Part shown: one piece after another, positions 1-64,000 of the stretch
Layout: every line of letters begins with the position of its first letter
Numbering within the stretch: position 1 is the first letter of the stretch
Origin: Octopus sinensis
Lineage: Eukaryota
Direction: 5' to 3'
Assembly: GCF_006345805.1 (NCBI RefSeq)
Contig: NC_043009.1
Span: 63,364,001-63,428,000 of the forward strand
DNA length: 64,000 bases
Made by a program: the position numbers and the translations under genes
The notes under the pieces: generated by a model
Told to the model about the DNA's origin: nothing
Seen by the model: the letters and a program-made list of their open reading frames with translations, nothing else
Database searches by the model: none

Positions 1-300
1 GGAAATCTTTCCTATGGATGGCATTTATGTATATAGCAACAGCATTGTTCTGCGATAGATGGAAGTACCTTGATGGCATTTGGGGGCAGTTACTGATCAC
101 ATGTATAAAATATCCCATGGAAATGTGATATAACCGACATTTTATATCGCATTTTGAGGGCTCAAGAGTTCAATCTTATCTTAGATATCTAAGGTTCATT
201 AGGTATTTCATACCTGTCTCCCACACTTAAATTGCATAAACGTAACTTCGAAATGTGACGAGTCCGAAAGCGTCTACACTTTCTGTTAATAACATTATCC

Positions 301-615
301 TCAGTGTAAATAACGGACAGGGTCAAGACTATTGAAAAGGTTGCAAGACGCAACGAAAATTTTAGGAAAATAAAAATAAGAAATAAGTGGAAATTTTACC
401 GGTGAGTGTGTTACATTATAAGGCACAAAAAGAAAATGACTCTCTCCAGACACAACAGAATATGCTTCAACACACGAACTCATATAAAGAATCTTGCAAA
501 CCAAATCCAAAAATGAAATATTATCCTCAAGTTTACGTGAAACACACCAAACTGTCTGAGTAATAATATGCCACACTCGAAGACCGTCTACACTGATTGT
601 TTTTTCCCTCTTCAT
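301..615 (-). pseudogene. Possible decayed Penelope-like (PLE) reverse transcriptase C-terminal fragment
   Basis: The ORF contains EDNISFLDL and FLFVPYNVTHSP. These resemble the PLE RT-thumb motifs E....FLD and YL...S.HP. Recognised by eye only. Confidence 0.35.
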
Positions 616-988
616 ATCATATCTTCCTAATCTTCGCTTCAGAGAGTAGAGAAGGTCTTAGTTCTTTCAGCCTCTTCCCCTGTCTTCTAACTCATCTGTT
701 ATATTGAGGTAATGTTTTTGGTTTAATAGTGTTTCATTGTTTCCAGTTCTGCAATTAGTTTAACAACTTACTATTTGCAAGGAAGCTTGAAAAATTCTCT
801 GAAGCGGTTGCGTTGAAAATTCTTTCGATGTCTAGAAACGTATGGAAGAGAATAGTTGGGAACTTCCCGGAGTTCTTCTGTTGCTAAGTTAAGACCATTT
901 CACTGAGTTAATATTACGTTTCACTTCTCTTTCATGTCCATGTAATCGATAGTTGCCTCTTCTTGGTAGAAAAAGTTACAATGTAGAA

Positions 989-1240
989 CAATGGTTCTAA
1001 ACTAAGGTCCATAAGACCCTTGGGGTTCCATATTAGATTTTATCGTTAAAATTTGTCTGCAATAAATTGGTTTTACTACTACAAAACACAAAATATTTTA
1101 ATAATTTTTTTCATACAATTTCTAATAAAATTCAATTATGAGAATATAATTTGATTTTTAAACATCGAGTGGCTACGGGGTCCAGTAAAATAAACTAGGG
1201 ACCAAAGGGGTTCAAAGGTAAAAATGGTTGAGAAACACTG
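989..1240. mobile_element. hAT (Charlie-like) MITE
   Basis: Ends are CAATGGTTCTAAAC and GGTTGAGAAACACTG (imperfect TIRs). Flanks ATGTAGAA (981-988) and CTGTAGAA (1241-1248) form a 7/8-matching 8-bp TSD. Confidence 0.75.
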
Positions 1241-2143
1241 CTGTAGAAGAAAGCCAGTTAATTTATTCTTAACGGTGAAGTAAAGACTCTTTTGATTGTG
1301 CATTCAGTTTTTCACATACGCTTTACGACGTTGCAGTCGGTGAGCAATTTTTTTTAGCATTGCCCCTAATTTGTGATATATTAAAGCTGATTATTTTGCA
1401 AATTTATCGAAAATCTTAGGGTTCGCTTTCGTATTTTTTACAGCTTTGGTTTCTCTTTCATCTCTCCTCTTTTCATATTAATTGCAACAGTGACAAAGAA
1501 ATATAAACATCAAAATAAGAATCATTTGCTGAAAATGCGAAATAGTATACTATTCAAACGCCAAGGGAAGTAGAAAATTATTCAAAAATGTAAGACAACA
1601 AAGTTAGTTGAAAGAATTAGTATTTTTCACCAAAATATCTCAAGATCATTGAGAATTGTGGAGAAAATTTTGACATTTTGGAAGGTATTTAGAATTAATT
1701 CTCACACATCAGACACATGTGTGAGAATAATGTTATTTTATTTTCTTGGACTTGAATGGCAAAGAAAAGTAGATATGAAAGCAGAAGACGTGTGATGTGT
1801 CAAACCAAAGAAGATATACTTAGATAACATCTTTATAATGTTTAACAATTGCATACATAAAATATAAACAAGGGGGCAAAAGGAATGGGTAAGAAAAGCG
1901 AAATGGGGAGCTGCAGGAACAAGTAGGAATCTGACATTAACGCGAGATGTTTTGCAAACAACTTGCACATGCAAGTGCTACCAGTCGAGAACTCGGCATA
2001 CCGGAAGCCAGCAAGTGTATGGAGTCATCAGGAGAGAATGCGCGCTGTTTAGGGACCTACCACTTGACGGCATCAATGCTCACCGCAATTCCCTCACTGA
2101 TATGAGGCCTCGCTTGCTAGATCAGCTGGTTATTAAATAAAGC

Positions 2144-2860
2144 TCAATATTCTTCTAGCCATCGCTCATCGTTTCTTTTTAACCAAATCCAGTGGCTAGC
2201 CTTTTCCACTGTTGTTTGGATATCGGTCACGGTGGTATTTACCTTACGATGTGTTAGGCCTAACGATAACAACAGTCGTCTCACACTGTGTCCAACAAAC
2301 CCTCTACATCCAACATTGATTGGAAAATGCTCCGCTTTCCAGCCTGCATCTTCACAGTCCTCGAGGAGATTTACATAACGATCAATCTTTCGAGCCCAAG
2401 CGGCGTCCATGTTATCTTCATGAGAAACAGTTAATTCGACTAGATTCACAACTTTCTTTCCTTCACACCACATTAAAATGTCCGTTTTTTTTTCGTAATT
2501 GGGATAGGAAAAAGTCCCTGGCACCCTGATAAATCAACAGCACCTCCCAATTGCCGTTCCACTTTTCATCTCTCACAGGAAGTTTGTTGTTCTTCTTGAA
2601 ACGGATCCGCTGTCCTGAGCGTACGAAGGTAATGAAATCTCTAGTTCGTACTTCCAGCGGTTACTTTTTTTTCACTGTTGTTGAAATCAATTTGGTTCTT
2701 TTTAGCATTGAAGATAATCTTAAGAGCCAGGTTGTGTCTTCATGTATACCTGTTCAATGCTAGTGAACAGTTGGAAAGAATATGCTTCAGTGTTCCTACC
2801 TTTCCGCATTTGCATTCTCTGAGACGTTCCATCTTACTAGATTTGCAGGTGACGGCAAAA
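2144..2860 (-). mobile_element. HERO-like RLE non-LTR retrotransposon, 3' remnant (CCHC knuckle plus restriction-like endonuclease)
   Basis: Minus-strand pieces: CKCGKVGTLKHILSNCSLALNRYT*RHN, then ITFVRSG, then TDILMW...LVELTVSHED...RKIDRY...GWKAEHFPINVGCRGF...EKASHWIWLKR. Contains a stop and frameshifts. Confidence 0.85.
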
Positions 2861-3040
2861 CAACATAGGTCAGTTCTTTTACTCGTGACATTACGAAAAT
2901 AACTTGTTACTTTTGAGAAATTGATATTAAAAACGTCGCTGAACACAGATGAAGACATTTAATGGAAAAAATTGAGGCAAACAAATTAATGTTCAGAATG
3001 AAATTTTGCGTTGTACTTCTCACTTTCACCCAAAATCTAG

Positions 3041-3115
3041 TCCTCTAAAACTTAAATCCTAACCTTAAACCTACCCCAGGCCTTAAACCCTAGACCTTAA
3101 CCCTAACAAACCCTT
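3041..3115 (+). repeat. Degenerate CCTAA/ACCCTA telomere-like repeat tract
   Basis: Sequence cttaaatcctaaccttaaacctaccccaggccttaaaccctagaccttaaccctaacaaaccctta. Confidence 0.5.
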
Positions 3116-3463
3116 AGGTGAGTGCGACTTATTGCTATGGGAACATATACAAATAACATCGTCAGCTGAGTGGGACATCCCGGGTGGAAAAATCTGATTG
3201 GCTAAAATTACGAAACTTTTCAAAATTAGGTTCGTAACTTTTGAATTATTAATTTCTCTCCCAAAAAAAAATACCTGTGATTATCGTAAGTGGCATAAAA
3301 ACCAAGGATTCTGTAGAAACATTCAATAAAATCAAGTTCTAAGCAGCAAACTGAAAACATCTCTGCTCATCTCTCCGTGATTCCCTCTTCCATCTCTTCG
3401 CTTTTGTTGGTTCTTTCGTTTTCCTTTGCACCATCTTTTTTCACCTACCCCTGCTTCTCTCTC

Positions 3464-3516
3464 TCACGTTCTTTCTCTCCCTCTCACTCTCTCTCTTGCG
3501 TATATACATACATACA

Positions 3517-3553
<37 letters not shown>

Positions 3554-3779
3554 ATATATATATAATATATATATATATCTATATATATATATATATATAT
3601 ATCTATATATATATATATAATATATATATATATATATTGCTTCTATTTTCACTCCCCGATTGTTCCCTCTCGCGTTATCCCCTTTCTTATGTTTCTGGTG
3701 CTATTTATACAGGAGTAAACACACAAACACACGTATATGTCAAACGTTTTATATTCACGTATATACCGTGTGTGCGTGC

Positions 3780-3839
<60 letters not shown>

Positions 3840-3840
3840 A
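3464..3840. repeat. Compound microsatellites (CT)n, (TA)n and (TG)n
   Basis: Directly visible. These explain the ORFs at 3377-3931. Confidence 0.95.
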
Positions 3841-4839
3841 TACACAGATTGTTATGCATTTCTGTCTGCTTGTATATACTTACACCGAAGCAGTTACACA
3901 CTTAAAAGATCTAAACGTGTTTAAATGTTAAGAACTATGTATACGTGTACAAACATACATTACATACATACATAAATACATACAGACACACACACACACA
4001 CACACAGACGAATATAAATATATGAATGTACCACATGTGACTCTGTGTGTGTGTGTGTGTGCACACGCATATCTCCTGAATAAGTCAACGAAAAAGAAAA
4101 ACGGAAAAAAACGAAAAACGAAAAAGCAAGACTGTTTTTATTTGAAGGAGAGAAATTCGAAAACTATGCCAGTTGTCCTGGAGACTGTTTACATGCTGCT
4201 GTTGAGCGAACATAAAGCTACATAACATCCTAAACGTTGAGGAACGTATCACATCTTGTCATTCTGATCTCTAGATTAACAAATTATCAAAAGATCTTTG
4301 TGGAGCATACGAGACATAGCACAAGTATTGCTAACCGAGAAAGCAGCAGCTCTGTGGCTCTATGAGAGCCGGACACACTGAAAAATTCATTTATTTATTT
4401 ATTCATTTCTTTATATATATATCAATTTATTTATTTATTTATTTATTTTGTTATCAAATGTAGAATCAGAGTGTTTCAGCTGGCGTCTCAGGAATTTCTA
4501 GTGAAGACGAAAATGTTATAAACTACATCAACCTTCACATTCTGTATTTTTCGTTAATTTTATTTTATTTTTCAAATAAAATTACTTACGATTTTTTTTT
4601 TTTTTTTGGAGAAAAAATTACACCCACAAAAACAAAAAAAAACAACATATACATCTGAAATAATTTCAAGGATTCATCATAAGAAATGTCGTTATGAAGT
4701 GTGACATTTGTCAAAAAATAAGTTTTGCAATAATTTTCACGTCCTGTCGCATTTACTCGAACTCAGAATATGGCGAAAATACAGAATGTTTCAAGTAGAA
4801 AACGCAAAGTTTTGGGGAAACTAGAGGTGTTTGTCGTTC

Positions 4840-4916
4840 AACCGCTTTACTCACAACATTCATGTCATTTGGTATGGCTACATCAATGATCTGACAGTAT
4901 TTGTCTCTCTTATCAT
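4840..4916 (-). mobile_element. Short R4/Dong-type RLE endonuclease fragment
   Basis: Translates as DKRDKYCQIIDVAIPNDMNVVSK (IIDVA.P motif). It starts directly after an (AAT)n array. Confidence 0.6.
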
Positions 4917-4940
4917 TATTATTATTATTATTATTATCAT

Positions 4941-5446
4941 TGAGTGAGAGAGCAGTGCATGCCATCAAAGTGACACTGGAGTAAAATATATGAAGCTCAG
5001 TATAAGGTACACTAGGCACATGCATCACAACCATATGTGCGCGAAATGGTGATCTCATATCAAGAGAAACAGCACATGACCTTGTAGGTGGGGCCCAGTT
5101 AGAATTTTCTTTTGGTCAAGTAACCTTTCCTCTCAAAAGGTCCCTGAATAAGGGTCGTTTAAGGATGTTGAACGAACCACCCATGTTTCCAATAATTCCT
5201 TTCAAGACACGGCTATGATACTCTCCCACTACTTCTGCTCGTGGTCAGAGAGGTACATATCGTCAGCCACTAAGGGACATGCTCAACTGGTTATGGTCAA
5301 ACAACTGACAAGCAAATCTGTGGTATTGAGCAGAATATTTGATGTAGCCCATCTTTTATACCAAGACAAAACAATGTACATGATGACACTTCCAATCAGT
5401 TAAAACCAAAAGCCATGACAGCCACTGCCCGGTATTGCATCAGGAC
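4941..5446 (-). mobile_element. ~555-bp (TAA)n-associated non-autonomous retroelement, copy 1 (small internal deletions)
   Basis: Colinear with copies at 8753-9307, 9819-10373, 39698-40184 and 62570-62854. Flanked by ATT/ATC repeats. Confidence 0.85.
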
Positions 5447-5500
5447 ACCATCATCATCATCATTACTATTATTATTATTATTGTTATTGTTATTATTATT

Positions 5501-5545
<45 letters not shown>

Positions 5546-5751
5546 GTCGTCGTTATTATTATTATTATTATTTAAAACGTCTCACAGTATCCAATATCGT
5601 GATGTTGATTGAAGATATTGTGTCTACCGAGGGTTTGTACTCTTGCAAGTCACAACAGGGACCTCAGACAAACAGTACTTTATCCAGTATGCGTGCACTT
5701 CCAAGTAATGGCGATTTTTGCAATACATCTACATTGTAGGGTATTTCGTAA

Positions 5752-5952
5752 GGCGGCAAGATGGCAGAATCGCTAGCACGCGGGACAAAATGCTTAGCGG
5801 TATTTCGTCCGTCGTTACGTTCTGAGTTCAAATTCCGCCGAGGTCGACTTTACCTTCATCTTTTCGGGGTCGATAAAATAAGTACCAGTGGAGTACTGAG
5901 ATCGATGTAATCAACTCGCCCCCACTCGCGAAATTGCCCTATAATAGAAAGG
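5752..5952 (+). mobile_element. tRNA-headed SINE type A
   Basis: A-box-like TGGCAGAATCG, B-box GAGTTCAAATTCC, and central CTTTCGGGGTCGATAAAATAAGTACC. Confidence 0.85.
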
Positions 5953-5970
5953 AGTATTATTATTATTATT

Positions 5971-6003
<33 letters not shown>

Positions 6004-6009
6004 ATTATT

Positions 6010-6545
6010 ATTATTTGATGAAAGCTCTCAGCTTATTCCACTGGGTATGATGGAAAGTGTCAGTTGTCCACAGCCAGCAGATTAAGGTGACACTTGTTTA
6101 CAGATCATGCTTCAAGAACTCTGCGGAGAACTCTTTCAGTTCCAAACAATGAGGATTTTTGTAAGTGTTCCATCTTTGAATTTATCCGAATCTTTTGAAC
6201 CATGTTGGTAAGTTGAGTGCTGATACTTCCAAGTACACCAATTATTACTGGTATCACGTCCACTCTCTTCATTACCCACAACTTTCGTATTTCTCTCTTC
6301 AAATCGACATAGTTTTTCTTCTTCTTTCTCTCTGACCCTGTTATCACCGGAATATACTACATCGGTTATCATGCAAGTTATTTATTTATTTTTTTTTTTT
6401 TTTTTAATTTTGTTGTTCACCACAACAATATCAAGTTTCCGATATCTGATCTGATCACACTGAATCATTGCATCCCTCGGGATTTTACAGTATTCATTCT
6501 CAGTTACTCCTTCTGGGATTCGGTCATGCCAAGTCTTTGCGCATT
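6010..6545 (-). mobile_element. R4/Dong-clade LINE, 3' remnant with (TAA)n tail
   Basis: Reads WHDRIPEGVTENEYCKI...MIQCD, CMITDV..GDNRVREKEEEK, then YVDLKREIRKLW.MKRVDVIPVIIGVLG...LQKSSLFGTERVLRRVL*. A short 3' UTR runs into (AAT/AAC)n. Confidence 0.88.
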
Positions 6546-6741
6546 TTAGGCCGTGATCATCACCATCATCATCATCATCATTTTTTTTTTGTCAAATAGA
6601 AGACTCATCGGTAGCCAGAATCATATATTATACAAAACTATGAACGGCGTCAGATATTCGCCATTTTACCCTGACCTGGTATTACGTAAGCGATTTCTAA
6701 GTACTACAAACATCACTGTTATTATATAAAATATGACTGTT

Positions 6742-6953
6742 AGAGGGCGAGCTGGCTGAATCGTTAACACGCTGGACGAAATGCTCAGCGGAATTTCATC
6801 CTTTGCTACGTTCTGAGTTCAAATTCCACCGAGGTCGACTTTGCCTTTCATCCTTTCGGGGTCGATAAATTAAGTACCAGTTGAGTACTGGGGTCGATGT
6901 AATCGACTACCCGCCTCACAAAAATTTCAGGCCTTGTGCCTATAACAGAAAGG
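6742..6953 (+). mobile_element. SINE type A monomer with 16-bp TSD
   Basis: ATAAAATATGACTGTT occurs at 6726-6741 and 6954-6969, flanking a head-to-tail complete copy. Confidence 0.92.
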
Positions 6954-7039
6954 ATAAAATATGACTGTTGATAATGTATTAAAATAACAAGTTTTTGATA
7001 CATCAAAAGTTTGGGTTCAGATCATGAGAAAGTTCGATT

Positions 7040-7443
7040 AAGTTTTTAATTCGTCCTTGAGCAAAACACTTCATTTCACGTTGTCCCAGTCCACTCAGCT
7101 GGTAAAAATGAGTAACACTGCGACGGACCGGCGTCCCGTCCAGGAAGGGGGAATTTCTACGCCACTGAAACCGGGAAACAGTTGTGTACTGGGGTCGATC
7201 TAATCGACTGTCCCCCTTCCCAAAAACTTCGGGCCTTGTGCCTAGAGTAGAAAAGAACATTCTCAGCATCTAAAGGCGGCGAGCTAGCAGAAACGTTAGC
7301 ACGCCGGACGAAATGCTTAGCATGGAGCCGCGTGGAGCTTAGGTGTTTCGCTCATTAACACACACATCGCCCGGTCTGAGATTCGAACCCGCGATCCCTC
7401 GACCGCGAATACGCTGCTCTAATCACTAGGCCATGTGCCTCCC
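7040..7443. mobile_element. Cluster of nested SINE fragments (type D body, type A 3' end and head, type C head on minus)
   Basis: Segments match other copies in this window. Confidence 0.75.
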
Positions 7444-8113
7444 CTATATAGCATTATATGTATTGTTTATTCACCTCTGCCGTAGTTTTACATGAGTTAT
7501 CCAGGCGCTCTATATTAAGAATTCCGGTTACATTAAGGAGATCAAACGATAATCTTTTCAATGAAAGACGATCAACTGAAAGCCAGGCTGAAATGCTTTA
7601 TCGTCTGACAAATATCCGATGCAATATTAACTTCTTAGATAAAGGTTAAAGGTTTGACTCCGTTTCTATTTCTTACAGGGTGTGTAAAGCAAATAACTTG
7701 AAACTCGCCAGAAAAATCTCTGAAGCAGCCAGAGAAATACAAACATATCCAGCTTTGAGATTCAATAAATGTATTAGTCGATGTTTATTTGGTTTCTATT
7801 TCTTTGTATCACCTTACTCTCAACAGAGCCAGTCGCATATTCTCCAAAAGCATTACCCTGGCATTATGGAGATGTCACGTAGATAGTTGTCTCAAATAGA
7901 AGGCCTTCGAAAAACGCGTCCGTTATTACACGACTAAATACTTACCACGAGGCAAGTCATTCCATTCGTACCGACCTTCACAAGATCATTTCAAATACCC
8001 TGTAATCAAGGACTTATGATTTATACGAATATATGATCGGTCATTAAAGACCGAGAAGAATAAAGACCCAACAAAACTCAAAAGACCCAAGAAGAATGTA
8101 TGTGTGTGCGTGT

Positions 8114-8214
<101 letters not shown>

Positions 8215-8359
8215 CATACATACACACGCTTATACATACAGGCATATGTGTCAATGTATAAAAATGTGTGTGTCTGTGTGTCTGGTCTGTCTGTGTGTAT
8301 ATATTTGTGTATGTATATGTGCATATATGTGTGTATGTATATGTATGTATGTGTGTATG

Positions 8360-8390
<31 letters not shown>

Positions 8391-8414
8391 GTATATATAT
8401 ATTATATATATATA

Positions 8415-8476
<62 letters not shown>

Positions 8477-8561
8477 ATAAAAACGGTAAGATAACAAAAG
8501 AAAGAGACCTCGATATTATATAAATAGAGGATAGAATTGGCATTTCGGTTCTATTTTATCA

Positions 8562-8608
8562 AAAACTGTCCGACGAACGGGAACATGAAACTCCGAGTAA
8601 CAGGTTTT
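8562..8608 (+). ncRNA. Hammerhead-like motif (type I) with non-canonical core
   Basis: AAAACTGT-CCGACGA-ACG GGAA CAT-GAAAC-TCCG-AGTA-ACAGGTTTT. Stem I pairs. The core has C instead of U at position 4, and stem II has one mismatch. Confidence 0.45.
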
Positions 8609-8752
8609 GTTGAATTTTATCGACTAGCCTCTGTCCCCAAACCTTTCGTCCTTGTGCCTATAGTAGAACGGATTATTATAATTATTATTAACCTTCCTCT
8701 CCAAAATTTCAGGCTTTGTGCATATAGTTAAAAATATTATTATTATTATTAT

Positions 8753-9307
8753 TGAGTGAGAGAGCAGTGCATGCCATCAAAGTGACACTGGGGTAAAATA
8801 TACGAAGCCCAATATACCCATCATGACTACCCGTCTGATAAGGGCACACCAGGCACATGCATCACAACCATATGTGCGCGGCATGGTGATCTCATATCAA
8901 GATAAACTGCACATGACCTTGCAGGTGGGGCCCAGTTAGAATTTTCTTCAGGTTGAGTAGCCCATCCCGCTCAAACGGTCCCTGAATAAGGGTTATTTAA
9001 GGATGTTGAAAAACCCACCCATGTCTCCAGAGGTGAATTATTCGAACCCCAAAGAATCCCTCTCAACACATGGCTATGATGCTCCCCCACTACTTCTGCT
9101 CGTGATCAGAGATGCACATATCGTCAGCCACTAAGGGACATGCTCAACTGGTTAAGGTCAAACAACTGACAAGCAAATCTGTGGTATTGAGCAGAGTATT
9201 TGCTGTTAGCCCATCTTTTATACCAAGACAAAACAATGTACATGATAACACTTCCAATCAGTTAAGATCAGAAGCCATGAGAGCCTCTGCCTGGTACTGC
9301 ATCAGGG
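8753..9307 (-). mobile_element. ~555-bp (TAA)n-associated retroelement, full-length copy 2
   Basis: (ATT)n on both sides. Highly similar to 9819-10373. Confidence 0.9.
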
Positions 9308-9331
9308 TAATTATTATTATTATTGCTATTA

Positions 9332-9730
9332 AGGCGGCCAAACTGGCAGAACCTTACTGCGCCGGATAAAATGCTTCCGATTTGACAATCATCCTTTCGA
9401 GGACGATAAAACAAGTACCACTGGAACACTGGGATCGATGCATTTAACTTACCCACTCTTTCGAAAATGCTGGCCTTGTGCCAAAATTTGAAACCATTAT
9501 TATTGTTATAAAAGCTGTGAGCTGACAGAATCGTTAACGCACCGGTCAAAATGCTTAGCGAGATTTTTTCTGGTTTTACGTTCAAAGATCAAATCCTGCC
9601 GAGGTCGACTTATCTTTTCTATTTTGCGGGACCGGCAAAATAAAGCACGTGTTGAAGATTGGGATTGATGTAATCGACTTGACCCCTCCCACAAAATTTC
9701 AGGCTTTGTGCCTATAACAGAAAAGATTAT
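9332..9730 (+). mobile_element. Two diverged SINE type A copies
   Basis: Head and central motifs are recognisable in both. Confidence 0.7.
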
Positions 9731-9818
9731 AACAGAAAACAAAGGTTTCTTCCTCATCAGTCTTCCAAGCCCCAGGAATAAAAATTTGTCCACATTCACT
9801 TATTATTATTATTATCAT

Positions 9819-10373
9819 TGAGTGAGAGAGCAGTTCATGCCATCAAAGTGACACTGAGGTAAAATATACGAAGCCCAATATACCCATCATGACTACCCGT
9901 CTGATAAGGGTACACCAGGCACGTGCATCACAACCATATGTGCACGACATGGTGATCTCATATCAATATAAACAGCACATGACCTTGCAGGTGGGGCCCA
10001 GTTAGAATTTTCTTCAGGTTGAGTAGCCCATCCCGCTCAAAAGGTCCCTGAATAAGGGTGGTTTAAGGACGTTGAACGAAACACCCATGTTTCCAGAGGT
10101 GAATTATTCAAACCCCAAAGAATCCTTCTCAACACATGGCTATGATGCTCCCCCACTACTTCTGCTCGTGATCAGAGATGCACATATCGTCAGCCACTAA
10201 GGGACATGCTCAACTGGTTAAGGTCAAACAACTGACAAGCAAATCTGTGGTATTGAGCAGAATATTTACTGTAGCCCATCTTTTATACCAAGACAAAACA
10301 ATGTACATGATAACACTTCCAATCAGTTAAGATCAGAAGCCATGAGAGCCACTGCCTGGTACTGCATCAGGGC
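9819..10373 (-). mobile_element. ~555-bp (TAA)n-associated retroelement, full-length copy 3
   Basis: (ATT)n on both sides. Confidence 0.9.
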
Positions 10374-10469
<96 letters not shown>

Positions 10470-10863
10470 TTACCATGAATAAAGCTTCAAGTAGAAGCTT
10501 GTTCTCTAAGCAATGTTATTAATAGATGTATATCTACATTCTGGACACTGAAGTTCCGGAACCTTTTATTATCTGCACTAATTTACGAGCAGAAAGTTCA
10601 GATTCCCACAGCCGCCACACCTGTTTATTGGAACTTTGTTCAGACTAGTACCTGGCAGAGTACACAATTAATAAACTCGTGTCATTTATACTAATGTACT
10701 TGTACTTACCGGAGTAAATTTAATATTTGTTCAATTTAGAGTGTGTTGAGGAAGGTGGCCACCCTTGGTACGGAAAATTCAATAATGCAGAGATGGCTTG
10801 CAGTCAAAGCTTCCGGAAAATTGATGTTATATCTGTAGTCAAACAATATTATCAGCACCTAAA

Positions 10864-11267
10864 GGCGGCGAGCTGGCAGAAACGTTAGCACGTCGGGCGA
10901 AATGCTTAGCAGTATTTCGTCTGCTGCTACGTTCTGAGTTCAAATTCCGCCGAGGTTGACTTTGCATTTCATCCTTTCGGGGTCGATAAATTAAGTACCA
11001 GTTACGCACTGGGTTGATGTAATCGACTTAATCCGTTTGTCTGTCCTTGTTTGTCCTCTCTGTGTTTAGCCCCTTGTGGGTAGTAAAGAAATAGAAATAG
11101 GTATTTCGTCTGCCGCTACGTTCTGAGTTCAAATTCCGGCGAGATCAACTTTACCTCTTATCCTTTCGGGATCGATAATTTAAGTACGAGTTGCGTCCTG
11201 GGGTTAATCTAATCGACTAGTTCCCTACCCGAAAATGTCGGGCCTTGTGCCTAGAGTAGAAAAAAAA
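10864..11267 (+). mobile_element. SINE type A dimer
   Basis: Head, unit, spacer, then a second B-box-containing unit starting at 11101. Confidence 0.85.
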
Positions 11268-11710
11268 CGTTCTCAGCACCTAATTGGGTAGTGTTATTTA
11301 TTTAATTATAATTTTTCACATAGATTTTTTTTGCACATCAAACAGGACCACACTGACAATCAAGTGAATATATGTTTTAGAGCTGATGAGGATTCAATGT
11401 TGATTTAATCAACTTAAGTTCGGATTCAGAATCCGTGAGTTGCACAGTGTGAGGTTTCTGAGAATTTCGTTTGAAAAAAAAAAGGAAAGAAATACTGTGT
11501 GTGAGAGGATACATACACATACATGTGTGTATGCGTGTGAAGTAGAAGAGTGTGCATGTGTGTGCGCGCGTGTGTGTGTGTATGTGTGTACTAGAAGCGT
11601 GCAGAGTTCATTGGGTGTTTGCGTGTGGTAACTAGTATTACAAGCCATCTGTTTCAAATGCATTGATTTGTAATTATAATTACCATACAGCAATACACAC
11701 ACACATGACT

Positions 11711-11743
<33 letters not shown>

Positions 11744-12355
11744 GAGAGAGAGAGAGAGAGAGAGAGAGACTGACTCTGTGTCGAAAATATGGAGGATTGA
11801 GGTTTGTTAATCGGTACGGAAAGAGACAAACAGGGCGATGTTGTAATTGTTTGTTACCCGTGTGTTTATTCTACCCAAATGTCAAGTGATTTTATGGATA
11901 AGCGACGGATAATTCAGGGTGAAGTTCAAACTGGTTCCTACTTTATTTACCATTTTATCTCGCTGATAATTTTATTTGACATTATATTTTACAAATATTT
12001 GCTTTCAGTGAGGCGTAGAAGTAAGATTAATATTTAAGTGTGAAATTTAGCGTGAACACCCAGATGAACATCGTGTATATTCCACTTGTAAGGAGACTTA
12101 GATCCTCTATTTAAACAACCTCAATAAACCAATCAGAAATGGGTTATTCCCACTGGTTGACCCCCCAACACAACATTCAGAATTTTTATTTAAAAACGAA
12201 AAGAGAGCGATGTGATTACGTTTGGGGAAACCAGATTAGACTCGAAAGTTCAAATTGTGAGGACGAGATAAAATACGGTGTTGTATTTTGGTCTTTATTT
12301 TTTCTTTAATTTAATAATATTAATTCTACGAGTCAATGGGTCGGAGTCATCGTAA

Positions 12356-12927
12356 GGCGTCGAGCTGGCAGAAACGTTAGCACGCCGGGCGAAATGCGTA
12401 GCCGCTACGTTCTGAGTTCAAATTCCGTCGAGGTCGACTTTGCCTTTCATCCTTTCGGGGCCGATTAAATAAGAAACCAGTTACGCACTGGGGTCGATAT
12501 AATCGACTTAATCCGTTTGTCTGTCCTTGTTTGTCCCTTCTGTGTTTAGCCCCTTGTGGGTAGTAAAGAAATAAGTATTTCGTCTGCCGTTACGTTCTGA
12601 GTTCAAATTCCGCCGAGGTCGACTTTGCCTTTCATCCTTTCAGGGTCGATTAAATAAGTACCAGTTACGCACTGGGGTCGATATAATCGACTTAATCCGT
12701 TTGTCTGTCCTTGTTTGTCCCCTCTGTGTTTAGCCCCTTGTGGGCAGTAAAGAAATAGGTATTTCGTCTGTCTTTACGTTCTGACTTCGAATTCCGTCGA
12801 GGTCGACTTTGCCTTTCATCCTTTCGGGATCGATAAATTAAGTACTAGTTGCGTACTGGGGTCGATCTAATCGACTGTCTTCCCCTCCACATAAATTTTG
12901 CGCCTTGTGCCTTGAGTAGAAAAAAAA
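12356..12927 (+). mobile_element. SINE type A trimer
   Basis: Units restart at GTATTTCGTCTG (12575 and 12759), a 184-bp period. Confidence 0.88.
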
Positions 12928-14640
12928 CAACAAATAGAATGAAAGTATGAGCAGGTAAACATCAGTTTAGCTCATGGCATTCGTATATTTAAGCCTAATT
13001 GCTGCAGGATTTTCCTCATTTTCTCTCCGAGGATGGAATAGACCGCTACTGCATGGATATCTTATCTACTTTTACAGGAAATGCGCCATATGTATATCTT
13101 TTCTTGAAACAGCTGTAGGGGCATGTGTACACCTTCCTACTTTTCTTTTTTATATTTCTTATGATCTACTCTGTCGCAGCAACTCAGAAATTATGTTTAA
13201 ATATTTAAATATACAAACACCATAATTTAAACTCATTCTAGTTGTTTACCTGTTCGTTATTTATTTCTACTGTATACGTAACTACTCGACGATAAACCAC
13301 CTTTGGCCATTCATTGCTAGGCAGCTATAACATCTCTGCCTTTTGTTTTTAGCCGCAGTTGGAGTCGGAGTTTTAGGTGGTAAGTCAACTTGACCATTTA
13401 TTGTATGTAACTATTTCATTACGTCATTAGACAGAATATTACGTGAACTACATGCGAACAAATATACGTTTACATACGTACGAATGTCTGTGTGCAGTTG
13501 CGCTTAGACATGTATGGATGCAGAACGCTTGTAAGAATGTGCGAACACGTGTGTGCGCATGTGCACCCAAGGTTTTCTATCTATATATATATATATGCAT
13601 TCGTAATCCAATGCATATAGCAATAATGTGCATTGCATGCGTACCGGTGTTGTGCGTATATGCACATTATTGTTCTCCAAGATGCCTTGCATACTTACAT
13701 GTAGGTGTGTGCATGTGTGAGAACGTGCGAGCAAACAGCAACTTTCTACCATTTATCTGTGCATATCTCGTAGGTCGATTTCAACACTGTGTGTGTGTGT
13801 GTGTGTGTGTGAGTGTGTGTGTGAGTGTGCGCGCGCGTGCGTGTGTGTGTGTGTGTGTAGATTTTGTTATTGTCAAGCTGTCTGCCTATCTTTGACCTTC
13901 AACCAGCCATCAGAAAGACCAACAGTCTTCCTCTGTCTTCTCGTTCTTGTTCTCTATAAACCCTCAACTCTCCACTCTTTCCTTCCTCCACCGCTCTCTC
14001 TTTCTTTCTTTCTCTCTCTCTCCTTCCCCTTTCTCACTTATTCTCTCTTCCTCTAACCACTCTCTCGCACGAATTTGCAATAACTAAACTCCTGCCATTT
14101 TCAATAATTCTTCACTATTTTTACGATCTCATATTCTGACGAGAAGGAAAAAAAAATCTTCCCGAAGAATAGCTCGGGCCAAAACATCAAAAATCTCTTC
14201 TCTAAACAACAAACTTGCAAAGCAAACTTTATGCAGCCGATAAGTGCAGAGGCAACAACTTGGCAGAGTCGTCAGAGCGTCGGAGAGAATACCTCATTGT
14301 ATTTTCTTAATCTGAGTTCAAATCCAACCGAGGCCAACTTTGCTTTTCGTTTTTACGGTTTTGATAAAAACTGTACAAGTCCAAGGTGGAGGATTGGCGA
14401 AAGTAGGACCTTCGGACCTGATCAGCTACTTGTTCCGGCTCTTTGCATTCTCACTTCAAATACGAATCTTACTAAGACTTGTTTAGAGGATAGATCTAAT
14501 CCATCCCTCGGCTCCATCATTGACACCCTTCGGGTGCCTTTAGCGAAGTTTGCTCTGTTGCATTTTCTAATCAATTGGAGTTTAACCTATGTTTATTTAC
14601 TTAACTGAAAACTACACTAGCCAGGTTCCTACATAAAGGG

Positions 14641-15030
14641 ACTGGATGGAAGCAATCCGTCGGTTACGACGACGAGGGTTCCGGTTGATCCGATCAACGG
14701 AACAGCCTGTTCGTGAAATTAACGTGTAAGTGGCTGAGCACTCCACAGACACGTGTACCCTTAACGTAGTTCTCGGGGATATTCAGCGTGACACAGAAAG
14801 TGATAAGGCCGGCCCTTTGAAATACAGGTACAACAGAAACAGGAAGTAAGAGTGAGAGAAAGTTGTGGTGAAAGAGTACAGCAGGGATCACCACCATCCC
14901 TGCCGGAGCCTCGTGGAGCTTTTAGGTGTTTTCGCTCAATAAACACTCACAACGCCCGGTCTGGGAATCGAAACCGCGATCCTACGACCGCGAGTCCGCT
15001 GCCCTAACCACTGGGCCATTGCGCCTCCAC
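14641..15030 (-). mobile_element. tRNA-headed SINE type C, full length
   Basis: Head GGAGGCGCAATGGCCCAGTGGTTAGG...GGTTTCGATTCC. Probable TSD ACATAAAGGG at 14631-14640 and 15031-15040. Confidence 0.88.
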
Positions 15031-15088
15031 ACATAAAGGGGCTATCGATAGCCTGGAGTATAATTGTCCCCTCAATTTTATATATTGG

Positions 15089-15225
15089 ACTGGACTGGAT
15101 TGCCTATGTTCACTGCAGGACGAAGGTCTTAGCATGTTTTCTCCATCCAACTACGGTCCGTGAATTTGAGCTTCATAATAACACGTGTATGATGAGCCTA
15201 CTCTGTCCCATTAGTTCGACGACAC
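15089..15225 (-). mobile_element. Probable RTE-type LINE extreme 3' end
   Basis: Minus translation ..GWRKHAKTFVLQ* resembles the RTE C-terminal W....EAFVLQW. Followed by short CCAGT tandem repeats. Confidence 0.4.
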
Positions 15226-15254
15226 AGCTTGGCAGAGAGCTACAGTTTTATATA

Positions 15255-15865
15255 CTCTTACGCAAAAGTAGTTAATCCGATTACATCAACCTCAGTGTTC
15301 GACTGGTACTTATTTTATCGTCCTCGAAAGGATGAAAGGCAAAGTCAGCTTCGGTGGAATTTGAACTCAGAACGTAACGACGGACTAAATGCCGCTAAGC
15401 ATTTTGCCCGGCGCGCTAACGATTCTGCCAACCCGCCGCTTTTCCGCCAGCTCGCATAGGTATATATTCGTCTCTACTTTAGGCACGAAGCCCGAAATTT
15501 TGGGGGAGAGGGCCAGTCGATTAGATCGACCCCAGTACGCAACTAATACTTAATTTATCGACCCCGAAAGGATGAAAGGCAAAGTCGAGCTCGGCTGAAT
15601 TTGAACTCAGGACGTAAAGACAGGCGAAATACTTATTTCTTTACTACCCACAAGGAGCTAAACACAGAGAGGGCAAACAAGGACAGACAAACGGATTAAG
15701 TCGATTATATCGATCCCAGTGCGTAACTGGTACTTATTTAATCGACTCCGAAAGGATGAAAGGCAAAGTCGACCTCGGCGGAATTTGAACACAAACCGTA
15801 AGGGCGGACGAAATGACGCTAAGCATTTCGCCCGGCGTGCTAACGTTTCTGCCAGCTCGCCGCCT
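15255..15865 (-). mobile_element. SINE type A monomer plus dimer
   Basis: Reverse complement of the type A motifs. Confidence 0.85.
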
Positions 15866-16139
15866 TACATATGTACATATTGTTTAATTTGTCCTTTTTG
15901 ATTTTGTTTTATAAGAAGGCGACACTAATCTTTTGCTGGGTACGATTGGTGGCCACAGTTTTGCAAATAAGACCTCGAATATTAAGAGTATGCAATTTTT
16001 TTTTCTCTTTCTTTTGCTCTGAATGCTGCATTGTCTGGCTTCGTATCAATATTCTGCCTCTCTGACATAAGGTGCCTGATAGATTACAGTTATCTCAAGA
16101 ACTGGTTTGGCTGGAACAACGTTGCTCCCCATATGTAGC

Positions 16140-16180
<41 letters not shown>

Positions 16181-16709
16181 CATACAATCACCGTGAGTTA
16201 ACAGCTTCGTATTGTTAATGTCTTTTAACCGTCTCTTATCTCCCAGACTTTCGCCCCTTTTTACTTCCCTAAGATTTTGTTTTATATTCTTAATATTATT
16301 TCGAGAAACATCCAGCCACCGATCGGTCTTCCTGTGTAAAGACATTCAATTTATTTTCTTTGCTAAAAATAATTCTAATTACATTCGAAAACCGGACAAA
16401 AATAGAACCACAGAAATATATAATGTCTTCTTCGCATTGCTTCAGCATCGTTTTCAATAACATGGCTGCTTTCCTTCGAAATTGATTTTCTTCATTTAAA
16501 TTTTAAATTACCTCGAGACAGATTCAAATGGATATTTCTATATCGATATTAATTCTATATCGTTATTATATTTGTTTTTCCCTTCTAACTTTCGTAATTT
16601 CCATATCAGATTACTTACTCCCCAGCCATTATTTCTCTTTTTATTATACTTCATTACTCTCTGTCTCTCTCTCTCTCTCCCCTCTCTCTGTCTCTCACTC
16701 TTTCACTCT

Positions 16710-16748
<39 letters not shown>

Positions 16749-17585
16749 AATATATATATAATAGAGAGAGAGAGAAGAAGAGAGATGAGAGAGAGAGAGA
16801 GAGACAGTGATATATATGTTTGTATATATAACATACAAACATATATATCAGTCTCCATTTTCATATCTCTCATTAGTTACAACTGTAAGAGAGAATAACT
16901 ATATACTTTTCTTGATGTCCTTAAAATAAGCTAATCGCAGTCAATACGCATTTACTCACACACCACACACACATATACACACACACACAGACACTTGCAC
17001 ATATATGTACTCACACACTCAAATACCCTCAAATACCGTAAATACACACACTCATATACGTTCGCACATATACCATTATGTAAATATAAGACATTGAGGT
17101 GAAGGGAGAAGAGATATCCTTCAATATCCTTTCTTTTGGAGATTTTCAAAGTGTAAATTGGTGAGATAAGCAAACATAGTGATGACAGCAAACGAGGGTG
17201 TTGGCATGGTGCAGGTACGGTTATATTATCACTAGTAACCACGTGGCGCTGGGTTCCATCCTAATGCGCAGTAACGTGGGAGAGTACATCTTTCTGTTTT
17301 GCAAGAAGAAATTGCTAGACACAAATTATGCTGATTGATGTGTGAGTGTGTGTGTGTGTGAGTGTGTGGTGTGTGTGTGTGTGTGTGGTGTGTGTGTGTG
17401 TGTGCGGTGTGTGTGAGAGTGTGTGTGTGTGTGTGTGTAAATATTCTAAGTCGTGTTATAATAAAAGCAGTTACAGAAGATTACTCGATACTCGTTTTGT
17501 AGAGTACATATCTATTTTTCTTTATATGAATAGTGTTGACAGTGACTTCGAAGTTTCGGCCAGCTAGCCTTCATTGACAACGACA

Positions 17586-18262
<677 letters not shown>

Positions 18263-18362
18263 NNNNNNNNNNNNNNNNNNNNNNNNNNNNNNNNNNNNNN
18301 NNNNNNNNNNNNNNNNNNNNNNNNNNNNNNNNNNNNNNNNNNNNNNNNNNNNNNNNNNNNNN
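18263..18362. other. Assembly gap (100 N)
   Basis: Run of N. Confidence 1.
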
Positions 18363-18377
18363 GATGTATGTGTGCTG

Positions 18378-18408
<31 letters not shown>

Positions 18409-19191
18409 TTTTGAAGGAGAAAACTGCTCATTTATAAAGACATACAAGTTGAAGAGAACGCAGGTCTATGGAAGACTTGCCGTGTTATGTCACCCTTGAA
18501 ACCCCACTGCTCTCAACCTTGATAATTTCGCAAAAACACTCGATGTTGTATTTATCATAAGCAAACCCTTCGTTCGTGTCTCTTGTGAGGACAACCTTGC
18601 TTAAATACCCGCTTATGAGCTTCTTGCATTTTTCATCTTCTGAATCAGAAGTTTACAGTCAGAACGAATGGTTTCGGTGTGAGGCCGACAGAAGACTTTT
18701 CTATCTATTAATACATTCTGTCAACTCTTGTGCGTTCCAACGTTCAATTATGTTTCCCTACTCTTCGACTCCTTATTCCTTCTTAATGTTTCTGCAATTT
18801 ACAGAAGACTTGCCAATCTAGCACAGAAATCTTTAAAACATTCTTCGTTAGAGACACGACAATCTGGTCCTCCGTTGATCACTGAAAGTTTTCACACATG
18901 AACAATGTGTTTGTGTTTGAGTGTGCATATGTCTGTATATATAAATTATATTATATACATATATATAATATATATATATCTATATATATACTATATATAT
19001 ATATATCTATATATATATATATATATATATATCGTTGTTGTTTTTTTCTCTTTGTGTTTTCATGTTTGGAATAACTATATATACAATTGATAATATCAGA
19101 GTAATAAAGATTTTAGAAATTTTTACTACCTGTGGCCTATCGTGTAGAAAAATAAAATTAGTCAATAGACTATATATTATTCATACAAATA

Positions 19192-19323
19192 CAGTGTACA
19201 TTCGAAGACAGAAGAGGTATCCGTCATAGGATTCCTTTGACGCTAGAAGGAACAGCTAGAAGCTAATCCTTCTAGCGTGAAAGGAATCCTATGAAGGACA
19301 CATCTTATGTCTTTAAATGTACA

Positions 19324-19326
<3 letters not shown>
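19192..19326. mobile_element. 135-bp fold-back MITE, Tc1/mariner-type ends
   Basis: 60-bp inverted arms (53/60 match) beginning CAGTGTACATT, with a 15-bp spacer. TA at both flanks (19190-19191 and 19327-19328). Confidence 0.85.
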
Positions 19327-19367
<41 letters not shown>

Positions 19368-19456
19368 GCATACATACATACATACATACATACATACATA
19401 CATACATACATACATGCATACATATATGTATATACATACATACGCATGCACACATT

Positions 19457-19498
<42 letters not shown>

Positions 19499-19714
19499 CT
19501 ACGTGCTGAGATTCTTTATAGCGTTCTTCATTAGAGACATGACAATTCGGTCTCCTTTGACAGGTCAGAGACCTGTTGTTAATCACTTCTCGTATCCAGG
19601 AAACAATTATGTTCCGCATTTTCTCTTGGTATGATCAGCACACTGCAAAGTCTCTCAAACTTCCTTCAAAATACTAGCGTTGACAATTTATGGTTATCTC
19701 TGGTAGCTGCACGT

Positions 19715-19822
19715 CCGTAAGATTGCAAAAAGAACGTCTAAAAAATCTAAGCTTTCTTGGTAGGGCCCCGAAAAAATTTCTTCCTCATAAGTTGATGACC
19801 CTCTACAAAGCTCTAATAAAAT
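19715..19822 (+). mobile_element. Possible CR1/Jockey-type LINE RT C-terminal remnant
   Basis: RLKNLSFLGRAPKKFLPHKLMTLYKALI resembles the LG.L.R.......L..LYK..IRP motif. Confidence 0.4.
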
Positions 19823-20285
19823 ACTACTACTACTACTACCACCACCACAACCACCACCACCACCACCACCACTACCACTACCATTACTGCTACTTACAAA
19901 TATCCTAGACCACATGCGAACTACTTCCGCTCCAGGCATTCCGACTAATTTACAAAGATTCTTTAATAAACTTATTCTATTTGCTCTCACTAAAAACGCC
20001 CTTTGCACCAATGAAACAAGAGGCTACGAACCACACCCACACAAGTCCACCCTAGCTTATTAATGAGATACGTGTCAGTGCATTTCTCTACAGGGCTGTG
20101 GATTACTAGTGTTTGTGTGTATTTGGGCGCGTGTATGTACGTGTGTGTGTATGTATTTTCGATTTGATGTAGAGTTTCTATATACCCGAAGTGAACGTGT
20201 TAAAAGCGAAAAAGACATTCGGGTGTGTGACAAAGTGTAGGTGGAAAGAAGAGAGAGAGAGATAGAGAGAGAGAGAAAGATAGGT

Positions 20286-20316
<31 letters not shown>

Positions 20317-20914
20317 GACGGGGAGTAGTGACATGTGAATGTTTCATGGTGACACCTGTCATTATGAAAGTGTTGTATAGTTAAGAGCAAACGTGTCAGG
20401 TGCTAAGTGATCGGTACAAGAATTAAACACAACACAAACAACAGGAATTTCAACTTACACAACGCTATAATGAAGGCGCTAAATAGTAATTTGAGAGAAT
20501 TGGATGAGAGAAGGAGGCACCGACCAGTGGAAATGACACTAATTAATTGAAGAGAATCCAATAGCTGGAGAAGGTACTAATTAAGAGACGCTATGGAGAT
20601 ACTAATTAAAGGAGATGCCAGTAAATACGGACATTATCACTCCTGGCATTCAATTGGATTCTACATTCATTCATTGTATTTCTTTGGGGCTCAAATTTGA
20701 ATCTACAAATGACAGCATTTCATGAATAGGTACCATCTGACCGAAAATCTTCGAACTCTAAAGCAGTTTTCTCACTCATCTATATTTAAAAAGATTGGTA
20801 TTGAAACTTGCACTCGTCAGCACACATAAAAGTGACGTGAATATCTTGTAAGACTAGTAATTATATCAATGACTGGTAATATATATATGTATCTATATCT
20901 AAGATATAAAGATA

Positions 20915-20957
<43 letters not shown>

Positions 20958-21097
20958 ATCTATATATATATATATAGATATATATATATATATATATACT
21001 ATAATACATACATACATACATACATACATACATACATACATAATATATATATCTATATATATATATATATATCTATATATCACCATATATATCACTA

Positions 21098-21166
21098 GTC
21101 TGGGAATCGAAACCGCGATCTACGACCACCAGTCCGCTGCCCTAACCACTGAGCCATTGCGCCTCC
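21098..21166 (-). mobile_element. SINE type C head fragment
   Basis: Matches the head of 14641-15030. Confidence 0.8.
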
Positions 21167-21199
21167 ACACACACACACACACACACACACACCACATAT

Positions 21200-22381
21200 A
21201 TATATATAATAACGGTAGACTTTCAGTTTACTCAAAAAATGAAGCGACATGCTATTATTGTGATTATAAAGGCTGGGCATAGTGTTTTAGAAATATCACG
21301 AGTTTTAAAAGTTGCCAGATCTTTCGTCTACAAAGTTTGTAAGGAGCCAGAGACTGAAGGTGGAAACGTATCCCCAGTATCAAACCATAAAAAAAAAACA
21401 TTCTAAACGCTCTGAAATCATCAGAACACCTGGATTTATCCAGCAAGTTCAGCAGACCATTGATTGCAATCCCAGAAAGTCCATGAGGTCCGTTGAAAAA
21501 GGTCTCCATGTGTTAAAGGGAATAGTCAGAAATGTTGTCTACGAAGACATCAGATAATAAGTCTTATATGACGAGGAAAGGTCAATTTGTCAGAATAAGC
21601 AAAAGAAAATCACTATATCGGGACTAAAAGGCTCTTAAACAAACCGAAAAATCCAGCAGAAGAAGATTTGATTTGATTTTTCTCAAACAAGAAAAACTTC
21701 AACCAATATCAAAAAGTTAATAGAAGAAATGAAAGATGGTTATATGCAGGCCCTTCTGAAGTTCCGAGTGTTATGCTTACAAAATGTCCTGCAACTGTCG
21801 TGGTTTTAGGGGTTGTCAGCAATGAAGGGCATGTGATGCCTCCTTACTTCTTTCGACAAGGCCTTGGAGTTAACTCTGCCGCCTCCACTGAGGCCCTGGA
21901 AACAATTGTTAAGCCTTGGATAGACAGTGTATGCAATGGAAGGCCATATGTGTTTCAGTAAGACTCTGTATTATCACACATGGCCCCAGTAACACAGGAA
22001 TGGATGGCTGAAAATATTCATGATCACCCAACCCCTAACATTTGGCCTCCTAATTCCCCAGATCTCAATCCATTGGACTATTACACGTGGAGCGTTGTTG
22101 AGAGAGAGGTCAATGAACACTCCCATAACGCCAAAGATTCTTTGAAAGCTACCATAGTCAGAGTAATGTCCAAAATGAACCAGGACCACTTGATTTGAGC
22201 ATGTAGATGATTTAGATCTCATATAGAAGCAGTTGTTGAAGCTGAAGGTTGCTTTATTGAATAACATTATAGAAAAGACGGTTTATTTTTATCCTCATAG
22301 CATTTTTTGATCAAGTTATTATCTGTTACTATATATCTGTTTTTTATAAACATAAATCTCCCCTCAAATACCTTACCCACC

Positions 22382-22384
<3 letters not shown>
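21200..22384 (+). mobile_element. Tc1/mariner DD37D (maT-type) transposon, inactivated
   Basis: ATG at 21239 ([31 protein letters not shown]-like). Then FFSNKKNF (first catalytic D to N), FQ*D...37 aa...WPPNSPDLNPLD, and stop at 22262-22264. The right end ...CCCACCCTG abuts (TA)n. No left TIR seen. Confidence 0.9.
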
Positions 22385-22419
<35 letters not shown>

Positions 22420-22984
22420 CCCGACCTACACTCCAGCTGTTGGTGTAAAGCGACGCAGCGAAGAAACATTTTTAAAGACTGACACATAAAAAAAAAACGA
22501 CAATACGTCAGACACCAATGCAAACAAGTAAAGCCAGTGTAAAATACGATTTCGCACTAAATGATACAAAAGTTGTATGGGTAAGTTAAGTTTAACGAAG
22601 TTTTTTTAGTGCTGTTGATTGCAAGATTGCGATATTTCTATATAAAATGTAAAAATAGATTTTTGAAAAACGAAGTTAGTCAGCTTCTGTTACTGCTGAC
22701 TGTTGGTCATTGAAATTTTCACACATGAACCATGTGCTTGCGTTTGAGTGTGTCTATGTATGTATAAATATATATATAATATATACATACATATATATAT
22801 ATATATATATATCTAGATATATATATATATATATATATAATATATATTATTATATATAATATATATATATATATCTATATTACATATAAATATATGATAA
22901 TTGCTACTTCTTTACAGAAGAAGGCCATCTCTTCAATTAATAATACTGTCATAACTGTCATATATAAATACATGTATACATATA

Positions 22985-23207
22985 TGTTTCTTTATTACCC
23001 ACAAGGGGCTAAACATAGAAGGGACAAACAAACAAATTAAGTCGATTACATCGACCCCAGTGCGTAGCTGGTACTTAATTTATCGACCCCGAAAGGATGA
23101 AAGGCAAAGTCGACCTCGGCGGAATTTGAACTCAGAACGTAACGGCAGACGAAATACGGCTACGCATTTCGCCCGGCGTGCTAACGATTCTGCCAGCTCC
23201 GCCACCT
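22985..23207 (-). mobile_element. SINE type A with spacer segment
   Basis: Reverse complement of the type A motifs. Confidence 0.85.
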
Positions 23208-23889
23208 TAACATGTATACATATATACGCACACAAACAAGCACTCACACACACTCACACACACACATACACACACACTCAAACACACCCTTCAATACATT
23301 AATTTTTGTGGGTTTTTTTTTAAATTGCTAGTGCTTACGTATTCACATATTCTTCAAAATATTGTTTCATATACTCAACATTTGCCAGTTCCTCATAATA
23401 AATTATTGCGCACTTGGGCATCGCAGCTCCCCAGTTTTTGACAATGTAATTAATGAAAAATGAAAAAAAAATGGTTTCCTGCTCCGAGTGTGAGTGTTTT
23501 ATTCTTTCACATTTGATTGGCCAACTGAAAGGTCAGAGAAATGAGTGACTTGACGAATTGTTATCAGCAGGTTCGTGGCGAAGATTAGTTCGCAGCTAGA
23601 TTTATAAACATTGCAAAAATTGGAAATGATGACAATGAGATGACGGTGAGGTCGCCAACGACAAGAACAAGAAGAAAACAACACCACTACCACCACCACC
23701 ACCAACAGCAATGACAGCAACAACAACAACAACTGCAAGCTATCAGCAAGTATAGTTACTCAGTAGTATGACCTGCGACAAGGATCACTGCGAGTGTCCA
23801 TGTTAAACTGCTGACATCATAGCGCTGAAAGTATTGTATAACGAACCTGATACCAATGAAATATATACACACTTGCAAGCTAAGTATAT

Positions 23890-24124
23890 CGCACACACGC
23901 ACACCACACACACACACACACACACACATCCATCCATCCATACATAAATACATACATACATACATACATGCATACGTACATGCATACGTACATGCATACG
24001 TACATACATACATACATACATACATACATACATACATACATACATACATACACACATACATACATACATACATACATACATACATACATACATACATACA
24101 CACATACATACATACATACATACA

Positions 24125-24155
<31 letters not shown>

Positions 24156-24320
24156 GCAACTATATGCATGAGAATACATGTATAAAACATACAAATCTGC
24201 ACATACATACATACATACATACATACATACATACACACATATATACATACATACATACATACATACATACATACATACATACATACATACATACATACAT
24301 ACATACGTACGTATGTATGT
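23890..24320. repeat. (CATA)n tetranucleotide arrays
   Basis: Directly visible. Confidence 0.95.
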
Positions 24321-24471
24321 GAATTTATATGCTTTGTTTAAGACTTGGTACAACAATTGTTCCAATCTACATGTGGCGTTATTCACTGCTAGATTTGTTG
24401 TAAGCAAGAAACAAATTAAACTCGGTAAAGTATGAAAGCAACACACATACACACACACGCACGTATGCATA

Positions 24472-24503
<32 letters not shown>

Positions 24504-26199
24504 AATTGTATGTAAAACTCGGCACTACGATTGATTTAACTCACGTTTATTATCCAATGCTAAGTCTTCAAAAGGTGTCAAAATTATGATGATATTTGGT
24601 AAACAACGGATGAGGGGTTCAGTGCGGTTGTGTTGTTTCTGTTTACCTCGTGATTCTTTCGATGTCCCTCTATGACACTTATTTCATATCTTTCTACTCC
24701 TATATCAATATCTATCTCTCTTTATGTATATATACATATACATAACTACACACACACATATGTTTTATTCTCCGAGTTGAAACGTCAATTTTTACAAATA
24801 TTATATATATAGTAATTTCTTTTCTACGAGTCCAGGCATTCAGATAGATGGCAATCCGGCGATGGTTTATTATCATTTTAATATTAAATGTGGGCCCGAA
24901 AATCCAAAAATATCCGCGGAGTTCCTACTATTATAACCAAATGGAGAGAACAACTCATTTTATTTCATAGCTTTACAATTGTTTCAGCGAAAATCGTTCT
25001 CATGAGCAAGGTTTGTTTGGTTTGGTTTAGTTTGAAATGTAACCCTTGAAATAGGCGCAGCTTGATATAGGTATAAATGATCGTTAACTCAAGTTTCCAC
25101 CGCAAATAATCTTTATGAATGATGCCGAAGAATCGATCATCAATTTTTGTGTCTATAAAACCTCGTGTATTAATTATTGCATATATTATTGCATAATGAT
25201 ATAATAACTCTCATGAGTTCGATTTTAGATGAGGCAATTGTAAATCAATGAAAGAAAAGGATCTGCGTACTCCATTGTCATTGGTTTTATTTTCATATGT
25301 GTATGTATGGATGTATGTATGTATAGATGGATGGATGCATGCATATATATATTTATATATTTATATATATTTAGAGAGAGAGAGAGAGATAGAGGGGGGA
25401 GAAAATAGAGATAGTTAGATACATTCACACATGTACACATGTAGATAGATAGATCGACAGACTGATAGTCAGACAGACAGACAAATATATATATATATAT
25501 TCCGATGAAAAGATTGAAAGTCGACTCAGTGTTGTGGGTGTTGCTTGTTAATGAGCTTCAAAGCGAAGATGACTTTTTAGCAATGTTCATTGCGATGGTT
25601 TTTACCACATCTATCACATAAATCACTTTTCTAAGTTGGGTGCAATGCAGAGCTAAACATTTGGCATTGTGTCCAGAATGTAGCTTTCCAAACCACCAAC
25701 AGAAAATCTATTTTTACATGGCTGACAAATATGTATTCTGCAGTTGGTAGCTTACCTTAGATTATCTGCCCTCCTCGATTTTCTAACAAGACTAATCTTA
25801 GATATGCAAGGTCAGTTGCAAGCTGAATATTTAAAGATATTAATATATATTGTAATTCTTTTATAATTGTCTATAGACGCATGCAAATATAAGGATGCAC
25901 ATCATAGAAGAACAGAATGGAATAAGCAGAGCAAGAGCACACATTAAGACACACTGAGGAGGTCACAGATGTGTGACGAAAGATTTCCGGACAATGGACA
26001 TGAGTTAAAATAAGAACAATTATAAATTAGTGAAGAGTGAATATATAGTGCGTGTGTTTATTTGGCAAAAAAAATGACCGTCCCGAGATACAACAATATC
26101 TGTTTCAACACACGACTTCACATCAGGAATTTTGCAGCACAAATTTATAAACGTAATGTCTAGTTTTAATTTCACGTTTAATGGGATTGCCTTTCATGG

Positions 26200-26560
26200 A
26201 GTTCAGTATTTTTCTCCACGGCGCTCTCCCAGTTACAATAAGTTCCCAAGTGTCTGCATGGATATTGACTTTTTTCAAATGGAACTTTCTAGTATCGTTT
26301 GATGTTCTTTGGTGCTGCTGCTAAGAAGAGAGGCTGCAAATCTAGTCAAGTGATACTTTTAGTTTTTATCATTTTCATTCAAAAATAGGTTTGTCAGAAG
26401 TTTAAATAAGGTGAGAACAGTTGCGCACCTTCGCCTTGGAGAAAATTGTGGTAGCATCTTCATATGATGTTTTCGGGGAAGTATAGGAAGGTCGTGTAAA
26501 GATAACCATAAAAGAGGGTGGTAGGATGTATCCTTGCGGTGCTCATAAAGAACGTTATAG
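26200..26560 (-). mobile_element. Old LINE RT remnant (CR1/Jockey-like)
   Basis: Frameshifted APQGYILPPSFMVIF-HDLP and YEDATTIFS resemble GVPQGS.L.P.LF....NDLP and YADD. Confidence 0.5.
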
Positions 26561-26847
26561 ACTCTAGAAGTAGGTCCGTTGCACTAACTCTGAGGTTAGT
26601 TTGTTTATTAGCATTGTATGTTGTGCCTTAAGGAAGTGTTTAGTTATTCTTACATGTTCCAGGATTACATGTGCTACTGTAACATGCGTTATTGTACCAT
26701 CTATGAGTTATTTGTATGTGTTATTGTGACACATGTTATAATGATTGACGTGAAACTGTGACACGTCACTGTGACGTGTTATTACAACCCTTGTTTTTGA
26801 GACATGTACTGTTGTGACATATTATTATGGTATATTTTACTGTAGTG

Positions 26848-27090
26848 GAGACGCGTGGCTTAGTGGTTAGGGTGTCAGCATCGTGATCGTAAGATTGTGA
26901 TTTCGATTCCTGGACCGGGCGACGCGTTGTGTTCTTGAGCAAAACACTTTATTTCACGTTGCTCCAGTTCACTCAGCTGGCAAAAATGAGTAACACTGCG
27001 ATGGACTGGCGTCCCGTCCAGCTGGGGAACACATACGCCATAGAAACCGGGCCCATGAGCCTGGCTAGGCTTTATAAGGGCGCATTTATT
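26848..27090 (+). mobile_element. tRNA-headed SINE type D
   Basis: TGGCTTAGTGGTTAGG...TTTCGATTCC head, TTGTGTTCTTGAGCAAAACACTT, then GCGATGGACTGGCGTCCCGTCCAG (V/Meta-like domain), with an (ATTT)n tail. Confidence 0.85.
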
Positions 27091-28139
27091 TATTTATTTA
27101 TTTATATTTTATTGTGATGCGTTTTGCTTACGTTACTTACATAAAAATATTCACAGTTCAGAAAAAACCGTAAAAAGAAAACAAAAACAATGATACACAT
27201 GACACACAGACCTAGCGATGCATTTCCTCTACACAAAATTACAACAATACTAATATAATAGTTGTATACTAGATCTATTGTGAGTTCTACCAATCTCTTC
27301 TGTCCCAATATCTCCACAATAAATCACGATCGTCTAAAAAGAACTTAAAATGGTGCACTCCATATAATCAAAGGTCACACCCAAATACCATTCACAGATG
27401 ACTTGACATAGAAAATGAAAATAAAAGCTCTCCTGGACAAACTTTTTGCGCATTAGAATATTAGGTTGTTCTCTGCTTTTCCACTGAAGATGAGTTTGCG
27501 AATAATACATAAGTGAGTAGTGTGGCTTAACGAAGGATATGGTTACATATTTAGAGGGAGGAACGTGTTTATCCGATCTGCATTATCAGCATGGCCTCTT
27601 CTTAGTTAAGAAAACGATAATGTCATTTGATATTTTAACATAGTTGACCTGTGAACGAAATAAGGTGAAGATCTGTTCAAAATGTCAGTATTTTAGTTGG
27701 ATGTCATTTAGATGTTACGGTTCCTTTATCTGACCTGCCTTGTATAACAATGTCTACGCACATTGTTATCATTGAGGGAGACGGCATCGATACATATAGA
27801 TCTGCCAGAAACATATCGTTTTACTGATCTATGAATAAATACTTGCTTTAAACTATCTTGTAGTGTTGCTCTCGTAAATTCTGTGACTTCAGTTACTGAT
27901 TGCTGACCTTAGAAGCAGAGTAACAATTGTAAACTAATTTGTGTTTGTTAAAGATACTGAGATGGCAATAAGCGGTCTACATAACTTTGCGGCTAATTTT
28001 TATAACAATTATTTATGGCTTGTCTTTATAATTAAATTTTATTGTTAAGTTTTTTTTTATGAAACATTGAACTCGGTGGGTTTTCTAAGCAGTCGCAATA
28101 TGGCGGAACATACTTTCGAAATAAAATTAGTTTATTGTG

Positions 28140-28145
28140 TAAATC

Positions 28146-28182
<37 letters not shown>

Positions 28183-28228
28183 TATTATTATTATTATTAT
28201 TATTATATTATTATTATTATTATCATTG

Positions 28229-28296
<68 letters not shown>

Positions 28297-28534
28297 GTTA
28301 TTATTATTATTATTGTCATTATTATTACTGTTATTAGGCGGCGATCTGGCTGAATCGTTAGAGCGCCGGATGAAATGCTTAGCGGCATTTCGTCCGTCTT
28401 TACATTCTGAGTTCAAATTTTGCCTTTCATCCTTTCGGGGTCGATGAAATAAGTACCAGCTACGCGCTGGGGTCGATGTAATCGACTAGCCACCCCCTCA
28501 CAAAATTTGAAGCCTTCTGCCTATAGTAGAAAGG

Positions 28535-28573
<39 letters not shown>

Positions 28574-28590
28574 TTATTATTATTATTATT
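28140..28590 (+). repeat. (ATT)n arrays flanking a SINE type A copy (28336-28535)
   Basis: Directly visible. Confidence 0.9.
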
Positions 28591-29384
28591 ATTATCATCA
28601 TTATTTCGTGTTGTTTTTTGCGCTACCTGACGCATTTCTGTGCATTTTTAGTTTTATTTATACTACTTCGCCGACAATATTCTACCTAGTGTGTATGTTT
28701 TGCCTGGCGATTATTTTTCCGTGTGTTGTGCATATTCTGAAGTCTTAGAATCTTGGTTTAACACCTGTTTGGCCCCTCTACATTAACAACCTGTTTACTT
28801 TCACCCCTAACAACGCGAACAACTGCACATTCAATAACATTCTTCATTCCTATTTCGTTTGTCTTTACGTTCTGAATTCAAATTCCACCGAGGTCGACTT
28901 TGCCTTTTATCCTTTCGGGGACGATAAATCAAGTATCTGTTGCGTACCGGGGTCGATCTAATCGACTGGCTCCCTCGCCTTGTGTCTTGAGTAGAAAAGA
29001 ATATTCTTCATTCCTTTATCTTCTTCACTCCTGAATAAGCCACATGTCATCTAGGCAAGTCGTTCTGAATTCTCACTGGCTGCTTCAGCAGAGATTTCGA
29101 AAACATCCATCTTGTAATGTGGTCATGCAAATTTTATCTCACTGCAAAAAAACAAAACAAAAAAAAACACCATCGCTGTAGGAAAACAATATCCTGCCTT
29201 ATCTTGCGCTAAATATGAACTCTATACAACAACAAACCTTACTCTCTCTTCAAATGTTTAGTATCACCGATACAGAGGATTTCTCCTGGCGAATGTATAT
29301 CTTCGAAGCATAAACATGAAGTTGTATATGCATATACTGACATACATAAACTCATACACACACACACATACTTACGTACACATA

Positions 29385-29622
29385 TACGTAATATCAGACC
29401 CACTGCGTAGCAACTTGGGCAAGTGTCTTCTACTATAGCTTCGGGCCGACCAAGCCTTGCGACTGGATTTATGCCCCCGTTAACTGAGCGGTTCGGCAAA
29501 AGCGACGAATAGAATAAATACCAGGCTTTAAAAAAAGTGAGTACTGGGGTCGATTCGCTCGACTAAAATTGTCCAAGGCGGTGCCCCAGCATGGCCGCAA
29601 TCCAATGACTGAAAGAAGTAAC
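29385..29622 (+). mobile_element. SINE type B, internally deleted
   Basis: CTTGGGCAAGTGTCTTC core and GGTGCCCCAGCATGGCC...GACTGAAA tail. Confidence 0.8.
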
Positions 29623-29683
29623 AGATTATAACATATATATATATATATATATATAATATATTATATATATATAGTATATATAG

Positions 29684-29732
<49 letters not shown>

Positions 29733-29737
29733 ACACC

Positions 29738-30004
29738 CTCATAAGAGCGGTTTCCCGGTTTCATTGGCGTGTAGGTTCCTCATCTGGACGGGACGCCGGT
29801 CCGTCGCAGGTGAGCTACAAGATACAGGAGGAAAGAGTGAAAGTTGTGGCGAAAGAGCCAGCAGAAGTTCGCCATTACCTTCTGCCGGAGCCGTGTGGAG
29901 CTTAGGTGCTTCGCTCATAAACACACACATCGCTCGGTCTGAGATTCGAACCCGCGATCCCTCGACTGCGAATCCGCTGCTCTAACTACTAGCTCATGTA
30001 CCTC
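29738..30004 (-). mobile_element. Chimeric SINE: type C head and body with type D-like 3' part
   Basis: Minus strand reads a C-type head, then ..GCGACGGACCGGCGTCCCGTCCAG..GAAACCGGG. Confidence 0.7.
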
Positions 30005-30845
30005 CACGATTTCTTACATAAGAAACTTTTATTTGGATTTACAAACTTGAGTTTATTTAAATAAAATCCGTTGAGAATATTTTATCGATGGGTAGAGACG
30101 ATAAAACAGAACCGGAACTAAATGTGCACAATATATTGGTTCCATATTCCAAAACAATATGAATTGGATGACAAACCTAATATCCCCCATTTGACACCTA
30201 TGCTTGGCCCTTAGGGATTTTCAACTGGGACCACTTTATTGTAAGTATTAAAGTCAGGACTTTGATCCGATGATTTCTCGATATCTTTAAGTGTCCCCTT
30301 CCTAAAATACAATCACCCACAAGGCGTGGTTCCTTTCTTCCTCTCCTTAAACCTGCCTCGGAGGGTCTACTGAGAATTAGGAGTTTTGCCTTTCCTTTCT
30401 TGCCCGATCCATCGAAAACTATTTACAAACAAAACTGTAAATGTCTCCAAAAGCGACACGTATTTAATGAAAATAAGAAGGCGTTTGTACATCACACGTG
30501 GAGAATGAAAGATGGTGTTGTAATATTATTCAGATGCCATGTTTTAAAGAGTTAAAGAGCTTCTGCTGTGTGTTTCTACTTTCATCATTTAATGTTTTCC
30601 CTTAAGTTTCTAACATAACGCCCTCGCAGTGAACCAGAATTCTGTTTGCTGTGTGATATCGAATGATGTGAAAATGTCACAGAAAGTTAAGATAAGAAAA
30701 ACAAGCATAAATTCTTTATAGTAAGCTATATCTGCAGACATAAGAAAGGAGCGGAGACAGGACAAAGTGAGCGGAATTAAACGAAAGATGCATAGCAACA
30801 CGATTATGTTTAGGTTTTAGTATATACCGCTTTCTTTCCCTCCCC

Positions 30846-30900
<55 letters not shown>

Positions 30901-31191
30901 CCCACAAAAACACATATGCGTAGATCTGGTGGATTGGTTACGAAGTTCGTTCCATAATCATTCAGTTTAGGGTTCGATCTTACTGCACGGCATCTCGGGC
31001 GAGTGTTTCTCTTCTATAGCCTCGGATTGGATTGGCTGATGCCGTGTGAGGGGAAAACTTGACAGACTGAAACTATGCAGACATCTGTCGTATATCAACA
31101 TAGACGTGGACACAAACACATACATATATACATGTATGCATACATACATACATACATATATACATGTATACATACATACATACATACATCA

Positions 31192-31224
<33 letters not shown>

Positions 31225-31227
31225 GTA

Positions 31228-31271
<44 letters not shown>

Positions 31272-31308
31272 GTATATGTATATATATATAATATATATAT
31301 AATATATA

Positions 31309-31373
<65 letters not shown>

Positions 31374-31450
31374 ACATATACATACATATATATACATATA
31401 CATATATATACATACACACATATACGCATACATACATAGATACATACATC

Positions 31451-31483
<33 letters not shown>

Positions 31484-32375
31484 ATATATAATATATATAT
31501 ACATATACATATATATACATATATATATATATATACATATATGTGAGAGAAAAAAAATATATATACATACATACATTCGTGTGCGTGTTTGTCTGTGTGC
31601 ATGTATGTACGATTAAACGTGTATTACGTGATTAATTATTTACTCATTGTTTCTCGAATAACGATAAGAATCATAGACACAAGAAACGATAATTAGAAGA
31701 CATAACTAATCGCATTATTCAGCATGTCATCCAATATATCACTGGTACTTAGAGAAACACGAAGAGCATAACGGAACACAAATACCACAGACTCGAGTCC
31801 ATGCGAAAGAAATGTAAACTAAGGGCAGATCACTCTAAGTTGCATTTATCTAAATCGCATTATTTTCCGAGTGTGACTGTTTGTGCTACGTAACAAAGAG
31901 TACTACTATTTATTTCGTAGTGTAACCACTGGAAACTAACTCTGTACTATATTACTATATTCGTATAGTAGGAGCCGGGACAAGCTTTCTACAAAGATGT
32001 TGTTTCTACAAATTGGTTAATCTGCGCTGGCTTAACCAAACCGAAAACAAAACATTGTTTCGCGTATCGCCTGCAGCTTACACTAGTTTGCTGTACAAGG
32101 CGTAGTGTGGTCGGTGACATAGTTAAGAGATGTAAAACAGTCGCCCAGTAAACTTAGTAGAAGACTGCTAACCTTTTGTATTATCAAACTGACAGTCAAC
32201 TTTAATATTTGTACAGGCCCTTTAATAGGTGTTTGTATTTACATACTTCGTAATAGAGACGTGTATTAACGTAGGTCACTGTTCAGTAACAATACGTGTG
32301 TATGCGTATATATGTATTGTGTGAGTATGTGTGTTTATGTGAGTGTCTGTGTGTGGGTGTTTGAGTGTTTGTTTT

Positions 32376-32414
<39 letters not shown>

Positions 32415-32454
32415 TCTGAAGCTTTCGCGTTACGTCTAAGAATATTCTCCTGAT

Positions 32455-32790
32455 TTACTTGTTTCAGTCATTGGACTGCGGCCATGCTGTGGCACCGCCT
32501 TGAACGGTTTAGTCGAACGTACCGATCCCATTATCCTTTATTTTTTTAAAGCCTGTTACTTATTCTGTCAAGCTCTTATCTCGAACAGCTAGGTTACGAG
32601 TTCGTAAATAAATCAACAGCAGCTGTCATACGACAGGCTTCTTTCAGTTTCCATCAGCCAAACACTCTCACAAGTCTTTGGTCGGCCCAGGGCTATAGTG
32701 GAAGACACTTGCCCAAGATGCTACGCAGTGGTACTGAACCCAGAGCGATGTGGTTGCGAAGCAAACTTCTTGTCACACTGCCACCCCTGC
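32455..32790 (-). mobile_element. SINE type B, diverged
   Basis: Reverse complement of head, core and tail. Confidence 0.8.
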
Positions 32791-33267
32791 ACTTAAACCG
32801 AATCTTAGAAATGTGTAAAAATAAAATAAAATAAACCACTCGGTTTACATACATGCATACATACATACGTACATACATACATACATACATACATACATAC
32901 ATACATACATACATACATACATACATACGTACATACATACATACATACATACATACATACATACATACGTACATACATACATACATACATACATACATAC
33001 ATACATACATGCATGCATACATACATACATACATACATACATACATACATACATACATACATACATACATACATACATACATACATACTTACATGCATGC
33101 ATGCATATATATATATATACAGTAAGTTTAACATCCAACATATATCTTCATATTTATTTTTATTTTTCTTCATTTTTATTCCCTTTCCACCTCCTATATC
33201 TCTCCCTTTCCAATATAACTTCTTACATTGAACTATATTATTTCCTTCTATTTAACTCTCTCATACC

Positions 33268-33315
33268 GTCTCTGATGACGGGGTATCTTTTATATCCCTG
33301 AAACAGCTGTAAGAC
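33268..33315 (+). ncRNA. Type I hammerhead ribozyme motif with loop-less palindromic stem III
   Basis: GTCT-CTGATGA-[CGGGGTATCTTTTATATCCCT]-GAA-ACAGCTGT-A-AGAC. Canonical core, GUA cleavage triplet at 33309-33311, 4-bp stem I. Confidence 0.75.
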
Positions 33316-33388
33316 TACCTTTCTCTTTATAAAATCTCCTAGAATTTTCACTCTGCTTTGGCTTTGTTGTCTCATTTTGAATATATAT

Positions 33389-33419
<31 letters not shown>

Positions 33420-33967
33420 TATATATATAATATATATATATATATGTATACAGTTTCCGTTTACCTAATTCACTTACAGGGACCGGCTATAGTAAACAAA
33501 AAAAAAACACTTGCTCCAGATGCCCCTCAGTGGGACTGAACTCGAGACCGTTTAGTTGCAAAACGAGCTTCTTAACCCTAGAGCCATGCCTGGGCCTATG
33601 TTAACGATACAACTTCTATTTCATCTTCTCATTAACGAAAACGAGTGCGCGAAAATATAACCCTAATAGTTGGTGGGTGTTGGTATTTGCCTGTTTTTTT
33701 TTGAAGGACTGATAAACTGTTATTTTCGAATTTGTTTTTCTTTGTGACTCTAATTGTATATTTCAATGTGTCAAAACACTGACAAAATTCTAGAAGCGAT
33801 GGAGAAGTGTCAGTGACCAGGTCGAACAAATAGGAAAACATTGTTTTGTAATCTTAATGGTGTTATGCTAAACTCTTTCGAAATGAATGAGAAGAGAGTA
33901 TAATAACCATTTAAGAGGGATTTCAGTTGCTATCCTGTTTCGAACGCGATGCGAATTCTGTTTCGTA

Positions 33968-34138
33968 GGCGCAGGAGTGGCTGTGTGGTAAGTAGCTTGC
34001 TTACCAACCACATGGTTCCGGGTTCATTCCCACTCCGTGGCACCTTAGGCAAGTGTCTTCTACTATAGCCTCGGGCCGACCAAAGCCTTGTGAGTGGATT
34101 TGGTAGACAGAAACTGAAAGAAGCCCGTCGTATATATG

Positions 34139-34169
<31 letters not shown>

Positions 34170-34377
34170 CTGTGTTTGTCGCCCCCCCCCAACATCGCTT
34201 GACAACCGATGGTGGTGTGTCTACGTCCCCGTAACTTAGCAGTTCGGCAAAAAAAAGACCGATAGAAGAAGTACTAGGCTTACAAAGAATAAGTCCTGGG
34301 GTCGATTTGCTCGACTAAAGGCAGTGCTCCAGCATGACCGCAGTCAAATGACTGAAACAAGTAAAAGAGTAAAAGAG
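33968..34377 (+). mobile_element. tRNA-headed CORE-like SINE type B, full length
   Basis: Head GGCGCAGGAGTGGCTGTGTGGTAAG...GGTTC, CORE-like CACCTTAGGCAAGTG, internal (TA)/(TG) tract, and tail GACTGAAACAAGTAAAAGAGTAAAAGAG. Confidence 0.9.
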
Positions 34378-35018
34378 GATATATGTGTGTGTGTGTGTGT
34401 GTGTTTGTGTGTGTGTGAGAGTATGTGTGTGAGAGAGAGGTGTTAGTGTGTGTGTACGTGTGCATATGTATATGTGTGAGTGTGTACTCATACATTAAGT
34501 GTATGATATTGATAATGCTTATATCAATGAGTCTCTTCTAACACAAAATTTGAATATTTCTTCCGCTTATGATGTACTTCTGCAAATTAGCAGATATATT
34601 TTAGTCTAGCTGCACATTAACCCGGCTGGAAATCTGAATTCATATCGAAAGTAAGATAAGTATATGGCACCGTTGAGCAGAGTGTATGGCTAGATATCGA
34701 TATCTGTCATCCTCTTTTACTTCGGGAGCGGTTTTGCGTCGCCTAATGTTGAAGCATACATCTTCAAATGATCAGACGAGATACTGCAGCTACAAGCGTT
34801 TAATAACTCACATACATTAAGTATGTGATATTGCTAATGTTGAAATCATTGAAGTGCTTCTAACGCAAAATTTGAATATATATATGTCAAGATTAATGAG
34901 CCGAAATTGCGAGGACGATCCGGTTCTTGACTGAAGATTGAAAGCTTCGAATGTCCCGTCCGTGTTTTTTGTATCGTCTTCTAAATGTTTTACGTTCTTG
35001 TCCCAGTTTGTATTTTTC

Positions 35019-35070
<52 letters not shown>

Positions 35071-35299
35071 TAGAGTAACAAATCTGTTCAGATGTTGTTT
35101 TTACCTCGAAGCAAACGAACTTGTGTTTCTCTAGACATCATTTTTATTGTTGGTTCTATTTGTGCAAGTAACACAAATTGTAAAACTGTTCTTCAATATC
35201 TAATTAATGCGAACTGTTTGGTTGTTTACACACAAGTTCGTGTTTCCCTTCTTTAACGCTTCGTAACAATCCAATCTGACCATTTATTGAACATTGTGA

Positions 35300-36720
35300 T
35301 TGTACGTAAAGTTCTATCATAATGTTTTTAAAGGATCTTCTACATCGGCAATTCTACATTCGTTGTCTGTTCCAGGTGATTTATTACATTTCAGCTTCTC
35401 AGTTTCTTCTGCCGAAATAATTCCTTTCGTCTCCTGTACATGAAACGAAATTTCCTTTAATTGCTTCGGTGCATTATACCTACCCCCGCTTTGTGTCTGT
35501 AAACCTCTTTGCAGTCTTCTCCCCTTCTTTCAGTTAACTTTATTTGCTTTGATCAGTAGGTTACTAAATTTATCTTTAAGAACTTGACATTTAGGTAGTC
35601 TGAACTATTCTGCCTGTTGTTCTTGAATTATTTATTCTATGATTTAACTCGAGTTCTTCACATCTTTTGTTAATCCATGTATCTTTTACTCTCATAATTC
35701 CTTTTACTACTTTGCTATTGGCCAGTCTAAAGTACATTCTTGTTGTTTCATTTTCCTATTGTTCCTATTTTAGATTTGTTCTTTCATCACAATGTTTTTG
35801 TTTAACTTTCCCCTTTTACCACGAAATCTTCGGCTGTTAGTATTTCTTCAAAGACTTCTGCTATTTCTTCAACATTTGCATCGACAATAACAAAGGTGCG
35901 AAGTTTCTTATTTCTGCTTCAGGTTCTTTTGTTCGATATTTGAAAAGTTCCAAGATTATATTGTATATTATACTTCGGTTCTTCTCGACTTATTTGAGAT
36001 CGTTTTGTTTTACATTATTAAAAATCTGTGACTCCTGCCTATACCTGTACCTGGAAATACCTGAGTTTTTATTCCATTTATATTTGACTGATGATATTTA
36101 ATGGATAATAAAATTGAGCTAATTATTATATATTCCTTTAAATAAATAATTATTATATACTCCTCGTGGTAAATAATCATTATATATCCTTTTAGAAAAA
36201 TGATCGTTATTTGCTCCTCTAGAAAAACGCCAATTTATAGTTTTTGACAATTTATATTTAGTATAATGTTTTTTATGTTGTTTTTCTTTGAATTCTAATT
36301 TTTTTTCTGCTGTTGTTGGTATTTTCCGAGTCATATCTTCCAATAATTTCTTTCCAAGTCTCAGGAGCATCTGATCCTGTTATTTCATTCTAGTCGCCTT
36401 AAATTCGACGTATGTCTTTTGTTTTGTTCGCCAGTTTTTTCTCAAACTTGACAGAATTTCTTAATTCATTCGTCATTATAATCGCTAGTTGAGGCGCAAA
36501 AACATTTCAATGTATTACTGACTTGAAGACATTGTTATGCTCCATAAAACCTGAGTCGTTTTCATGTTCACTTTCCTCTCGTTAAACCCTATTTTATTCC
36601 CGTTATCTGTCATAAGTTCTTTATACTTTGTCCATCTTGTTTCAGCAGTGTCTATAACATTCTGGGGATGTCTCTCCATTTCATAAGGTAGATGTTATAC
36701 TATTCCACATTTATAAAGTA
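35300..36720 (-). mobile_element. RTE-clade LINE remnant (APE endonuclease to start of RT)
   Basis: Fragments EMERHPQNVIDTAETRW, GD*NEITGSDAPETW, KDTWINKRCEELE and KLKCNKSPGTD, with many stops. Confidence 0.7.
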
Positions 36721-37409
36721 GTCATACATTTCTAGTTACACGTTTTAAAAATATTTTTTATGGTTTGGTTTTTCTGAATATTTATCGATTTCGTTCGGGA
36801 GATAAATAAAAGTGGATGTGGTTATTTTTATCCCAAGCCCAGATCGATCTGGTATAGCATATGAATGTTGCTACACCTTAATGAAATATTTCAGCAAGCA
36901 GATAATTTGCTAGAACCTATCTCCTCTCTAATGCCATTGGATTTTCTGTGAGAGTCTATTCCAGCTTTTGAAAGGTTTATTTTTAAATTCAGATATTTAT
37001 CCAAGTCTATTTTAATCCTTATTTCTTTCCTATTCTTGTCAACCATGTGTTCTTTTCTCGTCTAATTTACTCTGTAACATAGCTACTACTCCGTACCTCT
37101 CTCAAACTCTGTCCCTATTCTATATTTATTGCTCTAAAGAACCATAATTGCTTTCCTTTCCTCTTCCTATTGTCCACTTTCTTTTTTCCTCTCCACTTCC
37201 TTTATTCTTCTTATCAATTTTATTCAGTACAAGTATCTGTTTATAGTTTTTGTTTCATTTTCTTTATTCACAGAATAGTTTTCCTAATTTGTTTAGTGTA
37301 TGAGCTGATGGCGCCGTGGAAATTTTCTTTCTATTTTAGTTGACAACTAATTTGTAATCACAACCACTAAATTACTCGACTAATAAACTCCATTTAACTT
37401 TCTGCCTCG

Positions 37410-38414
37410 CTTTATGTATATGATAGCAGTGAAATATTGACAACACGTGAAAAAGAATTTTTTTTCTCACAATGGAGTCCTGAGCAACCAGAATTAACAG
37501 TGAATTTAAATTTTGGCTGTAAACTGAAACGGTGATGCAAAGTAAGGCTACATTCAAAAGCTGGGAAGGTGGTAAGAACATTAAATTTGCATTCAAAGGA
37601 AGTTTCGCCATCACAAGAAGGTGCATATTTTAAAACGAATTTAAAACAGAGGAGCGCAGACATTCTTGTGTGCCCAACAGAAGTTGCGAATGTTTGACAA
37701 ACACATCTCAGGCTCGTCTAGCTGTTGTTCCTGATATGTCTGCTTTGAGAAAAATAATGCAAAGATAGCAAAACTTAGGGAACAATGCCCCCATTAATCC
37801 CACCGATTTTCAGCAATTAGTTTTACTAGAACGATACAAAATATTTAGCACTCAAACGAGTATACTTGAAACATTTTTTTTGCTTGATTGAGGACCGGGC
37901 TCCGATTGGATCATCATCTTCAAAAGAGTGAGATGACTTCAACATTCAGTGTCATTTCATGTGTGGTTTGCTTATGTTACAGTCACAATTGCTCTTTACT
38001 AAAATTGGTTTGATTTGGGTAAAATAACATCATAGTGTTTGGTCTTTTGCCGAACAAACAACACATCACGAGAATATTCGAATCGTTGAAAAAAAAGTGA
38101 ATCCAATTTGAAGCCTACTTCAATTGTGCGTGTCTTTGAACAAGTTGTGATCAGTGCCATGAAGTAATCATTCCCTGGTGTATTATAAAAGAATGCTTTC
38201 TTCACTTTGCACAAAATCTACAAAAAGATATCGTTAGATTGGGTTTCACTTATCTTTACGACACTGATGCAAATGCTACGTTGGAAGCAAAAATGGCTTT
38301 TGCACTTGTCTTTGTATCTTTGTGCATGATTGACTAATATCTGGACGCTCTTGCAGCAGGGCTGTCACAAGAAGTTTATACTTTGCTCAATTGGTTTCAA
38401 GATACATATCTGGA
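37410..38414 (+). mobile_element. Mutator-like (MULE) transposase remnant with FLYWCH-like N-terminus
   Basis: Fragments CKVRLHS..GKVV..LNLHS, ALRKIMQR, VFGLLPNK, FEQVVISAM..FPG and CFLHFAQNL...LLNWFQDTYL, with stops and frameshifts. Cut at its 3' end by a SINE. Confidence 0.82.
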
Positions 38415-38419
38415 CCTGG

Positions 38420-38742
38420 CATTCCGTCGGTTATGACGACATGGGTTCCAGTTGATCCAACCAACGGAACAGTTTGCTCGTGAAATTAAAGTGTAAGTAC
38501 CTAAGGCACTCCACAAACACGCGCACCCTTAATGTAGTTCTCAGGAAAATCCAGCGTGACACAGAATGTGACAATGTTGGCCCTTTAATTTACAAAATAC
38601 AACTCATTTTTGCCAGTCGAGTAGGCTGGTGCAATGTGGAATGATGTGCTTTGGACAGTGACACACCGCATCGCAGGGAAACGAACACTGAACCTTACGA
38701 TTATGAGCCAAATATCCTTACCACTAAGACACACGCCTTCAC
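38420..38742 (-). mobile_element. Chimeric SINE: type D-like head with type C 3' part
   Basis: The head and AAAAATGAGT segment resemble 26848. The 3' part matches CCGTTG..GGATCAAC.GGAACCC..GTCGT.ATAACCGACGG of type C. Confidence 0.65.
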
Positions 38743-39309
38743 TTGCATGCATGTATTGGTATTAAAACAGACAAGGAAATGAAAGATGAAGTCTTCTATT
38801 TTGCCTCGAAATATGTTTTTTTTTCTTTTACCAAAGAACTTTAAACGAGATATACAATCATCCTAGGAGTAGCCCATCGTCAATTGCAGTACGATCTTCG
38901 TATGAAATATCCAACGATATGGAAAGTAGTAGATGGACTGCGAAAAATACAGAAAGGGTGAGATGCCTACTATGAACGTTGGATATGTACTGCCTTAAAC
39001 ACTTAAAACGTATAGTGAAGAAGACGAAAGAATATATAAAGCTTCTGTGAATTTTGGAAACATAGATGCTGCAGAGTACTTGAGGAATGCTGCTTGAAAT
39101 AATTGGCAAATAAAGAATTGAATAAAGTTAGCTTTTCAAAAAAAAAAACAACTAATTTTTTTATCTTTCGCCGGTTCATATGTCAAGGGAGATAACTCCA
39201 TTTAACAAATCCAGACGATTATATTGTTTCTTTCTGACCCCGCTCTCTATCCCTTTCGTTCACTTTCTCTCTGTCGTGGACCCACATCTCTAAACCACTA
39301 AGGGTTCAC

Positions 39310-39356
<47 letters not shown>

Positions 39357-39520
39357 TGATGAATAATATAATAATATAATAATAACAATAATAATAATAA
39401 TAATAATAATATATAATAATAATAATAATAATAATAATGATGATGATGATGATAATAATATAATAATAATATAATAATAATAATAATAATAACAATAATA
39501 TAATAATAATGATGATGATG

Positions 39521-39551
<31 letters not shown>

Positions 39552-39692
39552 TAATAATAATAATATAATAATAATAATAATGATGATGATGATGATAATA
39601 ATAATAATAATAATATAATAACAATAATAATCATAATAATATATGATGATGATAATAATAATAATAATAATTAATAATAACATATAATAATA
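39310..39692. repeat. Imperfect (TAA)n/(TGA)n array
   Basis: Directly visible. Confidence 0.95.
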
Positions 39693-39697
39693 AGTAT

Positions 39698-40183
39698 ATG
39701 TACATTGTTTTGTCTTGGTAAAAAGATGGGCACAGCAAATATTCTGCTCAATACCACAGATTTGCTTGTCAGTTGTTTGACCTTAACCAGTTGAGCATGT
39801 CCCTTAGTGGCTGACGATATGTGCATCTCTGATCACGAGCAGAAGTAGTGGGGGAGCATCATAGCCATGTGTTGAGAGGGATTCTTTGGGGTTTGAATAA
39901 TTCACCTCTGGAAACATGAGTGGTTTTTTTCAACATCCTTAACAACCCTTATTCAGGGACCGTTTGAGTGGGATGGGCTACTCAACCTGAAGAAAATTCT
40001 AACTGGGCCCCACCTGCAAGGTCATGTGCTGTTTATCTTGATATGAGATCACCATGGCGCGCACATATGGTTGTGATGCATGTGCCTGGTGTACCTTTAT
40101 CAGACAGGTAGTCATGATGGGTATATTGGGCTTCGTATATTTTACCCCAGTTCACTTTGATGGCATGAACTGCTCTCTTACTC

Positions 40184-40184
<1 letters not shown>
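39698..40184 (+). mobile_element. (TAA)n-associated retroelement, copy 4, 5'-truncated
   Basis: Lacks roughly the first 65 nt. The 3' end is intact and runs into (TAA)n. Confidence 0.88.
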
Positions 40185-40247
<63 letters not shown>

Positions 40248-41264
40248 TAAACTGGGAACAATGTAAGACAACATAATGTGGGAAATAATAACTACAATAA
40301 TAACAATCCTTGCTATTATATAGGCTCAAGGGCTGAAATTTTGTTGGCTTAATTCGTTCCATGTGTATGAGGGAGAGGAAAATATTTACGTCAACTGGGT
40401 TTATTTAATAAATTGTTGTGTGTGTGTGTGTGTTTACTTTAAGTTTTTAAAATACTGTCACTAAAAATGCTGTCGCTATAACAGGTTCAATATCTAGTGA
40501 AACCGCGCCAAATCAACAACGTCTAAACAGGCACGCCCAGTCGGCCCCTTCCGTTCTGTTAAGCAACAAATTGGACTTTATATACTCTTTGGAGAAAGAT
40601 ACTAAAAGCATTTGACAATGCATATAGAAAAAAATTAACTAACCAACTCTTGCTGAGGTGTTTAAAATCCGTTCACGTGTTTTCGTATTTTTTTCTCAGC
40701 TTTGATTGCTTTGAGAATTGTGGGTAGAGAAACTATTTCACGAAACGTAATGTTATGATATCATTGAAAAACATTTCTTTCGCAGTATCTCTCATATTTC
40801 AATGATGGAAGGAAGCGGCTCAAGAAGCTGTTGTGATAAATATATTCAAATACATTCATATTGTTAGTCTCAAAACTTAAAAGAATGTATTAACTTGTTG
40901 CAGACAGTCAATACAAGGGAGATAATGTTTCCTCATATTTGATCAGATTCGAAGTTTGAGCTTCAAATTAAGGAATAAGGAATAAAATGCAAGAAATGCA
41001 CATAGTTATATATTTATTTACCTATTGTTGTTGTTGTTGTTATAATTATTGTGCATTTATTACAAAATTCTTAAAATTTTTAATCAGTGGTAATCATGTA
41101 CAGCACTATTTCATTCTTTTTTGAAATCTTCAGCATGACACAACCTGAAATACATTAATTAACCATTTTATGAAGGACAACATTTCTCATGGATGGGAAA
41201 TAATTACAGTCTGAAAGAAATGCATGGAAAATGTGTTTTTCTGTTCCTTCTTTTGTCTTCGTAG

Positions 41265-41369
41265 AGCGATATCATGATTCCGTAAATGATTTCACTGCTG
41301 TACTCTACGCCGGTTTTGATGGCACCAATGAACCTTCTCCTAGCATGAAGGATTCCACAATGTCAATAG
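41265..41369 (+). CDS. Candidate internal coding exon of an unidentified host gene (phase 1-1, 105 nt)
   Basis: Acceptor tttttctgttccttcttttgtcttcgtag and donor AG|GTCAGT. Only one frame is open: RYHDSVNDFTAVLYAGFDGTNEPSPSMKDSTMSI. Confidence 0.6.
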
Positions 41370-41498
41370 GTCAGTGGCTGATGCTGTAAATATAATTAGC
41401 TTTAAATTTAATTATAATTCAGTAAAACATTTTTCATAATTAGCTATAGCACAAGTAAAATCTAATCCAATAGAACATGTGTGTGTATGTGTGTGTGT

Positions 41499-41533
<35 letters not shown>

Positions 41534-41544
41534 ATATATAGGAT

Positions 41545-41735
41545 GTATGGCTTTGTGGTTAGGGTGTTGCACTCACGATTGGGAGATCGTGGTTTCAACT
41601 CCTGGTCCGAGTGGGGCGTTGTGTTCTTGAGTAAAAACTTCATCTCACGTTGCAACGTTAATTTCATGGAGGCAGTACTGCACGTGCATTTGATTGCAAT
41701 TTAACAAATCATTCGTGCACGTCGTTCTGCAAACG
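41545..41735 (+). mobile_element. Diverged SINE type D head with C-like fragment
   Basis: TGGCTTTGTGGTTAGGG...GGTTTCAACTCC, then TTGTGTTCTTGAG. Confidence 0.65.
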
Positions 41736-41792
41736 CTGAACACTCATCGAAGAGAGATTCTGTTTTGTGTGTGTGTGCGTGCGTATGCAGGA

Positions 41793-41885
<93 letters not shown>

Positions 41886-42110
41886 GGAAAATAGTCAAGG
41901 TAGAAAATGCTAAAATAATTTTATAAAAAACATTTCAGTACCTGTTTCAGTTATTGAGACCTTTTCAACTTTAAGTATGGAAAACAATTAAATTTAGAAA
42001 AATTAGAAAAGTTTTTTTTAAAGAATATTGTTCAAATACAAGCTTCTGCCTGTCTCTGTCTCTATTGTTTACTCCTGTGGGTTCGAAGTCGTTGCGTGTA
42101 TATATATATC

Positions 42111-42447
42111 CGCCCAAAACAAAAATCGCACTCTCATCTCATAACAACAATACGACACAATTATTTCACCTCAATTGGCCCCGCTCTCTTTAATATTACA
42201 CCAAAACACATTAAAACAGAAACAGACCCTATAGGGTTCAAGAAGCCTTTGGACAGATTCCTTTAAGAAATCCCGGATAAACCCCCTACACCCGGATATG
42301 TCTCTGTAAACAATAACTCTCTACTTGAGTGGGCCATAGTGCCCAAATTCTGACTTGAAAGACTTCACTAGGTGGTGCTATTAAGTTAGACATGGCCTGA
42401 GCCAATAATGGCCGAAACCTATCAAAGTATTAAAGTATCAAAGTATA
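42111..42447 (+). mobile_element. CR1-type LINE 3' end
   Basis: Reads TIRHNYFTSIGPALFNITPKHIK...FKKPLDRFL*EIPDKPPTPGY...NSLLEW. The 3' UTR has GGTGGTGC...CATGGCC...GGCCGAAAC and an (AAAGTAT)-type tandem tail. Confidence 0.8.
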
Positions 42448-42464
42448 TATATATATACCATTAA

Positions 42465-42538
<74 letters not shown>

Positions 42539-44931
42539 CTCAATGGTAGATAGATTTAATGTAATTCAAACACAGTAATCCAGGAATCAGACATCTGGGA
42601 GCTGCGTTAGCGATTTAAGAAATCGACTGAAAATTTTCAGGATCAAAACAAAACGGAATAATGATAATAAAAACGGGAGCAAATCACACAAAAAAGAAAA
42701 ATGGACTGTATAGCATATTAATTTACAAGAAAGAAATATGGAGTGTTTAACGCCTCGGAGAATAGTCCTTCATAATAAAAAAAAAACAGAGAGAAAAAAA
42801 GAAGAAAATGATAAAATAAGAAAAGAGGAGAAAGTTCTCTCTAACGGTTTTAGATTTGTCGTCAAAGGTACGTGTATGAAATGTAAGATGGACGGAGGTG
42901 GATGGGCAAAGAAGCTGTTTTCACAAAAAGTAGATTATTTGTCAAGAGAGACAATTAGCGAGCGAGTAGTTATTTAGCAAAGAAGAATGTTTACAAATGT
43001 AGTTGAGAAGAGAAGTGCAATCAAGAATATGATTATTGTGCCTTTGTGCACGAAGGCAACTGATGTGCATGTGGAAGTGTGTGTGTGTGTTTTTATGAGG
43101 TGCTGTGCGTGTGGGTGTGAGTGCAATGATGTAGCTTTAGTGCGTAAGTTTTGGATGTGCTGTGGGTTCATGTGTAAGGGTGTGCGTGTATCAAGTGTGT
43201 TATTGTGTAGTAAATGGAAAATTTGTACTGAGTATGTGAATGTGTTGCTGTGCAGTTTTTTATGAATAGAACGATTGGCGTGTGTAAGCATGTGTTATGC
43301 TGTATTGAGTAGTGAATGGAAACGTGTGGAGCGCGCTCGTGTGCGTGCGTGCGTGTGTGATGTGTATGATAAGTGCATGATAAATATCATAGGACAAGGA
43401 GACATTGGCGAGTGTACCGAGACAGAAGAGCGTTGGCGAGTGTGCCGAGACAGAAGAGGAATGCGGACACACAAAGAGTTGTGAGTGTGTTATCTGTATG
43501 TATGTATATGTATGTGTGTGAAGGATGGGAGCTGTATACGGGTATTTCGAAGTAGTGAGTGTGTATGCTTTTAGAGTGAGGTGTGTGTGTAGTGCGTGTG
43601 GAGTCATTCAGTGCGTATGTGTGTATTTGGAAGCCGTGTACGTGTTTTGTGTTTGAGCTGGGTGCATGGGTAGTGGTGATGCATGTATAGGTACACGGAT
43701 CTGTGTGCGTGTGTGTGTATGTATGTGCGTGCGTGTGTTCGTGAACCTGTGTAACCAAGGAGAAGCTTGTTTAAGCCGTGTGGATGTGTTGTGCCAAGGT
43801 GGAGAGTAAGTTATTTGGGTTGTAGTCAAGCTACAGGAGAACGATGGCGTAGGAGAATACCAGAGATTGGAAGATATAGAGAAGATTGATCAACTGAGCT
43901 GAATCGATGGGCCACAGGTGACCGGTGGCATTTAATAGAGTAAAGGAAGTTACTGTTTGTAGTGTGGAGCACGAAATTCTCAGGCAATGGTTCGAGTTCG
44001 AATGGCAATGGATACGGGGACAGGCAAAGAATCAAGGATAAGCCTAAGAATGTGCCAATAAATCACTCCGATTGCGAGTGCGCTTGATAGAGTAGGTATT
44101 TGGGAAGGAGCTCGGAAGGGATGAGGTCCGACTGAAGTGCTGTAGGCTGGTGTGTTGAGGGGGGTAACGTGTAGGAGTGAGAGATGGAAGGAAAAGGAAA
44201 GCGGTTTCTGTTGGGATGGGCACGAAGCAAACGAGCAAACGTATTCTAGACTCCTGTGTACGGTTCTCAAATAACCGGAAGTCTCGAACAACCGGTACCC
44301 AAATAAAAAAAAAATAGAGAAAATGAAGAGTCAAGAGATTTTATGCTAACTTTTGTTAATTAATTGTCACCAAAAGAAAGTTTTACTGCGTCTAAAATGA
44401 ATCATTGCTTCTCAAAGTACAGTGTTTTATTTTACTGTATTTATAGGACCTGTATTTTATTAGGTTAATAAATCTTGTTCTTTACTTAAATCATATTTTT
44501 TTTATTTCTTTCTATTTCTCTCATTTCTACGATATTTAGAATATTAATGACAATTCTGATGTATGTGTGTATGTGTTTATATGCGTGTGCGTGTGCAGTA
44601 TATGTCAATGACAAATTATTTTCCACGCATCGGTACTTATGCACGTGGATGTGTGTGTGAAATGTGAAAGTGTGAGTCTGCTTCTGTTTACATCTATGTA
44701 TGTATGAATATCTGCAATATAATGTGTATAAATTTATATGCACGCGTATATATGTGATGCCTATGCGAATGCATGTGTGTGTTTGCGCGTATGTACGTAT
44801 GAGTGTTTACGCATGCGTGTTGGTGCTAATACGTGTGCGTGTGCGGTGTATGTCAACGATGGATTGTTTTTGCACGCATCGATACTCATGGACGTGGTTG
44901 CGTGTATGTATGTGTGTGTGTGTGTGTGTGG

Positions 44932-44980
<49 letters not shown>

Positions 44981-45359
44981 CTAAATTTTGATCTGTCCAA
45001 TTGTAAGTGTACATGTACACAGGCCACTCGGGGGTTTTCGTGCCTTGTAATTTCCTGGGTTTCTTTTATTTAGACAGACATTTAAGCGGCGTCTGAACGT
45101 GAAACCCTATCTCTAACACAAACATCATGCTACAGCTACAAACAGCTTCTCTGAGTAACAGAACACACACACACACGCTACATGGGTGTGCGTACGGCCA
45201 TACGCATGCCTTCAGATACACGAAAACTCACACACACACACACACACACACATACACACACACACACACATTCATTCATATACGTAGCTGTATATATATC
45301 TGTATGTATATGTATATATGCTGAGGACTTACCACATAATTGCGTGTATATATATATAT

Positions 45360-45401
<42 letters not shown>

Positions 45402-45468
45402 ATATATATATATATATATACATATATATGTATATATATATATATACATATATATGTATATATATATA

Positions 45469-45519
<51 letters not shown>

Positions 45520-45629
45520 ACATATATATATACACACACACATACACACTCATATTTCAAATTACTATGCTCCTATGTATATATATATATATATATATAT
45601 GGTGTGTGTGTTTGTGTGTGTGTGTGTGT

Positions 45630-45667
<38 letters not shown>

Positions 45668-46461
45668 CGTGCGTGCGTGTGTATACGTATGTCTATTTTA
45701 GTGAACATGATGGAATACCGTCCGCTACATAGAAATTCATAAGCGGTCCCTCGCTATATTTAGAAAATGTTGACCTTGTCTGCAGTGACCCTGGGGGGGA
45801 ATGAGTGCACGTTTATCACGACTTCAAAAATGTCACTTTACCAAGTGAAATTACTCACCAGTTAACCCAGGCAACTCCTTAGCAGATTTAATGATCTTAA
45901 AATTTACGCTTTTTTACAAAATTACAATAGCAAATGTGGGTGACCCTACAAGTAGTAGTATCAGAATACCACTATTGTAGCTAAAACAGTTGTGATACCC
46001 GTATATCTGCACTGGGTAGGAGTATTATAACGTCAGTCTATTAAAATAGACATTCATATTTCTCTTCTTAAGAAGGCGGCTGTGTCGGAGAAAATGTCGG
46101 ACAAAATGCTTAGCGGTATTTCGTCCGACTTTACATATACATAGATATACACACTCATATTTCAAATTACTATGCTCCTATATGTATATATATATATATA
46201 TGGTGAAAATTCACAAAAAAAATAAACAAAAAACGAAGACAGGTGGTGTAGACAACAAACAGATGTATTAGTTTAACGCTCCTCGGGAAGTGAAAAAGTC
46301 TTTAACGTTTCGAGCCTACGATCTTCCACAGAAAGGAACACGGAAAGAAACAAGGAGAGAAAATTATGAATGTGTAGTGGCTAACGATCTATCATGGTGA
46401 AGGCCGGACAAAAGGGGCGCACAGGAGAGCTAGGGAGAAGGGGAGATAACAAAGTGGTGAT

Positions 46462-46513
<52 letters not shown>

Positions 46514-46658
46514 ATATAATATATATAATTCAGCAAAACAATTAAGATTCAAATGAATATGGTACTTAACTTAGATGCACCAGAATTCTTTATGGTATTA
46601 ACCATAAAAATATATGGGGTGATTATAGCCAAGAAAAAAGTAACAACAATGGATCAGT

Positions 46659-46750
46659 AATTCGGTACAATTGTTTCATACTGAGAACATTTTTATTTAA
46701 AGCTGCAAATATTACAGCAAATATAATGTCAAGTATTCATCAGCCAAATC
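46659..46750 (-). ncRNA. Type I hammerhead ribozyme motif with extended stem II (left arm)
   Basis: GATTTGG-CTGATGA-long hairpin closed by ATACT/AGTAT-GAA-ACAATTGT-A-CCGAATT. Confidence 0.75.
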
Positions 46751-46893
46751 ACATATATGTTTTCCAACCATCCTAGAGAGTGTAAATATCCTTATGAAGC
46801 ATTCAGAGTGAGTTCTATGACTTTGAAGTAAGGTAATAAGCAGACTTTATATAAGGATATTTACACTTTCTAGGATGGTTGGAAAACATATGT

Positions 46894-46985
46894 GATTTGG
46901 CTGATGAATTCTTGACATTATATTTGCTTTAATATTTACAGCTTCAAATAAAAATGTTCACAGTATGAAACAATTGTACCGAATT
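46894..46985 (+). ncRNA. Type I hammerhead ribozyme motif with extended stem II (right arm)
   Basis: Same architecture as the left arm. GUA at 46976-46978, 7-bp stem I, two extra mismatches in stem II. Confidence 0.7.
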
Positions 46986-47059
46986 ACTGATCCATTGTTG
47001 TTACTTTTTTCTTGGCTACATATATATTTAAAAAACATTTTTTTAATTATTAATATAAA

Positions 47060-47574
47060 TCTATATATATAAAACTGTAGTTGTGTGAGTGTCTGTCCCC
47101 TTCGATTTAGATTCCTAACTCCTCCCACATTTTGCGGTGCAGTTTAACCAAATTCGGGTATCTTATAGTCGTGATTAATATCGAGCCCGTCTGGCTATTA
47201 GCGCGCGTCTACGATGAGTCTACGATTTTAAAAATAATTTAACATCATTTTTTATTCCATTTTAATGCATAATTTTTCGTGTGTCGATGGTGGCGGAGTT
47301 GGCGTCCATGGTCACACCTGCACCTGTGTTTGCTTCTCCCCCTTCTTCCCTCCCTCGTGAAGCTGTGGGGAAGGGAGCGTAAGGAAATCAACGTCGTAAT
47401 GCGTTGTCAAGGAGACCAACGTTCTTTTAGAACAACGACTTCATGGCTTGAAGACACCAAAACAGAAATGGCTAAGAAATCCCGAATTGGCATCTATAAG
47501 GGAAGTAACTCTCTAAAAATGCTTATATAGTTATTTCCCTTACAAATCCGAGCAACGCCGGGCGATACTGCTAG
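47060..47574 (+). mobile_element. Non-autonomous Helitron
   Basis: A|TCTATATATATAAAA 5' end, subterminal CCGAGCAACGCCGG hairpin, CTAG|T 3' end, no TSD. Confidence 0.85.
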
Positions 47575-47746
47575 TATAAATATAAATTAATAATTTTAAA
47601 TTTAAATAATTTAAATTTCAAATTTTATATTTTATATATTTTGTAAATTATATAAATTATTTTTATTTTATGTTTTGGTTTATGTTTTTCACTGTTTGAT
47701 TTGCCTAATAGTGGTTTTATCTCTAATTTAATTTATATATATTATA

Positions 47747-47818
<72 letters not shown>

Positions 47819-47954
47819 CACGCACACGCATCTCTTTCACTCTCTGTAAATAATATATACGTATATGTGTTTGTGTGTGTATGTGTATGTCTATTTTAGT
47901 GATTTCCATTGTGTGAATATGATGGAACACCGTCTGCTATATAGAAATCCGTAA

Positions 47955-48350
47955 GTCCATCTTTACGTTCTGAGTTCAAATTCCGCCGATGTTGACTTAG
48001 CCTTTCATCCTGTTGGGGGTCGATAAGATAATTGCCATTTGATCCCCGGGTTCGGTGTAATCGATTAGCACCCCCACCCACCCAAATTTTAGACCCTGTG
48101 CTTAAAGCAGCAAGATTTATTACTGTTCTTAAGGCAGTTAATGGGCAGAATCGTTAGCAAGCCGGATAAAATGCTTAGCAGCATTTTGTCCGTCTTTCCG
48201 TTCTGATTTGAAATTTTGCCCGAGGTCGACTTTGCGTTTCATTCAATCAGAGTCAATAAAACATATAGCACTTGAGCCCTGGAATCCATGGAATTGACTC
48301 ATCCCTTCTTCAAAATGTCAGGCCTTGTGTCGCCTGTAGCAGAAAGGATT
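47955..48350 (+). mobile_element. Two diverged SINE type A copies
   Basis: B-box and central motifs are recognisable. Confidence 0.7.
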
Positions 48351-49009
48351 AACACCGTTCTTATATTGCTAATGACGTCAATGGATCGGTGGCTGCAACA
48401 AAGTCATTCATGATTGTCATTGACTTCAGTTTCCTGAGAAAGTGTCATTTAATCACAATTTAACTACAAGGAAACAAAGAAACAGAAAAATGGAAAAATA
48501 AGGAATGGGATTAAACAACAGAAGATGGAAGAGAAAGAGGAAGAGAAAGAGGAGGAGGAGGAGGGGGTTAATGAGTTAGAATAAAATCAAGTAACACTGG
48601 CACGAACATCCGTAAATATGTTTCAAGATTAGATATCGTCAGATTTACATTTACATCACCAACCTAGCTGCACCCGGTGCTTACAAAGTCCTGACTAACT
48701 CTTCCCACAAAAACCTTCTGCTACCAACAGATGTGAACTGTACAACTTTATGGTATTTAGTTATGTATAGCATTGGCGAACTGTGCTGAGAGCAACACAA
48801 TACGAGTAAGATGTGAACAGCAGACGTTTCGGCTATTTGTTGCGGTTCAATATTGGCGAAACCATCTGTCATTGTTCCTAACCCATGGCATAAAAGAAGC
48901 GCATAAACTTAGATCTGTCTATCTGTTGGCCTTTCATTCTTCCTTTTTTTTCTTTCTTTCTTTCTTCCTTTCTTTCCTTCTTTCTTTCTTTCTTTCTTTT
49001 CTTCTTTAT

Positions 49010-49428
49010 ACTCTCTTTTACTCTTTTACTTGTTTCAGTCATGTGACTGCGGCCATGCTGGAGCACCGCCTTTAGTCGAGCAAATCGACCCCAGGACTTA
49101 TTCTTTGTAAGTCTAGTACTTATTCTATCGGTCTCTTTTGCCGAATCGCTAAGTTACGGGGACGTAAACAGACCAACGTCGGTTGTCAAGCGATGGTGGT
49201 GGTGGTGGGACAAACACAGACACACAAACATATACACACACATACATATGTATATATACATATATACGACGGGCTTCTTTCAGTTTCCATCTACCATATC
49301 CAATCACAAGGCTTTGGTCGGCCCGAGGCTATAGTAGGAGACACTTGCCCAAGGTGCCACGCAGTGGGACTGAACCCGGAACCATGTGGTTGCTAAGCAA
49401 GCTACTTACCACACAGCCACTTCTACGC
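49010..49428 (-). mobile_element. SINE type B, full length
   Basis: Reverse complement of the 33968-34377 sequence. Confidence 0.9.
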
Positions 49429-50173
49429 CTATGTATGTATGTCTATATGTATGACCTTAAACGGTCCCTCTGTTGCCCCAACATATTTCCTCTATATACG
49501 TGTCGCTCCGATGGTTAACTGGTCGACTTTACTGTTTCGTATACCACGGCTTCTGCACTGTGCTGACTGTTTACTAGAAACTCATTATAAACCCTGCATG
49601 AACATCCTGCCTCTATCTCCAAGGTAAAGGTATTGCTATATTTTTAGCGTTGGGTGAGCGACGTGTCTGCTGTCGTCCGTATTGTCTATTGGTAAAATTC
49701 GGTGCGAAACCTATGGTAACATACTGATCAATTATATGCAAAACCAGTAAAATATTGTTCAACGATATAAAAAAACAGATGTGCTTTCTTACTTATACTG
49801 AGTGTGCATATGTCTGATTTATGGACACCTAACTACTTACTCTCACATACGCTCGCGCGCACACACTACACCCACATTCATAACTTAAATTTAGAGAGGA
49901 TCCGTCCCCTCTGTCCCCCATTCTATTCTACTCTGTGACAGAAAGCGATCAAAATCTACTTTTTGCCACCCTCTTTCACTCTTTGTCCGCCTGTTTCTCT
50001 GATTTCTTCTTTTTGGTATTTCTCTCTCTCTCTCTCTCCCTCTCTCTTTCTCTCTTCCTCCCCCTCTCTTTCTCTCTGTATGTATGCATATATATGTATA
50101 CATTTATATTTGTGTGCGTGTACGTGTGCTTATACGAATGCATGTTTGTACATGTATATTTATACACACACAC

Positions 50174-50240
<67 letters not shown>

Positions 50241-50339
50241 ATATATATATCTTATACACATACACATATGCATATATGAATGTACATACTTATATATATG
50301 TATATATGTATGCATATATATAGATATATATATATAATA

Positions 50340-50378
<39 letters not shown>

Positions 50379-50384
50379 TTCTCT

Positions 50385-50420
<36 letters not shown>

Positions 50421-50534
50421 ATATTGGCCGCTCGCTTAGCCAGCGGGGTGGCGTCATTCGAAGGCTAAAACAATGCGAACGCATTGGTGACCAGCGATGT
50501 GTAACTACATCTGATGGACTGTCGGTCACGTGAT

Positions 50535-50574
<40 letters not shown>

Positions 50575-50957
50575 CTACAGTTATCGCCCGGCGTTGCTCA
50601 GGTTTCTAAGGGAAATAACTATAAAGCATTTTTAGAGAGTTATAGCCAAAATATAGCAAAAAAATGGAAAGAGAAATGATGGTAAATTTTTTTTTTGAGA
50701 GTTAAAAAAGGTGGAGTTGCGTCCCCTAGACGTCTGTGGTTGGGTTTCTAATTCTCGACCCCATGTCGAATTTATCGATTTTTTTCAGAACTGGGGGAAC
50801 TTTTCAAAATTTTCGCTGCGTTAGTTTTGAATTATGACATTGGGCTATGTGTGTGTCAAGTTTCATCAGAATCGGTTGAAAGCCGTGGTCAGAGTGAGGT
50901 ACGAGAAACAGACACACAGAAAACGCACAGACAAACTGCCGTTTATATAGAGAGAGA
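50575..50957 (-). mobile_element. Non-autonomous Helitron (same 3' terminus family as 47060-47574)
   Basis: A|TCTCTCTCTATATAAAC 5' end. 3' end TTATTTCCCTTAGAAACCTGAGCAACGCCGGGCGATAACTGTAG|T. Confidence 0.8.
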
Positions 50958-51014
50958 TTATATATTATATATATATATATTATACATAATATATATATAT
51001 AATATATATATATT

Positions 51015-51057
<43 letters not shown>

Positions 51058-51624
51058 CATATATATATACATATATATATATAGGCACACGCGCACGCAG
51101 TCCAGAGACATGCAAGTGGTGTCATATGCAGACAGACACAGAAAATATGGTTAATATGTTTGTCATTCACTCTTTGCCAGCCTTTGCCTAAGCCTAAAGG
51201 AATATGCGTGTGTTTATGTGTGTTTGTGAATGTGTGTATGAGGGGAAAGCAGAGTACGATGTATGTGGGAATCTTTTAGAAAGACTTATGTGACTTGATA
51301 AAAAAAAGAAACATGAAAGAGAACTGGAGAAGGACGGGTCGGACATACATTCCTACAGAGAGAGAGAAATAGCTATAGACAGCCAGGCGCGCAACTGATA
51401 AGGTTCCTGGGTGAAATTAATATATACAACTGATATGAAAGCGAGGTAGTGGTGTTGTCGTCGTCAGACAGGGTCAGTTTAAAAGGTTCAATCGTTATAT
51501 CTCAATTTCTGGAGTTCCACAATTGTTTCTCTTAACACGGCTGTCATTTTGACCCAGCTGGCAAAGCACGAGATCACTATTTTCTGGTTGCTTTTTTTTC
51601 TTCTGGTCGTGTCACAATCCCCAG

Positions 51625-51653
51625 ACAGTCTCAACAAGGGTTTTGACGAATCA
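51625..51653 (+). CDS. Candidate 29-nt micro-exon (phase 1-0)
   Basis: Acceptor cttttttttcttctggtcgtgtcacaatccccag and donor TCA|GTAAGT. Reads (D)SLNKGFDES if spliced to 41369. Confidence 0.3.
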
Positions 51654-52731
51654 GTAAGTAAATAAATAGATGCCCAAATAATTAGGATGCTGGTTAGCCG
51701 GTTTCAGAGGTGTTTTCTTGACAAGCATGAAATAAAATTCTTCAGCTTACAATCCTAACTGAAGATAGATTAGCAAGAAGGTTTAAATGTCAGCTGTAAA
51801 CGGATTGCTACAGAATGAGACTGCCACACATCCGGTATAGGATTTATGAGGGTTTCCTGAACTATCCAAGTTTTCTTTTTCGGTACAACTGGAGAAGAGA
51901 CACAGTAAAGGATAAAGGATCTGACTTTAAGCTGAAAATGGATCCGGAGTTAATATTTGTCGCATGTGTTTGAATTCGGGTATTTTGTTATGAATGTTAA
52001 TAGAACATATTATTCTAGCTACATTATCGAGGATCACCTAACAAGAGACTGGAAATATTTCTGAAAACTCCTACTGTTCTCTCCAGAGAAGTAGTTGACA
52101 CTCATAACAGTTCAAGACGTGATGCCCGTTAACAAGTATTTAGAATGGTGTTGAGAATAGATTTTATGAAAACATAGACGTAGTTACAAAGAAAAGAAGT
52201 TTTTAACCATAAATATTGGTTTCAAAGGTCAGCGATTTCGGGGAAAGGTCTAAGTCGATTATGTCGACCCAGTGTTCCCAAAGTCGATCTCGGCGGAATT
52301 TGAACTCAAAACGTAAAGATGGATGAAATGCCGCTATTTTGCCCGAGGTGGAAGCAATTCTGTTAACTCGTATTCTTATATAGGTCTAAATATTGGCTGG
52401 AAATAGAACTGAAATAAAATCGACCATTTTCTACAGCACCGTTGTTGTGGGGAGAGATAAGGATATGGTTTTGAGCTATCATCTTAAATATGTAGTATTC
52501 TGTGCTGTCCATCAACAATTATTGCAGGGCAAGCATTTTACTGTACGACCATTATCAAACAATATATGGTCACTATCTATCAGATAGTGTATAACCATCA
52601 ATAGTTAACTTCTGATTACCAACAGTCAGCGTATGGCTCTCAGTTTATGTATGAACACTATCATCCAGTGCATGGCCATAAAACAGTCAATGTATGACCA
52701 ACTGGTTAAATGACTAACCAATTGACTAGCA

Positions 52732-52909
52732 ATCGATCGGTTGTTTGTCTGTCAAAGTTCTTTCGTTGCTGTTCGCAAACTTTTCAGTGACTCGTGACTC
52801 CCAACTCGCTCCAAAGTCTGCTTTGTCTATCTGAGAGTTGGTCTTATAAGAGTCAAGGGTGCGAACACCAACAACAGAACTTTACCGGACAAACAAACGA
52901 CCGATCGAT
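52732..52909. mobile_element. MITE-like fold-back with ~47-50-bp imperfect inverted ends
   Basis: ATCGATCGGTTGTTTGTC...TTCGCA pairs with TGCGAA...GACCGATCGAT. Followed by AACCCTAACCCTAACC. Confidence 0.65.
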
Positions 52910-53667
52910 AACCCTAACCCTAACCAACACATTAAACAAACGATTGATTCTTTAATTGATTAGTTGGTTTGATACTTAACAAATTGACTAATAATACAGA
53001 AGAGGAATTGAACTGTGTGTGTGTGTGTGTGTGTTATTATTATTGGCGCAATGACTCTCCCAAAACGCAACTGAACTTGTTTCAAGACTCGAATTAACAT
53101 CAAGAACCTTGCAAGCCAAACACAAAAATAAAATAAACTTCCTAAAGTACATGTCATTCCACGTTTCCTGAAATGTGTTTCCTTTGAGCAAAAATGGTTT
53201 ATTTTTGTTTAAAAGTAAACCGAATGCGTTTTCACAGGCAAAACGGAACTGAAAATCTAAACTAAAAAGTGCAGCACTTCACTAATTGCAAACACATGTA
53301 TAATTACTCCAGTCAAGGTTTCCCTCCCATTTTAATAAACCCTCGTTACACTTTCTACGGGGTTAAAAACCTGAATAGCTAATTGATTAAATATTTCGTT
53401 TATTCTTTTACTTGTTTCACTCATTTGACTGCGGCTATGCTGCAGCACCGCCTTTAGTCAAGCATATCAACCCCAGGACTTATTCTTTGTAAGCCTAGTA
53501 CTTATTCTATTGTTTTTTTGCCGAAACGTTAAGTAATGGGGACGTAAACACACCAACATCGGTTATCAAGCGATGTTGGTGGGGGGGGAACAAACACAGA
53601 CACACAAATATATACACACACATACATATATATGTGTGTATGTATGTTATATATATATATATGTATG

Positions 53668-53717
<50 letters not shown>

Positions 53718-53807
53718 GATATGTAGGTCCCGGGTTGATTCGGGGTTAACCACAGTAAATAAGGTACTCAATACATAGCAGAGTAAAATTAATTTATTAT
53801 ATAGAAG

Positions 53808-53860
53808 GAGCTTCTACAGGACTAGAACTGTTTCATTCAAGAGAAATCTTCAGGAAGCTC
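53808..53860 (-). ncRNA. Type I hammerhead ribozyme motif (mirror copy)
   Basis: Exact reverse complement of 53864-53916. Confidence 0.7.
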
Positions 53861-53863
53861 AGG

Positions 53864-53916
53864 GAGCTTCCTGAAGATTTCTCTTGAATGAAACAGTTCT
53901 AGTCCTGTAGAAGCTC
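53864..53916 (+). ncRNA. Type I hammerhead ribozyme motif
   Basis: GAGCTTC-CTGAAGA-T TTC TCTT GAA T-GAA-ACAG TTCTAGTC CTGT-A-GAAGCTC. 7-bp stem I and GUA at 53907-53909. Confidence 0.7.
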
Positions 53917-53920
53917 CTTC

Positions 53921-53965
<45 letters not shown>

Positions 53966-54207
53966 GTACGGCGGGCTTCTTTCAGTTTCCGTCTACCAAA
54001 TCCACCCACAAGGCTTTGATCGGCCCGAGGCTATAAGAGAAGATACTTGCCCAAGGTGCCACGCAGTGAGACTGAACCCGAAACCATGTGGTTGGTAAGC
54101 AATCTACTTACTACACAGCCACTCCTGCGCCTAAACATTTCATTTCTATATCTTCATTCTATATAATATAGATAACTAATATATTTAGTAAATAGTTACT
54201 TAAGCGT

Positions 54208-54325
54208 GGAGACGCAATGGCCCAGTGGTTAGGGTAGCTGCTCGCGGTCGTAGGATCGCGGTTTCGATTCCCAGACCGGGAATTGTGAGTGTATATTGAG
54301 CGAAGACACCTAAAGCTCCACGAGC
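54208..54325 (+). mobile_element. SINE type C 5' fragment
   Basis: Head matches the other type C copies. Confidence 0.8.
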
Positions 54326-54551
54326 CTTGATCTGAGATCGTGTGTTGGAATGAAAACAATTGCAGCATTGGAAGGTGTTTATAAGCCATTTAAGAAACAC
54401 ACGAAAACTAGCACGGGATTTTGTCAGTGAACAGGTCACGGTCTCAAAGCAACGAAAATATTTTGACAAATTAAATTTAAATGTTGAAGTGAATCTAACG
54501 GTTTTTGTGTGTTTCTTAAAAATATTTGTCGTCTTATCATAAACTTATCAG

Positions 54552-55151
54552 GGCGGCGAGCTGGCAGAAACGTTAGCACGCCTGGCGAAAAGCTTTGCGA
54601 TATTTCGTCTGCTGTTACGTTGTGAGTTCAAATTCCGCCGAGGTCGACTTTGCCTTTCATCCTTTCGGGGTCGATAAATTAAGTACCAGTTACGCACTGG
54701 AGTTCGATGTAATCGACTTAATACCTATGTCTGTCCTTGTTTGTCCCCTCTATGTTTAGCTCCTTGTGGGTAATAAAGAAATAGGTATTTCATCTGCCGT
54801 TACGTTCTGAATTCAAATTCCGCCGGGTTGACTTTACCTTTCATCCTTTCGGGGTCGAGAAACTAAGTACCAGTTACGCACTGGGGTTCGATGTAATTGC
54901 CTTAATCCGTTTGTCTGTCCTTGTTTGTCCCCTCTGTGTTTAGCCCCTTGTAAATAATGTCGAAATAGCATGACTAGTAAAGAAATAGGTATTTCGTCTG
55001 CCGCTACGTTCTGAGTTCAAATTCCGCCGAGGTCGACTTTACCTTTGATCCTTTCGGGGTCGATAAATTAAGTACTAGTTGGGTACTGCAGTCGGTCTAA
55101 TCGACTGGTCAACCCCAGAAAAAATTTCGGGCCTTGTGCCTAGAGCAGAAA
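54552..55151 (+). mobile_element. SINE type A trimer
   Basis: Units restart at 54785 and 54989. Confidence 0.88.
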
Positions 55152-55468
55152 TGATTATTATAAACCTATAATTCCTTTCATTCGTTACAGAATCTCTCTG
55201 AAGATAGAGAAAATCTTTAAGGTGAAATCGAATCTCCCTAATCGATGATGTGCTGCAATGGCCGGATGGATCAATTCCTCTTGGTTTGTATTCAGCCGTT
55301 GGCTATGTAAAAGGCGATGGAGCTCGTGACTTTTAATACACAAATCTGAGGATAGAATAGGTAAAAAAATAAACTGGAATAAGTAGATATTGATGCGCTG
55401 TTTCGCTGTATAGAGTAACAGGATCGAATCCTGATACAGCAACATCAATTAACCAGCCCTGTCTCTGT

Positions 55469-55857
55469 GGGGGGGGGGGCAGCACTCCGTCGGTTACGAC
55501 GACGAGGGTTCCGGTTGATCCGATCAACGGAACAGCCTGCTCGTGAAATTAAAGTGCAAGTGGCTGAGCACTCCATAGACACGTGTACCCTTAACGTAGT
55601 TCTCGGGGATATTCAGCTTGACACAGAAAGTGACAAAGCCGGCCCTTTGAAATACAGGTACAACAGAAACAGGAAGTAAGAGTGAGAGAAAGTTGTGGTG
55701 AAAGAGTACAGCAGGGATCACCACCATCCCCTGCCGGAGCCTCGTGGAGCTTTAGGTGTTTTCGCTCAATAAACACTCACAACGCCCGGTTTGGGAATCG
55801 AAACCGCGATCCTATGACCGCGAGTCCGCTGCCCTAACCACTGGGCCATTGCGCCTC
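55469..55857 (-). mobile_element. SINE type C, full length, 12-bp TSD
   Basis: CCCTGTCTCTGT occurs at 55457-55468 and 55858-55869. Confidence 0.92.
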
Positions 55858-56045
55858 CCCTGTCTCTGTAGGCAATATTCGTACCGCAGCCTCGAAAAGA
55901 GCCCCATCGAATTAATAGGCTTGTCGACTTCTTGGGTCGCATTATGTATACAAGTGAAGTGTGGGGCACAAATATTTGCCAGAAATTCTCGTAGCTTCAA
56001 GTTTAGATTTACCAATAGATTTGCACTAGAGCTTTTCCTCCTCAC

Positions 56046-56224
56046 CAGCGGCGCAGCTAATAGGGGAGCAAAGGGAAGCACCGTTATCCCTGAGCACTTT
56101 TTTCGAAATTGGGGCCCCTTATAAAACATGTAATCAATCAGTTGGAAATCATTTGATGTGTGTCACGGTGCCTTTTTTCCTACGTGCTTCGTCCCACTAA
56201 CTTCAGAACCTGGCCACGCCCCTG
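56046..56224. mobile_element. hAT-type MITE, 179 bp
   Basis: Ends CAGCGGCGCAGCTA and TGGCCACGCCCCTG. Perfect 8-bp TSD CTCCTCAC at 56038-56045 and 56225-56232. Confidence 0.85.
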
Positions 56225-56279
56225 CTCCTCACACACACCACAAAATTACAATGTTTTCCCCCAGTCCACTAGTTCAATC

Positions 56280-56568
56280 TCTCTGACTGTTTGTCCCCTT
56301 TTCTCTCTCTTTCTCCTTCTCTCTCCCTCCATTTCCTCTCTCTCTCTCTCCCTCTCTCCCTCTTTCTCTCTCACTCACTCAATTTTTACCCCCATCTCTG
56401 TTTTACCCTCATCTTTTCTTTCTTTCTTTTCCAAGTAGTCTTTTCCCTCTGTCAATTTTTCTTTATTACTTTTCATTTCTTTTCTCTTTATCAGCAACAT
56501 TCTTCTTTTTCTTTCTTTTCCTTTCTCCGACACCAGTATCCGTCTTTTCTTTTCCTCTTTCTTCTTTT

Positions 56569-56631
<63 letters not shown>

Positions 56632-56640
56632 TCTTCTTAT
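56280..56640. repeat. Polypyrimidine / (CT)n tract
   Basis: Directly visible. Confidence 0.9.
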
Positions 56641-57118
56641 TCCATGTCCATAACATTCAACAGGATAATTTGCCTTGATTCAAGCTAAATTCCCCTCTTG
56701 CTTATTTACACAAACCTGCCGCCAGCTGTTCAAAGATATAACAACATTCCTGTCTTCTACTCTTCCATGACACACGACCTTCAACATGTAAAAGAAACAC
56801 TCATAGAACCCTAGTCTTTAAAGGAGCATATAACTCCTTAGAATCGTATCAGAGTAATGTCCCCTGTCCTATAACACTAGATAAAAAAAGTCACCAGCAG
56901 TAAAAGAACATGGACAATATTATTTATGTATATAGAAGTTATTTTTAGGCAATCTGGCCTCCTGCGATTTACGTCTGTTTTATTTGAAATACTTATAAGA
57001 CAGCTTCTGTAAACTTACATGATTTCTGAACGGAAATGTTCTGAGAACGAAGAGGAATTAATTTTAATATAGTTTTTTTTTTTTAAGTATACAGTGTAAT
57101 GATATACAACTCTCTCAA

Positions 57119-57199
<81 letters not shown>

Positions 57200-57200
57200 G

Positions 57201-57288
<88 letters not shown>
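57119..57288. repeat. (TATC)n array
   Basis: Directly visible. Confidence 0.97.
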
Positions 57289-57539
57289 CACACATACATG
57301 TGTGTGTCTGTGTGCTCGACGTATAACCTTATTTTAAAAACTTGTGTGTGTTCCTTTATGAAAGAAAACATTGAAGTGGAGTCATGCTATTTCGACAACA
57401 TTTCTTTGTTAGTAGCGACTTTCCTTGGTTATAGAGACAGACCACAGACTTTATACAAAAATCAAGTCTATAGAGTATATTGTCGAATTTTTAGTGTATA
57501 TACACATATACCTATATATATATAAATAATATACACACA

Positions 57540-57929
57540 GGCGTAGGAGTGGCTGTGTGGTAAGTAGCTTGCTTACCAACCACATGGTTCCTAGTTCAGT
57601 TCTACTGCGTGGAACCTTGGGCAAGTATCTTCTACTATAGCCTTGGGCCGACCAAAGCCTTGTGAGTGGATTTGGTAGACGGAAACTGAAAGAAGCCCGT
57701 CCTATGTGTGTATATGTTTGTGTGTCTGTGTTTGTCCCACCACCACATCGCTTGACAACCGATGGTGGTGTTTTTACGTCCCCGTAACTAAGCGGTTCGG
57801 CAAAAGACACCGACAGAATAAGTACTAGGCTTGCAAAGAATAAGTCCTGGGGTCGATTTGCTCGACTAGATGCGGTGCTCCAGCATGGCCACAGTCAAAT
57901 GACTGAAACAAGTAAAAGAGTAAAAGAGT
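57540..57929 (+). mobile_element. SINE type B, full length
   Basis: Head, core and tail as in 33968-34377. Confidence 0.9.
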
Positions 57930-58135
57930 ACACGTGTATATGTGTGTGTGTGTGTGTGTGTACGTGATAAGAAAATGAGATGACAAAGGAATAAGCGATT
58001 ATCTTATGTACTTCATTAGCTTACAGATGTTTCTGCTATAAGATGCAATGGAGTCCTCATCATAGATGAGTACCTAAGTAACACTCTATAGCATCATCGG
58101 AGACGCGAATATCAAATACTATTTATTTCGGAAAA

Positions 58136-58198
<63 letters not shown>

Positions 58199-58199
<1 letters not shown>

Positions 58200-58396
58200 C
58201 CTTAAATCCTTAAAAATGTTTCGGCCCGAATGCTGTGGCCATGCTGGGGCAGCACCGTTGTAACAAAGTGTAACGCTTACAGCACCTAGGTTTCCCAAGC
58301 GGTCACTCATCTAAGTACTAACTAGACTCGACGTTGCTGAAATTCGCTGATCGGACGAGAACTGGTGCTTTCAACGTGATGTGGCCGGCCGTAAGC
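58199..58396 (-). mobile_element. 5S rRNA-derived retroposon (candidate SINE3): full 5S head plus CR1-like tail
   Basis: 58396-58275 reads GCTTACGGCC...CACGTTGAAAGCACCAGTTCTCGTCCGATC...GTTAGTACTTAGATGAGTGACCGCTTGGGAAACCTAGGTGCTGTAAGC. It is followed by GGTGCTGCCCCAGCATGGCCACAGCATTCGGGCCGAAACATTTTTAAGGATTTAAGGA. Confidence 0.85.
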
Positions 58397-58413
58397 ATTA
58401 CCATGAACCAGGC

Positions 58414-58458
<45 letters not shown>

Positions 58459-58717
58459 CGTGTGTGTGTGTATATATAAAATACAAAAAGGGACAACAGA
58501 ACATCCAGATAGACGATACAAAGAAAACAAGGTGGGTCATTCGGAGTTTTCTTTCTTCAGTCAAGCACCAGATTATCCTCGCAATTTCGGCTGATTATTC
58601 TTGAGATTGCTCCAATCTGGTCAGCTCCAAGGCCAGATGGATGTCTATCTGGATGTTTTGTTGTCCCTTTTTGTATCACCTAGCTGTCCGGATGTTCTGC
58701 GTTCTTGTCCCATTTTG

Positions 58718-58760
<43 letters not shown>

Positions 58761-58943
58761 TTTAGCGATGTGTCAACTTGTATTAAATGTGAAAGTATTG
58801 TTTTCGTTCTTTAGTTGTCTTGTTTGTATGTACATGTACAAACGTGCACTCACACAACACATACACACAAATAATATACATACACCCAAGCCAGGCTATC
58901 ATGAAAACGGGCATTGAACGAAGATGATGATTCGCACAAACAT

Positions 58944-58993
<50 letters not shown>

Positions 58994-59930
58994 ATATATA
59001 ATTCTATTTAAAACAAATACGAACATGGCAAACTTAACCATTTTCCGTTGATTGGAAAAGGGAAGAATGGCCTAAATCAATTTTCGAACCTTATTGGGAT
59101 CTCATCAGTGGTGTTTTTCATCACTTAACTAATCCCAAATAAATAAGCAACCAATCTGTTTATACAAAAAAGTACAGTAGATCCAGAGAAGAGGAGCTAC
59201 TGATTTGCACCTTATTTTTATTTAACACTTTATATAATATCAGTCCCCGGCAACGGAGAGGCCACTCCACAGAGTGACAAGGTATGATATAACATGTAGA
59301 CCTCTGTAGAAGAGATACAAGCATGGCAAATTTAACCATTTCTTCGTAGACTGAGAAATATATAGTAACTAATGAAATGTTTCGCAAACATGACGAAAAT
59401 ATTTCCCCTGTGCAAAACAATTTGCGAGAGTGCTCAATAAAATTTTCGAGTTTAAAGCGGTTATATCATGCTATGATAAGTCTACTACTAATACGAAGAT
59501 GCTCTTTAAAAAATGTAATCAACTGAATATTGAAATAACTACGTCATACATTCCATATCTTTTTCATACATGATTTTATTTCTAGTAGTCAAACGTTCAT
59601 GGTCGCAAACGGACACGTGGTCGTTTCACAGCTTATGTGTGCCACGGAGTAGAAACCATTAAAAAATTAAGAACACAATTACTCTTAATTTGCTTTCTAG
59701 TAAGAAACTCTACTCATTGAAATATTAAAAGAGGATGTAGAACTAACCTCCAGAAATGAGCTGTTTTAGTAATTAGAGAGAGAAATCTTTCGGAATTATA
59801 ACATAAACACTTTTATTATTGCCCTAAATCGTCCTCAGACGCGATACGTTTTGAAAAGATATTTTCATTATAATTTTGAAATATTTATCCCTCTAATTAC
59901 TATAACAGGTTATTCCTGTTAGTTTTCAGT

Positions 59931-59931
<1 letters not shown>

Positions 59932-60018
<87 letters not shown>

Positions 60019-60568
60019 TACACACATACATACACACATACATACATACATACATACATACATACATACATACATACATACATACATACACACATACATA
60101 CGTATATACATACATACATGCATACAGACACACATACACACACACATACATACACACACACATACACATACATACATACATACATACATACATACATACA
60201 TACACACATGCATGCATACATACATACATACATACATACATACATACATACACACATACATACATACATACATACATACGTATATACATACATACATGCA
60301 TACATACATACATATATATATACATACATACATACATGCATACATACATACGTATATACATACATACATACATACATACATACACACATACATACATACA
60401 GACATACATACATACATACGTATATACATACATAAATACATACATACATACATACATACATACGTATATACATACATACATACATACATATATACATACA
60501 TACATACATACATGCATACATACAACGTATATACATACATACATACATACACACATACATACATACAG

Positions 60569-60601
<33 letters not shown>

Positions 60602-60906
60602 CATACATACGTATATACATACATACATACATACATACATGCATACATACATATATACATACATACATACATACATACATACATACGTATATACATACAT
60701 ACATACATACATACATACGTATATACATACATACATACATACATACACACATACATACATACACACATACATACATACATACATACATACATACATACAT
60801 ACACACATACATACACACATACATACATACATACATACATACACACATACATACATACATACATACATACATACATACATACATACACACATACATACGT
60901 ACATAC
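59932..60906. repeat. ~1-kb compound (CA)n/(CATA)n array
   Basis: Directly visible. Source of the 190-360 aa pseudo-ORFs. Confidence 0.97.
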
Positions 60907-61371
60907 ATTATAACTGAAAGGCTCCTCCGATTTCCCGTGCTCCGAGTTACTCGCTTACGATCATCTGCTGGTAAACCGAGCTTGGTTTTCTTTTGAATAT
61001 TCACTGTCTGAATATTTTTTGAAATACGAAATGAAAGGTTGAAGGAAACGCTTATCCTTATGTCCTTTGGTTTAAAAACCTTTGTGAACTACACCTACGA
61101 AAACAGATGCTTCAAGCTTACGCTTTGGATGTCATTTCTGGCTCCCGCGGTAATATTGTTATAACCGTCATAAACATAAAATGTAATGAGAGTCGCCTAT
61201 AGAGGACATTGCCTGACGACTCTACCCCCACGACAATTTAATTTCAATGAATCAATACACGAAGGAGGCGGATGAACGAAAGGGTTTTATGGTGGTGTCT
61301 GTTTGAAGTATGTCTGACCATACCAAGATTAAAACATTTTTTCACTAGGTTTGTCGAAATATTTATGCTAT

Positions 61372-61800
61372 AGGCGCAGGAGTGGCTGTGTGGTAAGTGG
61401 CTTGCTAAGCAACCACATGGTTCCGGGTTCAGTCCCACTGCGTGGCATCTTGGGCAAGTGTCTTCTGCTATAGCCCCGGGCCGACCAATGCCTTGTGAGT
61501 GGATTTGGTAGACGGAAACTGGAAGAAGCCTGTCGTATATATGTCTATATATATGTGTGTGTGTATGTATGTATGTGTTTGTGTGTCTGTGTTTGTCCCC
61601 CCCCCCAACATCGCTTGACAGCCGATGTTGGTGTGTTTACGTCCCCGCCACTTAGCGGTTCGGCAAAAGAGACCGATAGAATAAGTACTGGGCTTGCAAA
61701 GAATAAGTCCCGGGGTCGATTTGCTCGACTAAAGGCGGTGCTCCAGCATGGCCGCAGTCAAATGACTGAAACAAGTAAAAGAGTAAAAGAGTAAAGAGTA
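61372..61800 (+). mobile_element. SINE type B, full length
   Basis: Head, core and tail intact. Confidence 0.9.
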
Positions 61801-62493
61801 TAAAACTACTACACGGTATTATTTTCCAATATCCGTGTCTCGCGATTCATGATGTGGGGTCCTATGTATTTCAATTTATCTTTGAAACGGTTTCGTGCTA
61901 AGCCTCAGTTGGCTCTGCAGTAGTATGGCGAACCTCTATTGAATACTCACTTTATCAGATAAGAGATTAAAAATGGGTCCACTAAGGTTATCTACACAGC
62001 AATCGGATCCCTTGTTTACAGATATTGTTTCTTCATTCAAACATTTCTCTAGTGTTTCTTATATCCTGAAGACTTACTATTTCAGATCTGAAATGTTTAG
62101 ACCAAATTCTTTGAATATAGTGACTTTTTTTCTTCTTCCTAAGTTTATCTATATCATGTCCATTCATGTTAAGGAATGCGATAATTCCGACGTATCTGTA
62201 TACTTAAGTGATATTAGGTTTATATTACGTTCCTGACTATGGAAAGAAATACATAAACAACCAATAATATAGTTTTTCATCGCCCTAGCTTACCCTTTGA
62301 CACATTCAATTCTATGTTGCTTGATCCAGAAGAAACCGTCATAGAAAATAATGGTTTCAAATTCTGGTTATATAGGGCCAGCAGTTTTTGAAGGGAGGGG
62401 GACGTTGATTACATAGACCCGAGTATATGACTGGTACTTATTTCATCGACCCCGAAGAGATGGAAGAAAAAGTCAATTCTGCCTGCTCGACCT

Positions 62494-62569
<76 letters not shown>

Positions 62570-62570
<1 letters not shown>

Positions 62571-62854
62571 GAGTGAGAGAGCAGTGCATGCCATCAAAGT
62601 GACACTGGGGTAAAATATATGAAGCCCAGTATACCCATCATGACTACCCGTCTGATAAGGATACACCAGGCACATGCATCATAACCATATGTGCGCGACA
62701 TGGTGATCTCATATCAAGATAAACAGCACATGACCTTGCAGGTGGGGCCCAGTTAGAATTTTCTTCAGGTTGAGTAGCCCATCCCGCTGAAAAGGTCCCT
62801 GAATAAGGGTTGTTTAAGGATGTTGAAAGAACCACCCATGTTTCCAGAGGTGAA
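62570..62854 (-). mobile_element. (TAA)n-associated retroelement, copy 5, 5'-truncated to about half
   Basis: 3' end intact. Long (ATT)n on both sides. Confidence 0.88.
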
Positions 62855-62855
62855 C

Positions 62856-62914
<59 letters not shown>

Positions 62915-62924
62915 TGATTTCAAA

Positions 62925-63128
62925 TTCGGGCCAGCAATTTCGATGTGGTAGAGGGGTGAAGTCGATTATATCGACCCCCACCCCAATACTCAACCAGTAC
63001 TTATTTTATTGACCCCGAAGGGATGAAATGCAAAGTCGACCTCGGCAGAATTTGAACTCAGAACGTAAAGATGGACGAAAATACGCTAAGCATTTTGACT
63101 GGCATTCTAACGACTCTGCCAGCTCGCC
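62925..63128 (-). mobile_element. SINE type A
   Basis: Reverse complement of the type A motifs. Confidence 0.8.
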
Positions 63129-63320
63129 TTCTTCTTCTTCTTCTTCTTCTTCTTCTTCTTCTTCTTCTTCTTTCTTCTTCTTCTTCTTCTTCTTCTTCTT
63201 CTTCTTCTTTCTTCTTTTTTCTTCTTCTTCTTCTTCTTCTTCTTCTTCTTCTTCTTCTTCTTCATCATCATCATCATCATCATCATCACCATCACCATTA
63301 CCATCATCATCATCATTATG

Positions 63321-63388
<68 letters not shown>

Positions 63389-63395
63389 CATTATA
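63128..63395. repeat. Compound (TTC)n-(ATC)n-(ATT)n trinucleotide array
   Basis: Directly visible. Confidence 0.97.
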
Positions 63396-63425
63396 GTATT
63401 ATCATTATAAGTGTATCGATTATAT

Positions 63426-63913
63426 GGCGGCGAGCTGGCAGGGTCGCTGGTAAGCCGGGCGAAATGCTTAGCACGCATTTCTCCCGACTCTTTACGTTCC
63501 GGGTTCAAACACCGCCCAGATTAACTTTGCCTTTCATCATTTCGTGGGTTGATAAAATAAAGTACGAACCAAGTACTCGGATCGAGGTAATGTTTTTTTT
63601 TTTTTTTTCAAATTCGCAAACTTTCAGAATGATTTTACTAAACTCAGTAGAGTTACATTTGGATTTTTCTTCGATATTAAACTTCGTGTGGCGTTACTGC
63701 AGTTCCATTTGCTCCGGGTTCGTTATTTAAAAAAATTAGGGAATTTTGAAAGGCGTAGGAGTGGCTGTGTGGTAAGTAGCTTGCTTACCAACCACATGGC
63801 TCCGGGTTCAGTCCCACTGCGTGGCACCTTGGGCAAGTGTCTTCCACTATAGCTTCGGATCGACCAAAGCCTTGTGAGTGGATTTGGTAGACGGAACTTG
63901 AAAGGAGCTCGTC

Positions 63914-63920
<7 letters not shown>
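63426..63920 (+). mobile_element. SINE type A (63426-63590) and 5' part of SINE type B (63752-63920)
   Basis: Head motifs are recognisable. Confidence 0.8.
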
Positions 63921-63948
<28 letters not shown>

Positions 63949-64000
63949 TATATATATATGTGGTGTGTGTGTGTGTGGTGTGTGTGTGTGTGTGTGTGTG

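What the first reader, a model, noticed from the sequence alone, without database searches (positions are those of the whole stretch)
58199..58396. Candidate 5S-rRNA-derived SINE (SINE3) with a CR1-type tail
Seen: a complete 122-nt 5S-like head starting at the mature 5' end, with helix I intact (GCTTACGGC/GCTGTAAGC), a 3-nt insertion and scattered substitutions. It has no T4+ terminator at the 5S 3' end, a ~20-nt linker, the LINE-type GGTGC..CATGGCC..GCCGAAAC tail, the first T5 run, and then TTAAGGA repeats abutting (TA)n. Known: 5S-derived SINEs are rare compared with tRNA-SINEs and use the internal type 1 Pol III promoter. Inference: Pol III would read through the tail and stop at T5, giving a ~185-nt RNA competent for CR1-mediated retroposition. 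I do not know of such a family from cephalopods, but I cannot search.
Basis: partly seen in the sequence, partly recalled or inferred. Interest (0 to 1): 0.8.

Follow-up and report, generated by a model that had tools for sequence, protein, structure and literature searches.

The report
Lone 5S-headed SINE-like retrocopy in octopus
A single, decayed copy of a 5S ribosomal RNA fused to the LINE-type tail that octopus SINEs use sits in a TA microsatellite; it has the build of a 5S-derived SINE, but I could not test whether it belongs to a repeated family.

Summary
On the minus strand, 58396..58275 is a full-length 5S rRNA-like sequence (Rfam RF00001, 66.3 bits, E 9.6e-12) and the only one in the window. 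It has no T4+ run at its 3' end. About 10 nt downstream begins a ~65-nt tail that ends in two perfect TTTAAGGA units.

The tail matches, in sequence and in spacing, the 3' module of a repeat present seven times in this window. That repeat is an Octopus element: its translations hit O. bimaculoides proteins, and about 15 copies lie in 45 kb of O. bimaculoides chromosome.

So the head-plus-LINE-type-tail build is real, and the whole unit looks like one retroposed insertion into a TA tract.

Not shown:
- Any second copy. There is none in the 109 kb of octopus DNA I could reach, and no tool here searches an octopus genome.
- That the tail is CR1-type. No partner LINE was found.
- That this copy is active. 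Helix III has three broken pairs. The T5 run lies before the terminal repeats. A 17-nt leader precedes 5S position +1.

Best reading, about 0.5: a dead member of a 5S-headed SINE lineage. The main rival, about 0.3, is a one-off template-switch chimera. Either way it is a known kind of element in a phylum where the literature I read lists none. Interest is modest.

The parts
58414..58439 (.). Upstream (TA)n tract, continued by (TG)n; candidate 5' copy of a target-site duplication
   Evidence: TA tracts cover only 4% of the window, yet both ends of the unit lie at TA tracts.
58397..58413 (-). 17-nt leader GCCTGGTTCATGGTAAT between the TA tract and 5S position +1; unexplained
   Evidence: No similar sequence elsewhere in the window.
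58275..58396 (-). 5S rRNA-derived head, 122 nt, decayed; helix I intact, GGCC duplicated at 58383-58390
   Evidence: Rfam RF00001, 66.3 bits, E 9.6e-12, model positions 1-120. It is the only 5S in the window. Non-standard pairs are marked in helices III and IV.
58257..58274 (-). Junction/linker GTTACACTTTGTTACAAC, containing the imperfect direct repeat GTTACA(C)..GTTACA(A). Its 3' half already aligns with other tails.
58218..58256 (-). LINE-type tail core: GGTGCTG-CCC-CAGCAT hairpin, GGCC, ACAG, 10 nt, then GAAAC
   Evidence: Homologous to the tails of 7 window repeats and about 11 repeats in L112. The spacing matches theirs: CAG + 10 nt + GAAAC + 3 nt + two 8-mers. Fold.
58212..58216 (-). First T run of 4 or more (T5); likely Pol III stop, located before the terminal repeats
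58199..58214 (-). Two perfect TTTAAGGA units, the 3' terminal tandem repeat
   Evidence: the only occurrence in the window, none in L112.
58140..58198 (.). Downstream (TA)n tract abutting the 3' end; candidate 3' copy of the target-site duplication or target microsatellite

Best explanation
This is one retroposed, now inactive copy of a composite RNA. A complete 5S rRNA-like head is joined, through about 10 nt, to a ~65-nt LINE-type 3' module. That module is of the kind carried by the CCAGCATGGCC-tailed SINE-like repeats of Octopus.

Inferred mechanism: the reverse transcriptase of the LINE that recognises this tail primed on the tail at a nick in a TA microsatellite. It copied through the 5S part and left the unit flanked by TA tracts. 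The composite itself most likely arose when that enzyme switched template from a tail-bearing RNA to 5S rRNA, which is the accepted route by which 5S-headed SINEs are born.

I judge it somewhat more likely than not that the composite then amplified, so that this is a member of a low- or moderate-copy 5S-headed SINE lineage. The copy in the window is dead: helix III is broken, conserved positions are changed, and a T5 lies ahead of the terminal repeats.

Shown: the head, the tail homology, the absence of a terminator at the head's end, the flanking TA tracts, and the host genus. Inferred: retroposition, the template switch, and family status.
For: - The head is a full-length 5S match, E 9.6e-12, and is solitary, so this is not a 5S array with its normal spacer.
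- The tail core occurs 7 times against 0.02 expected, and the other six are in tails of one repeat family. Alignments beat 2000 of 2000 shuffles.
- The layout is identical: CAG + 10 nt + GAAAC + 3 nt + two 8-nt units.
- The family tail folds into two hairpins, z = -3.5. The first hairpin is kept in the 5S element.
- Head and tail are in the same orientation and 10-18 nt apart.
- There is no T4+ between the head and the T5.
- Both ends of the unit lie at TA tracts, although TA tracts cover 4% of the window. A MITE has entered the same microsatellite block, so this block does receive insertions.
- The host is Octopus.
- Size-biased sampling (inference): an element met in a single 64-kb window is more likely to come from a many-copy class than from a unique event.
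Against: - There is no second copy of the head, the junction or the TTTAAGGA tail in 64 kb plus 44.7 kb of octopus DNA.
- The 17-nt leader does not fit a Pol III start at 5S +1.
- Relative to the Rfam consensus, and to my recollection of animal 5S sequences, the internal promoter region (about positions 50-97) is no better kept than the first 50 nt. Published SINE3 families show the opposite pattern (PMC10886601).
- The second tail hairpin is poor and the tail as a whole is not unusually stable (z = +0.4).
- The papers I read on 5S-derived SINEs and octopus repeats report no cephalopod 5S SINE.
Confidence: 0.5

Rival explanations
1. One-off chimeric retrocopy. During a single retroposition event the LINE enzyme copied about 70 nt of a tail-bearing LINE or SINE RNA. 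It then jumped to a mature 5S rRNA and copied that to its 5' end. The product never amplified.
For: - Only one copy is seen.
- The full-length 5S, followed by GTT (possibly its terminal U residues with one change), fits a mature 5S rRNA as acceptor.
- The stuttered junction GTTACAC TTT GTTACAAC looks like template jumping.
- The promoter region shows no sign of selection.
- The leader could be a second jump or added nucleotides.
- Chimeras of small RNAs with LINE 3' parts are established for other LINEs (Buzdin et al., as cited in PMC4758252 and PMC4824008).
Against: - Such events are rare per genome, so meeting one in a single 64-kb window is a priori unlikely (inference).
- The tail differs from that of the dominant local repeat, so the donor would be a rarer element that is not itself seen in 109 kb.
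Confidence: 0.3
2. 5'-truncated fragment of a longer element, either a LINE 3' UTR or a longer composite SINE, in which the 5S-like segment is internal. The 17-nt leader would be the last part of the upstream sequence that was copied.
For: It explains the leader directly. 5' truncation is the rule for LINE-mediated copies (established knowledge).
Against: No LINE-like coding sequence or related repeat lies upstream. I know of no LINE with a complete 5S in its 3' UTR. The truncation would have to fall just 17 nt before the 5S start.
Confidence: 0.08
3. Two unrelated events: a dispersed 5S pseudogene (orphon), with a truncated SINE or LINE tail later inserted just after it, perhaps at its T-rich terminator.
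For: Tail-bearing repeats are dense here, about one per 8 kb. The upstream (TA)n at -18 to -43 could be a native TATA-like 5S upstream element (inference).
Against: It needs the same orientation, a gap of at most 18 nt, and a rare tail variant. My rough estimate of the chance is about 0.2%. There is no duplication flanking the tail alone. The TA tracts bracket the whole unit, not the tail.
Confidence: 0.07
4. A functional variant 5S rRNA gene with an unusual spacer.
For: Full length, intact helix I, nine CpG sites retained.
Against: - Three non-standard pairs in helix III and one in helix IV.
- A 4-nt insertion in loop A.
- The conserved UAAGC is changed to UCAGC.
- No terminator at the 3' end.
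- A single copy, not in an array.
Confidence: 0.02

Closest known systems
SINE3 / 5S rRNA-derived SINEs: zebrafish SINE3, HaSE3 and other lepidopteran SINE3, fruit-bat MEG, springhare Ped-1, CoeSINE5, python SINE-1_Pmo
   Same: A 5S-derived head at the 5' end, loss of the 5S terminator, a LINE-derived 3' tail ending in short tandem units, and total length near 200 nt.
   Different: Family status is not shown. The promoter boxes are not better conserved than the rest of the head. A 17-nt leader lies ahead of +1. There is no body domain. The host phylum, Mollusca, is not among the groups listed for 5S SINEs in a 2024 review: reptiles, insects, fish, mammals (PMC10946416).
Chimeric retrogenes made by LINE template switching (small RNA such as U6 or 5S joined to a LINE, SINE or mRNA 3' part; Buzdin et al.)
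   Same: A full-length small RNA at the 5' side and a 5'-truncated retroelement 3' end at the other, inserted as one unit; single copy so far.
   Different: Those were described for L1-type enzymes with poly(A) tails. Here the tail is a structured, repeat-ended module of a 'stringent' type.
The CCAGCATGGCC-tailed SINE-like repeat of Octopus (7 copies in this window, about 15 in L112)
   Same: Same 3' module layout and core motif, and presumably the same or a sister LINE partner.
   Different: The 5' two-thirds are unrelated. The hairpin-2 sequence differs, as does the terminal unit: TTTAAGGA versus TAAAAGAG.

Membership tests
SINE3 (5S rRNA-derived SINE) | 5' head derived from 5S rRNA | tested here: met
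   Rfam RF00001, 66.3 bits, E 9.6e-12, model positions 1-120.
SINE3 (5S rRNA-derived SINE) | Internal type 1 Pol III promoter (box A, intermediate element, box C) conserved | tested here: inconclusive
   The boxes are recognisable. Against the Rfam consensus and Xenopus numbering (from memory) there are changes at positions 51, 54, 65, 67, 70, 81, 86 and 95. The 81/95 pair also occurs in Drosophila 5S, so some of these may be native. The host's own 5S sequence was not obtainable.
SINE3 (5S rRNA-derived SINE) | No Pol III terminator between head and tail | tested here: met
   The first T4+ run is the T5 at element positions 181-185.
SINE3 (5S rRNA-derived SINE) | 3' tail shared with a LINE | tested here: inconclusive
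   The tail is homologous to the tails of resident SINE-like repeats. No LINE with this 3' end was found in 109 kb.
SINE3 (5S rRNA-derived SINE) | Many dispersed copies sharing the same head-tail junction | not testable with these tools
   No octopus genome can be searched by DNA here. There is one copy in the window and none in L112. The collection scans hold no octopus DNA. The protein-space search is uninformative: the control found only 12 ORFs for a repeat present about once per 3-9 kb of the octopus DNA read here.
SINE3 (5S rRNA-derived SINE) | Retroposition hallmarks (target-site duplication) | tested here: inconclusive
   TA tracts flank the unit on both sides. A duplication made of TA repeats cannot be measured, and it would include the 17-nt leader.
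CR1-mobilised SINE | Tail homologous to the 3' end of a CR1-clade LINE | not tested
   No LINE sequence was available. The only indications are the 8-nt terminal repeat and a hairpin, which are not exclusive to CR1. The octopus LINE paper read names an RTE-clade element only.
Template-switch chimeric retrogene | Full-length small RNA fused to a 5'-truncated retroelement 3' end, present once | tested here: inconclusive
   The structure fits. Uniqueness in the genome could not be tested.
Functional 5S rRNA gene | Canonical helices, conserved loops, terminator, tandem array | tested here: not met
   Four non-standard pairs, a 4-nt insertion, no terminator, and a solitary position.

The most novel reading that the evidence does not exclude
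Octopods carry an amplifying 5S rRNA-headed SINE family, the first in Mollusca. It would have arisen by putting a 5S head on the same LINE tail module that drives the dominant octopus SINE-like repeats. That would make it a clear case of head swapping on a shared tail.
Probability: 0.45. Interest if true: 0.45.

Novelty: new member of a known kind. Interest (0 to 1): 0.3.

Why it matters
5S-headed SINEs are rare and have arisen independently only a few times. [quoted passage not shown] A cephalopod family would add a phylum. Because it shares its tail module with the main octopus repeats, it would also give a simple system for asking how new SINE heads are captured by a LINE's enzyme.

If it is a single chimera, it is still direct evidence that this octopus LINE enzyme switches templates onto cellular RNAs. 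In either case it is not a new kind of element.

Tried and rejected
- **Second copy in the window.** BLASTN at word size 7 and a permissive Rfam scan found none.
- **Exact 22-mer of the variant 5S 3' end** in metagenome and prokaryote genome collections: 0 hits.
- **Degenerate tail pattern in three collections.** It returned only single chance matches in bacterial contigs, and nothing extended beyond the pattern.
- **Six-frame translation of the junction against 5.8 billion proteins:** no hit at E<=10. The control, using the abundant repeat, found only 12 proteins, so this negative says nothing about families of ordinary size.
- **More octopus DNA.** Only one protein (P0050) could be placed on a genome, giving 44.7 kb. 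Two others were not on record, nor was a window ORF.
- **Octopus transcript FASTA in a paper's supplement.** No 5S or tail-specific strings were found beyond one chance 10-mer.
- **Literature search for a cephalopod or mollusc 5S SINE, or an octopus 5S sequence:** nothing found.
- **Minimum-free-energy folding of the head and of the whole element.** It was uninformative, with z near 0. The Rfam alignment was used instead.
- **Rejected readings:** normal 5S spacer (there is no array), functional 5S gene, and chance juxtaposition.

Full report
**What is there**

The finding lies on the minus strand. Read 5' to 3' on that strand, the region contains, in order:

- (CA)n(TA)n, ending at 58414.
- A 17-nt unique leader, GCCTGGTTCATGGTAAT (58413-58397).
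- A 122-nt 5S rRNA-like sequence (58396-58275).
- An 18-nt linker, GTTACACTTTGTTACAAC (58274-58257).
- A 39-nt tail core, GGTGCTGCCCCAGCATGGCCACAGCATTCGGGCCGAAAC (58256-58218).
- ATT.
- Two perfect TTTAAGGA units (58214-58199).
- About 60 nt of (TA)n (58198-58140).

**The head**

Rfam's 5S model matches 58389-58274 (-) over its full length at 66.3 bits (gathering score 38), E 9.6e-12. It is the only family above threshold. A permissive scan at E<=1 found no further 5S-like sequence, only microsatellite artefacts. ARAGORN found no tRNA genes.

Helix I (GCTTACGGC / GCTGTAAGC) is fully paired. The head is nevertheless not a working 5S:
- GGCC is tandemly duplicated in loop A (58390-58383).
- The Rfam alignment marks three non-standard pairs in helix III and one in helix IV.
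- The conserved UAAGC reads UCAGC.

Several changes fall in the internal promoter region, at positions 51, 54, 65, 67, 70, 81, 86 and 95 in Xenopus numbering (from memory). The 81/95 pair also exists in Drosophila 5S, so some of these may be native to the host. I could not obtain the host's own 5S sequence to tell native differences from decay.

T runs in the element are T3, T3, T5 and T3. There is no terminator at the 5S end, and the first T4+ run is at element positions 181-185.

**The tail**

The window holds seven copies of a ~215-nt SINE-like repeat. Its 3' end reads GGCGGTGCTCCAGCATGGCCGCAGTCAAATGACTGAAACAAG(TAAAAGAG)n.

- The core CCAGCATGGCCRCA occurs 7 times in the window against 0.02 expected. 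Six occurrences are in those tails and one is in the 5S element.
- Local alignments of the 5S element's tail to three tail variants beat all 2000 shuffles. They also extend into the "linker": GTTACAACGGTGC against GTTCAAGGCGGTGC.
- The layout is the same to the base. After the core CAG come 10 nt, then GAAAC, then 3 nt, then two 8-nt units.
- The family tail folds into two hairpins (z = -3.5). The 5S element keeps the first hairpin (GGUGCUG/CAGCAU) but has a weak second one, and its tail as a whole is not unusually stable (z = +0.4). One T-to-C change, CTGAAAC to CCGAAAC, would account for part of that weakness (inference).

So the tail is a diverged member of the same tail superfamily, not a chance match. 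No element ending in TTTAAGGA repeats occurs elsewhere in the window or in L112.

**The host**

Six-frame translation of the abundant repeat hits 12 proteins. One of them, P0050, maps to O. bimaculoides chromosome CM046608.1. The 44.7-kb locus fetched there (L112) carries about 15 copies of the same repeat and a 94% copy of a tRNA-headed SINE that is also in the window. The window is therefore from Octopus, either O. bimaculoides or a close relative. L112 has no 5S-like sequence.

**One insertion or two?**

TA tracts cover 4.05% of the window, and 7.5% of positions lie within 20 nt of one. Yet the 3' end of the unit abuts a TA tract directly, and the 5' side reaches one after 17 nt. A 196-bp MITE with 34-nt inverted ends (58481-58676) sits in the same microsatellite block.

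The simplest reading is that a TA/TG microsatellite received the whole leader-5S-tail unit as one insertion, with TA repeats as target or target-site duplication. That favours retroposition of a composite RNA over a 5S pseudogene that was later hit by a tail fragment.

It also leaves the leader unexplained, because a type 1 Pol III transcript should start at 5S +1. The leader could be:
- flanking DNA, if the element landed at the edge of a TA tract with little or no duplication;
- the product of a further template jump;
- a sign that the parent RNA was longer.

**Family or one-off?**

- The junction is unique in the window.
- The metagenome, prokaryote-genome and viral collections contain no octopus DNA. 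An exact 22-mer found nothing. A degenerate tail pattern that should hit this very frequent repeat gave only isolated chance matches in bacterial contigs.
- A six-frame protein search with the junction found nothing at E<=10. The positive control shows that the protein collection holds only about a dozen ORFs derived from the abundant repeat, so that negative carries no weight.

My weighing is therefore indirect.

For a family:
- An element met in one random 64-kb window is more likely to belong to a many-copy class.
- The build is exactly that of known 5S SINEs.

For a one-off:
- No second copy in 109 kb.
- A stuttered junction (GTTACAC TTT GTTACAAC).
- A possible mature 5S 3' end (AAGC-GTT).
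- No sign that the promoter is better kept than the rest, contrary to published SINE3 families (PMC10886601).

I put the family reading at about 0.5 and a single chimera at about 0.3. The rest is split between a truncated longer element and a two-step origin.

- "CR1-type" is not established. No LINE was found, and the 8-nt terminal repeat and hairpin are only suggestive. The octopus LINE study I read describes an RTE-clade element and does not mention CR1 (PMC9115989).
- "Competent ~185-nt RNA" is doubtful for this copy. Termination at the T5 would strip both terminal units. LINE enzymes that recognise a specific 3' tail, such as the eel UnaL2 system (Kajikawa and Okada 2002, cited), also depend on those units, by my recollection of that work. 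The head is also decayed.

**Comparison with what is known**

The nearest class is SINE3, the 5S-derived SINEs. A 2024 review lists these from reptiles, insects, fish and mammals (PMC10946416). The SINE papers I read on molluscs and cephalopods mention only tRNA-headed families there. The next nearest class is the template-switch chimeric retrogene. Whichever applies, this is a known kind of element. If a family exists, it is a new member in a new phylum, though it may already sit in Repbase or Dfam, which I could not search.

**Verdict**

Interest is modest (0.3). A single genome-wide BLAST would settle the open question.

Noticed in passing
window 58481-58676: A 196-bp MITE with 34-nt terminal inverted repeats (97% complementary), lying in the same TA/TG microsatellite block as the 5S element. 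An extra partial copy of its right end is at 58702-58720.
   Followed up: partly
window 55858-55478 (-), 15028-14648 (-), 38594-38419 (-), 54208-54327 (+), 29990-29820 (-), 7445-7324 (-), 21166-21098 (-); L112 21599-21962: A ~380-nt tRNA-headed SINE with clear box A (TGGCCCAGTGGTTAGGG) and box B (GGTTTCGATTCCC). Two window copies are 96.6% identical, so it is young. It ends in ...CGTAACCGACGGAGTGCC, a different tail from the CCAGCATGGCC family. Neither ARAGORN nor Rfam called the heads.
   Followed up: partly
window 57730-57935, 61591-61793, 49013-49215, 34174-34377, 53396-53595, 29468-29631, 32454-32628: Seven copies of a ~215-nt SINE-like repeat. It has a GT-rich 5' end, no obvious tRNA head, a two-hairpin CCAGCATGGCCRCAG tail and (TAAAAGAG)n. 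Two copies belong to a distinct subfamily. Exonised copies occur in O. bimaculoides protein models.
   Followed up: partly
window 2144-2524 (-): A 126-aa ORF resembling the C-terminal endonuclease-like end of a retrotransposon protein. Best database relatives are only 47-72% identical, are mostly unnamed marine metagenome proteins, and include one from Clytia hemisphaerica.
   Followed up: partly
window 53818-53906: A near-perfect palindrome that scores below threshold for mir-3199 on both strands (67 bits against a gathering score of 100). It is probably an inverted repeat rather than a microRNA.
   Followed up: no
window 23756-24470, 32693-33173, 59919-61004: Long arrays of a TG/TA-rich short repeat that create spurious open reading frames (MYVCMYVC...) of up to 361 aa and many sub-threshold mir-297 and mir-466 matches.
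   Followed up: no
window 58397-58413 (-): The first 8 nt of the leader, GCCTGGTT, equal positions 66-73 of vertebrate-type 5S rRNA (from memory). The chance of this is roughly 2%. It may be a trace of a second template jump, or coincidence.
   Followed up: no
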